Shown: positions 1 to 64,000, numbered from the stretch's first letter. The stretch is 64,000 bases of DNA from Candidatus Anstonellales archaeon (GCA_038890745.1 JAWAFD010000003.1:77375-141374); one strand, 5' to 3'. Notes: generated from the letters alone by a model not told the origin. Numbers and translations: made by a program.

Positions 1-69
1 GATTTCTTTTGACTTTAGATGAGGTTTGTCGCTCAAGTCTGGCGCATTACCTGGTTCTGCCACCCTGGC
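1..69 (-). tRNA. tRNA-Ser(TGA) with an intron at 37/38 (intron about 4..31), truncated by the window edge
   Basis: Minus strand reads GCCAGGG TG GCA GAACCAGGTAA TGC G CCAGA CT TGA G, then about 28 nt of intron with GAC/GTC pairing, then ATC, which is the start of the A-TCTGG 3' anticodon stem, at the window edge. Confidence 0.85.
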
Positions 70-183
70 GTTCGCAAGAGTTTTAATTTTTTTCTTGCAA
101 GTTTATTTATGAACTGGCAAACTCTTTTAATGTTTTTCATTCTTTTATTTTCGTTTGCCTGCGTAGAGCAGGGGGGTGAGAAC

Positions 184-726
184 ATGGCCTTGAAAGGAAA
201 AAGGATTGCGATGATCATCGCACCTGAAAATTTTAGGGATGAAGAATTTAACATTCCATACAAGTATTTTACAAATAAAGGGGCTGTTGTGGATGTTTTC
301 AGTACAAAAAAAGGAACAGCACGGGGAATGTTTGGAACAACGGTTAGCGTTAACAAAACAATACAGGAGCTTGGGGTAAGCAATTATGATGCAATAGTTT
401 TTGTTGGTGGAGCAGGAACCCCAACAGTAAGAAAAGAAGAGAGAGCGATTGAGATTGCTCAGGAAGCTGTTGAGCAGGATAAGGTTTTGGGCGCGATATG
501 CTGGGCACCAACCATTTTAGCAAAAGCAGGGGTTTTAGAAGGAAAGAATGCAACCGTTTGGGTTGGGGATGACCCGGAGTATGGAATGAGAACGGATAAG
601 GTTTTGGAAAAATTTGGTGCAACATTCAGCGGTGAGGGGTATACTGTTGATGGAAAAATAGTCACTGCAAACGGTCCAGCAAATGCAGAAAATTTTGCAA
701 AGGCAATAGAAAAACTCCTTTCTTGA
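184..726 (+). CDS. DJ-1/PfpI family protein (possible lipoprotein-type alternative start at 109)
   Basis: FRDEE, FVGGAG and GAICWAP nucleophile elbow, IVTANGP; GGGGTGA SD before ATG 184. Confidence 0.9.
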   Translation: MALKGKRIAMIIAPENFRDEEFNIPYKYFTNKGAVVDVFSTKKGTARGMFGTTVSVNKTIQELGVSNYDAIVFVGGAGTPTVRKEERAIEIAQEAVEQDKVLGAICWAPTILAKAGVLEGKNATVWVGDDPEYGMRTDKVLEKFGATFSGEGYTVDGKIVTANGPANAENFAKAIEKLLS

Positions 727-730
727 TTTT

Positions 731-1498
731 TTATTTTCCTGATATCTCTGTGCAAACCGGTTTTTTCTTTCCCAAAAGCAGCGCTTCGATTCTGTTTGGA
801 TGAAGGGCATTAACAACGTACGCAGGCCTTCTTGCTTTCATGATCTCCAAAATCTTTCCTCTCATCCCTCCTGTTACATCCGTTGTTCCAGCCCCTCCAA
901 GATGCTTTGATACTTTTTCAAAATTTTTTCTAGTTATTTTTTCAACAACTTTTCCATCTGCCAAAACCCCATCAACATTCGTTCCAAGAACGATAATTTC
1001 AGCATCCTTTCCTAACTCTGCAACTATCTTGTCTCCTGAGCAAACACTCCCCCCAAGTTTTTCATCCAAAACCATGTCTCCGTAGAGAACAGGAAGAAAA
1101 CCGGCTTTCAAATACTCATAAACAATTTTTTTGTTAAAACTTTTTATCCGGCCGTTTTTTTGTTTGATTATTACTGCCGGAGGAATGGAAATACTCGGAA
1201 CACCATATTTTATCAACGCATCCACTACAAGGGAGGAGAGGTACGCGCAGGAGGAATGCGTGTAGGAATATCCTACCCTGTCCTTTTCGGTTTTAATCCC
1301 TTTTTCTATTCCATATACCATAACCGGCCTATGGCCAAAAGAGCCGGCACCGTGCACAACAATTATTTTTATGCCCCTTTTCCATACGCCGGCAAGCATC
1401 TTTACGAGCGCCTCTATGTTCTCTATATTCGGCTCCTTATATCCGCTCTTTTTTGTTATCACGCTTCCTCCAAGTTTTACAATTTTTAATTTTTTCAT
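731..1498 (-). CDS. ipk: Isopentenyl phosphate kinase (amino-acid kinase fold)
   Basis: KLGGSVIT, VHGAGSFGH, PVLYGD, SGD and DVTGGM motifs; next to mevalonate-pathway genes. Confidence 0.92.
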   Translation of the reverse strand: MKKLKIVKLGGSVITKKSGYKEPNIENIEALVKMLAGVWKRGIKIIVVHGAGSFGHRPVMVYGIEKGIKTEKDRVGYSYTHSSCAYLSSLVVDALIKYGVPSISIPPAVIIKQKNGRIKSFNKKIVYEYLKAGFLPVLYGDMVLDEKLGGSVCSGDKIVAELGKDAEIIVLGTNVDGVLADGKVVEKITRKNFEKVSKHLGGAGTTDVTGGMRGKILEIMKARRPAYVVNALHPNRIEALLLGKKKPVCTEISGK

Positions 1499-1550
1499 AT
1501 GGGTTATTTCAATGTAAATGGTTTAAAACATTTCATTCAAATACTTAACA

Positions 1551-2084
1551 ATGAAAATTTTAGTGGCGATTACCGGAGCTTCCGGCTTAGTTTACGGAGT
1601 ACGAACAGCTGAAGTGCTAAAGAGATTGGGGCATGAGGTTTTTGTTGTTGTGAGCGAGGGGGCGAGGAAGGTTGCAAAGTACGAAAATGTAAAGCTTCCG
1701 AAAAGTGATTTTAATGAAAATGAGCTTGATGCCCCCTTTGCCTCTGGCTCATACAAACTAGATGGGATGATAGTTTCTCCGTGCTCTCTGAAAACTCTTG
1801 GGGAGATCGCAAACGGGGTTGGAAGCAACCTTATTGCAAGGGCTGGAGAAGTGATGCTTAAAGAGAGGAGAAGGCTTGTTCTTGTTATAAGGGAAACCCC
1901 GCTTTCATATGTTGCGATTAAAAACATGGAAACCATTACCCTTGCGGGAGGGATTGTTCTTCCTGCTTCCCCCGGGTTTTACCATTCGCCGAAAACAATA
2001 GAGGATATGGTGGATTTTGTCGTTGGAAAAACGCTAGATCAGTTTGGAATACAGCACAGGCTTTTTAGGAGGTGGAAAGGATGA
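1551..2084 (+). CDS. ubiX: Flavin prenyltransferase UbiX
   Basis: AITGASG, ASGS, PCS, RETPL and PGFYH motifs. Confidence 0.95.
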   Translation: MKILVAITGASGLVYGVRTAEVLKRLGHEVFVVVSEGARKVAKYENVKLPKSDFNENELDAPFASGSYKLDGMIVSPCSLKTLGEIANGVGSNLIARAGEVMLKERRRLVLVIRETPLSYVAIKNMETITLAGGIVLPASPGFYHSPKTIEDMVDFVVGKTLDQFGIQHRLFRRWKG

Positions 2085-3388
2085 AATCAAAATCTTTTAG
2101 GGATTTTTTGAAAGAGCTTGAGAAAAGGAAAAAATTAATAAAAATAAAGAAGCCGGTTTCAAAAAATTTGGAAGCAGCAGGCCTGCTCAAAGCCCTTGAT
2201 GGCAATCCGGTAATGCTTGAAAAGATAAAGGGTTCAGAATATAAAATTGCCGGGAATGTTTTTTCGACAAGGGAATTGGTTGCAGAGTGTTTGGGGGTAA
2301 AAAAGGATGCTCTGGTTGGAAAAATGATGAATGCAATAAACAACCCAACAAAACCAAAGCTTGTTGAAAAGAAAAAAGCACCGGTCCTTGAAATAACCGA
2401 AAAGAATGTCGACCTCTCAAAACTTCCTGTTCTTTTCCACTGCGAAAAGGATGGTGGGCCATATTTCTCTTCTGCTGTGATTGTTGCAAAGGACCCTGTG
2501 CTTGGGCATAATTGTTCTTTCCACAGATTGATGATGATCGGAAAGGACAGGGTAGTGGCGAGGATTCTTCCAAGGCATCTTGATGAATTTATAAAAAGAG
2601 CTGGGGGAGAGCTTGAGGTTGCGATAGTTGTTGGCGCGCCCATAAACTTTCTTCTCGGTGCAGCAACATCTGTAGAACTAGGGCAGAACGAGATGGAGAT
2701 AGCGAACTCTCTCATGCCTCTTGAGGTTGTTGAATTAGAAAATGGAATCCAGGTTCCTGCCCATGCAGAGTTTGTTCTTGAAGCCACTGTTACAAATGAG
2801 ATGCACGATGAAGGACCTTTTGTTGATCTGACCGAAACCTATGATATAGTTAGAAAACAAAGGGTTGTGAAAGTAAACAAGATCCACCATAGAAAAAATG
2901 CAATATACCACGCGCTCCTTCCCGGTGGATTGGAGCACAAGGTCCTGATGGGAATGCCGCGGGAGCCTACTATTTTCAATGAGGTAAATAAGGTTGTTGA
3001 GTGCAGGGGCGTGAACATAACTCCCGGTGGATGCTCCTGGCTTCATGCCGTTGTTTCAATAAAAAAGAAAAATGAGGATGATGGAAAAAAGGCAATAGAG
3101 GCTGCGTTTTTAGGCCACAAATCCATGAAGCACGTAGTAATTGTTGATGATGATATAGATATATACAATCCGAACGAGGTTGAGTGGGCCATTGCTACGA
3201 GGTTCCAAGCGGATAAAAAACTAGTTGTAAAAACGCATCAGAAAGGCTCTTCCCTTGATCCTTCAGCAGACCCAAATACCTATGAGACAACAAAAGCAGG
3301 AATAGATGCGACAAAACCAATTGTTGCGCATGGAAAAAATTTTGAGAAAGCTTTGTATAAAAAAGTAGATGTGAAAAAATATTTGTGA
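2081..3388 (+). CDS. UbiD-family prFMN decarboxylase, probably anhydromevalonate phosphate decarboxylase
   Basis: DGGPY, EGPF, VDDDID...WAIATR and SLDPS motifs; flanked by ubiX, AcnX subunits and ipk. Confidence 0.88.
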   Translation: MKSKSFRDFLKELEKRKKLIKIKKPVSKNLEAAGLLKALDGNPVMLEKIKGSEYKIAGNVFSTRELVAECLGVKKDALVGKMMNAINNPTKPKLVEKKKAPVLEITEKNVDLSKLPVLFHCEKDGGPYFSSAVIVAKDPVLGHNCSFHRLMMIGKDRVVARILPRHLDEFIKRAGGELEVAIVVGAPINFLLGAATSVELGQNEMEIANSLMPLEVVELENGIQVPAHAEFVLEATVTNEMHDEGPFVDLTETYDIVRKQRVVKVNKIHHRKNAIYHALLPGGLEHKVLMGMPREPTIFNEVNKVVECRGVNITPGGCSWLHAVVSIKKKNEDDGKKAIEAAFLGHKSMKHVVIVDDDIDIYNPNEVEWAIATRFQADKKLVVKTHQKGSSLDPSADPNTYETTKAGIDATKPIVAHGKNFEKALYKKVDVKKYL

Positions 3389-3397
3389 GGGAATGGT

Positions 3398-4573
3398 ATG
3401 GTGGAGCTAACAAAAAGAGAACAAAAAATGCTTGATGGAGAGTTTGGGGAAGCAACCCAGGAGGCCATGGAGATTCTTGTTGCATTAGCGAAAATCTACG
3501 ATGCAAAAAACATGATTCCAGTTTCCTCTGCTCAAATAGCAGGGGTTTCTTATGCAACGATAGGGGATGCAGGTTTGGAATATTTGAAAGAGTTTGCGAG
3601 AAAGGGAGCGAAGGTAAGAATTCCTGCGTTCCTCAATCCGGCTGGAATGGACTTGGAGCAATGGAAGGAGATGAGAGTGCCTGAGGAGTTTGCAAAAAAA
3701 CAGATAGAAATAATGAATGCTTATATCAACATGGGGGTTCATCCAACTGCTACATGCACCCCTTACCTGATTGGAATAAGGCCGAAAAGAGGGGAGCATG
3801 TTGCGTGGAGCGAGAGCTCTGCTGTTGTTTTTGCAAATTCAGTTTTGGGTGCGAGGACTAACAGGGAAGGAGGACCTTCTGCTCTTGCAGCGGCGATGTG
3901 CGGGGTTACTCCGAATTACGGATTGCATTTGGATGAAAACAGGTTTTGCAGTTTGCTTGTTGAGGTAGAGGCAAAATTGGAAAAAATCTCAGATTTTGGT
4001 GCGCTCGGCTATCATGTTGGCGCGCTTGCAAAGGGAAAAAACCCTGCGTTTTTTGGAATAAAAAAAGCAACAGAGGATCAGCTAAAATCCCTAGGCGCAG
4101 CAATGGCCGCCTCTGGCTCGGTTGCTTTGTACAACATGAAGAACATAACACCAGAGTACAGGGTGATTGATAGACCGGAAAAGATAACAATTACCGAAAG
4201 GGAAATAAAGGAAACAAAAGAAAAACTGAGTGAAACAAAGAAGGTTGAGCTCATGACATTCGGCTGTCCGCATGCTTCGATAGAAGAGATAAAAGAGATT
4301 GCAGAGAAGATAAAGGGAAAAAAACTGAAATGCGAACTGTGGATATGCACAGCGAGAAAAACAAAAGAGAAGGCAGATAGGCTCGGCTTGACAAAAATAA
4401 TACAGAAGGCAGGGGGGAGGATCGTTGCTGACACCTGTATGGTTGTCTCTCCTCTTTATGAGATGGGATACAGAAAAACCTCAACAAACTCTGGAAAATC
4501 CGCAAAATATTTGAGGGATTTGTGCAGGCAAAAAGTTTTTTTCGGTGAGTTGGAGGAGATGGTATGCGAGTGA
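3398..4573 (+). CDS. Aconitase X catalytic subunit, probably phosphomevalonate dehydratase large subunit
   Basis: TCTPY, AWSESSA, GARTNREGG, GCPH, DTCMVV and TNSGK motifs. Confidence 0.9.
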   Translation: MVELTKREQKMLDGEFGEATQEAMEILVALAKIYDAKNMIPVSSAQIAGVSYATIGDAGLEYLKEFARKGAKVRIPAFLNPAGMDLEQWKEMRVPEEFAKKQIEIMNAYINMGVHPTATCTPYLIGIRPKRGEHVAWSESSAVVFANSVLGARTNREGGPSALAAAMCGVTPNYGLHLDENRFCSLLVEVEAKLEKISDFGALGYHVGALAKGKNPAFFGIKKATEDQLKSLGAAMAASGSVALYNMKNITPEYRVIDRPEKITITEREIKETKEKLSETKKVELMTFGCPHASIEEIKEIAEKIKGKKLKCELWICTARKTKEKADRLGLTKIIQKAGGRIVADTCMVVSPLYEMGYRKTSTNSGKSAKYLRDLCRQKVFFGELEEMVCE

Positions 4574-4959
4574 AAGGGACCATAATTTCGCGCGGAAAAG
4601 CAGAGGGCAGGGTTTTGCTCAGCAAGGACCCTATATCTTTTCTCGGCGGAGTTGACCCGAAAACCGGGATAGTTATTGAAAAGGGTCACTCTATCTATGG
4701 CAGATGCATTTCTGGGACCATCCTAGTTTTTCCAAGAGGGAAGGGCTCAACCGTCGGCTCCTATGTCATGCTTCAATTGAAGAAAAACGGAAAAGCACCC
4801 GCAGGGATAATAAACGTTGATGCGGAGCCAATAATCGCGGTTGGGGCAATAATTTCAAACATACCGATGCTTGCTAAACTTGAGAAAGACCCATACTCAT
4901 TTTTAAAAAACGGAATGAAAGTAAAGGTGGATGCGGAGGAAGGGTTTGTGGAATATTAA
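4564..4959 (+). CDS. AcnX swivel subunit (DUF126), phosphomevalonate dehydratase small subunit
   Basis: ISFLGGVDPKTG and GKGSTVGS motifs. Confidence 0.9.
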   Translation: MRVKGTIISRGKAEGRVLLSKDPISFLGGVDPKTGIVIEKGHSIYGRCISGTILVFPRGKGSTVGSYVMLQLKKNGKAPAGIINVDAEPIIAVGAIISNIPMLAKLEKDPYSFLKNGMKVKVDAEEGFVEY

Positions 4960-5732
4960 AATATCCGCTTTAATTTAACGCTCCTTTCGCTAATCTCTCT
5001 TTTTGTTTGTTTTCTTTTTTCTTCCGATTCATTTTCCAGCGCTTTACATATTGCCGCCCATACCCTTCCTTTCTTTTCTTTTTCAGGAGTGTTAGCTATG
5101 AGAGCAGCTAAGGCATTCTTTGCTCCTTCGCTTATTCCAGGCTCAGGAGAATTGCACTTTTTTGCTAACAATTGGAGAACCCTTTTTGAGACAAAGGTTG
5201 AGTCTACGTCCATTAAAATAGCATACGCAACCCGATGGTTGTCAGTATATGCCGCGGGTCTAATGAGATTTCCGATAAGGTCAGAAAACCACGCCTTTAT
5301 TCTTAAACTATGCTTGCAGTCCTCAGTCGCGTAAACCAATTCTCTTGCAACTATCCCATAAAATTTTTTTGTATCCAGATTTGCGCTTCCATCCATAACT
5401 CTTGCCACAAGTGCCATTAAGATTCCATCCCGAAACATTTCAAGCTTTTTCTCAGGTTCGCCCGAAGCCGCAACATCTTTCATTATCCCTTTTTTAAATT
5501 CCTCATCTGAAATTTCTGTTTTAAAAACATGAGAAAGGAGCATTGCAAACCATCTTGCTCCATTTTCCCCGCAATCGTACAAATCATTTATTGCCCTCTC
5601 CATGAGCAAAAATATCTCTCTCGGCTTCTTTTTTATCTCATTCCATTCCTTTGCGATCACGGCAGGGTTTCCGTTGCTCTCTTTTATTCTAAAAAGATGG
5701 GCAGCCAAACTATTATCATCATAGTTATACAT
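4956..5732 (-). CDS. Hypothetical alpha-helical protein (start probably ATG 5732 rather than 5882)
   Basis: Long ORF; TATA-like TTTAAA about 30 nt upstream of 5732; no recognised motif. Confidence 0.6.
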   Translation of the reverse strand: MYNYDDNSLAAHLFRIKESNGNPAVIAKEWNEIKKKPREIFLLMERAINDLYDCGENGARWFAMLLSHVFKTEISDEEFKKGIMKDVAASGEPEKKLEMFRDGILMALVARVMDGSANLDTKKFYGIVARELVYATEDCKHSLRIKAWFSDLIGNLIRPAAYTDNHRVAYAILMDVDSTFVSKRVLQLLAKKCNSPEPGISEGAKNALAALIANTPEKEKKGRVWAAICKALENESEEKRKQTKREISERSVKLKRIF

Positions 5733-5790
5733 ACAATACAACATTGTTGGGGAAATATTTTTAAACATTTCTATATGTAATAATAAAAAC

Positions 5791-5871
5791 ATGAACCATA
5801 GCAAAATACTACCAAAAGTTTCTGCGATCTCCCCAGCTATGGTTTTCAGCTTCTTCTTTTTCCCCCAGTAA
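5791..5871 (+). CDS. Putative 26-aa leader peptide MNHSKILPKVSAISPAMVFSFFFFPQ
   Basis: ATG about 26 nt after TTTAAA; five Phe codons in six positions before CCC CAG TAA; homologous to 6540..6626. Confidence 0.6.
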   Translation: MNHSKILPKVSAISPAMVFSFFFFPQ

Positions 5872-5988
5872 GGGGGAGACACTAGAATTTATTTTTTAAA
5901 AAATTTCTAGCGCTCTGCGCTGTTTTTTATTTGTTTGTTAAAAACATAAAAAACAAAAAATAAAAACAAAAAAGAGGTGATGGATATG
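5861..5988 (+). repeat. 128-bp direct repeat, copy 1 (hairpins, U-tract, SD and start codon)
   Basis: Identical to 6616..6743 on reading (TCCCCCAGTAAGGGGGAGAC...GAGGTGATGGATATG). Confidence 0.95.
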
Positions 5989-6450
5989 TTGATTGGTTTG
6001 GAGGTTGCGGCAAAATCTGCCGTGGAAAGAGCGAATGGAAGAGTGCCAAGGATGAGGGAGATAGTAAAAGAACTGGATCTTGTTGAGGAGGCTAGGTTAG
6101 AGGTAGGCAAGAGTTTGAGACGCGCAGGAGTTGATGAGCTAATCAAGGAGATCAATAAGATTCCATATCCTACTATGCTAAATCTATCTGATGTTTTGGC
6201 TGCGCTGTCTCGCGTGGAAAGCGAAGGAAAAAGACTGATTGCGGGGGACAAGGCTGTTCTCATCGGTGTCCTCAAAGGACTTGCTGCTTTGGAGAAATGC
6301 AAGCGTACATACGACTCCACACTAAAACAGAGCTTGAGTACACTTATTCAAAATGCAATAGCGAGGATTGAGCTTGGGATTTATAAGAGAAGCCCCCCCT
6401 CTCCATCTCCAAAAGAAGATATGGGAATAAGCTACTACGCACCCTGGTGA
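5980..6450 (+). CDS. Orphan helical protein downstream of repeat copy 1
   Basis: GAGGTGA SD, open frame of about 155 aa, followed by a T-tract; exact start (5980 or 5986) uncertain. Confidence 0.7.
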   Translation: MDMLIGLEVAAKSAVERANGRVPRMREIVKELDLVEEARLEVGKSLRRAGVDELIKEINKIPYPTMLNLSDVLAALSRVESEGKRLIAGDKAVLIGVLKGLAALEKCKRTYDSTLKQSLSTLIQNAIARIELGIYKRSPPSPSPKEDMGISYYAPW

Positions 6451-6462
6451 TTGAGGCGCTCT

Positions 6463-6492
6463 ATTTTTCTTCTTTTTTTATTTTTTCTTTTT
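6463..6492 (+). terminator. Oligo-T archaeal terminator
   Basis: Long T-rich run directly after the stop codon. Confidence 0.55.
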
Positions 6493-6539
6493 GCCAAAAC
6501 AAAACATTTAAAAATATTTCGCTGCATAAAAATAAAAAC

Positions 6540-6626
6540 ATGAACCTATACGGAACTACACAAATGGGATTTGCGAAGACCCCAGCCGCAGTTCCGTCCC
6601 TCATCCTAATTCTCATCCCCCAGTAA
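6540..6626 (+). CDS. Putative 28-aa leader peptide MNLYGTTQMGFAKTPAAVPSLILILIPQ
   Basis: ATG about 30 nt after TTTAAAAA; shares AATAAAAACATGAACC with unit 1; Leu/Ile run before CCC CAG TAA. Confidence 0.6.
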   Translation: MNLYGTTQMGFAKTPAAVPSLILILIPQ

Positions 6627-6743
6627 GGGGGAGACACTAGAATTTATTTTTTAAAAAATTTCTAGCGCTCTGCGCTGTTTTTTATTTGTTTGTTAAAAAC
6701 ATAAAAAACAAAAAATAAAAACAAAAAAGAGGTGATGGATATG
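6616..6743 (+). repeat. 128-bp direct repeat, copy 2
   Basis: Identical to 5861..5988 (offset 755 nt). Confidence 0.95.
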
Positions 6744-7001
6744 GAAAAGATGGTTGATAAAAATGGTGGGTCTGTTAGGAAGCCGGGGAAAGGCTTTGCG
6801 GCCAAAGAGCCAGAAGTAGATAGGGTTTCCAAAGTACCTTCCAGAGAAGAAATGGCTAAAGCAGTTAGAGAGTGGTGCAAAAAAAATGGATACGACCCAG
6901 ATGAAACTATGAAGAGGTACTTTAATGGAGTGAGGGAAAAGAGCGAAGAGGAAAAAGCTCGGGACGAGTTCCATGAATACTGGGTAAACCTGCTGGTCTG
7001 A
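6735..7001 (+). CDS. Small orphan protein downstream of repeat copy 2
   Basis: GAGGTGA SD, about 88 aa, followed by a T-tract; exact start (6735 or 6741) uncertain. Confidence 0.65.
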   Translation: MDMEKMVDKNGGSVRKPGKGFAAKEPEVDRVSKVPSREEMAKAVREWCKKNGYDPDETMKRYFNGVREKSEEEKARDEFHEYWVNLLV

Positions 7002-7032
7002 CACCTAAAAAATTGGCCAACGCGGCTGGGGG

Positions 7033-7062
7033 TTTCTTTCTTTTTTCTTTTTTTATTTTATT
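7033..7062 (+). terminator. Oligo-T terminator
   Basis: TTTCTTTCTTTTTTCTTTTTTTATTTATT after the orphan ORF. Confidence 0.55.
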
Positions 7063-7073
7063 CGAACCAAAAA

Positions 7074-7165
7074 GCAAACCTATTTAAACATTTCTCCTAA
7101 AAATTATTCTTCACTCCTTATGAGGAGGCGTCCCCGGTTTGGTTTGGGGCAACGCGGGTGAAAAA
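7074..7165 (+). promoter_or_regulatory. Promoter (TATTTAAA 7081-7088) and structured 5' leader of the ribosomal protein operon
   Basis: TATA box, then GC-rich hairpins with a helix that can sequester the GGTGA SD. Confidence 0.55.
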
Positions 7166-8104
7166 ATGACAGATATAAGAAAGCCCAGAGCAGGTTCGTT
7201 AGCATACAGGCCTAGGAAAAGGGCAGAGAAGGAGCTGCCCAGCATAAACTACTGGCCTGAGGTTAGCGATAAGGCCATCCTGGGTTTTGCCGGTTATAAG
7301 GTTGGGATGACAACGATAGGGTTCATAGATAATACAAACAGCCCTACAAAGGGGCAGGAGGTTATAACCGGGGCAACGATTCTTGAGGCCCCTCCTATGA
7401 AGGTATATGGTATAAGAGCATACAACAATGGAAATTCTGTTGTTGATGAATATGTAGAGGATAAAGAAGTTCTGAAAATGCTGAATGCAAAAAAAATTGC
7501 GAAAAAAGAAATAAAGGAATGGAAGAATATTGTTCTTCTCGCATTTGCTCAGCCAAGCCTTACAAAAATTGGGAAAAAGCACATAGAGCGAATGGAGATA
7601 GGAATTGGCGGTGGAGATCAGAAGCTTGAGTATGCGAGGAGCCTACTCGGAAAAGAGTTGCATATCTTTGATGTGTTCAAACCAGGTCAGTTTGTTGATG
7701 TTATCGCGGTTACAAAAGGAAAGGGATGGCAAGGGCCTGTTAAAAGGTTTGGGGTTAGCATGCAAAGGCCAAAAGCAACCGGAAGGAGAAGGCACGTAGG
7801 AAATATCGGACCTTTCCATCCCGGCTATACAATGTACACAGCAAGAATGGCCGGCCAACTCGGGTATCATAAGAGAACTGAGCTGAACAAATGGATAGTA
7901 AAAATAGGAAAGAAGGAGGAGGCAGAGGCGATCAATCCAGAGGGAGGGTTCCCGCATTATGGTTTTGTTCTTAATGATTATATTATGTTGAAGGGAAGCG
8001 TTCCTGGCGCGATAAAAAGGCCAGTGAGATTACGCCTTTCGCTGAGAAAACCCGGGCAGGTGCTTGAACCGAAAATTACTTATATATCCAAAGGTATAAG
8101 GTGA
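7166..8104 (+). CDS. rpl3: 50S ribosomal protein uL3
   Basis: KPRAGSLAYRPRKR, AGYKVGMT, TKGKGWQGPVKRFG. Confidence 0.97.
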   Translation: MTDIRKPRAGSLAYRPRKRAEKELPSINYWPEVSDKAILGFAGYKVGMTTIGFIDNTNSPTKGQEVITGATILEAPPMKVYGIRAYNNGNSVVDEYVEDKEVLKMLNAKKIAKKEIKEWKNIVLLAFAQPSLTKIGKKHIERMEIGIGGGDQKLEYARSLLGKELHIFDVFKPGQFVDVIAVTKGKGWQGPVKRFGVSMQRPKATGRRRHVGNIGPFHPGYTMYTARMAGQLGYHKRTELNKWIVKIGKKEEAEAINPEGGFPHYGFVLNDYIMLKGSVPGAIKRPVRLRLSLRKPGQVLEPKITYISKGIR

Positions 8105-8108
8105 GAGA

Positions 8109-8897
8109 ATGAAAGCAAATGTTTACGATGTTGATGGAAAGGTTGCCAAGGAAATAAAACTGCCCGAGGTGTTCAGCGAGGAATACAGAGAGGAAATAAT
8201 AAGAAGAGCGGTTTTGAGCGAGGAGAGCAAGCTCAGGCAGCCGAAAGGAGCGTACAAGCTCGCAGGAAAGGAAACATCAGCAAGGTATAAGGGTGAAAAG
8301 GATACTTTTGGAAGTCTGAAAAACAGGGGACAGGCAAAACTTCCGAGGGAATTTTTCGGCAAGGGAAGGTGGGGCAGGGTAAGAAGAGTCCCCCATTCAG
8401 TAAAGGGAAGAAGGGCCCATCCACCCAAAGTTGAAAAAATAATTGTTGAAAAAATGAACAGAAAAGAATGGATCATAGCATTGCGTTCTGCCCTTGCTGC
8501 TACTGCAAACATAAAGCTTGTTCAAAAGAGAGGGCATAGGGTAAAGGAAAGCCCGGTAATTCTGAGTGATGAGTTTGAAAAAATTGAAAAAACAAAAAAT
8601 TTCCACGCAGCACTTTCAAAAATAATAGGTGAGGATTTAGAGAGAAGTAAAAACGGAAAAAAGGTTAGGAGTGGAGTAAGAAGGAGAAAAGGAGGAGTGA
8701 TCTATCCAAAATCAGCGCTTTTCGTTGCAGTCAGCGATGGTGCAATAAGATCAGCGAGGAACATTCCGGGCATAGATGCGGTGAAGCCAGAGGAGTTAAA
8801 GGTAAGACTTCTTGCACCGGGAGCAAAAGCAGGAAGGCTTGCGGTGTATACCGAAAGCGCGCTCAAGAAAATAGAGGAGATATGGGGGAGAAAATGA
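8109..8897 (+). CDS. rpl4: 50S ribosomal protein uL4
   Basis: KGRRAHPPK, RNIPGID, LAPGAKAGRL. Confidence 0.97.
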   Translation: MKANVYDVDGKVAKEIKLPEVFSEEYREEIIRRAVLSEESKLRQPKGAYKLAGKETSARYKGEKDTFGSLKNRGQAKLPREFFGKGRWGRVRRVPHSVKGRRAHPPKVEKIIVEKMNRKEWIIALRSALAATANIKLVQKRGHRVKESPVILSDEFEKIEKTKNFHAALSKIIGEDLERSKNGKKVRSGVRRRKGGVIYPKSALFVAVSDGAIRSARNIPGIDAVKPEELKVRLLAPGAKAGRLAVYTESALKKIEEIWGRK

Positions 8898-9148
8898 GCG
8901 AAAAAATTATCCTTGATGTCCTGAGAACAGAAAAATCAGTTTCGCTTACAGAGTTCCAGCACACCATTCCTTTCGTAGTTTCTCTCAACGCGAAGAAGAA
9001 TGAAATAAAAAATGCAATCGAGAGTATGTTCAAGGTTAAGGTTGAGAAAGTGAGGACACACATAAGAAAAGGAAAGAAGATTGCTTATGTGCAGTTCGCT
9101 CCTGAGGTGAATATGGAAGAGCTCGCAACACAGCTCAAGCTTGCATAA
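8894..9148 (+). CDS. rpl23: 50S ribosomal protein uL23
   Basis: TEKS, KNEIKNAIESMFKVKV, KIAYV; operon position. Confidence 0.93.
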   Translation: MSEKIILDVLRTEKSVSLTEFQHTIPFVVSLNAKKNEIKNAIESMFKVKVEKVRTHIRKGKKIAYVQFAPEVNMEELATQLKLA

Positions 9149-9158
9149 TGGTGATGGC

Positions 9159-9911
9159 ATGGGAAAGAGAATAAAAACTAGGATAAGAGGGAAGGGAACC
9201 CCAAGATACCGTGCACCCAGCCACAGGTATTTCACTGATCTTAAGTATAGGAATTATGATGATATTGAAAAAGCAGGCCTACTCAGGGGAAAGATTGTTG
9301 ATTTTGTAGATGATGTTGGAAGAAACGCTTTGCTTGCAAAAGTGAAATACGAGAATGGCGAGAGCGGGTTTCTGCTTGCCGCAGAGGGAATGATTGTTGG
9401 CAACTATGTAGAGGTTGGCGCGCAGGCAAAGCAGAATGTTGGAAACGTTCTTCCTCTCTACTCCATCCCAGAGGGGAGTATGGTTTTCAATTTAGAAAAG
9501 CTACCCGGAGATGGCGGAAAGCTTGTCCGCTCGCCCGGTTCGTACGCGCTGGTTGTTTCAAAAGAAGGTGGAAAGGTTCTGGTTAAACTGCCGAGTAAAA
9601 AGCTCGTTTACTTCAACCCAGAATGCAGGGCACAGCTTGGTGTTGTTGCGGGAGGTGGAATGAAGGAAAAACCATTGCTCAAAGCTGGAAATGCTTATTA
9701 TAAATGGAAAGCAAGAAACAAAATATGGCCGGTTACGAGGGGAGTTGCGATGTCTGTGTACGACCACCCATACGGTGGAAAGCAGCATCATAAAGGAAGA
9801 CCAAGTACGGTTTCAAGGCAGGCTTCTCCAGGGCAGAAGGTTGGCCATATAGCAGCAAGGCAGACTGGCAGGAAGAAGGTGAGACAGCAGGAAAGGGGTG
9901 AAACAGGATGA
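9159..9911 (+). CDS. rpl2: 50S ribosomal protein uL2
   Basis: MGKRI, PGDGGKLVRS, RGVAM...DHPYGG, PGQKVGHIAAR. Confidence 0.97.
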   Translation: MGKRIKTRIRGKGTPRYRAPSHRYFTDLKYRNYDDIEKAGLLRGKIVDFVDDVGRNALLAKVKYENGESGFLLAAEGMIVGNYVEVGAQAKQNVGNVLPLYSIPEGSMVFNLEKLPGDGGKLVRSPGSYALVVSKEGGKVLVKLPSKKLVYFNPECRAQLGVVAGGGMKEKPLLKAGNAYYKWKARNKIWPVTRGVAMSVYDHPYGGKQHHKGRPSTVSRQASPGQKVGHIAARQTGRKKVRQQERGETG

Positions 9912-10312
9912 TAAAGAAGGATGTGTGGAAAGGGTACTCCGAAGAACAGCTTAGGGAAATGCCTTTAGATCAGTTTTTAAAATTGGTGAATTCAAGGGAA
10001 AGGAGGGCGATTAAAAGAGCTCTGGAAGAAACAAACATGGAATACAAAATGCTCATAGATAAGGTAAGAAAAATTAAAAAGAGCGGAAAAATTAAGCCCA
10101 TAAAAACGCACTGCAGGGAGGCAGTCATAATTCCGGAATGGCTTGGCATGAGATTCCTTGTGTATAACGGAAAAGAATGGAAACCAGTGGACATAACTTT
10201 GCAGAGGCTTGGAAGGAGGTTGGGAGAGTTTTCGTTCCCCGTTAAGTTCACAAAGCACTCCGGTCCGGGTGTTGGAGCAACAAGGGGTTCGAAGTTTATT
10301 CCGCTAAAATAA
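9908..10312 (+). CDS. rps19: 30S ribosomal protein uS19
   Basis: KTHCR, YNGK, LGEFS, PGVGATRGSKFIPLK. Confidence 0.97.
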   Translation: MIKKDVWKGYSEEQLREMPLDQFLKLVNSRERRAIKRALEETNMEYKMLIDKVRKIKKSGKIKPIKTHCREAVIIPEWLGMRFLVYNGKEWKPVDITLQRLGRRLGEFSFPVKFTKHSGPGVGATRGSKFIPLK

Positions 10313-10322
10313 TGGTGTTATT

Positions 10323-10913
10323 ATGTATTCATGGAAGCCCGAGAATGTTGAGTTTGCTGCGAAAGCCCGAGTTGAGGGCGTGGACGCTTCATTTAAGGAT
10401 CTTGTAGAGGTTTGCGGAAACATAAGAAGGATGAAAGCTAGCGATGCCCTTTCTTTCCTTGAAAAAGCAGCAGATGGAAAGGTAGCTGTTCTTTACAGAA
10501 GCAACAACAAACATCTTGGCCATAGAAAAGAGCTCGGTGGTAAGAAAGGAAGGTATCCGAAAAAGGCAGCAAAAGTTGTTTTGAAGGTTCTGAAAAACGC
10601 ACTCAACAACGCTATGCAGAAAGGACTTCTTGAAGAAAACCTTTTCGTTGCGCATGCATGCGCAAACAAAAAATTCACCTATCCGCGTCTTCAGCCGAAA
10701 GGGAGGAGGACCAGGCACGATTATGAAACCGCGCGCGTAGAGATAATACTTATAGAAAAAGGCGCAGAGAAAAAAATAAAAGAGGAAGCTAAGGAGAAGA
10801 AGGAGGAGAAGAAGGAAGAGAAGGAGATGAAGAAAGAAGGAAAAGCAGGAAAAGAAAAACAGGAAAAAAAGCAAAAAGAAGAAAAAGAGAAGAAAACTAG
10901 CGGGGTGGAATGA
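10323..10913 (+). CDS. rpl22: 50S ribosomal protein uL22 with a K/E-rich C-terminal extension
   Basis: GRYPKKAA, LKNALNNA; operon position. Confidence 0.95.
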   Translation: MYSWKPENVEFAAKARVEGVDASFKDLVEVCGNIRRMKASDALSFLEKAADGKVAVLYRSNNKHLGHRKELGGKKGRYPKKAAKVVLKVLKNALNNAMQKGLLEENLFVAHACANKKFTYPRLQPKGRRTRHDYETARVEIILIEKGAEKKIKEEAKEKKEEKKEEKEMKKEGKAGKEKQEKKQKEEKEKKTSGVE

Positions 10914-11635
10914 TGGTCATGGAAAGCATTGAGAAAAAATTTGTAGAAGAGCCGATCCTTAAGTACAAAGTGATGAAATTCCTTGAAGAGAACCTGGACA
11001 AGGCGTGGATAGCGAATGTTGATATTCAAAAATCTCCTGTTGCGACACGGATCAACCTTGAGGTACTTGACCCGAGCAAGGTGATAGGGAAAAAAGGAAA
11101 GAGAATAAACGAGCTTTCGGATATTCTGCGCAAGGAATTCAATCTTGAAAATCCGCAGATAAATGTTGTTGAGGTGAAGAGCCAGTGGCTCGAACCAAGG
11201 ATTGTTGCGAAAAGGGCTGCAAAAGGAATAGAAATGGGGAAGAAGGTGAGAGCAGTCCTTCATAGACTCCTTAAAAACGTTATGGAAAGCGGAGCGATCG
11301 GGGTGGAGATTGTTGCAAAGGGAAAACTGGGCGCAAAGGGTGCAAAGGCAAGGGGTTTGAAGGTAAGGGCTGGATTTGTTCCAAAAGCCGGCGAGCCCTC
11401 AAAGGCGGTCAAGAAAGCCCATTACAACGCCATGACAAAATCAGGTATAATAGGAATAAATGTGATGATAGCTCCACCGGATATATATCTACCGGATAAG
11501 AAAATACAGAAAAAAGAAAAGGAAGAAAAAGAAGAACAGGCAAAGGAAGAGATAAAAGAGATAAAGGAGGAGAGGAAGGATGAAAATAAAGGAACTGAGA
11601 GAGCTGGAAGAGAGCAAGCTTCAGAAAGCTCTTGA
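10910..11635 (+). CDS. rps3: 30S ribosomal protein uS3
   Basis: KH motif VIGKKGKRI, GAIGVEI, GKL, GIIGINV. Confidence 0.95.
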   Translation: MMVMESIEKKFVEEPILKYKVMKFLEENLDKAWIANVDIQKSPVATRINLEVLDPSKVIGKKGKRINELSDILRKEFNLENPQINVVEVKSQWLEPRIVAKRAAKGIEMGKKVRAVLHRLLKNVMESGAIGVEIVAKGKLGAKGAKARGLKVRAGFVPKAGEPSKAVKKAHYNAMTKSGIIGINVMIAPPDIYLPDKKIQKKEKEEKEEQAKEEIKEIKEERKDENKGTERAGREQASESS

Positions 11636-11909
11636 GGACGCAAAAAAAGAACTCATCCAACTCGGAAAGAGCAGCAAAAAAAGAGTTGTGCGCAGGCAAA
11701 TAGCCAGGATACTTACTATAATGAATGAAAGGAAAAAGGGAATAGAGTACAAAAAAGAGGAGAAAAAGAAGGAGGAAAAAAAGGAGGAAAAACATAAGGA
11801 GAAAGAAGAAAAGAAAAAAGAAGTTGTAAAAGAAAAAGAAGAAAAAGCAAAGAAAAAAATAGAAAAACCAAAAAAGAAAAGTTTAAAAACAGAAAAGAGA
11901 AGAAAATAG
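11580..11909 (+). CDS. rpl29: 50S ribosomal protein uL29 with a long K/E tail
   Basis: MKIKELREL...RRQIARILTIMNE. Confidence 0.9.
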   Translation: MKIKELRELEESKLQKALEDAKKELIQLGKSSKKRVVRRQIARILTIMNERKKGIEYKKEEKKKEEKKEEKHKEKEEKKKEVVKEKEEKAKKKIEKPKKKSLKTEKRRK

Positions 11910-11924
11910 ACGAGGTGAAAGTTT

Positions 11925-12224
11925 TTGGAAGTATGCCCAAAATGCGGATTGCCTAAGGACCTCTGCGTTTGCGAGGTTCTCCAAAAAGAAGGGTCGAAGA
12001 TAATAAAAGTAAGCGTTGACAAAGCTAAGTTCGGAAAACTAGTAACAATTGTTGAGGGCGTTGATAAAGAATACCTCAAAAAAACGCTTAAGGAGCTAAA
12101 AAGCGGGCTTGCCTGCGGTGGAACTCTTAGGGATGATGTGATCATCCTGCAGGGAGATCACAGAAAAAGGATAAAGGCCCTTCTCATAAAACTCGGGTAT
12201 CCCGAGCAAAGCATAAATATTTAA
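11925..12224 (+). CDS. sui1: Translation initiation factor aIF1 (SUI1)
   Basis: CPKCGLPKDLCVC, LACGGT, LQGDH; TTG start after GAGGTGA. Confidence 0.95.
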   Translation: MEVCPKCGLPKDLCVCEVLQKEGSKIIKVSVDKAKFGKLVTIVEGVDKEYLKKTLKELKSGLACGGTLRDDVIILQGDHRKRIKALLIKLGYPEQSINI

Positions 12225-12245
12225 TGCTCACAAAAAATACAAAAA

Positions 12246-12322
12246 GCCTGCCACTTCCGGTGGCACGGCCGAGTAGGGAGGGCTGAAACCTTCCCGAATA
12301 AGAATGGATGCGCGTATGCGCA
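12246..12322 (+). promoter_or_regulatory. Candidate structured intercistronic RNA upstream of uS17
   Basis: Three hairpins; AGUA/GAA flanks one stem. Confidence 0.4.
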
Positions 12323-12342
12323 AATTTAGGAGGTATGAGAGT

Positions 12343-12732
12343 TTGGAATGCAATGATAAAAACTGCCCTATGCATGGTTCGCTCAGAGTGCGCGGCATGA
12401 TTGTTACTGGCAAGGTGGTAAGCACCAGAATGAGAAAATCTGTTGTGGTAGAAAGGGACCTGCTCAAGCCGGTTTCAAAATACAAGAGAAGGGCAAGAAC
12501 AAAATCAAAGCTTCATGCTCATCTTCCGGATTGTATAAAAGTAAACCTGGGCGATGAGGTTGAGATAGGACAAACAAGAAAACTCAGCAAAACAAAGGCA
12601 TGGGTTGTGCTTAGAGTAATAAAAAAAGAAGGTAAGACTCCGATTCAGAGAAAAGAGGAGATAAAAGAAGAATCGGCGAAGGAGAAAAAACAAGTTAAGA
12701 AGAAAAAAGAAAAGGAAGAGAAGGGTGAATAA
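12343..12732 (+). CDS. rps17: 30S ribosomal protein uS17 (probable TTG start 12343)
   Basis: CNDKNCPMHG, GKVVS, TRKLSKTK; AGGAGGT SD 8 nt upstream. Confidence 0.95.
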   Translation: MECNDKNCPMHGSLRVRGMIVTGKVVSTRMRKSVVVERDLLKPVSKYKRRARTKSKLHAHLPDCIKVNLGDEVEIGQTRKLSKTKAWVVLRVIKKEGKTPIQRKEEIKEESAKEKKQVKKKKEKEEKGE

Positions 12733-12734
12733 AG

Positions 12735-13133
12735 ATGAGAGGCCTTCCTGCAAAGATAGTAAAGACGCTTGTACCTGGCTCAACGCTCGTATGCAACGAC
12801 AACAGCGGAGCAAAAGAACTTATGATAATAGGGGTTGTAGGGTGGAAGGGAAGGCGAGGAAGATACCCAAGGGCAGGAGTTGGGGATATGGTAATTTGTT
12901 CAGTGAAAAAAGGAGACCCAAAAATGGTCGGGACTGTGGTAAGGGCAGTTATCACAAGGCAAAAAAAGGAGATAAGAAGACCGAATGGGATGAGGGTATT
13001 TTTTGAGGACAATGCAGCTGTCCTGGTGACTGAGGACGGACTGCCGATTGCAACTGAGATAAAAGGGGTAATCGCAAGAGAGCTTGGGGAAAGATACCCA
13101 AAAGTAATCGCAATAGCTCCGGGGGTTGCGTAG
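12735..13133 (+). CDS. rpl14: 50S ribosomal protein uL14
   Basis: DNSGAK, AGVGD, FEDNAAV. Confidence 0.97.
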   Translation: MRGLPAKIVKTLVPGSTLVCNDNSGAKELMIIGVVGWKGRRGRYPRAGVGDMVICSVKKGDPKMVGTVVRAVITRQKKEIRRPNGMRVFFEDNAAVLVTEDGLPIATEIKGVIARELGERYPKVIAIAPGVA

Positions 13134-13134
13134 T

Positions 13135-13461
13135 ATGGGAACAGTAAGAACAAGCAGAAAAAAACAATCTACCCTTCCGCTACACAGAAGAAAGGTGCTC
13201 CTTTCAGCCCATCTTTCTAAGGAGTTGAGGGAGAGGATAAAAAAACGCGCAATTCCGGTGAGGAAAGGGGATAGAATAAAAGTTATGAGAGGAGACTTCA
13301 AAGGAAAAACCGGCATCGTTGCTTCTGTCAACTACAAAAAAGCAACCGTTACTGTGGAAGGGATTTCAAAAAGAAACAGCAGAGGGGTGGATGTGCTCGT
13401 GCCGCTCAGACCTTCAAACCTTATGATAGTAGAAAGAAAAGGAGAAGAAAAGAGGGGATGA
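13135..13461 (+). CDS. rpl24: 50S ribosomal protein uL24
   Basis: SAHLSKELR, PVRKGD.IKVMRGDFKG, PSNL. Confidence 0.95.
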   Translation: MGTVRTSRKKQSTLPLHRRKVLLSAHLSKELRERIKKRAIPVRKGDRIKVMRGDFKGKTGIVASVNYKKATVTVEGISKRNSRGVDVLVPLRPSNLMIVERKGEEKRG

Positions 13462-13465
13462 AAAA

Positions 13466-14161
13466 ATGGCAAAGAAAGGAGAAAAAAGGCATATGAAAAG
13501 AATGGCTGCTTCAAAAATCCTGCCCATTACTGATAAGAAAAAGAATGTTTTTCTGAAAAACCTTTCTCCTGGTCCGCACTCAAAAGAGCATGGGGCTCCG
13601 GTTTTGTTTGTGCTTCGGGAGATGCTCGGTGTTGTTTCAAACGCAAGGGAAGCAAGAATCGCGCTGAATTCCGGTAAGGTGTATGTTGATGGAAGGGTTG
13701 TTAAAGATGATGGATTTCCCGTTGGGTTGATGGATGTGATCTCCTTGCCTGATGAAAAAAAGAACTTTAGAATTCTTCTTGATGGAAAGGGAAGGCTTAA
13801 GGCAGAACAGATCTCAGATGGAGAAAACCTCAAGCCCCTTAAAATAAAAAACAAAACAACCGTCAGTGCGGGTGTTTTCCAGCTCACATTCCATGATGGA
13901 AGGACCATACTCACAAAAGATAATAAATACAAACCCGGGGATTCAGTTCTGTTCGAGCTCGACAAGAGAAAAATAACCGAACACATAAAGCTTGCGCCGG
14001 GGGCAAACTGCCTGATTACAGAGGGAAAGCACGCTGGGGCTAGAGGAAAGATTAAGGAGATTGTTGCGAGGATGGGAAGAAAGGAAGCAGTTTTGGATGT
14101 TGATGGAAAAGAGATAATCACGCTTGCAAACTATCTGTTTCCGGTTCCAGAAGGGTGGTAG
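13466..14161 (+). CDS. rps4e: 30S ribosomal protein eS4
   Basis: RHMKR, PGPH, VDGRV, FPVGLMDVI. Confidence 0.96.
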   Translation: MAKKGEKRHMKRMAASKILPITDKKKNVFLKNLSPGPHSKEHGAPVLFVLREMLGVVSNAREARIALNSGKVYVDGRVVKDDGFPVGLMDVISLPDEKKNFRILLDGKGRLKAEQISDGENLKPLKIKNKTTVSAGVFQLTFHDGRTILTKDNKYKPGDSVLFELDKRKITEHIKLAPGANCLITEGKHAGARGKIKEIVARMGRKEAVLDVDGKEIITLANYLFPVPEGW

Positions 14162-14169
14162 TGTTGGAC

Positions 14170-14673
14170 ATGAGAGAGATAATGATAGATAAGGTAACGG
14201 TGAACATTGGCGTCGGGACAGGAGGGGAAGCGCTGGAAAATGCAGAGAAGCTTCTCCACGAGCTTACGGGTGTAAAGCCAGTGAGGACAAAAGCGAAAAA
14301 AAGAAACCCTGTATTTAAGCTAAGGCCAGGTCTTGAGATAGGGGTAAAGGCCACACTACGCGGTAAGAGCGCTGAGGAGTTTCTGAGAAAAGCATTCGCT
14401 TCAAAAAAGAACATCATGCCGGCGAATGCCTTTGACAATACAGGCAATTTTTCCATTGGTATTAAGGAATACATAGATTTTCCTGGTGCAAAGTACAATC
14501 CTAAAATAGGAATGTTTGGTTTTGATGTTTGTGTTACCCTGGCAAGGAGAGGGTACAGGGTAAGCAGAAGAAAGATAGCGAAAAGCAAAGTAGGAAAGAG
14601 TCATAGGATAGGAAAGCAGGAAGCAATGGAATTTGTGAAAAACAAATTCGGCGTTACTATAGAGGGAGGATAA
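14170..14673 (+). CDS. rpl5: 50S ribosomal protein uL5
   Basis: [35 protein letters not shown]. Confidence 0.96.
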
Positions 14674-14674
14674 G

Positions 14675-14842
14675 ATGGACGATAAGATAAAAAAGAAAAT
14701 CGATGACAGCATGAGGGGAAAAGGAAAGAGAAAGTGCAGGGTATGCGGCTCGACAAAAGGATTGATAAGAAAGTATGGACTTTATGTGTGCAGAAAATGT
14801 TTCCGGGAGGTTGGTGAAAAAATAGGTTTCAAAAAATACTAA
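14675..14842 (+). CDS. rps14: 30S ribosomal protein uS14 (55 aa, absent from the ORF track)
   Basis: Manual translation [55 protein letters not shown]; zinc ribbon; lies between rpl5 and rps8. Confidence 0.96.
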
Positions 14843-14855
14843 TGATGGTGGAAAA

Positions 14856-15242
14856 ATGAGCGTAGACCTTTTGGCTGAGGCCATGAACATAATAAAAACA
14901 AACTCGCAGGTTGGTAAAAGCAGATGCACTGTCAAATACTCAAACCTTATACTAAAAGTGCTTGAGATAATGAAGAGCAATGGATATGTTGAAAGTTTTG
15001 AAGTAATAGAAGATGGAAAGGGAAACAAAATAAATGTTAAACTCTCAGGAAAAATAAACAACTGCGGTGTAATAAAGCCGCGCGCGCCCGTGAAGAGGCA
15101 GGAGTGGTACAAAGCAGAGGAGCAGTACCTTCCGGGTGTTGGAATAGGAATAATCATTGTTTCTACTCCAAAAGGTATCATGACAAACCGAGAAGCTGAG
15201 GAGAGGAAGCTTGGAGGAAGGATGATAGGTTTTGTTTACTGA
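14856..15242 (+). CDS. rps8: 30S ribosomal protein uS8
   Basis: INNCGVIKPR, VSTPKGIMT, LGG. Confidence 0.97.
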   Translation: MSVDLLAEAMNIIKTNSQVGKSRCTVKYSNLILKVLEIMKSNGYVESFEVIEDGKGNKINVKLSGKINNCGVIKPRAPVKRQEWYKAEEQYLPGVGIGIIIVSTPKGIMTNREAEERKLGGRMIGFVY

Positions 15243-15245
15243 TGG

Positions 15246-15761
15246 GTGGAACAAATGAGGGACATAGTAGTTGAGGTTCCTAAGGGAGTTGAGGTAAAAA
15301 GCGATGGTTCTGCTGTGTATGTTAAAGGACCGAAGGGCGAAGCTTCAAAACTCATAAAAGCAAAATTCACGCTATCCGTGAAAGATGGGAGAGTTGAGGT
15401 TGAGGCGGCGAGTGCGCCGCTGAAAAATACAATAAAAGCCCATGTTCGCAACCTCATAAAAGGAGTTACAGAAGGTTTTCAGAAAAAAATGGTGATAAGA
15501 TATGCGCACTTCCCGATAACTATAGAGGTTAAGGGAAAGGATGTGCTCATAAAAAACTTTTTAGGGGAGAAAAAGCCGAGAAAAACAAAGGTATGCGGAA
15601 ACGCAAAAATAGAAGTGCGGGGTCAAGAGATAGTAATCTCAGGTCCTAGTTTGGAGGATGTAAGCGAAACAGCCGCAAACCTTAGAAGAGCAACAAGAAT
15701 AAAAGAGAAGGACGGACGGGTTTTCCAGGATGGAATCTACCCGACTGAGGAGGGCGAGTAG
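15246..15761 (+). CDS. rpl6: 50S ribosomal protein uL6
   Basis: KGPKG, YAHFPI, NFLGEK, RVFQDGIY. Confidence 0.97.
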   Translation: MEQMRDIVVEVPKGVEVKSDGSAVYVKGPKGEASKLIKAKFTLSVKDGRVEVEAASAPLKNTIKAHVRNLIKGVTEGFQKKMVIRYAHFPITIEVKGKDVLIKNFLGEKKPRKTKVCGNAKIEVRGQEIVISGPSLEDVSETAANLRRATRIKEKDGRVFQDGIYPTEEGE

Positions 15762-15762
15762 G

Positions 15763-16134
15763 ATGAAAAAGAAAAAAATACCCTATTTTCATGTTCCTAA
15801 TGCAGGAGGAAAGAAAGGAAAAGTAAGAGTGAAGCCAAGATGGAGAAAACCGCGCGGAGCGGGGAACAAAAAAAGGATGAGATGGAAATCCTGCGGTCCT
15901 TCTCCAAGAGTAGGGTACAAAAATCCTGCCGGGTTGCGCGGGGTACATCCATCAGGAATGAGAGAGTTGCTTGTGAGAAACGAAAAAGAGCTTGATGGGG
16001 TTGACAAAAAAACAACCGCAATAAGAATTGCTTCTGCTGTTGGAAAAAGAAAAAGAGGAATGATTGAAGCGAAGGCAAAGGAGCTTGGATTGAAAGTATT
16101 GAATCCGGCAAAGGTTGAGGGTGAGAAAACATGA
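15763..16134 (+). CDS. rpl32e: 50S ribosomal protein eL32
   Basis: WRKPRG, RGVHPSG, LKVLN. Confidence 0.95.
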   Translation: MKKKKIPYFHVPNAGGKKGKVRVKPRWRKPRGAGNKKRMRWKSCGPSPRVGYKNPAGLRGVHPSGMRELLVRNEKELDGVDKKTTAIRIASAVGKRKRGMIEAKAKELGLKVLNPAKVEGEKT

Positions 16135-16556
16135 GCGTTCATACCGTAAAGAGGCTTGCTGCTGACATTATGGGAATCGGAATCAACAGGGTGAGAATAA
16201 AGCAGGATGGCCTGGGAAAGGTTAAGGAAGCGCTTACCCGGGAGGATGTGAAAGCATTGATAAAAGACGGAATAGTGTACAAGATTCCAGCGAAAGGAAA
16301 TGCGAGTTTGAATAAAAGAACAAAAAAGAAAAGGGCTGGAAAAAGAAAAGGTACAAAATACTCAAGAAAAGGAAGAAAGGTTGCGTGGATGGAGAGAATC
16401 CGCTCCCTCCGTTCCTATCTTGCAAAACTTTTGAAAGAAGGAAAACTTGATAGGAGCAAAAAGAGGGAGATCTACTCAAAAATAAAGGGCGGCCATTTCA
16501 AGGGGAAGAGGCCGCTCTATACATACCTAAAGGAGGCAGGGTATATAAAAGAATGA
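16131..16556 (+). CDS. rpl19e: 50S ribosomal protein eL19
   Basis: KRLAADI, TREDV, GKRKG, WMERIRSLR, KGGHF. Confidence 0.95.
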   Translation: MSVHTVKRLAADIMGIGINRVRIKQDGLGKVKEALTREDVKALIKDGIVYKIPAKGNASLNKRTKKKRAGKRKGTKYSRKGRKVAWMERIRSLRSYLAKLLKEGKLDRSKKREIYSKIKGGHFKGKRPLYTYLKEAGYIKE

Positions 16557-16566
16557 GGAGGAGAGA

Positions 16567-17148
16567 ATGGGAAAAGCAAAAGGTCCGAGATATGTTGTTC
16601 CTTTCAGAAGAAGGAGAATTGGAAGGACAAGGTACAAAAAAAGATTCGCATTGCTTAGGAGTAGCAAACCCAGGTTTGTTGTTAGAAAAAAGAACAGGGA
16701 TTTGATTGTGCAGATTGTTGATTTTGGGTATGAAGGCGATAGGGTGCTTGCGACGGTGAACGGAAAAACAATCGCAAAGCAGTTTAACTGGCCATCCCGC
16801 AGAAACATGCCAACCGCCTACCTCATCGGGCTTTATGCTGCAAAGCTTGCGAAGCAGAAAGGAGTAACCGAAGCCGTTCCGGACATAGGTCTCCATTCTC
16901 CAACTAAAGGAAGCATAGTTTTTGGCGCGATAAAAGGAGCTATTGACGGCGGACTTAAGATGAACATGAACATGGAGATAAGCTCTGAAAGAATAAGCGG
17001 GAAGCATGTTGCTGATTATGCGAAAGTTTTAAAAGAAAAAAGTGAAGAAGAGTACAAGAAAAGATTTTCATCTTACCTGAAGCAGGAAGTAAACCCGGAA
17101 AAGATTCCTGAACTTTTCGAGCAGGTTGTGAAAAAAATTAGAGGATGA
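16567..17148 (+). CDS. rpl18: 50S ribosomal protein uL18
   Basis: GPRYVVPFRRRR, PRFVVR, AYLIG, DIGL, GAIDGGL. Confidence 0.96.
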   Translation: MGKAKGPRYVVPFRRRRIGRTRYKKRFALLRSSKPRFVVRKKNRDLIVQIVDFGYEGDRVLATVNGKTIAKQFNWPSRRNMPTAYLIGLYAAKLAKQKGVTEAVPDIGLHSPTKGSIVFGAIKGAIDGGLKMNMNMEISSERISGKHVADYAKVLKEKSEEEYKKRFSSYLKQEVNPEKIPELFEQVVKKIRG

Positions 17149-17759
17149 TGGCGATGGCTTTGGAAAACTGGGAGCCGAAGACAAAGGTTGGGAAGGCTGT
17201 GAAAAAAGGTGAGATTACAGATATTGATGCTATATTGGAAGGCGGGAATAAGATCCTTGAACCAGAAATAGTGGACATGCTTATTCCAGATCTAAAGGCA
17301 GAAACAATTCTGGTTAGCCCGACCCAGCGTACAACAGATTCCGGAAGAAAGGTTTCATTCCGGGCCATCGTCGCTGTTGGTGATGAAAAGGGCCATGTTG
17401 GCGTTGGGGTCGGCAAATCTCAGGAGGTTGGCCCTGCGGTTGATTATGCTACAAAACAGGCGAAGAAAAATATTATTAAAGTTAAAATGGGATGCGGGTC
17501 GTGGGAATGCAGGTGCGGCCGTCCACATTCCCTTCCCAGAATGGTTGTTGGGAGGGAGGGTTCAACCGTGGTGACACTAAAACCAGCTCCAAGAGGGTTG
17601 GGGCTCGCTGCAAACGATACAGTAAAAACAATACTAAAACTTGCTGGAATAAAAGATGTATGGAGTAAGGCAAGAGGGGCAACGGATAATGTTTACAATA
17701 CTATCGTTGCAACAATAAGCGCGCTTGATTCGCTCAACAAGATAAAGCCGCAACCATAG
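17145..17759 (+). CDS. rps5: 30S ribosomal protein uS5
   Basis: WEPKTKVG, GCGSWEC, PAPRGLGL, AGIKDVW. Confidence 0.97.
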   Translation: MMAMALENWEPKTKVGKAVKKGEITDIDAILEGGNKILEPEIVDMLIPDLKAETILVSPTQRTTDSGRKVSFRAIVAVGDEKGHVGVGVGKSQEVGPAVDYATKQAKKNIIKVKMGCGSWECRCGRPHSLPRMVVGREGSTVVTLKPAPRGLGLAANDTVKTILKLAGIKDVWSKARGATDNVYNTIVATISALDSLNKIKPQP

Positions 17760-17766
17760 AGGTGTT

Positions 17767-18222
17767 ATGATGGAAATAGATGAGCTTAATGGAAAGGTAA
17801 TTGCAATTGTGCGGGTAAGGGGCATTCGCAAAATCAAACCAAAAATAGCCCGGACGCTTTCAGCCCTAAGACTAAACAGAGTGAATCACGCTGTTGTGGT
17901 GAAAGCAAACCCGCAGTACATAGGGATGCTAAAGGTTGCAAAAGACTATATTACGTTCGGGGAAGTAAAAAAAGAAACAGTGCAGAAGCTTGTAGAGAAA
18001 AGAGGGGAGGTTGGAAAGAAAAGAGCAACCGAATTATTGAAGGAAAAGGATTTGAAGAAAATAGTTGATGAGATATTCGATGGAAAAAAACCGAAGGTTC
18101 TAAGTCCTGTTTTCCGGCTTCACGCTCCAAGGAGGGGATGGAAGAGCATAAAGCTTGCTTACCCAAGAGGCGCGCTCGGAATCCGAGACAACATGGATGA
18201 GATTTTATCTAGGATGATGTAA
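17767..18222 (+). CDS. rpl30: 50S ribosomal protein uL30
   Basis: IVRVRG, LRLNRVNH, FRLHAPRRG. Confidence 0.95.
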   Translation: MMEIDELNGKVIAIVRVRGIRKIKPKIARTLSALRLNRVNHAVVVKANPQYIGMLKVAKDYITFGEVKKETVQKLVEKRGEVGKKRATELLKEKDLKKIVDEIFDGKKPKVLSPVFRLHAPRRGWKSIKLAYPRGALGIRDNMDEILSRMM

Positions 18223-18239
18223 AGATAAAGGGGATTAGG

Positions 18240-18677
18240 ATGGCAAGAAGGTACAGAAAGAAAAAAATTAAAATGCGGGGAAAAAGAACGCATGGTGGAG
18301 GGAACGTAAAGAACAGAAGAGGAGCAGGAAACAGAGGGGGGAAGGGAAGGGCAGGGATATGGAAGCACAGGTTCAGCTCTCTCACTGCTGCTGGAATAGA
18401 GATAGGAAAACGAGGGTTCAGCAGAGAAAAAATAAAAAGAGATGTTCGGACAATAAATGTTGGTGAGATAGAACGGTATGCATTAGCCGGCGAATTAAAA
18501 AAGGAGAATAACATGTATGTTTTTGATTTCAATGGAAAGGTTTTAGGCGGCGGGCAGCTTACCCTACCCATTTTGGTCCGCGCGAAAAGCTTTTCCAAGA
18601 AAGCAGAAAAAAAACTTGCGGATGTCGGTGGAAAAGCAGAAGTACTCAAAGAAAAAGATAAAGAAAAAACAGAATGA
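18240..18677 (+). CDS. rpl15: 50S ribosomal protein uL15
   Basis: RTHGGG...RGAGNRGGKGRAG, KVLGGG. Confidence 0.96.
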   Translation: MARRYRKKKIKMRGKRTHGGGNVKNRRGAGNRGGKGRAGIWKHRFSSLTAAGIEIGKRGFSREKIKRDVRTINVGEIERYALAGELKKENNMYVFDFNGKVLGGGQLTLPILVRAKSFSKKAEKKLADVGGKAEVLKEKDKEKTE

Positions 18678-18692
18678 AAATAAAGTGGTGAA

Positions 18693-20114
18693 ATGGGACT
18701 AACAGATGTACTGTATGGTGTTGGAAAGTTTCTTCCAACCGTTAGCCCACCTTCCCGCCCACCCACGATAAAGGAGCGTTTTGTATGGACGTTCGCTGTT
18801 CTTGTTCTTTACTTCATTATGTACAACACAATTGTTTTTGGTGCAAAAGAGACAGGCGGAGGTCTTGATTTCTTACAGGTGATTACCGCCTCAAAGATAG
18901 GAAGCCTCCTAACAACCGGTATTGGACCGATCGTGCTTGCATCTATTTTTCTCCAACTTTTCAATGGCGCCGGCCTTTTGAATTTCAACCTCCGTGACCC
19001 TGAGCAGAGGGAGAAGTTCCAAATTCTTCAGAAACTTCTCGCGATATTCATCGCATTTTTCGAAGCTTACATGTTTGCATCCGGCAGGATCGTCATCTCA
19101 GATGCATTTGCAAGCAACCCGGGTTTTGCAATAATGCTTATGGTGATTCAGATCGCGATCGGTTCTGTTGTGCTCATGTACTTAGATGAGGTTGTGACGA
19201 AATATGGAATAGGCTCTGGGATTTCCCTTTTCATTGCCGCTGGCGTGAGCTTTTCTGTTGTTGCTGGAACTGTTGCGCTTTTTATCAGCGATGGGGGTGT
19301 TCTTGAAGCTTTTGCAACCGGAGGTGCTGATGCTATCGCAAACGCCCTCCTCATTCTTCTTCCAGTGTTTTCGACAATCCTAGTTTTCTTGGTTGTTGTT
19401 TATGGAGAAGGGACAAGGGTCGAGGTTCCCATAAGCTTTGCCGGAGGAAGAGGGACTGTGAACTCCCTTCCGTTTCCTCTCTTTTATGTTTCGAACATTC
19501 CTGTTATTTTTGCAGCTGCGCTCATCATGAACATCCAGCTCTTTTCTGTTTTTGTATTCGCCGGAAAGAGTTTCGAGATCGCTGGTGTTGATGTTGTTCC
19601 GTACATCGCTTATGTTGATGCAAACAACCGGCTCGTTGATGGAGTACTCTACCTATTTACCCCTCTTCATGCCGGTACGAACATAATAAGCTACATAAAT
19701 GTACTTGCAAACGGCGTTACACCTGTTCTTAAAATACCAGAATGGGTGCATGCCATTACGTACATTCTTTTCCTTTCCCTCACTTCTGTTTTGTTCGGTT
19801 TGTTCTGGGTTGAGACAGCCGGAATGGATGCAAAAAGCATTGCAAACCAGCTCATGCAATCAAACATTCAGATCACTGGATTTAGGCGTGATCCTCGCAT
19901 CATGCTCAAGCGGCTTGAGGAGTATATCCCTACGCTTACCATTCTTGGTTCTTTCCTTATAGGTTTGCTTGCAGGATTTGCAGACCTTCTAGGCGCTCTT
20001 GGTACCGGTACTGGTATTCTTCTTACGGTAGGCATATTCTACAGAATGTACCTTCAGCTTAGGCAGATGAATGTTTTCGAACTCTATCCTTCAATTGCCG
20101 GTATGCTTGAATAG
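18693..20114 (+). CDS. secY: Preprotein translocase SecY
   Basis: GIGPIV, YGIGSGISLFI, YVSNIPVI, GFRRD, GTGILL; about 10 TM segments. Confidence 0.97.
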   Translation: MGLTDVLYGVGKFLPTVSPPSRPPTIKERFVWTFAVLVLYFIMYNTIVFGAKETGGGLDFLQVITASKIGSLLTTGIGPIVLASIFLQLFNGAGLLNFNLRDPEQREKFQILQKLLAIFIAFFEAYMFASGRIVISDAFASNPGFAIMLMVIQIAIGSVVLMYLDEVVTKYGIGSGISLFIAAGVSFSVVAGTVALFISDGGVLEAFATGGADAIANALLILLPVFSTILVFLVVVYGEGTRVEVPISFAGGRGTVNSLPFPLFYVSNIPVIFAAALIMNIQLFSVFVFAGKSFEIAGVDVVPYIAYVDANNRLVDGVLYLFTPLHAGTNIISYINVLANGVTPVLKIPEWVHAITYILFLSLTSVLFGLFWVETAGMDAKSIANQLMQSNIQITGFRRDPRIMLKRLEEYIPTLTILGSFLIGLLAGFADLLGALGTGTGILLTVGIFYRMYLQLRQMNVFELYPSIAGMLE

Positions 20115-20128
20115 TTTAAGGTGATTTT

Positions 20129-20686
20129 ATGTATATTGTGATGGGAATGCCCGGTGCGGGTAAAACAACCGTGCTTGCAAAAGCAATGGAAAAAAAGAAA
20201 GGTTATGAGATGGTTAATTATGGCGATATGATTTTTGAGCTTGCAAAGAAAAAACATAAAGTAAAAAACCGGGATGAGGTGAGGAAGCTCCCTCCTGCAA
20301 AGCAAAAAGCCCTTCAGATGGAGGTTGAGAAAAGGCTGATCAAACTATCCAACACAATAGAAAGAATAATCCTTGATACGCACTGCTCAATAAAAACCCC
20401 TTCTGGCTACCTCCCGGGCCTGCCGCAGAGGCTTCTTGAAAAACTTAAGGTCGATGGGCTTATTCTCATAAGCGCAAGCATAGATGAGATAATGGCAAGA
20501 AGGGCAAGGGATGAAACGAGGATAAGGGACAAGGAAGAGAGAGCAGAATTAGAAGAGCATGATTTCATTAACCGGGCCATGCTTTCAGCATACGCAACCA
20601 TGTGCGGCGCTCCCGCAATAATAATAATGAACCATGAGGGAAAGGTTGAAGAGGCTGCAGAAAAGCTTGCCTCAATTTTAAAGTGA
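20129..20686 (+). CDS. adkA: Archaeal adenylate kinase
   Basis: GMPGAGKTT, NYGD, RDE.RK, DTH, GYLPGLP. Confidence 0.95.
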   Translation: MYIVMGMPGAGKTTVLAKAMEKKKGYEMVNYGDMIFELAKKKHKVKNRDEVRKLPPAKQKALQMEVEKRLIKLSNTIERIILDTHCSIKTPSGYLPGLPQRLLEKLKVDGLILISASIDEIMARRARDETRIRDKEERAELEEHDFINRAMLSAYATMCGAPAIIIMNHEGKVEEAAEKLASILK

Positions 20687-21438
20687 TTTTTGTGTTTTTT
20701 TATATTGTTCTTTTTATCGCACTTGTTTATGTCCTTCTTATTCGCATCATCCGGCCGAAGTTTGTTGATATGGAAAGAATGAAAAAAATGCAGGAGAGGA
20801 CAAAGGAAATGAGCAAAGAGATGAAGGAGGCAAGCAAGAAAAAAGACATGGCAAAGATGGAACAGCTAAACAAAGCGTACATGGAGGAGATAATGCCTGA
20901 GATGAACGCAGTGATGATACAGCAGCTCAAGTTCACCTTTGTAATAATTGTTCTTTTTTCAGGTGCGATTTTTCTCCTCTCCTCTTTCGACACCAGCACC
21001 CATGATGACATAAAACTAAACCTTACCAATGTGGATGCGCAATGGATAGGAAGTTTTAAAGTTGATGCGCCGGGTGTTTGGAGAATAACTGCAAAGACGA
21101 ATGGAATTTTTGGAGGGAGTGAAAACCAAACCTACATTTTTGTAGGGAGCAAGGGCTCCCCTCCGCCACTCACCCATAAGGGAGAGCCCATGCCCATAAT
21201 TGTGAACAATGAAAAAATTTATGAAGTTGGAGACGCGGTCAGCGTTTCTGTTCTATTCCATGAGCAGCCGGAGATAATCGTAGACCGCGGCACACGTTTT
21301 TCTGCTCCTCTTCCATTTGAGATTTTTGGCATAAAAGAGATTGAGGGCGCCTCAAGCTGGTTCATAATTGACCTTATCGTCCTTAACATCATCATTGCAA
21401 TCGGAGAGAAGATCTATGGGAAAATGAGGAAAAAATAA
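20683..21438 (+). CDS. DUF106/EMC3-like (Oxa1 superfamily) membrane protein with an inserted soluble domain
   Basis: TM, Met-rich coiled coil, TM, then LPF...W-containing TM; conserved position after adk. Confidence 0.7.
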   Translation: MIFVFFYIVLFIALVYVLLIRIIRPKFVDMERMKKMQERTKEMSKEMKEASKKKDMAKMEQLNKAYMEEIMPEMNAVMIQQLKFTFVIIVLFSGAIFLLSSFDTSTHDDIKLNLTNVDAQWIGSFKVDAPGVWRITAKTNGIFGGSENQTYIFVGSKGSPPPLTHKGEPMPIIVNNEKIYEVGDAVSVSVLFHEQPEIIVDRGTRFSAPLPFEIFGIKEIEGASSWFIIDLIVLNIIIAIGEKIYGKMRKK

Positions 21439-22611
21439 TTATTTCGCCGCGCTCACGAGTTCCACAACATCCCTGTGCTTCAGAACCGCATCCTTCGCAA
21501 GCTTTCTTTTTGTCCTCATATCAAACCCATACAGCAATCCCTTTGCGATATCACTGTGTATCCTCATCGCCAAATCATAAACGGTTGCATTCTTCTCTAA
21601 CAAAAAGCAATCCGGCAAAACCCTTCCTTCTTTATCCATCAGTTTTTCTCCGACCGGAAAAACTGCTTTGTATTCCAAAAGCCCAAAAACAGCATAATCC
21701 AAAACCTGCTGAACCCCTGTGTTTCCAAAGACCTTAAGCACATTATTCCTTATGCTTTCCAGAGCATTCTTCTGCTCCTCGCTCACGTTCCCAACAATCC
21801 TGAAATCGCTCCCGCCAGGCGCGTACTCTATCATCCCTGCTTTGCTGGCTCTCCTCAGAGCAAGCTCTGCCTCAGCAGAGCACGGAACAATATTTTTATA
21901 TTTATCCTTAAGCCGATTATAATTATCCTTCGCGCTTGGTACATCTATTTTGTTTGCAGCAATAACAGTTGGTTTTGTCTGCTCCCTCAATGATTTTGCA
22001 ATCTTCTTTATCCTCTCCTCATCCCAGTTTTCAATCTCTCCGTATTCCCTAACCACGCTTTCAGCCATGTGTTCAAAAACCCTGAATGAAGAAAGGATCT
22101 CCATTATTATTTCTATGCTCTTTTTTCCAGCCCTTCTCATTCTCTGCATTTTTTCAAAATTCCTTTTTATAACATCAAAATACCATAGGTTCAGTTCTTC
22201 CTCCAAAAACAAAATATCTCTTTCAGGGTCATGCTTCCCATACCCTATAAAATTTCCGTTCTCATCCATGGAACCTGAGAAATCAACAATATGTATGAGT
22301 GCATGCGCCTGATTTAAGTCATTTAAGAACTGGTTTCCGAGCCCCTTTCCCTCATGCGCACCCGGCACCAACCCAGCTACATCCATCAAGGTAAATGGGG
22401 TATACCTTATTTTTCCGATCACAAACCCTGTTCTTGGGTTTGATACAACCCCAAGCTCCGGGCCTGCATCCTCAACGCGAACATATGCCGTACCAGTATT
22501 AGGTTTTATTGTTGTGAAAGGAACCGGCGAAACCGGAACATTCGCAAGCGTGGCTGCATTGAAAAAAGTAGATTTTCCAGAGGATGGTTTCCCCACAAGC
22601 CCTATTATCAT
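21439..22611 (-). CDS. ychF: YchF/Ola1-type Obg-family NTPase with TGS domain
   Basis: GKPSSGKST, PFTTI, DVAGLVPGAHEGKGLGNQFL, ANKID, LPD. Confidence 0.93.
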   Translation of the reverse strand: MIIGLVGKPSSGKSTFFNAATLANVPVSPVPFTTIKPNTGTAYVRVEDAGPELGVVSNPRTGFVIGKIRYTPFTLMDVAGLVPGAHEGKGLGNQFLNDLNQAHALIHIVDFSGSMDENGNFIGYGKHDPERDILFLEEELNLWYFDVIKRNFEKMQRMRRAGKKSIEIIMEILSSFRVFEHMAESVVREYGEIENWDEERIKKIAKSLREQTKPTVIAANKIDVPSAKDNYNRLKDKYKNIVPCSAEAELALRRASKAGMIEYAPGGSDFRIVGNVSEEQKNALESIRNNVLKVFGNTGVQQVLDYAVFGLLEYKAVFPVGEKLMDKEGRVLPDCFLLEKNATVYDLAMRIHSDIAKGLLYGFDMRTKRKLAKDAVLKHRDVVELVSAAK

Positions 22612-22614
22612 CGC

Positions 22615-23511
22615 TTAAAATTTCTCAAAAATACTTTTAAATGGCACGTATTCTTCACCAGTAAATAAGATATTTCTTTCGATTCCTCCTGCAATTTCAT
22701 TAGTCGCTCTTACATACATTCTACTTGGGTTGTATGCATAGATCGCCTTATCAACGCTCCTGTGTTTTGCATAATGCTCGGCAATACTATACAAAACATC
22801 CTCCAGGTTGAAAACATCCTTTTTCCCATCCCCGTTTCCATCCTTAAAACTTCCTCTCCATGTTGAAGGCATCCACTGGCCGGGTCCTATCGCCCCTGCC
22901 CAAGAAGAAGGAACAGAGAAAGGGTCAAGCTCAAGCTCCTCGCACATTTTCAAAAAATCAGTAATCTGCCGGGCCCATTTTTTCTTTCCTTTCCATGTGC
23001 CAGCTCGGTTATACATCGTGAGCAGAGCATATATAGCGTTGTATTCTCCAATGTTTCTCCCATAGTCAGTTTCAATCCCTAGGGTTGCAGCAATGTAGTA
23101 TTTGCTAACCCCAAACTCTCTTTCCAGTTTTTGCAAAATTACCCAATTCTCCTTTACAAACTCTACTCCATGCGAAATTTTCTCCTCAATCTTCAGGGCT
23201 TCTCTATACTCTCCATAATTCTTTATTTTTTTCAACTTCTTCATATCGTATATTCCAAAATCGCTCCTCGCAAACAAACTATCCAAAAAAACACTATCCA
23301 CTCCAAAATTACGCAAGTCCTTTTTCATTCTCGCCTTTTCCTTTTCGCCAAGTTTTTTGTCCGGAGTTTTTAATTCGCTTTGCTTCTCGGTTTTCTCTTC
23401 AACAATAACATTTTCTATGTTTGGATTTTCAGGAATTCTTACCGCATTTGCGCTGTTTTTTATCGGGCACAAACAAACCATCGTCAGCAGGAGAGGCATG
23501 ATTTTGCGCAT
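22615..23511 (-). CDS. Secreted lytic murein transglycosylase, MltB/SLT_2 (GH103) type
   Basis: Signal peptide; GIETDYG with the catalytic Glu; SSWAGAIGPGQWMPS; EF-hand-like DGNGDGKKD; AIYAYN.S..Y. Confidence 0.88.
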   Translation of the reverse strand: MRKIMPLLLTMVCLCPIKNSANAVRIPENPNIENVIVEEKTEKQSELKTPDKKLGEKEKARMKKDLRNFGVDSVFLDSLFARSDFGIYDMKKLKKIKNYGEYREALKIEEKISHGVEFVKENWVILQKLEREFGVSKYYIAATLGIETDYGRNIGEYNAIYALLTMYNRAGTWKGKKKWARQITDFLKMCEELELDPFSVPSSWAGAIGPGQWMPSTWRGSFKDGNGDGKKDVFNLEDVLYSIAEHYAKHRSVDKAIYAYNPSRMYVRATNEIAGGIERNILFTGEEYVPFKSIFEKF

Positions 23512-23547
23512 GTTTTATTTTTCAACAAAAGTGTTTAAAAATGATAT

Positions 23548-24213
23548 TCACTTGAATAAACTCTTAATAACATTATAAGCTTTTCCAACATCCTCCTCCT
23601 TCAATATAACGCTCAGCTCAGTGTAGGTAGAAACAACCTCAACAACATTTATACCATGCCATGCAAGTTCTTTCAGCACATACGCGACAAAACCCGGCGA
23701 GGATAATGTTTCCTCGCTAAACCTCAAAGAGATTGCTCCAAGTCCTTTCATCTCCCCAATGACTTTTTCCTTCCTCAAAATTTCCTTTATCTCCTCAAAT
23801 TTTCCATCGCTGAAAATTATAGTCGTTTCGTTGTTCCCATGAATGAAATTAACAACATCCCCCTTTGCAATATCAACGGTTTCGTAAACCTCATCTATTA
23901 TTTCCTTTATCCTGCTAGTTTTTGCGATGCTTATCTCAGCGAGGTTTGACCGCGTGCTTATCTCCTTTATCTTATATTCGTGCTCCTTCGCCTTAGTTCT
24001 CACCTTTTCCGCGATCCTTTGCAAAGCCATGGCTATGGCCCCTATTTTGACCTCTTTTCCTAGCTCCTTCTCAACCTTTGGCTTGAGATAAACTGCTGTT
24101 CGTGAATAGCTTAATAAGTCCATCGCAAGCGCCTGCTCCAAGGATGGGTTTTCCTTTACCAATTTTTCAACTATATGCGCAACTGTTACCATACTCTCTG
24201 TTATTTTTAACAT
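23548..24213 (-). CDS. ACT-domain protein with a helical/HTH-like N-terminus
   Basis: C-terminal PGFVAY...GINVVEVVSTYTE ACT signature; start may be 24192. Confidence 0.8.
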   Translation of the reverse strand: MLKITESMVTVAHIVEKLVKENPSLEQALAMDLLSYSRTAVYLKPKVEKELGKEVKIGAIAMALQRIAEKVRTKAKEHEYKIKEISTRSNLAEISIAKTSRIKEIIDEVYETVDIAKGDVVNFIHGNNETTIIFSDGKFEEIKEILRKEKVIGEMKGLGAISLRFSEETLSSPGFVAYVLKELAWHGINVVEVVSTYTELSVILKEEDVGKAYNVIKSLFK

Positions 24214-24310
24214 ATAGTTATATTTAAAACACTTTGCCTTTTTTTGTGTTTTATAACATACATAATTTATATATAAAACTTATTTTTACAACTATTACGA
24301 GGTGATGTAG

Positions 24311-24769
24311 ATGTGTGGTGGAGGACAGGACTATGGTATGTATTTGGCAAGTATGGCAAGCGATAGGATGAGGAAGTTCCAGAACCCTTACGCGAGAACA
24401 TCAATTAGACTTGCAGAGGCAGGCGGTAGTGTAAGAACAGTTCAAATGGTCGAAAGATTGCTTGAGCAGAGACCGTTTTCTAGTGAAGAAGTATTATACC
24501 GTATGGTTAGCCATTTCAATGGAAGAAGAATAAGGCCGCGTGAATCGCCTGCAATTAGGTTGCTGAACAAAATTATCGGCGCGTCTGGCGAGAGAGCAGA
24601 GCAGGTTTTAGAACAGATTGAAATAATGGTTGGACGCGGCATGCTGAATGGAAACGCTGAAAAGAGGCTTACTCAGATTCTTAGAGCAGTGCAGAGCGAT
24701 AGGGTTTTTCCGGATTTGGCTGTTGCGAATTTGAGGAGGGAATGGGAAGCTCCAACAGCTAGCTCTTAA
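24311..24769 (+). CDS. Hypothetical protein
   Basis: GAGGTGA SD and TATA upstream; no recognised motif. Confidence 0.6.
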   Translation: MCGGGQDYGMYLASMASDRMRKFQNPYARTSIRLAEAGGSVRTVQMVERLLEQRPFSSEEVLYRMVSHFNGRRIRPRESPAIRLLNKIIGASGERAEQVLEQIEIMVGRGMLNGNAEKRLTQILRAVQSDRVFPDLAVANLRREWEAPTASS

Positions 24770-25101
24770 ATCTTGATTTTCACCCCTTTTTTTATTTTAA
24801 ACTTCTTGCAGAACCCTCTCTTCACTTCAAGCGCATATTTTGCTTTTTGGCATTCAACACCATTTAAATCCCATGCCTCTAAACATGCAATATCCTTTAC
24901 CTTCATTCTTTTGTTCAAAAAAATTATATCAAGAGGAAAGTTTACAAATGGGCTCCATAATTTTACTCTCTGCGGCCGGTCAAAAACAAAAAGGATTCCT
25001 TCATCGAAGCTTGGCTCTTTTCTAAACATGTACCCTAAAAATCTCCTCCATCCAGACGCAACTTCAACGTTGACCTCTTTCTTCCCGACCCGCATTTTCA
25101 T
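24766..25101 (-). CDS. DUF192 family protein
   Basis: VEVA, GYMFR, GILFVF, FPLDIIFL, YALEV.RG. Confidence 0.88.
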   Translation of the reverse strand: MKMRVGKKEVNVEVASGWRRFLGYMFRKEPSFDEGILFVFDRPQRVKLWSPFVNFPLDIIFLNKRMKVKDIACLEAWDLNGVECQKAKYALEVKRGFCKKFKIKKGVKIKI

Positions 25102-25154
25102 GCTTTTGCTTTGTTGTTCAATATTAAAAACATTTCTGTGCATAAATATTCAGC

Positions 25155-26717
25155 GTGGTGAAAATGGCTGGCGATGATAAGAAAGGAAAAGGTTTTGAAA
25201 TAAAACCTGAAGAAAAAACAGCATCTCTGGGTTGGATTCCAAAAAAGAGCTATGATTCCAAGGAGCTTCTCTCCCAAATCTTTTCAGATGAAACGGTTAT
25301 AAAATATAAGCAGACCCATGAGAAAGAGTTTAGGGAATTTTGCAAAGAGTTTGATGTTTCGCCAAGCGAAGAAAATTTTGAAAAATGGGCAAGGCTGACG
25401 CTTGCGTGGAACGCCCTGAGATACGCTGGACTTTTTGGGATAAACTACAAATCAGATGATGAGAGGTTGATTGAACTTGGTGAAAAAGGATTTAGGAATC
25501 CGCTTAAAATTTTGTCGCAACTTTTTTCTGGACAGATGCGTTCTCCGCAGACCGCGGTTACATATTCTTATTCCGGCTACTACGCATCTTACTATGATTG
25601 CGATGAGTCTGCAAAACTTTTCAGAGATATTGTCGATCTGTTATGGCCTGAATACAGCCCAAGATTTGTTCTATTGGGAGACACGCATGCAGGAGTCAGG
25701 GTAGATTTTGATGGCGTAAAAATAGCATTTGACCTTACCCACGGCTCTGTGATAAAGTTTGAACCGAGCGATGTTCATCCGGATGTTGGTAAGGATGCTT
25801 TGAATACAATATCTGCGATAAATAAAAAAGGTAAAGGTCTTAATAATGAGGAGTCGATAGCATGGACTTATATAAATCTTCCATTATTCAAAAGTTTTAA
25901 TGAAAAAAATTATCTTTCTGGCATGAGCATTCCTGTTCTGGGCGATAGATACAAAACACTAGTTTCGTACTTTAATCACTTTTTTTATAAGCCGCAACCT
26001 ACTTTAGATCTATTAAAAGAATTGACGCGTTTATATTACGGTTACTCGTCACGTTTGGATTCTAACATTGAGATGCTTCTCTTTGGGCCGGATGCTCTCT
26101 CTTTGGAAGACGTGCTTTTCGTTGCAGAAAAATTTCTAGATAAATCGACCATACCAAATGATAGTAGGGATAAAATACTCTCTTTGATAAAGAAAAGTAA
26201 TAGTGTACAATTTGGGTTAGGGCTTACCATCCTTACTCTGCTCGCTTCGCAGAAAACCAAAGTTGATCCTATTTTTGTCGATAAGATTATTATCAGTTAT
26301 AATGGGATTATAAAAGAGGCAGAGAAATATGGTTTAACAAACTTAGAAGCAGTCGCTCTTGTTTCTTTTGACCCATTTTTTATTGAAAACATAGAGAAAA
26401 ATGAGCTATCGCTATTCCGTCTTAGCTTTGGAGGTCAGTTTTTACTTGGCAATCTAATCATTAATACAAAAGATGAAAGGTTTGCATTACTTTTAGCGGA
26501 TAACAACTTTATAGACCCAGAAGTTTACAAGACGATTCTTGAAAGGCTTATTAAAAATAATATTCAGTCTGAAGAGATATGGAACGTCATAGTTTCAATG
26601 GCGGAGAATAGCAAAACCTTAAGGGAAGAAAGTCTTGGCATGTTTTCTTCTTCTCTTACGAGCGATGCTGTTCCAGAAGGATTAAAACATAGAATACGTG
26701 CTATGCTAAGGGTTTAA
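25155..26717 (+). CDS. Transglutaminase-like (Cys-His-Asp) domain protein with a long C-terminal helical region
   Basis: DCDESA...THAGVRV...AFDLT triad spacing; paralogous to the next gene. Confidence 0.65.
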   Translation: MVKMAGDDKKGKGFEIKPEEKTASLGWIPKKSYDSKELLSQIFSDETVIKYKQTHEKEFREFCKEFDVSPSEENFEKWARLTLAWNALRYAGLFGINYKSDDERLIELGEKGFRNPLKILSQLFSGQMRSPQTAVTYSYSGYYASYYDCDESAKLFRDIVDLLWPEYSPRFVLLGDTHAGVRVDFDGVKIAFDLTHGSVIKFEPSDVHPDVGKDALNTISAINKKGKGLNNEESIAWTYINLPLFKSFNEKNYLSGMSIPVLGDRYKTLVSYFNHFFYKPQPTLDLLKELTRLYYGYSSRLDSNIEMLLFGPDALSLEDVLFVAEKFLDKSTIPNDSRDKILSLIKKSNSVQFGLGLTILTLLASQKTKVDPIFVDKIIISYNGIIKEAEKYGLTNLEAVALVSFDPFFIENIEKNELSLFRLSFGGQFLLGNLIINTKDERFALLLADNNFIDPEVYKTILERLIKNNIQSEEIWNVIVSMAENSKTLREESLGMFSSSLTSDAVPEGLKHRIRAMLRV

Positions 26718-26751
26718 AAATTGTTTCTACATATGTATTTATGTGAAATAA

Positions 26752-27690
26752 ATGAACATTCTCGGCACAGCGGTGATGGCCCTTTCCTTCAATGCTGCAG
26801 TGCCAAAAATTTATCCTGACAGCGCAGTTCAAAAATATGTAGAAACCAACTATTCCATGATTCAGGAACTAAAGAAAAAACATCCTTTAGTTGATGAGAC
26901 CGATTTAGGAAGAATAGTTTTAACATATAACTCTGTAAGGGTTGGTGGGATATCCGGATTTGCTTATTGGAACAACTCTGCGGATGGAAAGTATAAATCC
27001 ATCCAACGGCTAATCGAAAGTATATCCGCTGGAAAAAGAGACAGCGTAGACTGCGATGAAAGTTCTTCTCTTTTGGTTGCTTTGCTCAGAGCACAAGGAT
27101 ACGATGCTCATCTCTATGTTCCTTTTCAAGGTCATGTGATTGTAAGGGTTCGACTTAACGATGGTATGGACATATTCATGGACCCTTCTCTAGGTGGGTT
27201 TAACGAACCTGGCGGAGGGGTTTATGATTATTATTTTTCAAGCGTAGAAGTAAAAAACGCCATGATCCGGATAGATAGATACTATACAACCAAAACCCTC
27301 CCTAAACTGGATATAGCCGCCTCTAATGTTTCAACCGAAATCCCAGATTCTTCAATACATAAAATAGTTGAAAAAATAAATATTCTAGCGGAGCTCAGCC
27401 CGGAACTGTACGCTGCGTTTATTTGCTCAACTCATGGATTTTACTACGATCTTTCCTACGACCCGTTCAGGGATGCAATGAAAAAGACCTACGCAAAAAA
27501 GGATTTTGAAGCAACAATTAAAGCATATTCAATCTATTTTGGCGTCGATGAAAATACCCTGCGGTCTCTAGAAGCGGTAGGCTATACCTGGGCAGTAAGA
27601 TTTATGGTGTGGCTTTGCCAGTATGGTACGGACGAGCAAAAACAAAATCCAACCAGTACATTAGATACATTTTTGAAGCTTTTCTTCTGA
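26752..27690 (+). CDS. Probably secreted transglutaminase-like cysteine protease/amidase
   Basis: DCDESSSLLVALLRAQG...GHVIVRV...FMDPS; hydrophobic N-terminus. Confidence 0.72.
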   Translation: MNILGTAVMALSFNAAVPKIYPDSAVQKYVETNYSMIQELKKKHPLVDETDLGRIVLTYNSVRVGGISGFAYWNNSADGKYKSIQRLIESISAGKRDSVDCDESSSLLVALLRAQGYDAHLYVPFQGHVIVRVRLNDGMDIFMDPSLGGFNEPGGGVYDYYFSSVEVKNAMIRIDRYYTTKTLPKLDIAASNVSTEIPDSSIHKIVEKINILAELSPELYAAFICSTHGFYYDLSYDPFRDAMKKTYAKKDFEATIKAYSIYFGVDENTLRSLEAVGYTWAVRFMVWLCQYGTDEQKQNPTSTLDTFLKLFF

Positions 27691-27700
27691 AATAATCTGT

Positions 27701-28246
27701 ATGGATATACTTGACGATAAATTCAAGGAAATTTTTTACTCTCAGCTCGTTTCAATAATAGGTGGACTTATTGCCGGAACGCTAATTGCGGTGTATGCAA
27801 ATAACCTTCTTCTCATCCCGGGTATGCTCATCATCCTTCCGGGTTTTTTGGAGATGAGAGGCAACATCAGCGGCTCGCTTGCGGCCCGTCTTACAGCAGG
27901 AATGTTTTTGGGTGTTGTAAAGCCAAATAGAATAAGAACGAAAATTGTTGGTGGAAATGTGGTTGCTTCTTTTATTCTTGCAATCATAGTTTCGCTTTTT
28001 CTTGGACTCGTTGCGTTTGCATTCAATCTTTTTGTTTTAAATCTTTTTTGGCCAAAGATAATCTTCCTTCCCCTGATTGCTGGAATAATCGCAAATGCAA
28101 TAGAAATACCCATTACGATATTTTTTACATTCTATCTTTTTAGAAGGGGCCATGACCCAAACGATATCATGGGACCATTCATAACCTCAACCGGAGATAT
28201 TACTAGCGTACTTTCCCTGCTTTTTGTTGCAATGGTGATTCTATGA
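27701..28246 (+). CDS. MgtE/SLC41 integral-membrane divalent cation transporter half
   Basis: RGNISGSLAARL, GHDPND...PFITSTGD. Confidence 0.85.
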   Translation: MDILDDKFKEIFYSQLVSIIGGLIAGTLIAVYANNLLLIPGMLIILPGFLEMRGNISGSLAARLTAGMFLGVVKPNRIRTKIVGGNVVASFILAIIVSLFLGLVAFAFNLFVLNLFWPKIIFLPLIAGIIANAIEIPITIFFTFYLFRRGHDPNDIMGPFITSTGDITSVLSLLFVAMVIL

Positions 28247-28935
28247 CTGTAAGAAAACATCTTGAAGAGCTTAGGAAGGTTGAAAGGGAAAAGCATCATC
28301 CTCTTATTCACAAAATACATCTCAAGCATAAGATATCCAAGAAAACGCTTCTTTATGTTAAAGAGTACGGTCCGCACAGCAATATTCCAAAAACAATAAT
28401 AAAAGAAAGCCTGAAAATACTCCTCTTCACATCTTTCATAAGCTCTTTTGGCGGTCTTGCGCTTGAGCAGATTAAGGTGGTATTTCTTTCCCTATTCCCC
28501 TTAATTGTGCTTCTCCCTACGCTGAATGACATGATTGGTGATTATGGCATAATAGTTTCCTCAAGGTTTTCAACCCTTCTTCATACAAGAAAGATAAGGG
28601 GTAAGTGGTACAAAAATGAAGAAGTGAAAAAACTGTTTATGCAGGTTTTTGTGGTTGCGATTATTACTGCACTCATAAGTTCGTCCATTGCATTGATTAT
28701 CTCTGCCCTTTCTGGTTTTGGCGTGAACCTTGAAGTCGCCCTAAAGGTTTTTTTTATAAGCATCATAGATGTTGCTCTTATCGTAAGCATGCTCTTCATC
28801 CTTGCCATATTAGCTGGTCTCTATTTTTACAGAAAAAAAGAAGACCCAAACAATTTTCTTATACCCATCACAACATCTTTTGCTGATTTTGTGAATATGC
28901 TTCTTTTAGCGTTTCTCACAATACTTTTATTCTAG
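28243..28935 (+). CDS. MgtE/SLC41 integral-membrane transporter half
   Basis: IGDYGIIVSSRFST, EDPNNFLIPITTSFAD. Confidence 0.82.
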   Translation: MTVRKHLEELRKVEREKHHPLIHKIHLKHKISKKTLLYVKEYGPHSNIPKTIIKESLKILLFTSFISSFGGLALEQIKVVFLSLFPLIVLLPTLNDMIGDYGIIVSSRFSTLLHTRKIRGKWYKNEEVKKLFMQVFVVAIITALISSSIALIISALSGFGVNLEVALKVFFISIIDVALIVSMLFILAILAGLYFYRKKEDPNNFLIPITTSFADFVNMLLLAFLTILLF

Positions 28936-29615
28936 CCCCATCCTTCAAATTTTATGTTCTCTTTTTTTACGCCCAACCTCTCAAAAATCTCCTTCAAAGA
29001 AAGGACCATCTCCATCTTTCCGCACATAAAAACCTTAAATTCACCCAACTCTTTCGGAAGGTATTTTTTCATCATTTCCTCGCTTATTCTTCCTTTCTCA
29101 AAGCCCGGAAACTCTTCACCCGTGAATGTAAATATTGCTTTTATCCTGCCATCATCAGACATTTTTTTTAATTCATCAAAATATACTGTATCGCTTTTTG
29201 TTCTGTTGCTGTAAAAAAGATAAAATTCTCCATCTATTTTGTTTTCCTTTATCCTCCTCAACATTGAGATTATTGGGGCGATTCCTGTTCCGGCGGCAAC
29301 AAAGATACATTTTTTCTCTCCATCATATCCGATATGCCCCAACGGTCCTTCTACCTCAACACTATCCCCCTCTTTCAACCCATCCAAATAAGAAGTGAAT
29401 TTTCCACCCACCATCCTTATTGCAAACTCAAGAAAATTCCATTCCGGGAGAGAAGCTATTGAGTAAGGCCTAAACTCGTTTGTGCCTGGTTTTATGATCT
29501 TTGCAAACTGCCCCGGTAGAAAATTTATATTCTTTCCGTCTTTTGGCTCCACCCTAAATATTTTTGTATTTCCAACCATTTCAATTTTTCTTATGATATA
29601 AATTTTCTTTTCCAT
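28932..29615 (-). CDS. FAD/NAD(P)-binding oxidoreductase (FNR-like)
   Basis: PGQF, RPYSIAS, GKFT, AAGTGIAP, CG, FEGWG. Confidence 0.9.
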   Translation of the reverse strand: MEKKIYIIRKIEMVGNTKIFRVEPKDGKNINFLPGQFAKIIKPGTNEFRPYSIASLPEWNFLEFAIRMVGGKFTSYLDGLKEGDSVEVEGPLGHIGYDGEKKCIFVAAGTGIAPIISMLRRIKENKIDGEFYLFYSNRTKSDTVYFDELKKMSDDGRIKAIFTFTGEEFPGFEKGRISEEMMKKYLPKELGEFKVFMCGKMEMVLSLKEIFERLGVKKENIKFEGWG

Positions 29616-29619
29616 CTAC

Positions 29620-30159
29620 TCACCCATATACTATTACCTTTGCCCATCTTGCAGCACCGCTATACCCCGCCGCAGTATCTATCACCTTTATTCTGTACTG
29701 CTTTCCCTCAGGGCTTATCCATGTTGCATCATCCCCCGGGCAGACCTGAAGTTTCTGCAGTGTTGTGTAGTTTTCAACGAGAATAATCTCAAAAAGCGCG
29801 CAGTACCCTATTTCATTTCTCTGCATGGATATGTCTCGCAGAACAAGGCAATACCTATCGTTTCCAAAATATGTTCCATCTATCTTCGCTTCTCCGTTTT
29901 CAGCGTAGCTTTCGTTTTCAAAAGTTTGATTCGTAGTATTCAAATCGGCTGCACCATCTGTTTCATTAACGGGAGTAGTATCGTTGCCTGCTGGGATATT
30001 CTCTGCGGTGCTTTCTTCTGAGCTTTCGTTCATCCAACTACTCTCATTATAGATTTTTTCACCTATTATTTTTACCATTTTATTTTCATTTTTTTCTTCA
30101 ATATTGGAAATACACCCAGCAAAAAGCATAAGCAAAGCCAGAATTCCTAAAAATCTCAT
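29620..30159 (-). CDS. Putative lipoprotein
   Basis: Lipobox LFAGC; linker rich in NxT/S sequons. Confidence 0.7.
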   Translation of the reverse strand: MRFLGILALLMLFAGCISNIEEKNENKMVKIIGEKIYNESSWMNESSEESTAENIPAGNDTTPVNETDGAADLNTTNQTFENESYAENGEAKIDGTYFGNDRYCLVLRDISMQRNEIGYCALFEIILVENYTTLQKLQVCPGDDATWISPEGKQYRIKVIDTAAGYSGAARWAKVIVYG

Positions 30160-30183
30160 GTGGATATTTCCCTCAACTTATTT

Positions 30184-30759
30184 TTAAACCTTGGGAATAA
30201 CTATGGCTCCATCCTTTCCTTTCAAAAGGGTTGCTTTTCCTTCGGCATAAAGCTTTCCAGTGATCGCGCATGCGATCGCATCTAGTTCATCCTGCGTTTT
30301 TGCCTTTCGCCCATCCACTCCAAACTTTTTTGCCCATTCCAAAATCTCCTTTTTGTTTTTTCTCCTGATTCCGTATACATCATAGGTCGCACCCGGGAAT
30401 ACTTCCATCACCTTTATTTTCTTGCCTATTTTTTCAATACTTTTCTTCAGTTCCATCCCCCTTTTCGTCAGCATTCTCATCGGTCCCAAAGTTATAGGAA
30501 AAAATTTTATCCCTTTTTTTCTCAACATCAGGTCGCATTCCCTAAAATGTTTATTATTTCTTTCTTCAATTTTTTTCCTTCCTGCGGGTAGAGAAAGCGG
30601 CGCGTCTATTGCAACAATATTCGGTTTTTCATTTTTTATTAGATTTAGAATTTCCTGATTCATATACACTGTTCCATGCTTCGCTTTTCCTTTTTCAATG
30701 ATGCAATATCCAGTAGCCCTTTTTTCGCTCCCCGCAAGGTCTAACCCTAAAATTTTCAT
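30184..30759 (-). CDS. DUF429 family (RNase H-like fold) protein
   Basis: GLDLAG, AIDAPLSLP, EVFP, DELDA. Confidence 0.88.
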   Translation of the reverse strand: MKILGLDLAGSEKRATGYCIIEKGKAKHGTVYMNQEILNLIKNEKPNIVAIDAPLSLPAGRKKIEERNNKHFRECDLMLRKKGIKFFPITLGPMRMLTKRGMELKKSIEKIGKKIKVMEVFPGATYDVYGIRRKNKKEILEWAKKFGVDGRKAKTQDELDAIACAITGKLYAEGKATLLKGKDGAIVIPKV

Positions 30760-30810
30760 AAAGGATAACCTGGCTAAATATTTTTAATGCATTCGTATTG
30801 AATAATCAGC

Positions 30811-32505
30811 ATGGATGTTGAAGAAATAATAAGAAAACACGCGATAAAGAATGCCTACGATTATGGAAAAGCAAATGCGGGGGCGGTTGCAGGAAAAGTG
30901 ATCGCCGATTATCCAGAGGCAAAAAACAGCATGAAAGAAATTATGCAGAAAATAAGCAAGATAGTTAATGAGATAAATAAGATGAAAAAAGAGGAGATTG
31001 AAAAAGAACTTGCCAAATACTCTTTTGAGAAAAAAGAGAAAAAAGAAAAAACAATAACCCTGCCAAATGCCGAGGAAGGTAAGGTTGTGACCCGCTTTCC
31101 GCCGGAGCCGAACGGCTACCCACACATAGGCCATGCAAAAGCAGTGTTCCTCGATTATGAGTCGGCAAAATCCTATGGAGGGAAGATGCTCCTAAGGTTC
31201 GATGACACAAACCCAAAAAAAGAAAAGCAGGAATACGTTGATGGAATAAAAGAAAGTTTAAAATGGTTGGGGGTAAAGTGGGAAAAAGAAACATACACCT
31301 CAGATTACATGCCAAAACTTTATGAATTTGCTGAAAAGCTTATTTCGCTCGGAAAGGCATACGTCTGCTTATGCGGGCAGGATGAGATAAAAGAAAACAG
31401 AAAAAAAATGAAAGAATGCGTGCATAGGAAGCAAAGCATTCAGAAGAACACAGAGCTTTGGAAGGATATGCTTTCTGGAAAATTTGAGGAGGGAGAGGCG
31501 ATTCTCAGATACAAAGGGAACATGCAATCCGAGAATACAGTAATGCGAGACCCAACTATTTTCAGAATAATAAAAGGAGAGCACTACAGGCAAAAAAACA
31601 AATATTTTGTTTGGCCTTCCTATGATTTTGAGGCCCCGATTTTGGATAGCATTGAGGGGGTTACGCATGCGATGCGTAGCAAAGAGTACGAATTGAGAGA
31701 AGCGCTTTATTACTCTATCCTAGATGATCTCGGATTGAGGAAGCCGATCCTTATACACTTCGCAAGGTTGAGTATAAAGAACGCTCCAATAAGTAAGCGC
31801 CTTCTAACACCATTAGTTCTTGAAGGAAAAGTGTCTGGTTGGGACGACCCTCGGCTTCCAACCCTAATGGGATTGAAAAGAAGGGGGATTGTTCCGGAAG
31901 CAATAAGAAATTTTGTTTTAAGATTTGGAATAGGAAAAACAGAAAGCGAGCCGGGATGGGAGATTCTTCTTGCAGAGAACAGAAAACTATTAGATCCGGT
32001 TGCAAAAAGATTTTTCTTTGTAAAGGAGCCGATTCTTTTGGAGGTTGAGAATTCAAGGCCGCAAACAGTTCTTTTAAAAGACCATCCAGATTCAGAAAAA
32101 AGAAGTAGGGTTTTCAATGTTGCAAAAGAATTCTACATCCAGCATGATGATGCGAAAAATTTAGAAATTGGCGAGAAAATCCGCCTTAAAGATTTGTTTA
32201 ACATAGAGATTGTTGAGAAAAGCAAGGAAAAAATAAAAGCAAGAATTATTGAAATAAAAGAGATGCCCCAGCTTAAAATACAATGGCTTCCAAAAAATGA
32301 GGTTGTTCCATGCAAGGTTCTTGTTCCAGGTGATCTTCTTACCGAACACGGAAAGTATAACAGAGAAAGCTTGAGAATAGATGAAGGATACTGCGAAAAG
32401 AATGCTGAAGAGTTAAGCATTGGTAATATCATTCAATTTGAGAGGTATGGGTTTTGTAGGTTGGATAAAAAAGAAGAAGAGATGGAATTTATATATTCTT
32501 GTTAA
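30811..32505 (+). CDS. gltX: Glutamyl-tRNA synthetase (archaeal)
   Basis: RFPPEPNGYPHIGH, RFDDTNP, SKR, WDDPRLPT, QFERYGF. Confidence 0.96.
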   Translation: MDVEEIIRKHAIKNAYDYGKANAGAVAGKVIADYPEAKNSMKEIMQKISKIVNEINKMKKEEIEKELAKYSFEKKEKKEKTITLPNAEEGKVVTRFPPEPNGYPHIGHAKAVFLDYESAKSYGGKMLLRFDDTNPKKEKQEYVDGIKESLKWLGVKWEKETYTSDYMPKLYEFAEKLISLGKAYVCLCGQDEIKENRKKMKECVHRKQSIQKNTELWKDMLSGKFEEGEAILRYKGNMQSENTVMRDPTIFRIIKGEHYRQKNKYFVWPSYDFEAPILDSIEGVTHAMRSKEYELREALYYSILDDLGLRKPILIHFARLSIKNAPISKRLLTPLVLEGKVSGWDDPRLPTLMGLKRRGIVPEAIRNFVLRFGIGKTESEPGWEILLAENRKLLDPVAKRFFFVKEPILLEVENSRPQTVLLKDHPDSEKRSRVFNVAKEFYIQHDDAKNLEIGEKIRLKDLFNIEIVEKSKEKIKARIIEIKEMPQLKIQWLPKNEVVPCKVLVPGDLLTEHGKYNRESLRIDEGYCEKNAEELSIGNIIQFERYGFCRLDKKEEEMEFIYSC

Positions 32506-33567
32506 CTACTCAAATTGTTGTCTTGTCTTTCTTATTTCTTTTAGAAAATTCCTTATCCCATCAATGTAAAATTCCTTTTCGCTTATTTTGTATTGTGTTT
32601 TTCTCATTTCAAATAATTCCACGTAATTTTTAAACCTTTCGAGTATCTCTTCCGTCTCTTCTGATGTTTCACCATCCATTTCGTTAACCAGCACTTTTAT
32701 TATTTCCCTTAACCTTTCCAGATAAATAATTTCTGAGTTTCGTGCCGCCACGTGATACATATCGTCAAAAGCAACCAAAATAGAAGGAATCACGTTTTCG
32801 CCGGCAATCTTTTTTAGTTCTATGAATTCTGGAAGAACACGGTTAGTGTATACCTCAGCAATATCCCTATTTTCAAGATTCGTTTGGTATATAAGGAGAA
32901 TGCTTCCAAACGCATCCGCAGCCTCTTTGTACATTTCGTTTTGTTTATAAAAATCCGCCAGAGCATCAGCAGCTTCTATTATTGCTAATGGATGCTGAGA
33001 ATCCACCATTTCTTTAAAAAGTGTTTTCAAAATCCTTTCTGCTTTTTCATAACTTTCATATGATGCAAGGGATTTTACTATTTTTATTTCGCTTAATGCT
33101 TCTTCAACCTTATCCAAAGAAAGAAGGGCCATAATTCCCAGCGACATGTATTTTACTCCATCCTTTTTTCTTCCTCTTATATACTCACAAAAACCAATAC
33201 TCTTGTAAACTTTTGCGAGCTCTTCGCTGGCTTCCTCCTCTTCCTCAGCCCATTTTTTTGTATCCTTGATTAATTCTCTAAACTTTTTCATATTTTTAAT
33301 TTTTTTAATTTCTTCCCCCAACGCTCGGTATTCATCACTTATCAAGAGTATACCAAGAGCTGTTTTTTCATAGAAAGCATCGGCTAACTTTTCAGCAACC
33401 AAACATATCGTTTCTTCCGGTGCTCCACCCATATCGATTATGCGCGATATCTGATCGCTGAGGGAAAGTTCGCCCTTCCTAGCAAATCCTATTGGCCTGC
33501 TAATAGGTCCTTTTCTCTCTTCCGCAACTTCTCCTCTTCTTCCGAACCCAATTGCCTCCTTTGCCAT
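32506..33567 (-). CDS. Hypothetical alpha-helical repeat (TPR/SNAP-like) protein
   Basis: All-helical pattern such as LADFYKQNEMYKEAADAF. Confidence 0.55.
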   Translation of the reverse strand: MAKEAIGFGRRGEVAEERKGPISRPIGFARKGELSLSDQISRIIDMGGAPEETICLVAEKLADAFYEKTALGILLISDEYRALGEEIKKIKNMKKFRELIKDTKKWAEEEEEASEELAKVYKSIGFCEYIRGRKKDGVKYMSLGIMALLSLDKVEEALSEIKIVKSLASYESYEKAERILKTLFKEMVDSQHPLAIIEAADALADFYKQNEMYKEAADAFGSILLIYQTNLENRDIAEVYTNRVLPEFIELKKIAGENVIPSILVAFDDMYHVAARNSEIIYLERLREIIKVLVNEMDGETSEETEEILERFKNYVELFEMRKTQYKISEKEFYIDGIRNFLKEIRKTRQQFE

Positions 33568-33640
33568 ATTCCCACATCCTTAGCCTTGTTTCGCTCTATT
33601 GTATAAACAACATTTCTGTTTATATTTGTTTGTGTTATGA

Positions 33641-34411
33641 ATGAGATATATGCTTGTTCCGCCACATAATCCCATTAAAAATATTAAATATTTGGTATGG
33701 GATCTTAATGGAACTATAGATGCGCTTCCTTTAAAGCTTAAAAACCTCAGCGTTAAAGATAAAAAGCACTTCGTATGGAGGTATAAGGATATCTTATCCG
33801 AGGGCCTAGGAAATAAAGAGAAGCGTAAATTGGAAAGGATAGCAAAAAAAGCAGAAATAGATTTTGAGAAAAGACCAGATGCAAACCCGTTGCATTTTAT
33901 AACCACTCTCGGGTGGTATGCTTTGCATAAAAATATGCTTTCCAGAGAGGAGCGCAACATAAGAATGCAAAAATTGTTCGCTGAGATTGCGGAAGAAATA
34001 GGGTTTATAGAGCAAGGGTATAATGAGCATGTTGCAAATTTCATCCTTTCTAACGATTTTTTCGTACACTATCTTATTACAAACCTTCCAAAAGAACCCG
34101 CTTCGTTAATACTTTCTGAGATGGGTTTGCTGAATGCTTTTGAGAGAATGTTTTTCTATGTAATCAAATCAAACGAAGAATTGCTTAAGGCTTTATTGCT
34201 GAAGACAATTGTTGAAAATCGAAGAAAAAGTAGATTTCTCGTTATAGGAGACGAGTATTTTAAGGAAATAAAAATAGCCCACGACTGCGGTATCCCAACT
34301 GCCTGGATTAACCCAGGGATGATAATAAAAACAGAGCATTATTTTCATCCAGAGTTGGTTGCGAACTCTCCGAATGAACTTGTTCTTTATCTTGATGAAA
34401 ACTATTTTTAA
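33641..34411 (+). CDS. HAD-superfamily protein with a degenerate motif I (DxN)
   Basis: WDLNGTI, LITN, VIGD...EI..A...GIPTAWI. Confidence 0.7.
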   Translation: MRYMLVPPHNPIKNIKYLVWDLNGTIDALPLKLKNLSVKDKKHFVWRYKDILSEGLGNKEKRKLERIAKKAEIDFEKRPDANPLHFITTLGWYALHKNMLSREERNIRMQKLFAEIAEEIGFIEQGYNEHVANFILSNDFFVHYLITNLPKEPASLILSEMGLLNAFERMFFYVIKSNEELLKALLLKTIVENRRKSRFLVIGDEYFKEIKIAHDCGIPTAWINPGMIIKTEHYFHPELVANSPNELVLYLDENYF

Positions 34412-34836
34412 CTATTTAAAATTTCTTTCAAATTTTCTTCACTGAAAACTTTTTTCACGGCATTCCTTATTGCTTCTTTGTGTGCAGTGGCGTAATAGAC
34501 ATGCGAGCAGTAGTCAAGTAAGCCTTCACTAGGACCGTACTCCGTTATTACGCCAATAAGTTGTTTTTCTATTTTTCTCGATTCTTTCTGTATTTCAGCC
34601 ATAACTTTTTCTTTAAGTTTTCGCATCTTTTCATCATTAAGTTGTTCTATAATTCCATTCGGTATATTTGCCACTATTTTTCTCGCAAACCTTTTTCCGC
34701 AATACTTTGCAATCATATCCACTAGTTGGTTTGTTATGTTTGCATACGGCGAATCCGGTTCTGGCTTTCTTAGAAAGAATTCTCTTAGGTTTGGAGGAAA
34801 GGTTTGAAAAAAAGAAAGAAATTCAGATTTCGGCAT
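34408..34836 (-). CDS. Hypothetical protein
   Basis: ORF with GAGGGA SD, downstream of the large membrane protein. Confidence 0.55.
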   Translation of the reverse strand: MPKSEFLSFFQTFPPNLREFFLRKPEPDSPYANITNQLVDMIAKYCGKRFARKIVANIPNGIIEQLNDEKMRKLKEKVMAEIQKESRKIEKQLIGVITEYGPSEGLLDYCSHVYYATAHKEAIRNAVKKVFSEENLKEILNS

Positions 34837-34848
34837 GTTTTCCCTCTA

Positions 34849-37002
34849 CTATCTCACCTTCTTTATTGGTACAAATTCCCATTTCTGTTCTACAGTATCA
34901 AATAGCCATTTACCCATTCCAGTTTTGCCAGGCCATCCGCCTACCAGCTCTCCGTCTCCTCCAACGCCGTAGTTATACAGCTGTCCACCAGAAGCAAAGT
35001 ATCCCTTTGCTCTCCCTATCGCACCCAATACTTCTGCTTCAGGGTACACAACCGTTTGCCCTGGATATATCCCAGGACCTGTCGGGCTTGTTGTTGGAAC
35101 TGTTTGATAGACATCATGGCCCGGAAGGTTTGCGCAAACATGGTCCTTTAATGCATCCACTGCATATAATCTTTCTTGTGGCGTCAAAGATATTCCATAC
35201 ATCCTTGCATAATGATCAACCGCTTGTTCAGAGCCATTCCATATACTTCCTCCATGCTCTGCTGTATATACATAGGTGGAGTCCCCGGAGACATGCATTA
35301 CTTTATCCATAGAGCCAGCTCCAGCCTCCTTAACATGCGAAGCAAAAGTTGCGCCAGCATCATGCGGTGATACTATGCTATTCCATATCCCCATTATTCC
35401 TTGCACTACACCAGTAAATGCAGCTACAAGTCCCCCTACTGTTATGGATAGGATTCTCTTCACTATTCTATGTCCTCTTATGTTTCTCGCAACCCCAACT
35501 CCCTCAATTGCTATTCTGTCTGCTGTATCCGTTCCCATATGTACAGCGTCCACCAGATCGCTCTCTCTCAATTCTCTTCCTGTAAGTATATTTCTTATTA
35601 CCCTTCGAGCACCGTCTTCTCTGCTTCTTCTCCACACATGGTTTGCTCCATCATACATGCCCTCTGTTGTCATCCATGCGCCTATTCCGTTCCATACTCC
35701 TCTTGCGATCAGAATACCGGCTCCAAGCAATGGGTTTATGAACATTGCTGCAATTCCTGCACCAAGCATGCCTAAACCTATGAACATTCTAAGACCAGCG
35801 TGTCTTCTCCACCATCTATTAAACCTATCTCTGACCGTGTTCTGATATGCTGCTTGGTTGAGTATCTCCATCTCTCTTCTCAAAATAGCTGCTCTTTCAT
35901 TGTCGTCAGCACCCGCAGCAAGCTGGGCTCTTAAGTACTGAATGTAATTTTGAATTATTTGCTGTTCCCTTTGCAAAACACTTCTCACATGATAACTTCC
36001 TTGGAATATTTTTTCCCTTGCTCTAAGAAGAGCAGCGTACTCAAGAACAGGTGTAGGTGGAGATTGAATTCCACCCTGGTCGCTCGGAGTTCCTCCTGGA
36101 GATGAAGGCTGTCTAGAAGTTTGCTGAGGTGTCGTTGGTTGCTTCCCTGCAGGCTGGATGACCGGGCATGAGGACGGGCACGGCGGAGGATTGAGCAGAG
36201 CAAGCAGTTTTTTTGCGTCATCCTCTTCGGCTACTTTTTTTATTTTCCATGCTCTATCCGCGAGCATTCCTTTTTTATTTTCCTCATGAGCTGTTTTGGC
36301 CCCCTCCTCAAGCTGTTTCGCATATTCTTTTGCAAAATATTTTGCAACATCATCAAGCTTTATTTCAAGAGCGTTGTAAATATTTTGGTACATATTTTTA
36401 GTTTCATCACTTTGATAATACTGAGAAAATATATAAAATGCAGTTAGTAATTTTTTTCCATCGTTATTCTCCAGCGCTTCGTTCATAAGTTCTATAATTT
36501 TTTCAAACTGTTCTTTCACACTTCGTTCACCAATAGTTGCAGATTCACTTTCAATTTTTTTTACATAATTTTCTGCAATACTTTTAGCCTCATCAGTCAA
36601 GCATATTCCATAGCTGAAAATGTAATTAGCAAGCTCATCCGGTGTGATGGGAGGGTATCTGTCTTTATTTGCTTTTGTTTTGATGATTTGAATAGCATCC
36701 TTTGCCAGTTTTTCTCTTTCCTCAGCTTCTGCCTTTATTTTTTCCTTCTCTCTTTGCAACATTTCTGCGAATGCCCCCAAGTCATTTTTTGATTTTTTCC
36801 ATTCTTTTTTGATTAAACTCCAACTATCCTTAATTTCCTCTCTCATCTTTTTTGTTTCTTTTGTTATTTGTTTCATATGTTTTAAGATTATTTTCTGTGC
36901 ATTTTTTTTATCCGGATTGTTTCGGAATAGAAATATCTGCTTAGCCAGATTCTCTTGTAGTTCTTCAACCATATTTATGTACTTTGAATATTCTTCTTCC
37001 AT
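34849..37002 (-). CDS. Large membrane protein: coiled coil, Pro-rich linker, TM hairpins, C-terminal LysM-like domain
   Basis: YTAEHGGSIW...IYPGQTVVYP; Gly-rich hydrophobic segments; start 37002 (or 37053) chosen from TATA/SD position. Confidence 0.65.
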   Translation of the reverse strand: MEEEYSKYINMVEELQENLAKQIFLFRNNPDKKNAQKIILKHMKQITKETKKMREEIKDSWSLIKKEWKKSKNDLGAFAEMLQREKEKIKAEAEEREKLAKDAIQIIKTKANKDRYPPITPDELANYIFSYGICLTDEAKSIAENYVKKIESESATIGERSVKEQFEKIIELMNEALENNDGKKLLTAFYIFSQYYQSDETKNMYQNIYNALEIKLDDVAKYFAKEYAKQLEEGAKTAHEENKKGMLADRAWKIKKVAEEDDAKKLLALLNPPPCPSSCPVIQPAGKQPTTPQQTSRQPSSPGGTPSDQGGIQSPPTPVLEYAALLRAREKIFQGSYHVRSVLQREQQIIQNYIQYLRAQLAAGADDNERAAILRREMEILNQAAYQNTVRDRFNRWWRRHAGLRMFIGLGMLGAGIAAMFINPLLGAGILIARGVWNGIGAWMTTEGMYDGANHVWRRSREDGARRVIRNILTGRELRESDLVDAVHMGTDTADRIAIEGVGVARNIRGHRIVKRILSITVGGLVAAFTGVVQGIMGIWNSIVSPHDAGATFASHVKEAGAGSMDKVMHVSGDSTYVYTAEHGGSIWNGSEQAVDHYARMYGISLTPQERLYAVDALKDHVCANLPGHDVYQTVPTTSPTGPGIYPGQTVVYPEAEVLGAIGRAKGYFASGGQLYNYGVGGDGELVGGWPGKTGMGKWLFDTVEQKWEFVPIKKVR

Positions 37003-37863
37003 ACCATCGCCTAGTTTATATTTGTGTGCACTAATGTTTTTAAATATTTCCATGTATGCGCCTATATAAACACAATGCATCTTAAGCCATAAAATAATTT
37101 TAGAATTTCTAAATGATTATTAGAATTTCTTCAAAATTACTAAGCTTTCCGGCGAAGATGAAATCGATCGGATTGGTACTGTTGAACTTCTGGATGATCA
37201 TTCCTGTATTTTAATAAACCGAGGCAATGGCAAAAAGAAACTTTTCTAGGCTTAAGAAAATTTCTTAAACAAAACCGGCGCGGAAAAAAGCGGAGAGTAG
37301 TCAAGTATTTTCTATCAAACAGAAAGCTTGAACTTTACAACCTATATTTTGCATTTTCCTTATGTTTGTGTAATTTTTCGGAATAGACACCCATCCATTT
37401 TAATTTTTTAACCATTTTGTTTGCTCTCCCCCTATCCTCTGACCAAAAAATTATAGTAAAAATTGAAACGCTTTTTTCTTAAATAATATTAGAATTTCTA
37501 ATAAATTATTTACTTAATAAAATAGTTTACTATATCAGTGTATTAATTGCATTATTATTTACTATAATAGTAAACCATATTAAAAATACTAACCGGGCCA
37601 GTTAGCGGGTTGGTTTACTATAGCGATGTGATACGGAAAAAGTGGAGAGTGGAAGCTTGGTTATAGGCCAAAAATATGGAAAAAGAAAGGAAAATGGCAG
37701 GTTGATAGTGGTTTGGTTTACTGTGATGGGGTATTTTAATTGTTTGGTTTACTTTTTTAGTATTTTTTGCTATCCATTGTAGTAGTAAATTTCTAAAATA
37801 GTTTTTGAAATTCTAACTTAATTTTTACTGCGCTATCTCATTCATTACATTACCATCTATATG
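37003..37863. promoter_or_regulatory. Long AT-rich non-coding region with iterated motifs (origin-like or multi-operator)
   Basis: TTAGAATTTCT(AA) x3 plus partial copies; TGGTTTACT/AGTAAACCA x4 plus variants. Confidence 0.45.
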
Positions 37864-38691
37864 TTAAGAAAAACACCCATCATAAAAAGCCTTTACCAAC
37901 TTCCCAAGCTCATCAGAGTATCCTCCTTCAAGAACAGCAAAAGTCGGAATTCCGGTTTCTTTGATCATTCTTCCAATTTCTTTATAGGTTTCAATCTTTT
38001 TTATCCCAAACCCCATAACCGGATCCTTAAAGTATGTGTCAAATCCGGCCGAAACAGCAATAAGCTCGGGCTTGAATGCGCGCACATCATCTAGAAGCTC
38101 TTTTAATTTTTCTAGGTAAGCTGAATCATCTATTGTTGGTGAAACGTTTATGAGTTTGCTGTTCTTGCTTTTCAATTCATAAAACGGATAGCAAAAATCT
38201 GTATTTCCTTGGATGGAAGAGTAGAAAACATTTTTGGAATGCATAAAAAGTTTATGCGTTCCATCCCCATAATGGGCATCAATGTCAACTATTGCGGTTC
38301 TCTTTTTTGATGCAACAACCGCAGCAGCAATGTTGTTGAAATAGCAGAACCCTGCGAATTTTTCTTCGGAAGCATGATGGCCAGGAGGCCGAACAGCTGC
38401 AAAATCTAGTTTTTCCATCGCGCTAACTGATGTGTAAACCGCACCCAAAGCAGCTTCATACGTAGATGGAAAAAATGGGTTGTCCCCAAATCCACCACCT
38501 TGAATAGAAAGTTTTTTTATTCCATCAATATACCCTCGCGGATGAATTAAACTAACAAATTTTTCCGCCTTCTTATAATCTATATTAACAGTTTCAGCAT
38601 TCGAAAATTCTTTTCTTATTCGCTCAACCCTTCCCCAATTCTCAGGATGGTTTTCGTTTGGATGCATTCTGTAGTTTTCTTGAATTAGCAT
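37864..38691 (-). CDS. Histone deacetylase/AcuC family protein
   Basis: HPE, RPPGHHA, GFCYFNN, DIDAHYGDGT, SAGFD, LEGGY. Confidence 0.93.
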   Translation of the reverse strand: MLIQENYRMHPNENHPENWGRVERIRKEFSNAETVNIDYKKAEKFVSLIHPRGYIDGIKKLSIQGGGFGDNPFFPSTYEAALGAVYTSVSAMEKLDFAAVRPPGHHASEEKFAGFCYFNNIAAAVVASKKRTAIVDIDAHYGDGTHKLFMHSKNVFYSSIQGNTDFCYPFYELKSKNSKLINVSPTIDDSAYLEKLKELLDDVRAFKPELIAVSAGFDTYFKDPVMGFGIKKIETYKEIGRMIKETGIPTFAVLEGGYSDELGKLVKAFYDGCFS

Positions 38692-38695
38692 GCAC

Positions 38696-41353
38696 TCATC
38701 TCTTTATTTTTATTTGGGTTGGAAGCTCCACAGTAGTGTTCTTATCCTTTATTTCTATCTTTATCGATTTTGATTTGCATGGGTTGTTTGTAAGCGGAAG
38801 CTCATCAGTACCTCCAAAAAAGAAGAACGGCATTTCCGATATTCCATCCCCATCAAAATCGCAAAGGCCAGTTGGGTTCCACGAATTACCTCCCCAGCAT
38901 TGGCCACCTATTATGTTTGGTCCTCGTGAACAATTGTATGAGGTGTTCCAATAAGTATCGCTGTCTCCATAAGCCCATCCGCCGCCTAAGTTGTATATAT
39001 AATTGTTATAAAAGACTCGGCTGCATGATGGTGGAAGCGCAGATACATATATAGCATATGAAGCAAAAATAGAGATATTATTGCTATGGACATCTATACA
39101 TCTAGGGAATGGGGCGTTGCATGTGCACCCTATATCGAATTGCATACCTATTGAGGTATTATAAATTGTGTTATTGAAAATACTAAGGTTACTAGCAACC
39201 ATGCGCGGATTGATACCCCATCGGACATTTTTTATTGTATTTCTATATATGCTGACATTGTAGTTCATGGCATCGATTCGGATACCTAAGGAATCGTAAC
39301 TAAAATTCGTTTCGTTTCCTATGATTGTATTATTGTATATAGAGATATTATAGTCTACCAGATCTCCTGGCCAAACGATAATTCCTGCAAGCCTTTGCGC
39401 ATATCCAAGCAAAGTATTGTTAAATATCTGGCCGCTGTAGAATCCAGCAGCAAGAATCAGGTTGGGGCTATATTCAGTACCTATAAATGTATTTCTGTAC
39501 ACCCTCCCCCCGGGTGTATCCACCATCGCGCATCCGCGATATTTCACGTATCCTATGTTGTTAAAAACATCGGCGTATCCGCTGGAATCTTCAATGGCTA
39601 AAAAGGATCTTAGGTTAGATGCATTGTTGTATGACATTGTCACATTGTTTGAGCGGTAAGCATAGATGGATGTGACGCTCGTGCTTCCATTCTCAATTCT
39701 GTTTTTTGAGATGTTTGTAGTATTAGAGAATGATATACCAACAGTGTATCGAGCGATATTGGTAAAGTTATTATCCATTACTGATATATTTCTACTTAGA
39801 TAAATGTATACACCATCACCAACTCTATCAATTCTATTTTTTTCCGCCAATCCGTTTGTAACATTTACTAGCAAAACAACCGGGCTGTTTTTGCTCAACT
39901 CCTGGCCGGTTATATACGCATTGTTTGTGTTGACGTATCCTATTAAACCCGCGTTGGTGGGGGCCGGTGGGGTATAGCCATCCCCGGTTTTTCCATTAAG
40001 GAAATAATAGACTCTCTTTCCATCTACATAGTTATCTGTTGTTATGTTTTTGAAGAATATAGAGATCTGGGGCGTGTCATCTACGTAATAATCAAGATAG
40101 ATGTTGTAAACATCGTTTGAGAAATTATTTCCAACAAGGGTTCCGTAGGTTGAGCCGAATTCATAAAGTCCGGTTGTGTAATTTATTATACTGCAGTTTT
40201 TTAGAATAAGATTGCTGTATCCGTTTACATAAATCCCATAAGTATCGTTGTATGTTGTGTTATCTATTAGCGAGTATCCGTAGCAGTTTATCTCGACATT
40301 TGGAGCAAGGATATTAAGGCATCTGTGGTCCGTTTCAGACATTACACCATATATGTTTTTCTTTATCACATAACTGCCCATAGAGGTTATGTTTCTACAT
40401 TCCACTATCCAGTTCGGAGGAACGTTTTTGGTAAGCGGAAGGGTATCACCAACAGTTTCTCCATAAGGCATGTATGGAAGGGATGTGTCCCCAATCCCAT
40501 CGAAAGACTCATTGTGGGGGTGGATTCCTTCTCCGGAATCATAGCCTGTGTAATCGTTGTAGAAATTTCCCCCTCTGCATCTTCCGCCGATTATGCTCGG
40601 TTGGCTGCAGTCATATGAACTATTCCAAAAATTATAGAGGTATATCAAAGAGAGGGAATTTGAATTCACGTTGTTTGTGTTATTAAAATAGTTGTTGTAA
40701 AACGAATTTTTTCCAGAATAATATATGCGTATTCCGATATTATTATTAATTATGTAGTTATTTCTTAGTGTGTTATTTCCATAGTTTCTCTCCGGATAGT
40801 TCTCTGGGTCGTTGAATTTTACTGAGTTATTTATTAATACCCCCACCGTGTTGCTTTGTATCGTAGAATTTTCGATCAATGTAAACAAGGATGTTTTGAG
40901 AGAGATTCCGGTTTGAGAATTTTTTATGGTTGAAAATTGAATCTTATTTCCAGAGTCGAGGTGTATTTCAATTCCTGTTGAGGTGTTTGTTATTGAAGCG
41001 TTTTGAATAAGCCCGCCCGTTCCATCTTGGAGAAATGTCATGTTTTGAATAGAGACATTTGCAGCTTTTATTTTTGTGAACAGTATGCCTGTTGTTGAAT
41101 TCTGGATATTGCAGTTCAGCACACTTACATTTTTTGAGGCTCTTACTACTATACCAGTGGATGCATTGTAGATTGTATACCCATTGCAATCAAGATTTAT
41201 GTTTGTTCCCTCAATTATTATGCACTCAGCGCTATTTGCATCTATACTGTTTTCGAGATATAGGTTCAGATTATTTCCAGTAATCTCTTGACAGGAGGTT
41301 ATAGAGTAGACTAGTCCAAAAACAAAAAAAACCAATATCAAAAATTTTTTCAT
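38696..41353 (-). CDS. Secreted right-handed beta-helix (NosD/CASH-like) surface glycoprotein
   Basis: Signal peptide MKKFLILVFFVFGLVYS; many GI/N.I.NN beta-helix turns; many sequons; two WN.SY.CS..IIGG.C.GGN modules. Confidence 0.85.
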   Translation of the reverse strand: MKKFLILVFFVFGLVYSITSCQEITGNNLNLYLENSIDANSAECIIIEGTNINLDCNGYTIYNASTGIVVRASKNVSVLNCNIQNSTTGILFTKIKAANVSIQNMTFLQDGTGGLIQNASITNTSTGIEIHLDSGNKIQFSTIKNSQTGISLKTSLFTLIENSTIQSNTVGVLINNSVKFNDPENYPERNYGNNTLRNNYIINNNIGIRIYYSGKNSFYNNYFNNTNNVNSNSLSLIYLYNFWNSSYDCSQPSIIGGRCRGGNFYNDYTGYDSGEGIHPHNESFDGIGDTSLPYMPYGETVGDTLPLTKNVPPNWIVECRNITSMGSYVIKKNIYGVMSETDHRCLNILAPNVEINCYGYSLIDNTTYNDTYGIYVNGYSNLILKNCSIINYTTGLYEFGSTYGTLVGNNFSNDVYNIYLDYYVDDTPQISIFFKNITTDNYVDGKRVYYFLNGKTGDGYTPPAPTNAGLIGYVNTNNAYITGQELSKNSPVVLLVNVTNGLAEKNRIDRVGDGVYIYLSRNISVMDNNFTNIARYTVGISFSNTTNISKNRIENGSTSVTSIYAYRSNNVTMSYNNASNLRSFLAIEDSSGYADVFNNIGYVKYRGCAMVDTPGGRVYRNTFIGTEYSPNLILAAGFYSGQIFNNTLLGYAQRLAGIIVWPGDLVDYNISIYNNTIIGNETNFSYDSLGIRIDAMNYNVSIYRNTIKNVRWGINPRMVASNLSIFNNTIYNTSIGMQFDIGCTCNAPFPRCIDVHSNNISIFASYAIYVSALPPSCSRVFYNNYIYNLGGGWAYGDSDTYWNTSYNCSRGPNIIGGQCWGGNSWNPTGLCDFDGDGISEMPFFFFGGTDELPLTNNPCKSKSIKIEIKDKNTTVELPTQIKIKR

Positions 41354-41443
41354 ATACCCACCCCAGCATTTTATATAAATTAACATTTAAAATCGTTACG
41401 CTGAGTGTTAGTTTTTTATATTTTGCGATATATAATTAAAACC

Positions 41444-43141
41444 ATGAGGATGCAATCGCTGGAACAAAAAAATCATAAAAATAGAATTGTTGAAAGGGTG
41501 CTAAATGATCCAGAGGAGTATAAAACTAGATTAGAGTCCTTAATTAGCTATCTTAATAATGAAAGAGAAATACTAACCATACTTTCATTAGAGAGTAATG
41601 GCCTAATCGAAGAAATACAAAAAAGCGAACGGTACAAGAGTAGATACCGGGTTCTTCCTCTTACAGGAGAAAACCGTGAACATGCACGAAGAATTCTGCT
41701 AAGATATTTCAACAATGTTTTTAGGGATGTTCTGAAAGAAGAAAAGAGCCATGGTTTAGAGGATGAGGCAAGGGATCGGGTGGCTGGATTTTTCGCTGAA
41801 ATAATGTTAAAAGAAAGGAAGGGACTTGATATTTTTAATCCATTTGTTCTTGAACTTTACAACGCCTGGCAAGGACATGGTGAGTTAGGATTATCTACTA
41901 TTTACGGGGTTGTTAGTAAGCCAACATTCATGGGCGAGATGCTCGCAAGGTTTGTTTTGGAAGGAAAGGCAGAAAAACGGGGAATAGATTTTACAGATAA
42001 GAATTTTCCTTTGAAGGAAGAGGTGGCTAGAGAATATTTTGGAAAACTATGGAAACAGAAAATGCTTTTTCTGGAAATGCTTCAAATGCTAAGGACGGAA
42101 CAGAAGATCTCTTATACAATAATAGAAAAGTTTGTAGATAAAACCTTTGCAAAAAGCAAAAATAGGGCATTCATAATAAAAGCGTTTGTTGAAATGGCAA
42201 AGAATCGTGGGTTTGAGCTATCCCAGGTTTCTGATACAATGCATAAAAAAATAGATAATTTTATTAAAGACATCAGCTGCAACAAGTTCAATGAAGAAAT
42301 TACGAATACAGAAATAATGCAAGGCGTGGAAGGGTTTAGTTGGAGTATGCGGTACCAAAAAAAAGCTTATCCGGCTTCATCAGGAAAAACAATAACACGA
42401 GAGAAAAAAATGTCAGAAAAAGCTACGATGGGTTTGGATGAAACAAAGAAGAAAAAATTAACGATGCGTGAGGTTAGCGCGAGCAATCCAGAACCAAAGA
42501 AACATCGAACAGATGATAAAAGAAGGCATGTAAAAGAGAAAGCGGAACCATTTTCAGCAAGCACAAGATACCATTTTGTGCAGCTGGTTAATGCTATAAA
42601 GAGTAAAGGAAAAAATGAAATCTCTTTACCGGAGCTTTTCAAACTTATGGAGGAACTGGGATATAGACGAACAGTTAATGCCCATTATTCCGTCAAAGTT
42701 TTTTCAGGAACGGTAATCAAAAAAGTGATAAGATTTTTAGACTCAAGGAGGATTATCGTAACGCACGCACATGCCCTAACGCCGGAAGAGAAGGAGGATA
42801 TAAAAGAATTTGCAAAAACAATATGCAAAGAAGAAGGAGGAAAAAAAACAGTGCAATTCAGAAAAATTTATAGTAGAGTGGTTGAGGGTGGAAGGTTCGC
42901 AGTTGGCTATCTTCGCAGTGCGATCAAAGAGGCCTGCACCCTTTTATACGTCGAAGGGTATATGATAAAAGATGTTCCATCAAGTTTGGTAAGCGGAATG
43001 GTTGAAAGTTTAAATGAGCAACTTAAAAAAACCAAGATGGCTAAAGGGGAACAGAAAAAACTGCTCGCAACTGTTATCGATTCTATATATCGCGATAGAA
43101 AGAAAAAAATAGAAATAAAAGAGAAATTTGGGATTTTGTAA
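41444..43141 (+). CDS. Hypothetical protein
   Basis: Open frame of about 565 aa; no recognised motif. Confidence 0.65.
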   Translation: MRMQSLEQKNHKNRIVERVLNDPEEYKTRLESLISYLNNEREILTILSLESNGLIEEIQKSERYKSRYRVLPLTGENREHARRILLRYFNNVFRDVLKEEKSHGLEDEARDRVAGFFAEIMLKERKGLDIFNPFVLELYNAWQGHGELGLSTIYGVVSKPTFMGEMLARFVLEGKAEKRGIDFTDKNFPLKEEVAREYFGKLWKQKMLFLEMLQMLRTEQKISYTIIEKFVDKTFAKSKNRAFIIKAFVEMAKNRGFELSQVSDTMHKKIDNFIKDISCNKFNEEITNTEIMQGVEGFSWSMRYQKKAYPASSGKTITREKKMSEKATMGLDETKKKKLTMREVSASNPEPKKHRTDDKRRHVKEKAEPFSASTRYHFVQLVNAIKSKGKNEISLPELFKLMEELGYRRTVNAHYSVKVFSGTVIKKVIRFLDSRRIIVTHAHALTPEEKEDIKEFAKTICKEEGGKKTVQFRKIYSRVVEGGRFAVGYLRSAIKEACTLLYVEGYMIKDVPSSLVSGMVESLNEQLKKTKMAKGEQKKLLATVIDSIYRDRKKKIEIKEKFGIL

Positions 43142-43219
43142 GAGAAATAAACTAGAAAATCAGTGGATGAGAGTAGCTTATTAAATTCTTTTTGAGCATA
43201 GAATCTGATAAGTGATTGG

Positions 43220-44599
43220 ATGCAACAAAAGGAATCAAAAAATCTGAAATACTCCATATATGATGGTGCGGCGTATTCTGCAGCCGTTGGTGCCGGCGAA
43301 TCCTATGTTGCTCCATATGCAATTTTTAGAGGAGCAACAAACGAGTACCTGGGTTTTCTTGCGTCATTTCCGGCTCTTTTCAGCGCTATCTTTCAACTAA
43401 GCGCGCCGTATGTACTGAATAGGTTGAAAAACAGGAAAGGAATTGTTCTCTTTGGAGTTTTTCTGAATGCGCTTTCCTGGCTTCTCATGCTCTCAACAGT
43501 ATTGATCTCTATGGAGATTGCGCTTATTCTATTTTTGATATTCTTTACAATGTACGCTGCGACAAATGCTTTTGCAGGAACCCTGTGGAGCAGTTGGATT
43601 GCTGACCTTGTTCCAGAAAACATAAGGGGCCGTTTCTTTGGAAAAAGGAATGCAATAACCCAATTTGTTTCCCTCCTGTCCACCCTGCTAGCGGGAATTA
43701 TGCTTGGATTCCTTCAGGATGGAACCACTGCCCTTGGGTTTGCCGTTCTTTTTTTCGCTTCGTTCATTTTTAGAATGGTTTCTTTAAGTTTTCTCAGGAA
43801 GATAGATGACCCACCCCATCCGTCAAAAATGAAAACAGAGAACCCGCTTAGATTCTTCCGGACCAGAAACACAAGGGAAGCGAAGAATGTGATCCTTCTT
43901 TCAGCGCTCTTCTTTTTTTCAGTAACTTTAGCAGGCCCATTCTTTGTGGCATACATGCTCAGGGACCTTGGGTTCAATTATTTTGAGTACACTTTGGTAG
44001 TGATTGCTTCGAGCATTGCAAGGGTAATTGCAATGCCCTACTGGGGGGAGATAAGCGACAGGTTCGGAAACAAGACCGTGCTTACGCTCGGCGTTTTCTT
44101 TGTATCGTTTGTTCCATTCCTTTGGCTCCTTTCAAGAAGCGCTTATGTCATAGCGCTGATAGAAATTTTCAGCGGGTTTGTGTGGGCAGCATTTGACCTT
44201 TCAATGTTCAATTATCTAATAGGTTCTGTAAGAAAGGACGAGATCCCAAGCTATATGGGTAATTACAGTTTCTTTACCGGTGTGGCAAGATTTATAGGTC
44301 CGAATGTAGGAGCGTTCTTAATATGGAATTTTAGCACCATTCCTTTATTTGGGTTTATTGGAATTCCAGCAGTTATATTTATTTCCGGAATTGCGAGATT
44401 GATTGTTTCTATGATGATAGCAACATTGCTGAGAGAAGAGAAGCTGCTACTGTCTACAAAATACATGCCGGTTCTGTTGAATGTCATGTTCCTCTACCCA
44501 GCACGCGGGCTTGTTCATGAAATATACGTGGGTTTCAACGCAGGGAAGAAGATAGTAAAGAAAGGGATGGAGATTGCGAATAGAAAAAAATATAAATAA
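43220..44599 (+). CDS. MFS transporter
   Basis: About 12 TM segments; RGRFFG, WGEISDRFGNK. Confidence 0.92.
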   Translation: MQQKESKNLKYSIYDGAAYSAAVGAGESYVAPYAIFRGATNEYLGFLASFPALFSAIFQLSAPYVLNRLKNRKGIVLFGVFLNALSWLLMLSTVLISMEIALILFLIFFTMYAATNAFAGTLWSSWIADLVPENIRGRFFGKRNAITQFVSLLSTLLAGIMLGFLQDGTTALGFAVLFFASFIFRMVSLSFLRKIDDPPHPSKMKTENPLRFFRTRNTREAKNVILLSALFFFSVTLAGPFFVAYMLRDLGFNYFEYTLVVIASSIARVIAMPYWGEISDRFGNKTVLTLGVFFVSFVPFLWLLSRSAYVIALIEIFSGFVWAAFDLSMFNYLIGSVRKDEIPSYMGNYSFFTGVARFIGPNVGAFLIWNFSTIPLFGFIGIPAVIFISGIARLIVSMMIATLLREEKLLLSTKYMPVLLNVMFLYPARGLVHEIYVGFNAGKKIVKKGMEIANRKKYK

Positions 44600-44619
44600 A
44601 ATCGACGAATTTTAAGTGT

Positions 44620-46767
44620 ATGGATTTAGGAAATGTTTTTTCAGGGTATAACTATATAATAATAGAAGAAGAGCCAAAAAAAGCAAAATATGGAGACGCA
44701 AAACTGAATAGCGTGGTACGAGAGGTTTTTGCGCGAATGGGAATTAAAAAATTGTACGACCACCAGGCAAGGGGGATAACCCTTCTGCAAAAAGGAAAAA
44801 ACATTGTTATAGAAGCTCCAACAGCAAGCGGAAAGAGTGAGGTGTATATTTCAGGGATGATTGAAAAAGCATTGGAAGGGAAAAACTCTATTATTGTTTA
44901 CCCAACAAAAGCGCTCGCAAGGGACCAGTTGAAAAGGTTTGAACATTTCAAGCTTTATGGGATAAGGGTTTCTGTTTATGATGGGGACACAAGCCAGCAT
45001 GAAAGGGAAAGGATAAGGGCTAACCCCCCGCATATTCTCATGACCAACATGGACATGCTCCATCATATACTAATCAACAACAGGCTGTTTTCAGAATTTC
45101 TTAAGCATTCGGAGCTTTTTGTTCTTGATGAGTTGCATATATATTCAGGAATTTTTGGTGCGCACAGTGCGAACATAATTGAAAGACTGAAGAGGGTAGT
45201 AAAGAAAAAATTCGGCGGAAAAATGCAGTTTGTTGCAACCTCAGCGACAATCGCGAATCCGAAGGAGTTTGCAGAAACCATTTTTGGGGAAAAATTTGAG
45301 CTTGTGAAAGGGGAAAGTGCGCCTGCGGGTAGGAGAATACATGCGATAGTTGCACCGGAGAACGAGAGCTACACAACAGCAGCCCTCAAGATCGCAAAAA
45401 AGCTTGGGATGAGAGGATTGATTTTTGCAAACAGCCATGGGGTTGTGGAAAGGATGGGAATAATGGCAAAGGAGATGGGGATAAACTTAGCTGTTTACAG
45501 AAGTGGGCTGACTGATAAAGAAAGAAGAAAAATTGAGGCTGAATTTAAAGAGGGGATGTACGATTGGCTTGCAACAACCTCTGCTTTGGAGTTGGGGATA
45601 GATATCGGGGGCGTGGCTGCTGTTATTTTGGCAGGATATCCGGGTACGATTACCCGTGTGAAGCAGAGGATAGGAAGGGCTGGGAGGAAGGGGCAGGATG
45701 CGTATGGGATATTTGTTGCACGCGAAAGCCCTCTTGATTATTATTTTGTTGACCGGCCAAAAGAGTATGTGCGCGGAAAGGTTGAGAGCTGCTATGCAAA
45801 CCCTGAGAATGAAATAATAAGAAAATTCCATATTCTCGCAAAAGCAAAGGATATGCTCCTTGAAAAGAATGAGGAAGATGAGGATAGGATTAGGGAGTTG
45901 ATAAAAGAAGGGTTGATGAAAGAATGGGGAAATTTTTATTCTTTGACTAGGGAAGGCGGAAGGGTAGTAAGGATGCTGAGCATAAGAGGAATAGGAGAAA
46001 ACATAAAGATATATGATGAAAATAATGAGTGTATAGGGAACAGGGAAACTTACATGGCAATAAGCGAATTATTCCCAGGAGCGATATATCTGCATGGAGG
46101 AAGAGCGTATATAGGAAAGGAGCTTAAGTTGGAGGAGGGGGTTGCAAAAGTGGAGAGATATTTTGGAGAATTGAACGAATACACAAAAGCGCTTAGGGAA
46201 AAAGAGGCAGAGGTTTATGAACAGCTTGCGCAAAGAGAAATAGGCGGGTTGAATGTCGGTTATGGAAAAGTGCATATTGTAGATAGTGTTTTTGGGTTTG
46301 TTGTAAGGGACATCTACTCAGGGCATAGAATTTCAGAGCATATTTTTGAAAAACCGTATACCTTTGAGTTTGATTCCTACGCAATGTGGATAGATTTGGA
46401 TGAGCTGGTTTATCAAATCGAGGATTTTGGAAATGGATTGCATGCGTTCGAGCATATGAGCATAAACATTACCCCTGCAATAACCGGAAGCGATGCCAAA
46501 GAGCTGGGAGGAATAAGCTATCCATCCGGAAGAATGTACATATATGAAGGTGTGCCTTACGGAACCGGTTTGACAAAGGTTGTTTTTGAAAGGTTTGAGG
46601 AAGTTGCAGAAATGGCTTATGAAAGGTTAAAGAACTGCAGGTGCGAGAACGGCTGCCCAAAATGCATCCTCGACCCGAACTGTGGGAATGATAATAGGTT
46701 TTTGAGCAAACAGGCAGGGATTGAGATAGGAGAGGAAATAGTTAGGAGAATTAAGAAGAGAAGATGA
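44620..46767 (+). CDS. DEAD/DEAH SF2 helicase with DUF1998 (YprA/MrfA/Hrq1-like)
   Basis: PTASGKS, PTKALARDQ, DELH, SAT, ALELGID, QRIGRAGR, C-terminal CRCENGCPKC. Confidence 0.93.
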   Translation: MDLGNVFSGYNYIIIEEEPKKAKYGDAKLNSVVREVFARMGIKKLYDHQARGITLLQKGKNIVIEAPTASGKSEVYISGMIEKALEGKNSIIVYPTKALARDQLKRFEHFKLYGIRVSVYDGDTSQHERERIRANPPHILMTNMDMLHHILINNRLFSEFLKHSELFVLDELHIYSGIFGAHSANIIERLKRVVKKKFGGKMQFVATSATIANPKEFAETIFGEKFELVKGESAPAGRRIHAIVAPENESYTTAALKIAKKLGMRGLIFANSHGVVERMGIMAKEMGINLAVYRSGLTDKERRKIEAEFKEGMYDWLATTSALELGIDIGGVAAVILAGYPGTITRVKQRIGRAGRKGQDAYGIFVARESPLDYYFVDRPKEYVRGKVESCYANPENEIIRKFHILAKAKDMLLEKNEEDEDRIRELIKEGLMKEWGNFYSLTREGGRVVRMLSIRGIGENIKIYDENNECIGNRETYMAISELFPGAIYLHGGRAYIGKELKLEEGVAKVERYFGELNEYTKALREKEAEVYEQLAQREIGGLNVGYGKVHIVDSVFGFVVRDIYSGHRISEHIFEKPYTFEFDSYAMWIDLDELVYQIEDFGNGLHAFEHMSINITPAITGSDAKELGGISYPSGRMYIYEGVPYGTGLTKVVFERFEEVAEMAYERLKNCRCENGCPKCILDPNCGNDNRFLSKQAGIEIGEEIVRRIKKRR

Positions 46768-47205
46768 TTATTTTTTCTTTTTATCAATCTCTGTTATTTG
46801 CTGCGAAGCTACACAACTCCCATTTGGATTTATAATAATAAAATTTCCATCTAATCTATATTTCAACATGAACTCAAATTCGATTAGGTTGGTATCTTCA
46901 ATGTTTATTGCAAAAATGGAATCCGGAGCGTAAACAATAACATAATCCTGCCATGGTTGGATCGCTCCACGGTCATAGTATAAGCGTGCAGTTTTTTTAA
47001 TCCCATCCTCTTTTGTATCTACTACTATCAAAACACGTCCAGAGTTTACACCATCGATCCAGAGACGTTTAAGGTCATCCCGGTCCTTGATAGTGTCTGT
47101 TATGGGTATGAATTTTTCATTATTCCATACTCCTTTTTGTTCCGGTGGTTTTTTTCCACACCCTAGAACAGAAAGCAATACCATCGCGCCAACAATTTTT
47201 CTCAT
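46768..47205 (-). CDS. Putative lipoprotein
   Basis: MRKIVGAMVLLSVLGC lipobox. Confidence 0.65.
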   Translation of the reverse strand: MRKIVGAMVLLSVLGCGKKPPEQKGVWNNEKFIPITDTIKDRDDLKRLWIDGVNSGRVLIVVDTKEDGIKKTARLYYDRGAIQPWQDYVIVYAPDSIFAINIEDTNLIEFEFMLKYRLDGNFIIINPNGSCVASQQITEIDKKKK

Positions 47206-47338
47206 ATTCCTATTTTCTATTTTGTTATTTAAAAAGGTTTCGGGTGTTTTATACATGAATGGTTCAGAATCTTCCAAAAGTGTTTAAATTCTTTTTGCTG
47301 AAAAACAGAACGCTTCCGATTTTGTTTGGGGTGTGGGT

Positions 47339-50300
47339 ATGCCTGTAACCAAGATAAAGAAGAGAGATGGAAGGGTTGTTCCTTTTGACAAGGAAAAGAT
47401 TACTAATGCTATATGGAAGGCGGCGCAAGCGGTTGGAGGGAAGGACAGAAATGAAGCGGAAAGGCTTGCAGATCTCGTTACAAAAATAATAAACGAGAAG
47501 TACAGCGATGAGAACATTCCAGGAGTAGAGGATATTCAGGATATTGTTGAAAAGGTGCTTATAGAAGAGGGGCATGCTAAAACGGCAAAGGCGTACATTC
47601 TCTACAGACATAGAAGAGCGGTTGAGAGAGAGCTTGCAAAGATAATGGGGGTACGGGATGATTTGAAGCTTCCCCTGAACTCGTTACAGGTTTTGCAGAG
47701 AAGATATCTTTTAAGGAATGAAAAGGGAGAGATAATAGAGACCCCAAGTCAGATGTTCAGAAGGGTTGCTGATTACATAGCCTCAGCGGAAAGAAACTAT
47801 GGAGGAGATGATCGTGTTGTAAAAGAGTACGCAGATGCTTTTTATGAAATAATGGTAAATTTTGAATTCATTCCAAACTCCCCCACTCTTATGAACGCGG
47901 GCACCCCTCTTGGACAGCTTTCAGCATGCTTTGTGCTCGGGGTGAAGGATGATCTAAACGATATTTTTGACGCTGTTAAATATACTGCACTCATACACAA
48001 AACAGGAGGAGGAACCGGTTTTGCGTTTTCATTCCTAAGGCCAAAGGGCGATAGGGTGAAGGCGACCTCGGGGGTTGCATCAGGCCCACTCAGTTTCATG
48101 AGGGTTTTTGATGTTGCGACAGATGTGATAAAACAGGGAGGAAAGAGAAGGGGAGCCAACATGGGAATTCTGCACGTTTGGCATCCGGATATAGAAGATT
48201 TCATCACAGCAAAGCAAACTCCTGGCGTATTAGAGAATTTTAACATAAGCGTTGCCGTAGATGATAAATTCATGAGGGCTGTTGAGGAGGATGGAGAGTA
48301 CGAATTGATAAACCCAAGAACAGGAGAGGTTGTAAGAAAGGTTAAGGCAAAAAGTCTTTTTGAATTGATTACATACTCTGCATGGAAGAGCGCAGAGCCC
48401 GGGGTGCTGTTTATAGATACTATAAATAGGACCAATCCGACTCCGCACTACCCAATAAATTCTACGAACCCTTGCGTAGCCGGAGATGTACTTATAACAA
48501 CCGACGAAGGGCTTGTAAGAATGGATGCGGTCCACAACCCACATGGTGTTTTAACGAAGGATGGAGAGTATCGTAAGATAAGATGGGCTGGAAGAACAGG
48601 GTATAAGGATGTTTATTCTGTTGAAACTGCTGGTGGGTATGCCGTAAAGGTTACTGGAGATCACAGAATCCTGACCTCAAAAGGGTGGAAAAAAGCAAAA
48701 GAACTCAGAAAGGACGACTTTTTAGTTTTGCAGAAAGCTGGAAAATTCGGAAAGCTTAAAATGGATAGGGAGATGGCAATGGTGCTTGGATGGCTTACCG
48801 GGGATGGCACGATAACCAATGACGATAGGTGTATTTTATACTTTAATAAAAAAGAAAAAAAAGGAATGTTGAATATTCTGAAAAAATATTTGGATGGGCT
48901 GAACGGAAATTCAGTAAAACCAAAACAGTACAACAACACAATAAGAATAAAATACTCAAAGAAGATTGTGAAGATGCTTGAAAAATTTGGGGCGAAAAAG
49001 GCGAGGGCTGAAGAAAAGGAAGTTCCTGAGAGTATCTTAGTGGCGGATAAAGAAGCAGTAAAACATTTTGTTTCAGCGCTTTTCTCTTGTGATGGGTCTG
49101 TTCAGGGAAACAGGAGAAAAGGGGTAAGCATAAGATTAGCATCAAGCTCTGAGAAACTCCTTAGGCAGGTGCAGCTTTTGCTTCTCCAGTTTGGAATACT
49201 CTCTAAGATATACCTAAAAAGAAGAAAGGCGGGCAGGAAACTCATGCCATCCTCAAACAGGAAAAAGCAAAAAATTTACAATTACAGGGAGCAGCATGAA
49301 CTTATCATAAGCAGGAGAAGTATGTTTACATTTATGAAAGAGATAGGATTCTGCACAGAAGAAAAAAACAAAAAATTTGAAAAACTAAAACCAAAAAACA
49401 TATACGAGGATTCTGCCGAACTTTCGAGGGTGAAAAGCGTTAAGTATGTTGGAAAAGAAGAGGTTTATGACTTGACTGAGCCAACAACACACTCCTTCTC
49501 AGCAAACGGAATAATAGTACATAATTGTGGCGAAGTTCCCATGCCAGATTATGAGTCCTGCAACCTCGGAAGCATAAACCTAGAAAAGTTTGTAGAGCTG
49601 GACTGGAGCAAAACAGACTGGAGAAAAAAAGTAAACTGGGAAAGGCTAAGATACGTTGTGAGGATAGCTACCCAGTTTTTGGACAATGTAATAGATTTGA
49701 ACAAATATCCGCTTCCTATAATTGAAGAGGCGACAAAAAGGCACAGAAGGATAGGGCTTGGCGTGATGGGTTTTGCAAATATGCTGTATAACATGGGGAT
49801 AAGGTACGGAAGCGAAGAGAGCTTTGAGGTTGCGGAAGAGGTAATGAGATTTATTACAGAAGAAGCGAGAAAAATGAGTGTTGAGCTTGGGAGGGCGCGC
49901 GGCTCTTTCCCGGAGTTCGATAAAAGCATATGGAAAGGAAAGTACGATGCGATGAGGAATGCAACCGTGACGAGCATTGCACCAACCGGAACGATAAGCA
50001 TGATAGCGAATACAAGCTCCGGAATAGAACCTGCATTTGCACTTGCGTATTTCAAGATAGTAATGGATGGAACAAGGCTTTACTATGGAAACAGCATATT
50101 CGAGCATGCATTAAAGGTAAGAGGACTTTATTCTGAAGAGTTGATGAAAAAAATAATAGATGAGGGAAGTGTCCAGAACACAGACCTTCCGCAGGATTTA
50201 AAGGATGTGTTTGTTACTGCGTATGATATCACGCCGGAGCAACATGTAAGAATGCAGGCAGCTTTCCAAAAATACACTGATCTGGCCGTGAGTAAAACAG

Positions 50301-50494
50301 TCAACATGCCGCCGGAAGCTACTGTTGAGGATGTAAAAAAGGCCTACATGCTTGCATGGAAAACCGGATGTAAAGGAATAACAATATACCGGGAGGGAAG
50401 CCGGGGGATTGCGGTAATAGAAAGAGTAAAGACAATAAAAAAACATGATGAAAACGGAGAAAATGGAAATGGTGATGGTAGGGTGGTAGAATGA
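47339..50494 (+). CDS. nrdJ: Class II (adenosylcobalamin) ribonucleotide reductase with ATP cone, interrupted by an intein
   Basis: KRDG ATP cone, PNSPTLMNAG, SACF, GGGTG, RRGANM, NP[C..HN]CGE, SCNLGS, IAPTGT, SKTVN. Confidence 0.95.
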   Translation: MPVTKIKKRDGRVVPFDKEKITNAIWKAAQAVGGKDRNEAERLADLVTKIINEKYSDENIPGVEDIQDIVEKVLIEEGHAKTAKAYILYRHRRAVERELAKIMGVRDDLKLPLNSLQVLQRRYLLRNEKGEIIETPSQMFRRVADYIASAERNYGGDDRVVKEYADAFYEIMVNFEFIPNSPTLMNAGTPLGQLSACFVLGVKDDLNDIFDAVKYTALIHKTGGGTGFAFSFLRPKGDRVKATSGVASGPLSFMRVFDVATDVIKQGGKRRGANMGILHVWHPDIEDFITAKQTPGVLENFNISVAVDDKFMRAVEEDGEYELINPRTGEVVRKVKAKSLFELITYSAWKSAEPGVLFIDTINRTNPTPHYPINSTNPCVAGDVLITTDEGLVRMDAVHNPHGVLTKDGEYRKIRWAGRTGYKDVYSVETAGGYAVKVTGDHRILTSKGWKKAKELRKDDFLVLQKAGKFGKLKMDREMAMVLGWLTGDGTITNDDRCILYFNKKEKKGMLNILKKYLDGLNGNSVKPKQYNNTIRIKYSKKIVKMLEKFGAKKARAEEKEVPESILVADKEAVKHFVSALFSCDGSVQGNRRKGVSIRLASSSEKLLRQVQLLLLQFGILSKIYLKRRKAGRKLMPSSNRKKQKIYNYREQHELIISRRSMFTFMKEIGFCTEEKNKKFEKLKPKNIYEDSAELSRVKSVKYVGKEEVYDLTEPTTHSFSANGIIVHNCGEVPMPDYESCNLGSINLEKFVELDWSKTDWRKKVNWERLRYVVRIATQFLDNVIDLNKYPLPIIEEATKRHRRIGLGVMGFANMLYNMGIRYGSEESFEVAEEVMRFITEEARKMSVELGRARGSFPEFDKSIWKGKYDAMRNATVTSIAPTGTISMIANTSSGIEPAFALAYFKIVMDGTRLYYGNSIFEHALKVRGLYSEELMKKIIDEGSVQNTDLPQDLKDVFVTAYDITPEQHVRMQAAFQKYTDLAVSKTVNMPPEATVEDVKKAYMLAWKTGCKGITIYREGSRGIAVIERVKTIKKHDENGENGNGDGRVVE
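48473..49525 (+). mobile_element. 351-aa intein with LAGLIDADG homing endonuclease at the NP/CGE site of NrdJ
   Basis: Starts CVAGD; block B VTGDHR; LGWLTGDG and SALFSCDG motifs; block F VYDL; ends IIVHN followed by Cys. Confidence 0.95.
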
Positions 50495-51594
50495 CAACTA
50501 TAAGTGTGATTAAAGCGGATGTAGGGGGATACCCAGGGCATAGCAAGGTGCATGAAGAGCTTAAAGAGGTTGCAAGAAAAGAGCTTGCAAAGGAAAAAGG
50601 AAAAACCCTGATCGATTTTTTTGTTGCAAGCTGCGGGGATGATTTGGAGCTAATAATGACGCATAAAAAAGGCGTGGACAGCAAAGAAGTGCATGGCCTT
50701 GCTTGGAATGTTTTTGAGAAAGCAACAGAAAAAGCAAAGGAGCTTAAGTTGTATGGGGCTGGGCAGGATCTGCTCGCTGATGCATTTTCTGGAAACATAC
50801 GTGGGGCTGGCCCGGGTGTCGCGGAGCTTGATTTTGAAGAAAGAAAAAGCGAACCGGTGATTGTTTTCATGGCAGACAAAACAGACCCTGGTGCGTTCAA
50901 CCTTCCGATCTACAAAATATTCGCAGACCCATTCAACACAGCAGGGCTTGTTATAGACCCTAACATGCATGACGGGTTCAGGTTTGAGGTGTGGGATGTT
51001 TACGAAAGCAGGAAGGTTTTTTTTAATACACCAGAGGAAACATACGATATGCTTGCACTCATAGGCGGAAGGAGCAGATATATAATAAAGAGGGTGTATC
51101 CGAGAAAAGGGAATAAGGTTCCGGAAAACGAGGCAGTTGCTGCAGTAAGCACTGAAAAAATAAACCTTATCGCAGGCGAGTATGTTGGAAAGGATGACCC
51201 GGTTGCAATTGTGAGGGCACAATCAGGCCTGCCGGCCGTTGGAGAGATTTTGGAAGCGTTTGCTTTTCCCGAGCTTGTAAGCGGGTGGATGAGGGGAAGC
51301 CATTGCGGTCCGATTATGCCCGTCGGAATGGAGGACGCAACACCGACAAGATTTGATGGGCCACCAAGAATAGTCGCTCTTGGTTTTCAGATTGCAAACG
51401 GAAAGCTTGTTGGACCTGTGGATATGTTCAAGGACAAGGCGTATGATGAAACAAGAAGGAAGGCTCAGAAGATTGCAGAGTACATGAGAAGGCATGGGCC
51501 TTTTGAACCACACAGATTACCCGCCGAGGATATGGAATACACGACCCTGCCAAAAGTGCTCAAAAAACTTGAAGGAAGATTCCAAAAAATATAA
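50491..51594 (+). CDS. fbp: Bifunctional fructose-1,6-bisphosphate aldolase/phosphatase
   Basis: IKADVGG, GDD, YGAGQDLL, DKT, YVGKDDP, GWMRGSH, FDGPPR, MEYT. Confidence 0.96.
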   Translation: MTTISVIKADVGGYPGHSKVHEELKEVARKELAKEKGKTLIDFFVASCGDDLELIMTHKKGVDSKEVHGLAWNVFEKATEKAKELKLYGAGQDLLADAFSGNIRGAGPGVAELDFEERKSEPVIVFMADKTDPGAFNLPIYKIFADPFNTAGLVIDPNMHDGFRFEVWDVYESRKVFFNTPEETYDMLALIGGRSRYIIKRVYPRKGNKVPENEAVAAVSTEKINLIAGEYVGKDDPVAIVRAQSGLPAVGEILEAFAFPELVSGWMRGSHCGPIMPVGMEDATPTRFDGPPRIVALGFQIANGKLVGPVDMFKDKAYDETRRKAQKIAEYMRRHGPFEPHRLPAEDMEYTTLPKVLKKLEGRFQKI

Positions 51595-51639
51595 GATTTA
51601 AAAACATTACTAGTATAAATGAAATGCAAGTGACTGGGG

Positions 51640-52704
51640 ATGTTGAGAAGACTCCGTCCAGATTTAGGTATAACAAATTTGGATGGGTCCTCAACCGCTT
51701 TTTTTTCTCGTAATCCGCTGAATGAAGAAATGGGTGTATCTCCACTAACAAATAAATTACAATTGATTGTCTTTAGAGAGATAAAAACACCTCCAAAGAT
51801 ATTTATCTTTGACCATAACAATACGCTAACAAATGATAAGCCTTTTCAGTTTGAATACTGGTCAACCATCGTACGGTACGGAAAGACTTTGTTCTCATCG
51901 CACGATGAAAAAAAATTAAAAATAAGCATAAAAAAATATGGAACGAAAGAATGTCTATCAAGCGAATACAACGGATTTTTTCCAGAGGATGCCTCTGTTT
52001 GTAATTTTGAGGTTGACTTAGATGGAAAGCCGGTTATTCATGAAATAAGATTTCCAAACGGAACAGTTATATGCGATAAAGATGTGATAAATGAATATAT
52101 CGCAAGAAGGTCGCCGCCAGTTCCGTTTTTAGGAAAATTTGACCAAACAGGAATTTTTTGGCTTTTAGCGAGGAGAGGCGTGGAGGAAAAGGTTTTTAGA
52201 AAAATCAGCGAAGCAGCGTACAGGGAAACAATTGCGAATAAGGAATTGATCGAACCTGGTTTTAACAGCCTTCTTGGTGATTTCTTTGAGAGGTTTAATC
52301 ACAAAAAAAGCTTTATGGTAGTTGCCACTGATAATTCAATAAACATATGCTCCGCAGCATTGGAAAGAATAGGAATTGCTAATGAAATAAAAGACATATA
52401 TGCCAGGGCAGACAAAATCCACAACTATCCAAACATCATCAGACACCTGATAGATAAATACCATGTGGAGCCGATGGAGATCGTTGTTTTCGGTGATAGT
52501 TATTGGAGTGATATCTATCCTATCCTAAATTCAGAATTCAGTGAAACAATCACCGTGCATATAACGGGTGGAAAAAACTATGTTGAAACATACAGTAAAC
52601 ATGGACCTCCGTCACTATCTGCATACACACCAGACACTGTGTTTAAATACCTACTAGAAGCCATACCTGAAAGAAAAGGAAAAACATTCATTCTACAAAT
52701 ATAG
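51640..52704 (+). CDS. HAD-like protein with a degenerate motif I (DxN) and a large cap
   Basis: IFDHNNTL, VVATDN, K, VFGDSYWSDI; start uncertain. Confidence 0.6.
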   Translation: MLRRLRPDLGITNLDGSSTAFFSRNPLNEEMGVSPLTNKLQLIVFREIKTPPKIFIFDHNNTLTNDKPFQFEYWSTIVRYGKTLFSSHDEKKLKISIKKYGTKECLSSEYNGFFPEDASVCNFEVDLDGKPVIHEIRFPNGTVICDKDVINEYIARRSPPVPFLGKFDQTGIFWLLARRGVEEKVFRKISEAAYRETIANKELIEPGFNSLLGDFFERFNHKKSFMVVATDNSINICSAALERIGIANEIKDIYARADKIHNYPNIIRHLIDKYHVEPMEIVVFGDSYWSDIYPILNSEFSETITVHITGGKNYVETYSKHGPPSLSAYTPDTVFKYLLEAIPERKGKTFILQI

Positions 52705-52906
52705 AAATAACCTTAATTTTTGTTCCACCTTTTCTGATCACAAGGTTGGCGTTGAGGAGAGATTTAGCCATAGTAACGAGTTCCTTCTCGTCTATTGGAT
52801 AGTTTTGAGGGATGGAGATCTCTACTTCAGTGATTTTTTCCTGCTCGTACTTTTTTAGAATTTCCATTATCTTCATAAGAATAGAAAGCTCGTGGCTGTA
52901 ATCCAT
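52688..52906 (-). CDS. Small HypA-like protein lacking the zinc-finger domain
   Basis: HELSI..IME N-terminus and GG..IKVISIFVE C-terminus resemble HypA termini; no Cys. Confidence 0.5.
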   Translation of the reverse strand: MDYSHELSILMKIMEILKKYEQEKITEVEISIPQNYPIDEKELVTMAKSLLNANLVIRKGGTKIKVISIFVE

Positions 52907-52973
52907 GGCAATCAACGAAGCTTTTCACACAAACACATAAAAAGGTTTCGGTTTAGAATAATAACACATTGGA

Positions 52974-53087
52974 ACAAACCAATTGGTTTGTGGTTGCCTG
53001 GAAACAGGTCCTATCTCTTAACTTCCTTCGGGAAGTTCTGAGAGATTTATCTTTCCTTCGGGAAAGATAAAGCGAACCAATTGGGTT
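52974..53087 (+). ncRNA. Candidate structured four-way-junction RNA (or MITE-like element)
   Basis: 13-bp closing helix, a GAAA-loop hairpin and two cUUCGg-loop hairpins. Confidence 0.6.
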
Positions 53088-53965
53088 TAAACAACGATAC
53101 TACCTCCTTTTCCATTAAAAGCTTCATTAAAATTTTCAAAAGAACATATCACACTTTTTCTCCCTATTTTTGAGCTTGAAAAATCTATTGCCGATTCTAT
53201 TTTCGGCGCCATATTTCCCTCTCCAAATTCCCCTCTTTTCAGAAGGCTTTCTGCCTCTTTCCATGTTATTTTTGTGATTGGGTTTTGATTGGGTTTTCCA
53301 AAATTCACATAAGCATATGGAACATCCGTGACCATCAAGAGCATGTTGGCGTTTATTTTTTTAGCGAGAACCGCGCTTGCCCTGTCCTTATCAATCACTC
53401 CTTCTACGGCCACCATGCCATTGTTTTTCCGTACGACTGGTATTCCCCCACCACCGCATGCCACAACAAGAAAGCCACGCTCTAGCAAGAAAATAATCTC
53501 ATCCTTCTCAACAATATCCAACGGAATTGGGGAGGGAACGAATTTCCTCCATCCCTTTCCCGTCTCATACATCAGATCCTTGCTTACTTTTCTCCTGTAC
53601 ACTGGGCCAATGGGCTTTGTTCTTTTACTGCTGCGGGGGTCATTCTTATCTATTAAAACATGCGTTATCACAGCAACCGCCTTTTTCCCCTTCTTATTAA
53701 GAGCAGAAATTATCCAATGCCCTATTTGGCCCTGGGTCATAGCATTCAAAACCGGGAGAGACATTTTTATCTTGCTGTTCTTTTGTTGAAGCAGAAGGGC
53801 ACCGACCTGCGGGCCGTTTCCATGCGTTATCACAACCTCATTTCCGTTTATTATGGGTAGAATTTTGGAAATCGCTTCCTCAACATTCTTCCTTTGTTCA
53901 TTCTCCGTTCCCTCTTCACCTTTTTTTATAAGAGCATTCCCACCCAAAGCAATTATGACCCTCAT
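53087..53965 (-). CDS. arcC: Carbamate kinase
   Basis: ALGGNA, THGNGPQVG, TKPIGP, VPSP, GGGGIPV, VIDKD, M.PK. Confidence 0.95.
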   Translation of the reverse strand: MRVIIALGGNALIKKGEEGTENEQRKNVEEAISKILPIINGNEVVITHGNGPQVGALLLQQKNSKIKMSLPVLNAMTQGQIGHWIISALNKKGKKAVAVITHVLIDKNDPRSSKRTKPIGPVYRRKVSKDLMYETGKGWRKFVPSPIPLDIVEKDEIIFLLERGFLVVACGGGGIPVVRKNNGMVAVEGVIDKDRASAVLAKKINANMLLMVTDVPYAYVNFGKPNQNPITKITWKEAESLLKRGEFGEGNMAPKIESAIDFSSSKIGRKSVICSFENFNEAFNGKGGSIVV

Positions 53966-53999
53966 AGAAAGTAAAGAAAGAAAAACAATAAAAGCTATG

Positions 54000-55730
54000 C
54001 TACTGTCTTTTCAGTTGTTTGTTTTGGTTGGTGGTTTCTGCTTTTTTTCTTTTTCTTATAAATCCATCATACTTTTCTCTAAGGTCAAAGCCATCCTTCA
54101 TTAACTTCATACCCGCTGGCAGAATGGCAAGTCCGAATGGAGCAACAAACGGTGCGAATGCAATACCCAACCCGAATATTGTTAATCCTGCAACCTCCAT
54201 CCCAATTCCGCTCCAAAACCTAATTTTGTTCTTGATGATTTTTGTTTCACTAACAGATTCGATCATGTTTTTTGCAAAGTAAAATGTTAAGGCATCGAGC
54301 CTGGTTTTCAGACTCTCAAAATCTCCATCATTGAACTTATGCGTATGCGCATTAAGTTCCTTAAGTTTTTTGTATTTCTGTTCGGATGGCATGCTCGATT
54401 GTTCTATTTTTTTCATAATTTTTTCACTCAGCAAAAGATACGCGCCGTATGCGTTTTTGAACTCCTCGCGTAAGGTAGAGTAGGTTTTGTTTTGCGTCTT
54501 TTCAAACAGCAATTCCATGTCTTTAATCAGTAGGATGCCTTCATCAATCTCATTGCATTTTTTAGCCTCTTCAGCTAAAGATAAGCATTTCTTTCTGGTG
54601 ATTTCAACATCTGCAGCATGCGCAACACCATCAATACATTTTTCGATCATTTGCTCAACCTTTGCCCAGGGAAGCCGCCAAGATATTTCTCCACGAAGGA
54701 CAATTCCAACAGCTTTGTTTACAGATTCTTCATCATACCCTCGCGCAATAACCATTTCTCTTACGTATTCCAAAAACTTAGCCCGGGCAACATCTCCTTC
54801 CACAGTTGCGCAGAGATGGCCGCCTTTTTTTATGACCGAAACAAAGGAATAGGGTCTGTAGAATTTTGATTCTAGTCTTGCTATCATATTCTCGCCCTGG
54901 GTCCTTTCACTATCACAAAGCGTATCTTTTATTTTTTCAAAGAGGTTTTTCAATTTCTCAAAAATGTGTGCATGCATCTTTACTTCCTCATCTGTAAATG
55001 GTGCTTCAGCCGGCGTACCATCAAAACATATAGGCTCCATGGCTGCTTTTATGAGGTAATAATCCAAAAGCTCTTGCGGAATTTTTTTTATGTTTTCATG
55101 GATTGTTTCGTTTATTTTTTTTATCTTGTCCGAATTTCTGCCAGCGATTCTAACAATGTCCTCTATATGCTCCTCAATATTTGTAAACAATTTGGATGCG
55201 ATGTCCCTTGCTTGCTCGCTCCCAACACCGCGTTTTATGAGCTCGCATTCAATATCATAAATAATAAAATTTTTGTTTACCACAGACTTCTCTTTATCTA
55301 CAGCTATGTATTCATGATTCTCTATTCGATTCCTCAATGGCTTTGTGTAAGGAAAAACATAATCACTCACCTTATCCTCGTCAGCGTCCTTTTCTATTTT
55401 TTCCAAAAGTTCAAGGCACTCGGAGATTCTTCCATGCTGATACAATTTTTCTATGTTCACTATCCGCTTTCCATACGCCAAAAGCTGTCTTTCAACATCA
55501 TACTCGGGATTATCTTTATTGCTTACGAATTCGTTCCAACGATCGATTATATACTGCTCTAGATTTCTTATCTCTGGTGGTAGGGCTAGGTTTTTTTTCT
55601 TAAGGTACGCTATGGTTTGAGATATATCCTCTCCAACGAATCTCTTTACGAGTTCATACTCCCGGTTCGTCGGCTGAAGTGTAAGCAAAAATTGGAATAT
55701 CTGCTCGCTTGTTTCAAGCTTTCTTTGCAT
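54000..55730 (-). CDS. Hypothetical helical protein with a C-terminal Gly-rich hydrophobic hairpin
   Basis: 576-aa ORF; C-terminal GIGMEVAGLTIFGLGIAFAPFVAPFGLAILPAG. Confidence 0.65.
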   Translation of the reverse strand: MQRKLETSEQIFQFLLTLQPTNREYELVKRFVGEDISQTIAYLKKKNLALPPEIRNLEQYIIDRWNEFVSNKDNPEYDVERQLLAYGKRIVNIEKLYQHGRISECLELLEKIEKDADEDKVSDYVFPYTKPLRNRIENHEYIAVDKEKSVVNKNFIIYDIECELIKRGVGSEQARDIASKLFTNIEEHIEDIVRIAGRNSDKIKKINETIHENIKKIPQELLDYYLIKAAMEPICFDGTPAEAPFTDEEVKMHAHIFEKLKNLFEKIKDTLCDSERTQGENMIARLESKFYRPYSFVSVIKKGGHLCATVEGDVARAKFLEYVREMVIARGYDEESVNKAVGIVLRGEISWRLPWAKVEQMIEKCIDGVAHAADVEITRKKCLSLAEEAKKCNEIDEGILLIKDMELLFEKTQNKTYSTLREEFKNAYGAYLLLSEKIMKKIEQSSMPSEQKYKKLKELNAHTHKFNDGDFESLKTRLDALTFYFAKNMIESVSETKIIKNKIRFWSGIGMEVAGLTIFGLGIAFAPFVAPFGLAILPAGMKLMKDGFDLREKYDGFIRKRKKAETTNQNKQLKRQ

Positions 55731-55821
55731 GGTTATAATTTATGAATAATAATGTTTTTAAATGTTTATTTTTTAGATAGGGCAGTTTTAAAAGAATTAT
55801 TAAAAATAAAATAGCATTCTA

Positions 55822-55939
55822 GGGGCCGTGAGGTAACCTGGTATCCTGCGGGCTTCGGGAGCCCGTTATCTGTGTTCGAACCTTTTTTGGGTTGCCCAAA
55901 AAGGTTTCATCCAAAAAGGCGGGAATCACAGCGGCCCCA
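55822..55939 (+). tRNA. tRNA-Pro(CGG) with a 45-nt non-canonical T-loop intron (55881..55925, position 59/60)
   Basis: GGGGCCG/CGGCCCC acceptor stem; CGGGC-TT-CGG-GA-GCCCG anticodon arm; CTGTG-TTCGAA|T-CACAG; BHB with bulges AAC and AAT. Confidence 0.92.
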
Positions 55940-55945
55940 TTTCTA

Positions 55946-56827
55946 TTATATTTTAAGGGCGGCAAAAAGAAGGGCAAATAGGCCTATAAACATTGTGTAA
56001 AGCAAGACTGTTCTGGTAAACCGGGCATACTCTTGGGTTGGGTTTTTGTAAAAAGTAACTGCAAAATATATTATGGATGCATATGAGGCAAAAAGGGTGA
56101 TTAAGCTTATAGAAGAAATGGCAAGATAGGTAATAAAAGGATATACAGAAATGGGAATAAAAAGTAGGAGAAGCGCAGAGGCAACCATTGCAGCACGTTT
56201 TCTTCCTAATAGTATAGGAAGGGTCTTTGATTTTCTTATCTTCTTGTCCCCTTCCATATCTTCTATATCCTTTATTATTTCACGCGCCATTCCTATAAGA
56301 AACGCAACAAAAAAAAGCACGTATGAAATTGGAGCTATAGTCTGGGAAACAACATATGAGGCAAATACGAATGGGATGCCCATAGAAGCAGCAACCGCCA
56401 TGTTTCCTAAAACGGCAATGTCCTTGAGCCAGATGTTGTAAATAATCGAAAGAACAATAAAAACGAGTACCGTGGAGAAAGCGTTTTCATTTATATAAGA
56501 TGAAAGCATGAGGGCGATCGCAAAGCTTAGGAATGCAAACACCATAACCGATGTTTCGGTTATGGTCCCTCTCACAAGAGGCCGGTCCATTCTTTTGTTC
56601 GCCCTATCCGTCTCAACATCAAAATAATCATTGAGAGAAAATGCACCCATCTCTGCAAAAATAGGAACAAGAAGACTGATGATTATTATATCTGTTAGGT
56701 CAGGTGGATAGCCAAGAACGATGGATTCACCGATAAAAACGGCAAGGCCGAGCATGAGCGCATGGTCAAATCTCGTAAGCTTAAAGTACTCAACAATGGT
56801 TTCAAAAATTCTCATGAGTAAGTACAT
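55946..56827 (-). CDS. UbiA-family prenyltransferase, probably DGGGP synthase
   Basis: NDYFDVETDRAN..DRPL, REIIKDIEDMEGD, TLP; multiple TM segments. Confidence 0.88.
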   Translation of the reverse strand: MYLLMRIFETIVEYFKLTRFDHALMLGLAVFIGESIVLGYPPDLTDIIIISLLVPIFAEMGAFSLNDYFDVETDRANKRMDRPLVRGTITETSVMVFAFLSFAIALMLSSYINENAFSTVLVFIVLSIIYNIWLKDIAVLGNMAVAASMGIPFVFASYVVSQTIAPISYVLFFVAFLIGMAREIIKDIEDMEGDKKIRKSKTLPILLGRKRAAMVASALLLLFIPISVYPFITYLAISSISLITLFASYASIIYFAVTFYKNPTQEYARFTRTVLLYTMFIGLFALLFAALKI

Positions 56828-56878
56828 GCTGCGTATAATAATTGGAATGTTTTTAAATCCTTATCTCCAATCTAGTTT

Positions 56879-57700
56879 ATGAACTTTCTTATATCCGAAC
56901 CTCAATACAAAATAGAGGAAGCTGATGTTGTGGTCCTTCCGATAGCATACGAAGAGACCGCAAGTTTTAGGAAGGGGACGCGGAATGCGCCAAGGGAAAT
57001 AATAAAGGCAAGCCATCAGGTTGAGGAGTACGATTGGGAGATCGGAAAGGAAGCATGCTATGAAATAAAAATAGCCACTCATCCTGTGGTTGAGCTTGAT
57101 GGTCTTAAACCAGAAATGGCAATGAATAAAATTTCTCTCTTAGCCTCGAAGTTAAGAAATAAATTTGTTGTGACGATAGGTGGCGAGCATTCAATTACCT
57201 ATGGTATTTTGAGGGATAGAAAGCCGGATTTTTCCATACTTTACATAGATGCTCATCCGGACCTGAGGAACGAGCTTTATGGAAATGTTATATCCCATGG
57301 AACCACCGCAAGAAGGTTGATGGAGAGAGGGTATGATATTGTTTTTGTAGGTGCAAGGGCGATGAGCATAGAGGAGGGGCATTTTATAAAAAAGAACAAC
57401 CTAAAAATTTTCTACGGCAACAATTTCGAAATAGAAGAGGTTGTTTCAACATTGGGAGAAAATGTTTATATAAGCATAGACGCTGATGGGTTTGATCCTT
57501 CTGTGTTTCCAAGTGTCGGAACACCAGAACCAGGAGGAATAAGCTGGGAAAAAGGAATAGACTTGTTTAGGGCAGTTGCAAAAACAAGGGAGATAGTTGG
57601 GTTTGATTTTGTCGAGGCCGTTCCGGAAGAGAACAAAACAACCCAATTCGTAGGTGCGGAGTTAATATATAAATTGATAGGATACAAATTTTTTCTTTAA
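56879..57700 (+). CDS. speB: Agmatinase (ureohydrolase family)
   Basis: GGEHSIT, DAHPDL, SIDADGFDP, GTPEPGG. Confidence 0.92.
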   Translation: MNFLISEPQYKIEEADVVVLPIAYEETASFRKGTRNAPREIIKASHQVEEYDWEIGKEACYEIKIATHPVVELDGLKPEMAMNKISLLASKLRNKFVVTIGGEHSITYGILRDRKPDFSILYIDAHPDLRNELYGNVISHGTTARRLMERGYDIVFVGARAMSIEEGHFIKKNNLKIFYGNNFEIEEVVSTLGENVYISIDADGFDPSVFPSVGTPEPGGISWEKGIDLFRAVAKTREIVGFDFVEAVPEENKTTQFVGAELIYKLIGYKFFL

Positions 57701-57713
57701 GTTCTGACCTTCC

Positions 57714-58436
57714 TTAACCCTCCTTGAATTTTCTAAATAGATTCACAACGTCATTTTCCATATCTACGTAAGAACCGTAGCCGAATTCCTTATACGCCTG
57801 CAGAGCAAAAGGATGCGGGGTAAAATGCCTGACGCTTATGGTGAATCCCTCTATGTTTGCCGAAACAAAGGTTTCTCCGTGCTTTCCGTATACCTCCTCA
57901 AGCTTCTTCGAAGTAAGCGCATCCTCTTTTTTTACAATCCTGTTCTCTATATCTTCATGAACGAACGTGAATGCAACATTTTTTTCTTCAACCCCGCCAC
58001 ACACTAGGTTCTCAAGCTTGACCTTACCCGAAAATGAAACGCGTATTGTTTTCTCAAGAATTTGGATGGATGGATTCTCAAGCTGGAAATGGAGGTAATG
58101 ACTAAAAAAACCCAAACCCTCCTTTGAGGCTACATATTTAGAGAGAAGATTCAGTTTTCCATCTAAAAAATAAAGCGCTGTTGTTGAACCATGCGAAAAC
58201 CTCGGACTAAGCCTTTTTCCATCTACATGAATGGGCTGGAAGTATTCAAGAGGCCTTGCGAATGGCATCTTTGGCTCAAAGAGAAATATGTCGTTCCTTG
58301 AAAAAAATTCTCCGTAGCACGCCTTCTGAACCGATTCTATTTCAGATGAAATTTTTTTTGTATTCTCAAGCCATTCCCTATCCTTTTCTATTAAGTATTG
58401 AAGGTTTTTTGTGTAAAAAAGCGGGAGTGGGATCAT
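57714..58436 (-). CDS. Hypothetical protein
   Basis: ORF coupled by an ATGA overlap to the FKBP gene. Confidence 0.65.
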   Translation of the reverse strand: MIPLPLFYTKNLQYLIEKDREWLENTKKISSEIESVQKACYGEFFSRNDIFLFEPKMPFARPLEYFQPIHVDGKRLSPRFSHGSTTALYFLDGKLNLLSKYVASKEGLGFFSHYLHFQLENPSIQILEKTIRVSFSGKVKLENLVCGGVEEKNVAFTFVHEDIENRIVKKEDALTSKKLEEVYGKHGETFVSANIEGFTISVRHFTPHPFALQAYKEFGYGSYVDMENDVVNLFRKFKEG

Positions 58437-59080
58437 TTTTTCACTACTTCTACATCGAGCTCAGGGATGAGCTGTTTTGCATTTATAAGAATTAGTGCCT
58501 TTTTATTCTCGAAATCCTTATCATCGATCACAACCCTGGCTTTTTTGCCAGTGATTTTAACATCCCCCCTTGCTTCCAAATTCTCAAGAAGAAGGGTAAG
58601 CTTTTCTTCTGGCTTACTCGCAATTTTTAACACTTTGACTTTATACCTAACTTTTTTTCCGGCCAATGGATGGTTGAAATCAACCATAACCCTACCTCCA
58701 GCGCTGCTCTTAACCACCCCATAAATTCTGCCCGCATCGGTATCCATATGAAGAACAGTACCTGGTTTTGCATCAACACCAACCTTCAAAAAATCCTTCA
58801 TCGGCATTACTTTGATAAGGTCCTTCTTTCTCTCACCGAAAGCCTGGTTAGGTTCCAGTACAATTTCGCTTTCTTCCCCCTCTTTCATTTTTTCAATCAC
58901 CTTCATCAAACCCGGGATCATGATCGCTCTTCCAAAAACAATTAGCATGGGTTTTTCCTTGCCGTGGAGCTTTTTTGCAACCTCGCCCTTTGTGGAATCA
59001 AAAATGTTTCCTTTGTCGTCTCTTCCCTCAAACTCCATTAATACAAAATCTCCTTTGTTTACCATTCCATCCCCTACCAT
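58433..59080 (-). CDS. Long-type FKBP/SlyD peptidyl-prolyl isomerase
   Basis: GNIFDST, AFGER, VDFNHPLAGK; start may be 59065. Confidence 0.92.
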   Translation of the reverse strand: MVGDGMVNKGDFVLMEFEGRDDKGNIFDSTKGEVAKKLHGKEKPMLIVFGRAIMIPGLMKVIEKMKEGEESEIVLEPNQAFGERKKDLIKVMPMKDFLKVGVDAKPGTVLHMDTDAGRIYGVVKSSAGGRVMVDFNHPLAGKKVRYKVKVLKIASKPEEKLTLLLENLEARGDVKITGKKARVVIDDKDFENKKALILINAKQLIPELDVEVVKK

Positions 59081-59122
59081 TCTATTTTTAAATTTTTCAA
59101 ATATTTTTATAAGGGTGAGTGT

Positions 59123-60157
59123 ATGGAGCAGAAAACATTATTAAAGATTATTGTTGTCGCTGTTGCGCTCTTCTTTCTGCTTGAAAGTGTAGCAATGGTC
59201 GTAATCGGGAATCCAAGTAAGAATAAAACAATCGAGACATACGATGGGGCCGGGACGGTTGAAGTAACGGTGATAAAATACTACTCTTATCTTAAAACAT
59301 CGGATTATATCAACGAGACCTTGAAAAAAGACATTCTTGGAATTGATGGGGTTGAAAGGGTGGAGAGAGAAGATGGGACTACTGTAATAGCAGTCACAGA
59401 ATCAAAATATGTTTTTCCGGTTTACCAATTTTTAAAAGAAAGAGGCGTAAGCACGTACACGAAAGCACAGGTATACTTTCCGGGAGATATTATGCTGGGA
59501 GATAAGAAAGCATATCTTCAGGGAGGGGTAACAATCATGATGGAACCATTTGTAGAGGAAGGCCAGCGGGCAACCATGCTAATAAGAGGCAGAGTAGAAA
59601 ACGGAAAGGTTGTTAGAATATACGAGCTAACGCCGGTTGCTGAAAGAAAAGAGGTTGTTTTTAAAGGGAAGAGTGAAGAGGAAATAGGAAAAAAATATGT
59701 AATACTTCTACCCTGGGAAAACAGAACCCTTACTGCTTCTGACTTTGGCATCGCGGGCGAAAGCATTGAATACAGCAGAAATAATTACGTGATCATAGAT
59801 TCAAAAACGCCCATAGTGGAAAAAAAGAACTATGTAACGGCAATAGGTGAGGGAGCGATCATAGTGGAGCAAAATTTTACTGATAAAAATACTATTTTGC
59901 AGGATTATTCATCTTACGGAAGCATTTCATTTCCGGATTCCAAAATAATCCTTACTACAAATGAAACACTTGAAAACATCCCTTTTGAAGTAGAAGAATA
60001 TTGGCTTTACAGAGTAAGGGTTTTACCAGAAAACTACACATATCATGAGATTGTTATGTGGTATGAAAGTCCTGCTCCGCTTGAGGTCGGGGAAGAGGTA
60101 GAAATTCTAATGAATGCAACAGTGAGCGGAAGCGCGATTATTTCAGTTGAGGAATAA
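59123..60157 (+). CDS. Membrane-anchored hypothetical protein (beta-rich extracellular part)
   Basis: N-terminal hydrophobic helix; acidic beta-rich body. Confidence 0.65.
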   Translation: MEQKTLLKIIVVAVALFFLLESVAMVVIGNPSKNKTIETYDGAGTVEVTVIKYYSYLKTSDYINETLKKDILGIDGVERVEREDGTTVIAVTESKYVFPVYQFLKERGVSTYTKAQVYFPGDIMLGDKKAYLQGGVTIMMEPFVEEGQRATMLIRGRVENGKVVRIYELTPVAERKEVVFKGKSEEEIGKKYVILLPWENRTLTASDFGIAGESIEYSRNNYVIIDSKTPIVEKKNYVTAIGEGAIIVEQNFTDKNTILQDYSSYGSISFPDSKIILTTNETLENIPFEVEEYWLYRVRVLPENYTYHEIVMWYESPAPLEVGEEVEILMNATVSGSAIISVEE

Positions 60158-60649
60158 TTTCCTCACTCTTTCCTCTCCGCCTATTTTCTTTATGTAATCA
60201 GCAACTTCAGCGGGAACATGTTTTTCCCATCCTCTCCCCTTTACCATCAGGCTTCTTATGTATGTGCCTTCATTAACTCCGCGCTCATGTCTTCCTGTAC
60301 CTTTTACTAAGTATCCTGCGCTTCTAAAAATTCGTTTAACCCAATCGTTATTTGAAAAAACAACGTCTATTTTTTTGAGTTTTTTAAGAATGTTCGCGAG
60401 CCAAACCTCATCGTTTTCAACATCGTCTATAGCTACTATTTTCATTCTTATTTTGTTTTTCCTTGCCACCATTTTAAGCATCTTAATCCTCTCTGAAAGT
60501 GTGAATGGATTGTCTTTTTCAAAACTCTTGTTCGCGCTTCCTACTATCACAAAAATTTCATCGTATTTTTTTGCTATTTTTTTAAGCGCATAAAGATGAC
60601 CTTTATGAAAGGGCTGAAACCTACCTATAAAAACAGCTTTCATCATCAA
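60143..60649 (-). CDS. nadM: Nicotinamide-nucleotide adenylyltransferase
   Basis: GRFQPFHKGH, GSA, NPFT..ER, GT.IR, VP. Confidence 0.92.
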   Translation of the reverse strand: MMMKAVFIGRFQPFHKGHLYALKKIAKKYDEIFVIVGSANKSFEKDNPFTLSERIKMLKMVARKNKIRMKIVAIDDVENDEVWLANILKKLKKIDVVFSNNDWVKRIFRSAGYLVKGTGRHERGVNEGTYIRSLMVKGRGWEKHVPAEVADYIKKIGGEERVRKLFLN

Positions 60650-63600
60650 CCGGCTCCTTTTAATTTCAACTCAACAAGTTTGGACTCCCCTGCCACTCTA
60701 GAGACGCCTACAACCGCATTTGCATTAGAAATAACAATATCGTTATGACTTACAACGATGAATTGGGTTTCTTTGAGAGAACCCAGAAGCTCCACCAGCC
60801 GCTGGCTGTTGACCCTGTCAAGCGGCGCATCTACCTCATCAAGAATGTAGAATGGCGTTGGCTTTACAAACTGCATTGCAAATATGAACATGAGTGAAAC
60901 AAGTGCCTTTTCTCCTCCGGAAAGCGCATTGAGTGAGAGCTCCCTATCATTGACCACAACCTTTATGTATAACCCGCTGTTGAATGGATCCTCGGGTTTG
61001 TCAAGATAGAGATGGCCCTTTCCGATATCCAACTTTGAAAATAGCATCTTGAAGTTTTCATTCACCTTATTATAGGATTCAAAAAATGCCTCCTTTTTTC
61101 TTAGGTCTATCTCGTTTATCACTGATATTATACCTTCTTTTTCTTGTTTTAGTTTTTCTATTTTTGCCGCAACCTCTCCAACCTCGGCGTTCAGTTTTTC
61201 ATACTGCTGGGGCGCGGCAAGGTTTATCTCTCCTGATTCTGCGAGTATTCTGAGCTCATTTTCCGCCTGCTCTACCATGGATGCAAGCTCATCTCTAGTT
61301 CCTTCTATTTTTGAGAATTCGCTTATCCTGGCTTTTTCTGCGTTGAGGTCCTCGAGCCTTGTTCCGAGCGAAGCCATGAAAACCTCTATCTTGCTCATCT
61401 CCTTCTCAATCTTGGAAATTTCGTTTCTCGCTTTGTTATTTTCTGCACCCAGATTCTGAATCCTCTCCTCCATCTCATTGAATTTTTTCATTATGTCATC
61501 TATTTTTTTACCATGTCTCCTAAAATCTTCTTCACTCTTCTTTAGTTCCTCTCTCTTCTTTTCCAACTCGGATTCCATGGATTTTATACTCTCCTTCTCT
61601 CTTTCCATCTCCTCTTCAATTCTTTTGAGTTTTTCTTCAAGCTCCAAAATTTCGCTATTGATTCTTCCGATCTCCTCTTCATCAGCAGATACCCTTGCCT
61701 CAAGCGATGATTTTTTTGAAGCAAGATTTACCTTTTCCTGCTCTACGCTCTCCAATTGTTTTTTTATCATCTGTTTCTCAGATTCAAGCTCCCTTTCTTT
61801 TGAGGCAAAAGATGTTTCAAGCCCGTACATTTTTTCATAGAGCTTCGGGATCTCGTCCTCTTCCTCATGGATTATTCTTTGCAAATCTGCAATCTCGCTT
61901 TCAACCTCCTTTACCCTTCTCTCGTCTACATGCTCTTCACTTTCTGAAAGCATTCTCCTCCTTTCTTCCAGCGCAGATTTTCTCGCTCTTATCCTCGAAA
62001 GCTCCTCCCTCAGTTCTACGAGCATTTTCAAACTCCTTTCCCTTTCCTCTCTTATCTCGTTAAGTTCTTTCTCAAGCTCCTCAATCGCTTTTGCGGCGAC
62101 TATTCCCCTCTCCCTTCCTCCAGAAACAACACCGGAGATTTCAAAGAGCTCCCCATCAAGCGTAACCGCCCTTTTCTTTCCCACAAGCTTTTTTGCTTCA
62201 TCAAAATTTTTCACGAGTACCGTTTCTCCAAAAACATACTCCATCGCTTTTCTATATTTCTCATCAAAACTAATCATATTTATTATTGCATCCTTTTCTT
62301 TTATCTCATTTGTTTTTATCTCTTTTAGCGGAATGAATGTTGCCCTTCCGGCATTCGCGGCTTTCAGCTTCTCTATTACCTTCTTTGCAACATCCATATC
62401 CTCAACAACAATGTAAAGGAGCCTTCCTCCGCCTGCTGCCTCAACCGCGCTTGCTATTTTCCCATCAAAAGAAATGAGGTCAAGCACCTTTCCATGTATT
62501 CCTTTGACCGCACCGGACTTTTTCAACTCTTCTATAAAAAGAAGCGCTGGGTTTGCCCTGTGGGGACCCCCTGCTCTCTTAACCGCAAGCGTTTCCCTTG
62601 CTTTTAACATTTTCTTGTCAAGCTCCGCGATCTGTTCGTTTATTCTCTTCTCCTCAACAAAAGTGTTCCGGATCTCCTCGTCTATTTTTATAAGCTCTGA
62701 TTCTATCTCAGCAAGCTCGTCCTTTCCCGCAACACTCTTTCTTTTTAGTTCCTTAAGTAATTCTGTCTTTTCTTTAAGGATTGTTTTTCTTCCCTCAAGC
62801 TGAGCTTCTTTTTTCGCAATCTCCTCCTTTGTTTTCGCAATCTCCCTTTCAATTTCTCTCAATTCCTTCTCGACAGCTAATAGTCTAGTTTCATCCACAC
62901 CCCCAACCGCGCCGATTTTTTGGAGCTCTGCTTTGCAGTGGCGTATTTCATTTTGCATCTCCTTTATTCTCTCTTTTCTCTTTTCAATCTGGTCGTTTAT
63001 TTCCTTCTTGTTTTCAGCGCTTCTTATAATGTTTTTATTTGAAGAAGAGATTTTTTCTTCCAGAACCGCTATTTCTCTCTTAAGATGTTCAATCTTCTCA
63101 AAGGCAAGCTCTCTCTCCTTTTTTGCAGAAAGCTCTCTGGTTAAAAGCTCCCTTTCTCCGTATATTTTTTTTATCTCTTCTTCGATTTTTGCTATGCTTT
63201 CTTCTATCTGCTTCTTCTGTTGTTCTAAGGCGAGCTTCTTGTTTTTTTGCCTTTCAATATCTTTGGTTATTTTTTCAATTTCCATGAGGACAAGCGTTCC
63301 TCTTGCATTTGTCGCAAGCTCTTTGTTCTTTTTGTACAGCTCAGCCCTTGCCTTTTCGTTCTCGAGCTCCTTTAAGTAGTTTATTTTTTCTCCTAATATG
63401 AGGTTCGCTTCCCTTATCCTTTGCTCTACAATCTCCAATTCTTTCAACGCTTCTGCTTTTTTTCTTTCATACTCACCTATACCGGCGATTTCATCTATGT
63501 ACTGTCTTCTTGCCTTTCCACCCAAGGAAGAGATCCGCTCAACCTCACCCTGCGCTATTATTATTCTACCGGAGTGGTCAAGGTTGTACCCCCTCAAATA

Positions 63601-63951
63601 TTCTCTTATCGCATGCAAGCGCACCCTTTTCCCATTTAGCACATATTTTATTTTTCCATCGTTTCTTATCATTCTCTTTATCTCTGCTTTTTTCCCATCC
63701 TTTCCATTAAAATTGATAGTAACGCTCGCAAGCCTTGAGCCATGGTTTATAAGATCGCTTACCTTTTTCGCCCTCAGACCCTTTAAGCTTTTTTCCCCAA
63801 GCGCAAACCTTATTGCGTCGCAGATATTACTTTTACCAGAACCATTCGGACCGGCAAGAACATTTATTCCTGGCAGGAGCTTTATATCTGCCTTTTTGAA
63901 TGACTTAAAACCCCTTAGTATAACTTCGGATATGATCAGTTCGGGAGGCAT
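60646..63951 (-). CDS. smc: Chromosome segregation protein SMC
   Basis: GFKSF, GPNGSGKSN, hinge GRATFIPL/TLDG, LSGGE, ILDEVDA. Confidence 0.96.
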   Translation of the reverse strand: MPPELIISEVILRGFKSFKKADIKLLPGINVLAGPNGSGKSNICDAIRFALGEKSLKGLRAKKVSDLINHGSRLASVTINFNGKDGKKAEIKRMIRNDGKIKYVLNGKRVRLHAIREYLRGYNLDHSGRIIIAQGEVERISSLGGKARRQYIDEIAGIGEYERKKAEALKELEIVEQRIREANLILGEKINYLKELENEKARAELYKKNKELATNARGTLVLMEIEKITKDIERQKNKKLALEQQKKQIEESIAKIEEEIKKIYGERELLTRELSAKKERELAFEKIEHLKREIAVLEEKISSSNKNIIRSAENKKEINDQIEKRKERIKEMQNEIRHCKAELQKIGAVGGVDETRLLAVEKELREIEREIAKTKEEIAKKEAQLEGRKTILKEKTELLKELKRKSVAGKDELAEIESELIKIDEEIRNTFVEEKRINEQIAELDKKMLKARETLAVKRAGGPHRANPALLFIEELKKSGAVKGIHGKVLDLISFDGKIASAVEAAGGGRLLYIVVEDMDVAKKVIEKLKAANAGRATFIPLKEIKTNEIKEKDAIINMISFDEKYRKAMEYVFGETVLVKNFDEAKKLVGKKRAVTLDGELFEISGVVSGGRERGIVAAKAIEELEKELNEIREERERSLKMLVELREELSRIRARKSALEERRRMLSESEEHVDERRVKEVESEIADLQRIIHEEEDEIPKLYEKMYGLETSFASKERELESEKQMIKKQLESVEQEKVNLASKKSSLEARVSADEEEIGRINSEILELEEKLKRIEEEMEREKESIKSMESELEKKREELKKSEEDFRRHGKKIDDIMKKFNEMEERIQNLGAENNKARNEISKIEKEMSKIEVFMASLGTRLEDLNAEKARISEFSKIEGTRDELASMVEQAENELRILAESGEINLAAPQQYEKLNAEVGEVAAKIEKLKQEKEGIISVINEIDLRKKEAFFESYNKVNENFKMLFSKLDIGKGHLYLDKPEDPFNSGLYIKVVVNDRELSLNALSGGEKALVSLMFIFAMQFVKPTPFYILDEVDAPLDRVNSQRLVELLGSLKETQFIVVSHNDIVISNANAVVGVSRVAGESKLVELKLKGAG

Positions 63952-64000
63952 AAGGGTATTTGAAGGATTAGGTTTTTTAATATTTGCAAGACTAGGGGGT

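What the first reader, a model, noticed from the sequence alone, without database searches (positions are those of the whole stretch)
5756..7062. Tandem leader-peptide plus identical structured element modules controlling orphan genes: candidate archaeal attenuation or ribosome-arrest system
Seen: two units with the same layout, namely TATA (about 5760; about 6507), AATAAAAAC-ATG, a short uORF, a 128-bp identical element, GAGGTGA SD, an unrelated orphan ORF and a T-tract. The uORFs, which the ORF track misses, are homologous but diverged: MNHSKILPKVSAISPAMVFSFFFFPQ* and MNLYGTTQMGFAKTPAAVPSLILILIPQ*. They share A-x-x-P-A-x-V-x-S and PQ-stop, keep their frame despite a 2-codon length difference, and differ in the run before PQ (Phe versus Leu/Ile). 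Established: bacterial attenuator leaders (pheL, ilvL/leuL) carry cognate-codon runs, arrest peptides such as TnaC stall at termination, and transcription and translation are coupled in archaea. Inference: each unit may sense aminoacyl-tRNA supply or ribosome stalling and gate read-through into its orphan gene, using a reusable expression platform with swapped sensor codons. I know of no such described archaeal module. Alternative: the uORFs encode small hydrophobic toxin or pheromone peptides.
Basis: partly seen in the sequence, partly recalled or inferred. Interest (0 to 1): 0.85.

Follow-up and report, generated by a model that had tools for sequence, protein, structure and literature searches.

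The report
Archaeal leader-peptide switches before orphan genes
Two tiny upstream genes, one ending in phenylalanine codons and its duplicate in leucine/isoleucine codons, sit on the same folded RNA in front of two unknown genes of a hot-spring archaeon and look like ribosome-read amino-acid gauges, a kind of control well known in bacteria but not yet shown in archaea.

Summary
Observation confirmed. Both units are real: TATA box, leaderless uORF (26 and 28 codons), identical 128-bp element, SD, orphan ORF, U-tract. One correction: the shared PQ-stop lies inside the duplicated element, and one orthologue has PR-stop. Unit 1 is conserved in four lineages of one Anstonellales (Micrarchaeota) genus. 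Frame, five Phe codons, 5' hairpin, stop-in-loop hairpin and GC hairpin are kept, with almost no synonymous change but tolerated missense change: a cis-acting RNA, not a selected peptide. Unit 2 swaps all five Phe codons for Leu/Ile. Elsewhere in the order the same layout heads proC/proB (Pro codons), and aro/pheA operons carry Phe/Tyr/Trp leaders. A model built only from proC leaders ranks the two window leaders first and second in the window. Best reading (0.6): ribosome-read attenuators sensing Phe and Ile/Leu charging, redeployed on orphan genes in a genus where no tested pathway gene was found. Not shown: translation, expression, the switch itself (folding models disagree between orthologues), or target function. 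The scan noted archaeal aro leaders and His frameshifts before on other DNA; the sensor swap, orphan targets and pro-leader link did not appear in my look-ups.

The parts
5760..5767 (+). TATA box of unit 1, 31 nt before the uORF ATG (leaderless spacing)
   Evidence: the same 31 nt in the three orthologues with an intact leader
5791..5871 (+). uORF1, 26 codons, probably leaderless
   Evidence: frame and length kept in G002/L024, L025, L026
5794..5844 (+). P1 hairpin inside uORF1 (arms 5794-5802 and 5836-5844)
   Evidence: arms 18/18 identical in all four unit-1 lineages, loop 24-31/33
5845..5862 (+). sensor slot of unit 1: Phe-x-Phe-Phe-Phe-Phe; predicted to pair with the downstream SD in ribosome-free RNA
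   Evidence: Phe codons invariant, x = Ser/Gly/Cys/Ala
5861..5988 (+). 128-bp element, copy 1 (stop hairpin, U-tract, GC hairpin, U-tract, A-rich spacer, SD, start codon)
5861..5877 (+). P2 hairpin with the uORF stop codon in its loop
   Evidence: 6 of 6 pairs invariant; L025 changes two loop bases and keeps the stop in frame
5888..5897 (+). inner U-tract, complementary to the A-rich spacer before the SD
5908..5939 (+). P3 GC hairpin (5908-5922) followed by a U-tract (5923-5939): candidate terminator
   Evidence: one compensatory G-C to C-G change (L026); a single event, 103 of 500 shuffles reach it
5974..5980 (+). Shine-Dalgarno sequence of ORF1
5986..6450 (+). ORF1, 154 aa, helical bundle with a disordered tail ending in a nearly invariant 9-residue motif; found only in this genus
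6462..6492 (+). U-tract after ORF1 (candidate terminator)
6507..6514 (+). TATA box of unit 2, 33 nt before the ATG
   Evidence: best promoter score among 32 unannotated leaderless short ORFs listed
6540..6626 (+). uORF2, 28 codons
   Evidence: a related leader in run X5 starts its ORF the same number of codons upstream
6550..6597 (+). P1-like hairpin of uORF2 with different arms (6550-6557 and 6590-6597)
6600..6617 (+). sensor slot of unit 2: (Leu-Ile)3
   Evidence: against unit 1, codon positions 1/2/3 differ in 5/1/3 of 6 codons
6616..6743 (+). 128-bp element, copy 2 (P2 6616-6632, P3 6663-6677, U-tract 6678-6694, SD 6729-6735)
6741..7001 (+). ORF2, 86 aa orphan, three predicted helices
7033..7062 (+). 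U-tract after ORF2, before the separate promoter of the uL3 ribosomal-protein operon

Best explanation
Each unit is a ribosome-read leader-peptide attenuator. Transcription starts at the uORF ATG (inferred from spacing). The ribosome opens P1 and reaches the sensor slot. With charged tRNA plentiful it runs to the stop in the P2 loop and leaves; the leader then refolds so that the slot pairs with the downstream SD and/or the GC hairpin plus U-tract ends transcription, with aCPSF1/FttA available: gene OFF. When Phe-tRNA (unit 1) or Ile/Leu-tRNA (unit 2) runs short, the ribosome dwells on the slot, keeps it and P2 unpaired and stays coupled to RNA polymerase: gene ON. Shown: anatomy, conservation, codon swap, same-layout leaders before cognate genes in relatives. 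Inferred: translation, sensing, direction, and level of control (my split: SD masking 45%, termination 35%, both 20%). No tested Phe or branched-chain pathway gene was found in this genus, so the targets are not the usual enzymes. My guess (about 0.3) is that they are starvation-induced regulators, switched on when amino acids from a host or the surroundings fall short. Unit 2 arose by duplication of the leader; its 3' 128 bp were recently copied or homogenised while its 5' half carries another sensor.
For: uORF frame, length and five Phe codons kept in 4 of 4 lineages with a readable leader (G000, G002=L024, L025, L026) while ORF1 is only 43-50% identical. Synonymous changes 0-1 of 26 codons per pair against 24-38 of the first 100 codons of uL3; missense changes 2-7 of 26. 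ATG 31 nt from TATA in all four, inside the genome's leaderless peak. Unit 2 replaces all five Phe codons with codon-position bias 5/1/3. In free RNA the run codons are the main SD partner in 5 of 5 leaders. Same layout (TATA, short uORF with internal hairpin, Pro-containing tail, stop in or near a hairpin, U-tract, A-rich spacer, SD) before proC in 8 of 30 proC loci read and before proB in two more. Model R2, built from 7 proC leaders of other families only, ranks window 5791-5988 (33.1 bits) and 6540-6743 (30.0) first and second in 64 kb, ATG to ATG; next best 14.9; its top hit in G002 is the orthologue (31.6 bits). Aromatic-rich uORFs precede 25 of 29 aro-operon or pheA starts tested (24 if one doubtful row is dropped) against 29 of 183 control genes of G000 (gene names checked for 3 of them). 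aCPSF1 is present. uORF1 meets the five-Phe criterion used for pheL (PMC3082878, passages).
Against: No expression or translation data. The targets are not biosynthetic: no match for prephenate dehydratase, DAHP synthase, ProC or LeuA-like families in G000/G001/G002 and none for IlvD (genomes 82-94% complete). A clean antiterminator is predicted for both window units when RNA behind the ribosome is held open, but only for unit 2 when it may refold; G002, L025 and L026 give at most partial loss of P3. SD pairing of the native run beats synonymous recodings only modestly (fraction at least as good 0.05-0.47), and with a limited footprint the SD stays 45-80% paired at 55 C while the ribosome sits on the run. 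Covariation rests on one compensatory pair. No Ile/Leu-run leader before 30 ileS loci or the few ilv/leu loci of the order. The link to the pro leaders is modest: the filtered whole-genome R2 search missed both window units, a sequence-only profile gave E 0.37 at best, and R1 produced unrelated hits of 25-35 bits. A profile of the aro leaders does not find the window units. None of 5 pheA loci of the window's own family showed such a leader.
Confidence: 0.6

Rival explanations
1. The leaders are ribosome-read, but the signal is not Phe or Ile/Leu. Both sense proline or slow termination at the shared Pro-x-stop, inherited from a pro-operon leader, or a hydrophobic nascent chain stalls the ribosome (arrest-peptide type). 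The run is then there for pairing or for hydrophobicity.
For: The closest relatives by model are the pro leaders, whose Pro sits two or three codons before the stop in most members, as here. The Pro codon is invariant in 5 of 5 leaders. The second codon position stays U in the swap. 26-28 residues would fill the exit tunnel (established knowledge). PMC3082878 (passages) notes slow termination after Pro.
Against: The Pro codon is also the 5' arm of P2, so pairing explains its invariance. Gln is not kept (L025). The N-terminal half changes freely, unlike arrest peptides. A pure hydrophobicity constraint would not be expected to remove all five Phe codons while flanking sequence stays alike.
Confidence: 0.18
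2. A structured 5' leader with constitutive translational coupling, or a short non-coding RNA. The uORF merely opens the SD, or is incidental, and nothing is sensed.
For: Constraint is at nucleotide level. In G002 and L025 the SD is freed mainly when the ribosome is at the last codons or the stop. The orthologues show no robust switch. No cognate pathway genes were found.
Against: It does not explain the codon-periodic Phe-to-Leu/Ile swap, the in-frame 6-nt indel, the absence of frameshifting indels in the uORF while the spacer and A-tract take them, or cognate-codon leaders of the same layout before pro and aro genes.
Confidence: 0.15
3. The uORFs encode small hydrophobic peptides acting in trans (type I toxin or signal), with the element as their 3' UTR or antisense control region.
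For: Hydrophobic C-termini; the minus strand of the element folds well (z -5.1); weak Rfam similarity to BsrG (21 bits against a cut-off of 55).
Against: Missense changes outnumber synonymous ones in every pair. The hydrophobic stretch is about 9 residues, too short to span a membrane (established knowledge). The two paralogues share little beyond RNA-paired positions. The layout matches cis leaders of biosynthetic operons.
Confidence: 0.05
4. The duplication is an assembly artefact.
For: The two copies are 100% identical.
Against: Contigs of other runs branch at both ends of the element and join it to both uORFs and both ORFs; variant leaders of both types occur in X4 and X5.
Confidence: 0.02

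Closest known systems
Enterobacterial pheL-pheA attenuator (PMC3082878, passages read) and the ilv/leu leader peptides (recalled)
   Same: Short uORF with a run of at least five Phe codons (unit 1) or Leu/Ile codons (unit 2), Pro near the stop, hairpins, and a GC hairpin followed by a U-run before the main gene.
   Different: Archaeal TATA promoter and probably a leaderless uORF; targets are orphans, not pathway enzymes; no conserved 2:3 antiterminator could be modelled; archaeal termination is U-tract and aCPSF1 centred (PMC8116511, PMC13675443, passages).
Mycobacterial polycysteine leaderless sORFs such as Ms5788A (bioRxiv 10.1101/834739, passages read)
   Same: Leaderless uORF, homopolymeric run near its 3' end, run predicted to pair with the downstream SD: translational attenuation.
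   Different: Phe and Leu/Ile instead of Cys; the pairing here is short (about 9 bp) and not a long duplex; archaeal host; the targets have no known link to the amino acid.
Arrest peptides acting at or near termination, such as TnaC (cited in PMC3082878; otherwise recalled)
   Same: Length of 24-30 codons, Pro close to the stop, possible coupling to a termination factor.
   Different: Peptide sequence is not conserved; the last residue varies; no ligand is indicated.
Unpublished leaders of Anstonellales seen here: pro-operon leaders and aro/pheA leaders
   Same: uORF with an internal 5' hairpin, cognate codons near the end, hairpin plus U-tract, SD. The pro type shares the stop-in-hairpin geometry and is found by reciprocal models.
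   Different: Those head cognate biosynthetic genes; many pro genes add a +1 frameshift site at a Pro codon, which the window units lack (0 matches in G000). The aro-leader profile does not detect the window units.

Membership tests
Classical ribosome-mediated transcription attenuator (pheL type) | Short uORF with a run of codons for one amino acid or pathway | tested here: met
Classical ribosome-mediated transcription attenuator (pheL type) | Terminator-like hairpin plus U-run between uORF and main gene | tested here: met
   P3 plus U-tract in 5 of 5 leaders, one compensatory change; structure only, termination not measured
Classical ribosome-mediated transcription attenuator (pheL type) | Mutually exclusive antiterminator formed when the ribosome stalls on the run | tested here: inconclusive
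   clear in unit 2, assumption-dependent in unit 1, weak in three orthologues
Classical ribosome-mediated transcription attenuator (pheL type) | Controlled gene makes, imports or charges the cognate amino acid | tested here: inconclusive
   ORF1 and ORF2 match no family at cut-off; function unknown, not a recognisable enzyme, transporter or synthetase
Classical ribosome-mediated transcription attenuator (pheL type) | Read-through rises on starvation for the cognate amino acid | not testable with these tools
   needs reporters or Term-seq
Leaderless-sORF translational attenuator (Ms5788A type) | uORF starts at the transcription start | tested here: inconclusive
   TATA spacing 31 and 33 nt against a 27-32 nt peak; no start-site data
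Leaderless-sORF translational attenuator (Ms5788A type) | Sensor codons pair with the downstream SD and are freed by the stalled ribosome | tested here: inconclusive
   pairing predicted in 5 of 5 free RNAs, but weakly above synonymous controls and only partly relieved by the ribosome
Nascent-peptide arrest leader (TnaC type) | Conserved peptide residues beyond RNA constraints | tested here: not met
   missense exceeds synonymous change; the terminal residue varies
Type I toxin-antitoxin locus | Small hydrophobic protein under protein-level selection | tested here: not met
   hydrophobic stretch of about 9 residues
Type I toxin-antitoxin locus | Antisense antitoxin RNA | not tested
   no RNA data; antisense promoters not examined
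Any Rfam family | Score at or above the gathering threshold | tested here: not met
   best 23.4 bits, all far below cut-off; 0 matches in four related pro/aro/pheA loci
Anstonellales pro-operon leader (defined here) | Reciprocal model match over the full leader | tested here: inconclusive
   top two hits in the window and top hit in G002, and R1 found one pro leader; but scores are only 30-35 bits and filtered searches miss them

The most novel reading that the evidence does not exclude
Micrarchaeota run a modular family of leaderless leader-peptide attenuators in which a sensor slot between a 5' hairpin and a stop-codon hairpin is refilled (Pro, Phe, Ile/Leu). This reduced hot-spring genus, in which no tested pathway gene was found, has rewired the device to switch on new regulatory proteins when amino acids supplied from outside run short: a ribosome-read starvation or host-loss alarm, caught in the act of duplication and sensor swap.
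Probability: 0.35. Interest if true: 0.88.

Novelty: new variant of a known kind. Interest (0 to 1): 0.7.

Why it matters
A 2021 paper states that no transcription attenuation or antitermination is known in archaea (PMC8448881, passage read), and my ten library searches showed no archaeal leader-peptide attenuator. This locus is a natural controlled experiment: two leaders with a letter-identical 128-bp output platform and different sensor codons. Swapping six codons tests amino-acid specificity directly, and it also tests whether ribosome position governs aCPSF1-dependent termination in archaea. It would further point to two genes that a small, probably host-dependent archaeon turns on when starved.

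Tried and rejected
More copies in the genome: none by BLAST, leaderless-sORF scan (it excluded uORF1 itself because of an overlapping antisense frame) or model R1. Exact-pattern scans of metagenome and viral contigs were empty. ORF1 was found in 3 of 176 genomes of the order and its tail motif in 3 of 401 of the phylum, all one genus; G001's contig begins inside the element, so its uORF could not be read. HMMER over 1.84 billion representatives gave 3 true relatives and 2 repeat-rich long proteins that I rejected as summed weak matches. Fold searches gave no usable match: ORF1 best Z 7.9 (rmsd 7.1, 117 aligned) and 7.2 (TFIIS LW domain, rmsd 3.4, 81 aligned), below the level that means anything for helical bundles; Foldseek nothing under E 0.001; ORF2's model was poor (pTM 0.34, best Z 3.7). 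ESM Atlas: no usable hit. ORF2's Lsr2-like Pfam hit is under cut-off; its viral hits are short local matches; no longer relatives. No RNA holder was listed. Read-through or fusion of uORF to ORF: rejected, there is an in-frame stop in the element and the frame differs in G002. Frameshift cassette in G000: 0 matches. Most R1 hits of 25-35 bits in other genera were A-rich spacer plus SD only. ileS leaders 0 of 30; ilv/leu loci gave no clear leader. KARI search was mostly off-target. A recalled Met-Trp minigene before trpY in Methanothermobacter could not be found in the library and stays unchecked. No complex prediction was sent: no partner was indicated. No supplements were read.

Full report
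SETTING. The window is G000:C3:77375-141374, a 0.99-Mb, 94% complete genome. Relatives of ORF1 are labelled Candidatus Anstonellales archaeon, and all five runs that hold the DNA are hot-spring metagenomes of two studies. The two units lie between an aconitase-X-like gene pair with a divergent orphan gene and the uL3 ribosomal-protein operon, which has its own TATA box.

OBSERVATION. The description holds at the given coordinates. The element occurs in full only twice in the genome. It starts inside the last run codon, so Pro-Gln-stop is part of the duplication. Contigs from runs X2 and X3 break at the element's ends and join it to both uORFs and both ORFs; X4 holds a strain with two missense changes in the uORF1 loop; X5, from a second study, holds a unit-2-type leader (the table of differences was cut, 57 rows not shown). 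The duplication is real.

PROMOTER. Among 931 crudely called genes, TATA-to-ATG distances peak sharply at 27-32 nt. uORF1 lies at 31 nt, as do its three orthologues; uORF2 lies at 33 nt and has the best promoter score of 32 unannotated candidates. Leaderless translation is inferred from this, not shown.

CONSERVATION. Unit 1 is present in G002 and in metagenome loci L024 (same as G002), L025 and L026; G001's contig starts inside the element. All four readable leaders keep 26 codons, five Phe codons, both P1 arms (18/18), the P2 stem with the stop in its loop, and P3 with a U-tract. The codon between the Phe codons varies (Ser, Gly, Cys, Ala) and L025 ends in Arg. Per pair, 0-1 of 26 codons change synonymously and 2-7 change the residue, against 24-38 synonymous changes in the first 100 codons of uL3 (the G000 rows for uL3 were out of frame and are replaced). 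Selection therefore acts on the RNA and on an open frame, not on the peptide. Indels fall in the spacer and A-tract, and the only indel inside a uORF is 6 nt. Between the units, the six run codons differ at positions 1, 2 and 3 in 5, 1 and 3 cases. P3 shows one compensatory change, which alone is not significant. The units were not found outside the genus in the genomes searched. G002, L025, L026 and G001 lack unit 2 at this place.

THE WIDER FAMILY. A model of the five leaders (R1) hit 25 of 150 genomes at E 0.01, mostly A-rich spacer plus SD. One hit, L039 in another family, began exactly at the ATG of a 25-codon uORF at leaderless spacing and lay before a proC homologue. Of 55 proC homologues in the order I read 30 loci: 8 have such a leader, 11 follow a proA-like gene by my reading, and 11 have none. 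These uORFs are 22-41 codons long, fold a 5' hairpin, end near Pro-Gly, and mostly have the stop in a small hairpin, followed by U-rich and A-rich tracts and the SD. A model from 7 of them (R2; RNAalifold kept only 4 pairs) found two new members in 150 genomes, both before proB. Run unfiltered on the window, R2 ranked the two leaders first and second from ATG to ATG (33.1 and 30.0 bits, next 14.9), and its top hit in G002 was the orthologue. Against this: the filtered G000 search missed them, and a sequence-only profile gave E 0.37. Common ancestry is plausible, not proven. For aromatic genes I fetched 40 regions and used one earlier locus; 29 had a readable operon start. Twelve were left out: 8 loci of the window's family, where pheA is not in such an operon (5 inspected, no leader), and 4 at contig edges or gaps. 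25 of 29 have a uORF with at least 5 Phe/Tyr/Trp in 12 codons (one, L178, is doubtful), against 29 of 183 control genes in G000. First genes were confirmed as DAHP synthase (2) and prephenate dehydratase (1). Their profile does not find the window units. Related genomes are not independent samples. No Ile/Leu leader was seen before 30 ileS loci or the few ilv/leu loci, so unit 2's sensor has no cognate counterpart in the order so far.

MECHANISM. Modelled with the ribosome as an unpaired footprint: when all RNA behind the ribosome is held open, both window units switch cleanly, P3 falling from about 0.98 to about 0 on the run, while G002 and L025 do not switch. When upstream RNA may refold, only unit 2 keeps the switch; unit 1 and the orthologues show brief or partial dips. 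In ribosome-free RNA the run codons are the main partner of the SD in all five leaders, but native codons beat synonymous versions only modestly, and the SD is not fully freed on the run. aCPSF1 is present, and a review suggests that ribosome coupling and aCPSF1 termination may exclude each other (PMC8116511, passages). Archaeal U-tracts need no hairpin (PMC13675443, passages). I commit to stall-ON attenuation (0.6), with the level of control open.

TARGETS. ORF1 is a helical bundle (pLDDT 79) with a disordered tail whose last residues are nearly invariant in all six full-length relatives read, which suggests a docking motif. ORF2 is an orphan with three predicted helices. No match was found in the genus for prephenate dehydratase, DAHP synthase, ProC, LeuA-like or IlvD families (82-94% complete), although many Anstonellales make most amino acids (PMC12892359, passages). 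The leaders have thus outlived, or been moved away from, cognate pathway genes. Starvation-induced regulators is my guess at the function, at about 0.3.

COMPARISON AND NOVELTY. It works like pheL (PMC3082878, passages) and like the mycobacterial polycysteine leaderless sORFs (10.1101/834739, passages). I do not file it as a member of either: the switch and the response are unshown, and the targets differ. No Rfam match. PMC8448881 (2021, passage) states that no attenuation is known in archaea; archaeal uORFs are known from ribosome profiling without a mechanism (PMC7261190, passages); PMC8211752 (passages) lists one archaeal frameshift case. Ten searches (listings and abstract starts only) showed no archaeal leader-peptide attenuator; the library lacks most subscription papers, and a recalled trpY minigene is unchecked. 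Earlier agents of this scan noted aromatic, Cys, Leu/Ile, Ala and Trp leaders and a His frameshift in other archaea; these are unchecked notes and no support. My look-ups showed nothing on this locus, on a pro leader of this type, or on a sensor swap.

VERDICT. Real and conserved, most likely a pair of ribosome-read amino-acid attenuators; a new variant of a known kind; interest 0.7.

Noticed in passing
L101, L103-L105, L107-L110, L112-L128, L040, L291 and others (order-wide; 0 matches in G000): A prfB-like +1 frameshift site (internal SD-like purine run, three bases, a Leu codon, then a test codon) near gene starts: 107 places in 68 of 176 genomes against about 34 for the reversed pattern (my counts). 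Of 34 sites read, 25 have a His codon (hisD, hisG, small regulators), 3 Phe (two before small HTH-like genes), 1 Pro (proC), 1 Cys (cysteine-synthase-like gene) and 4 look like chance. An earlier scan note covers the His case.
   Followed up: partly
L069, L071, L072, L074, L075, L077, L078, L093, L291, L292: Pro-operon leader family: a uORF with a Pro-containing tail before proC or proB, often followed by a second Pro-codon +1 frameshift, so two proline sensors in series.
   Followed up: partly
L153, L174-L176, L181, L185, L187-L190, L192-L205: Phe/Tyr/Trp-rich leader uORFs before DAHP-synthase-led aro operons and stand-alone pheA.
   Followed up: partly
window 7100-7165; L024:2950-3000, L025:1330-1385, L026:4700-4760, L003: The 5' leader of the uL3 ribosomal-protein operon carries a conserved GC-rich hairpin motif in all five lineages: a candidate autoregulatory element.
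   Followed up: no
window 6421-6450 (end of ORF1): The last residues of ORF1 are nearly invariant, with synonymous changes, while the rest of the protein is 43-50% identical between species.
   Followed up: partly
L026:3480-4660; L024:2600-2920: The spot between ORF1 and uL3 takes different cargo: unit 2 in the window, an ATPase-like gene flanked by short direct repeats in L026, and a hairpin with U/A tracts in G002.
   Followed up: no
L283 (G000:C3:33451-33670, outside the window): Repeats of about 37 bases with unique spacers on the minus strand, like a CRISPR array.
   Followed up: no
window 4956-5720 (-): Orphan gene of about 254 codons, divergent from unit 1, no Pfam match, kept in G002, L025 and L026.
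   Followed up: no
window 731-4959: Kinase, UbiX-like, UbiD-like and aconitase-X-like genes in a row, as in the modified archaeal mevalonate pathway (by my reading; only the last two were scanned).
   Followed up: no
G000 whole genome: ARAGORN without the intron option found only 12 tRNA genes and no tRNA-Phe; probably introns or assembly gaps, not checked.
   Followed up: no
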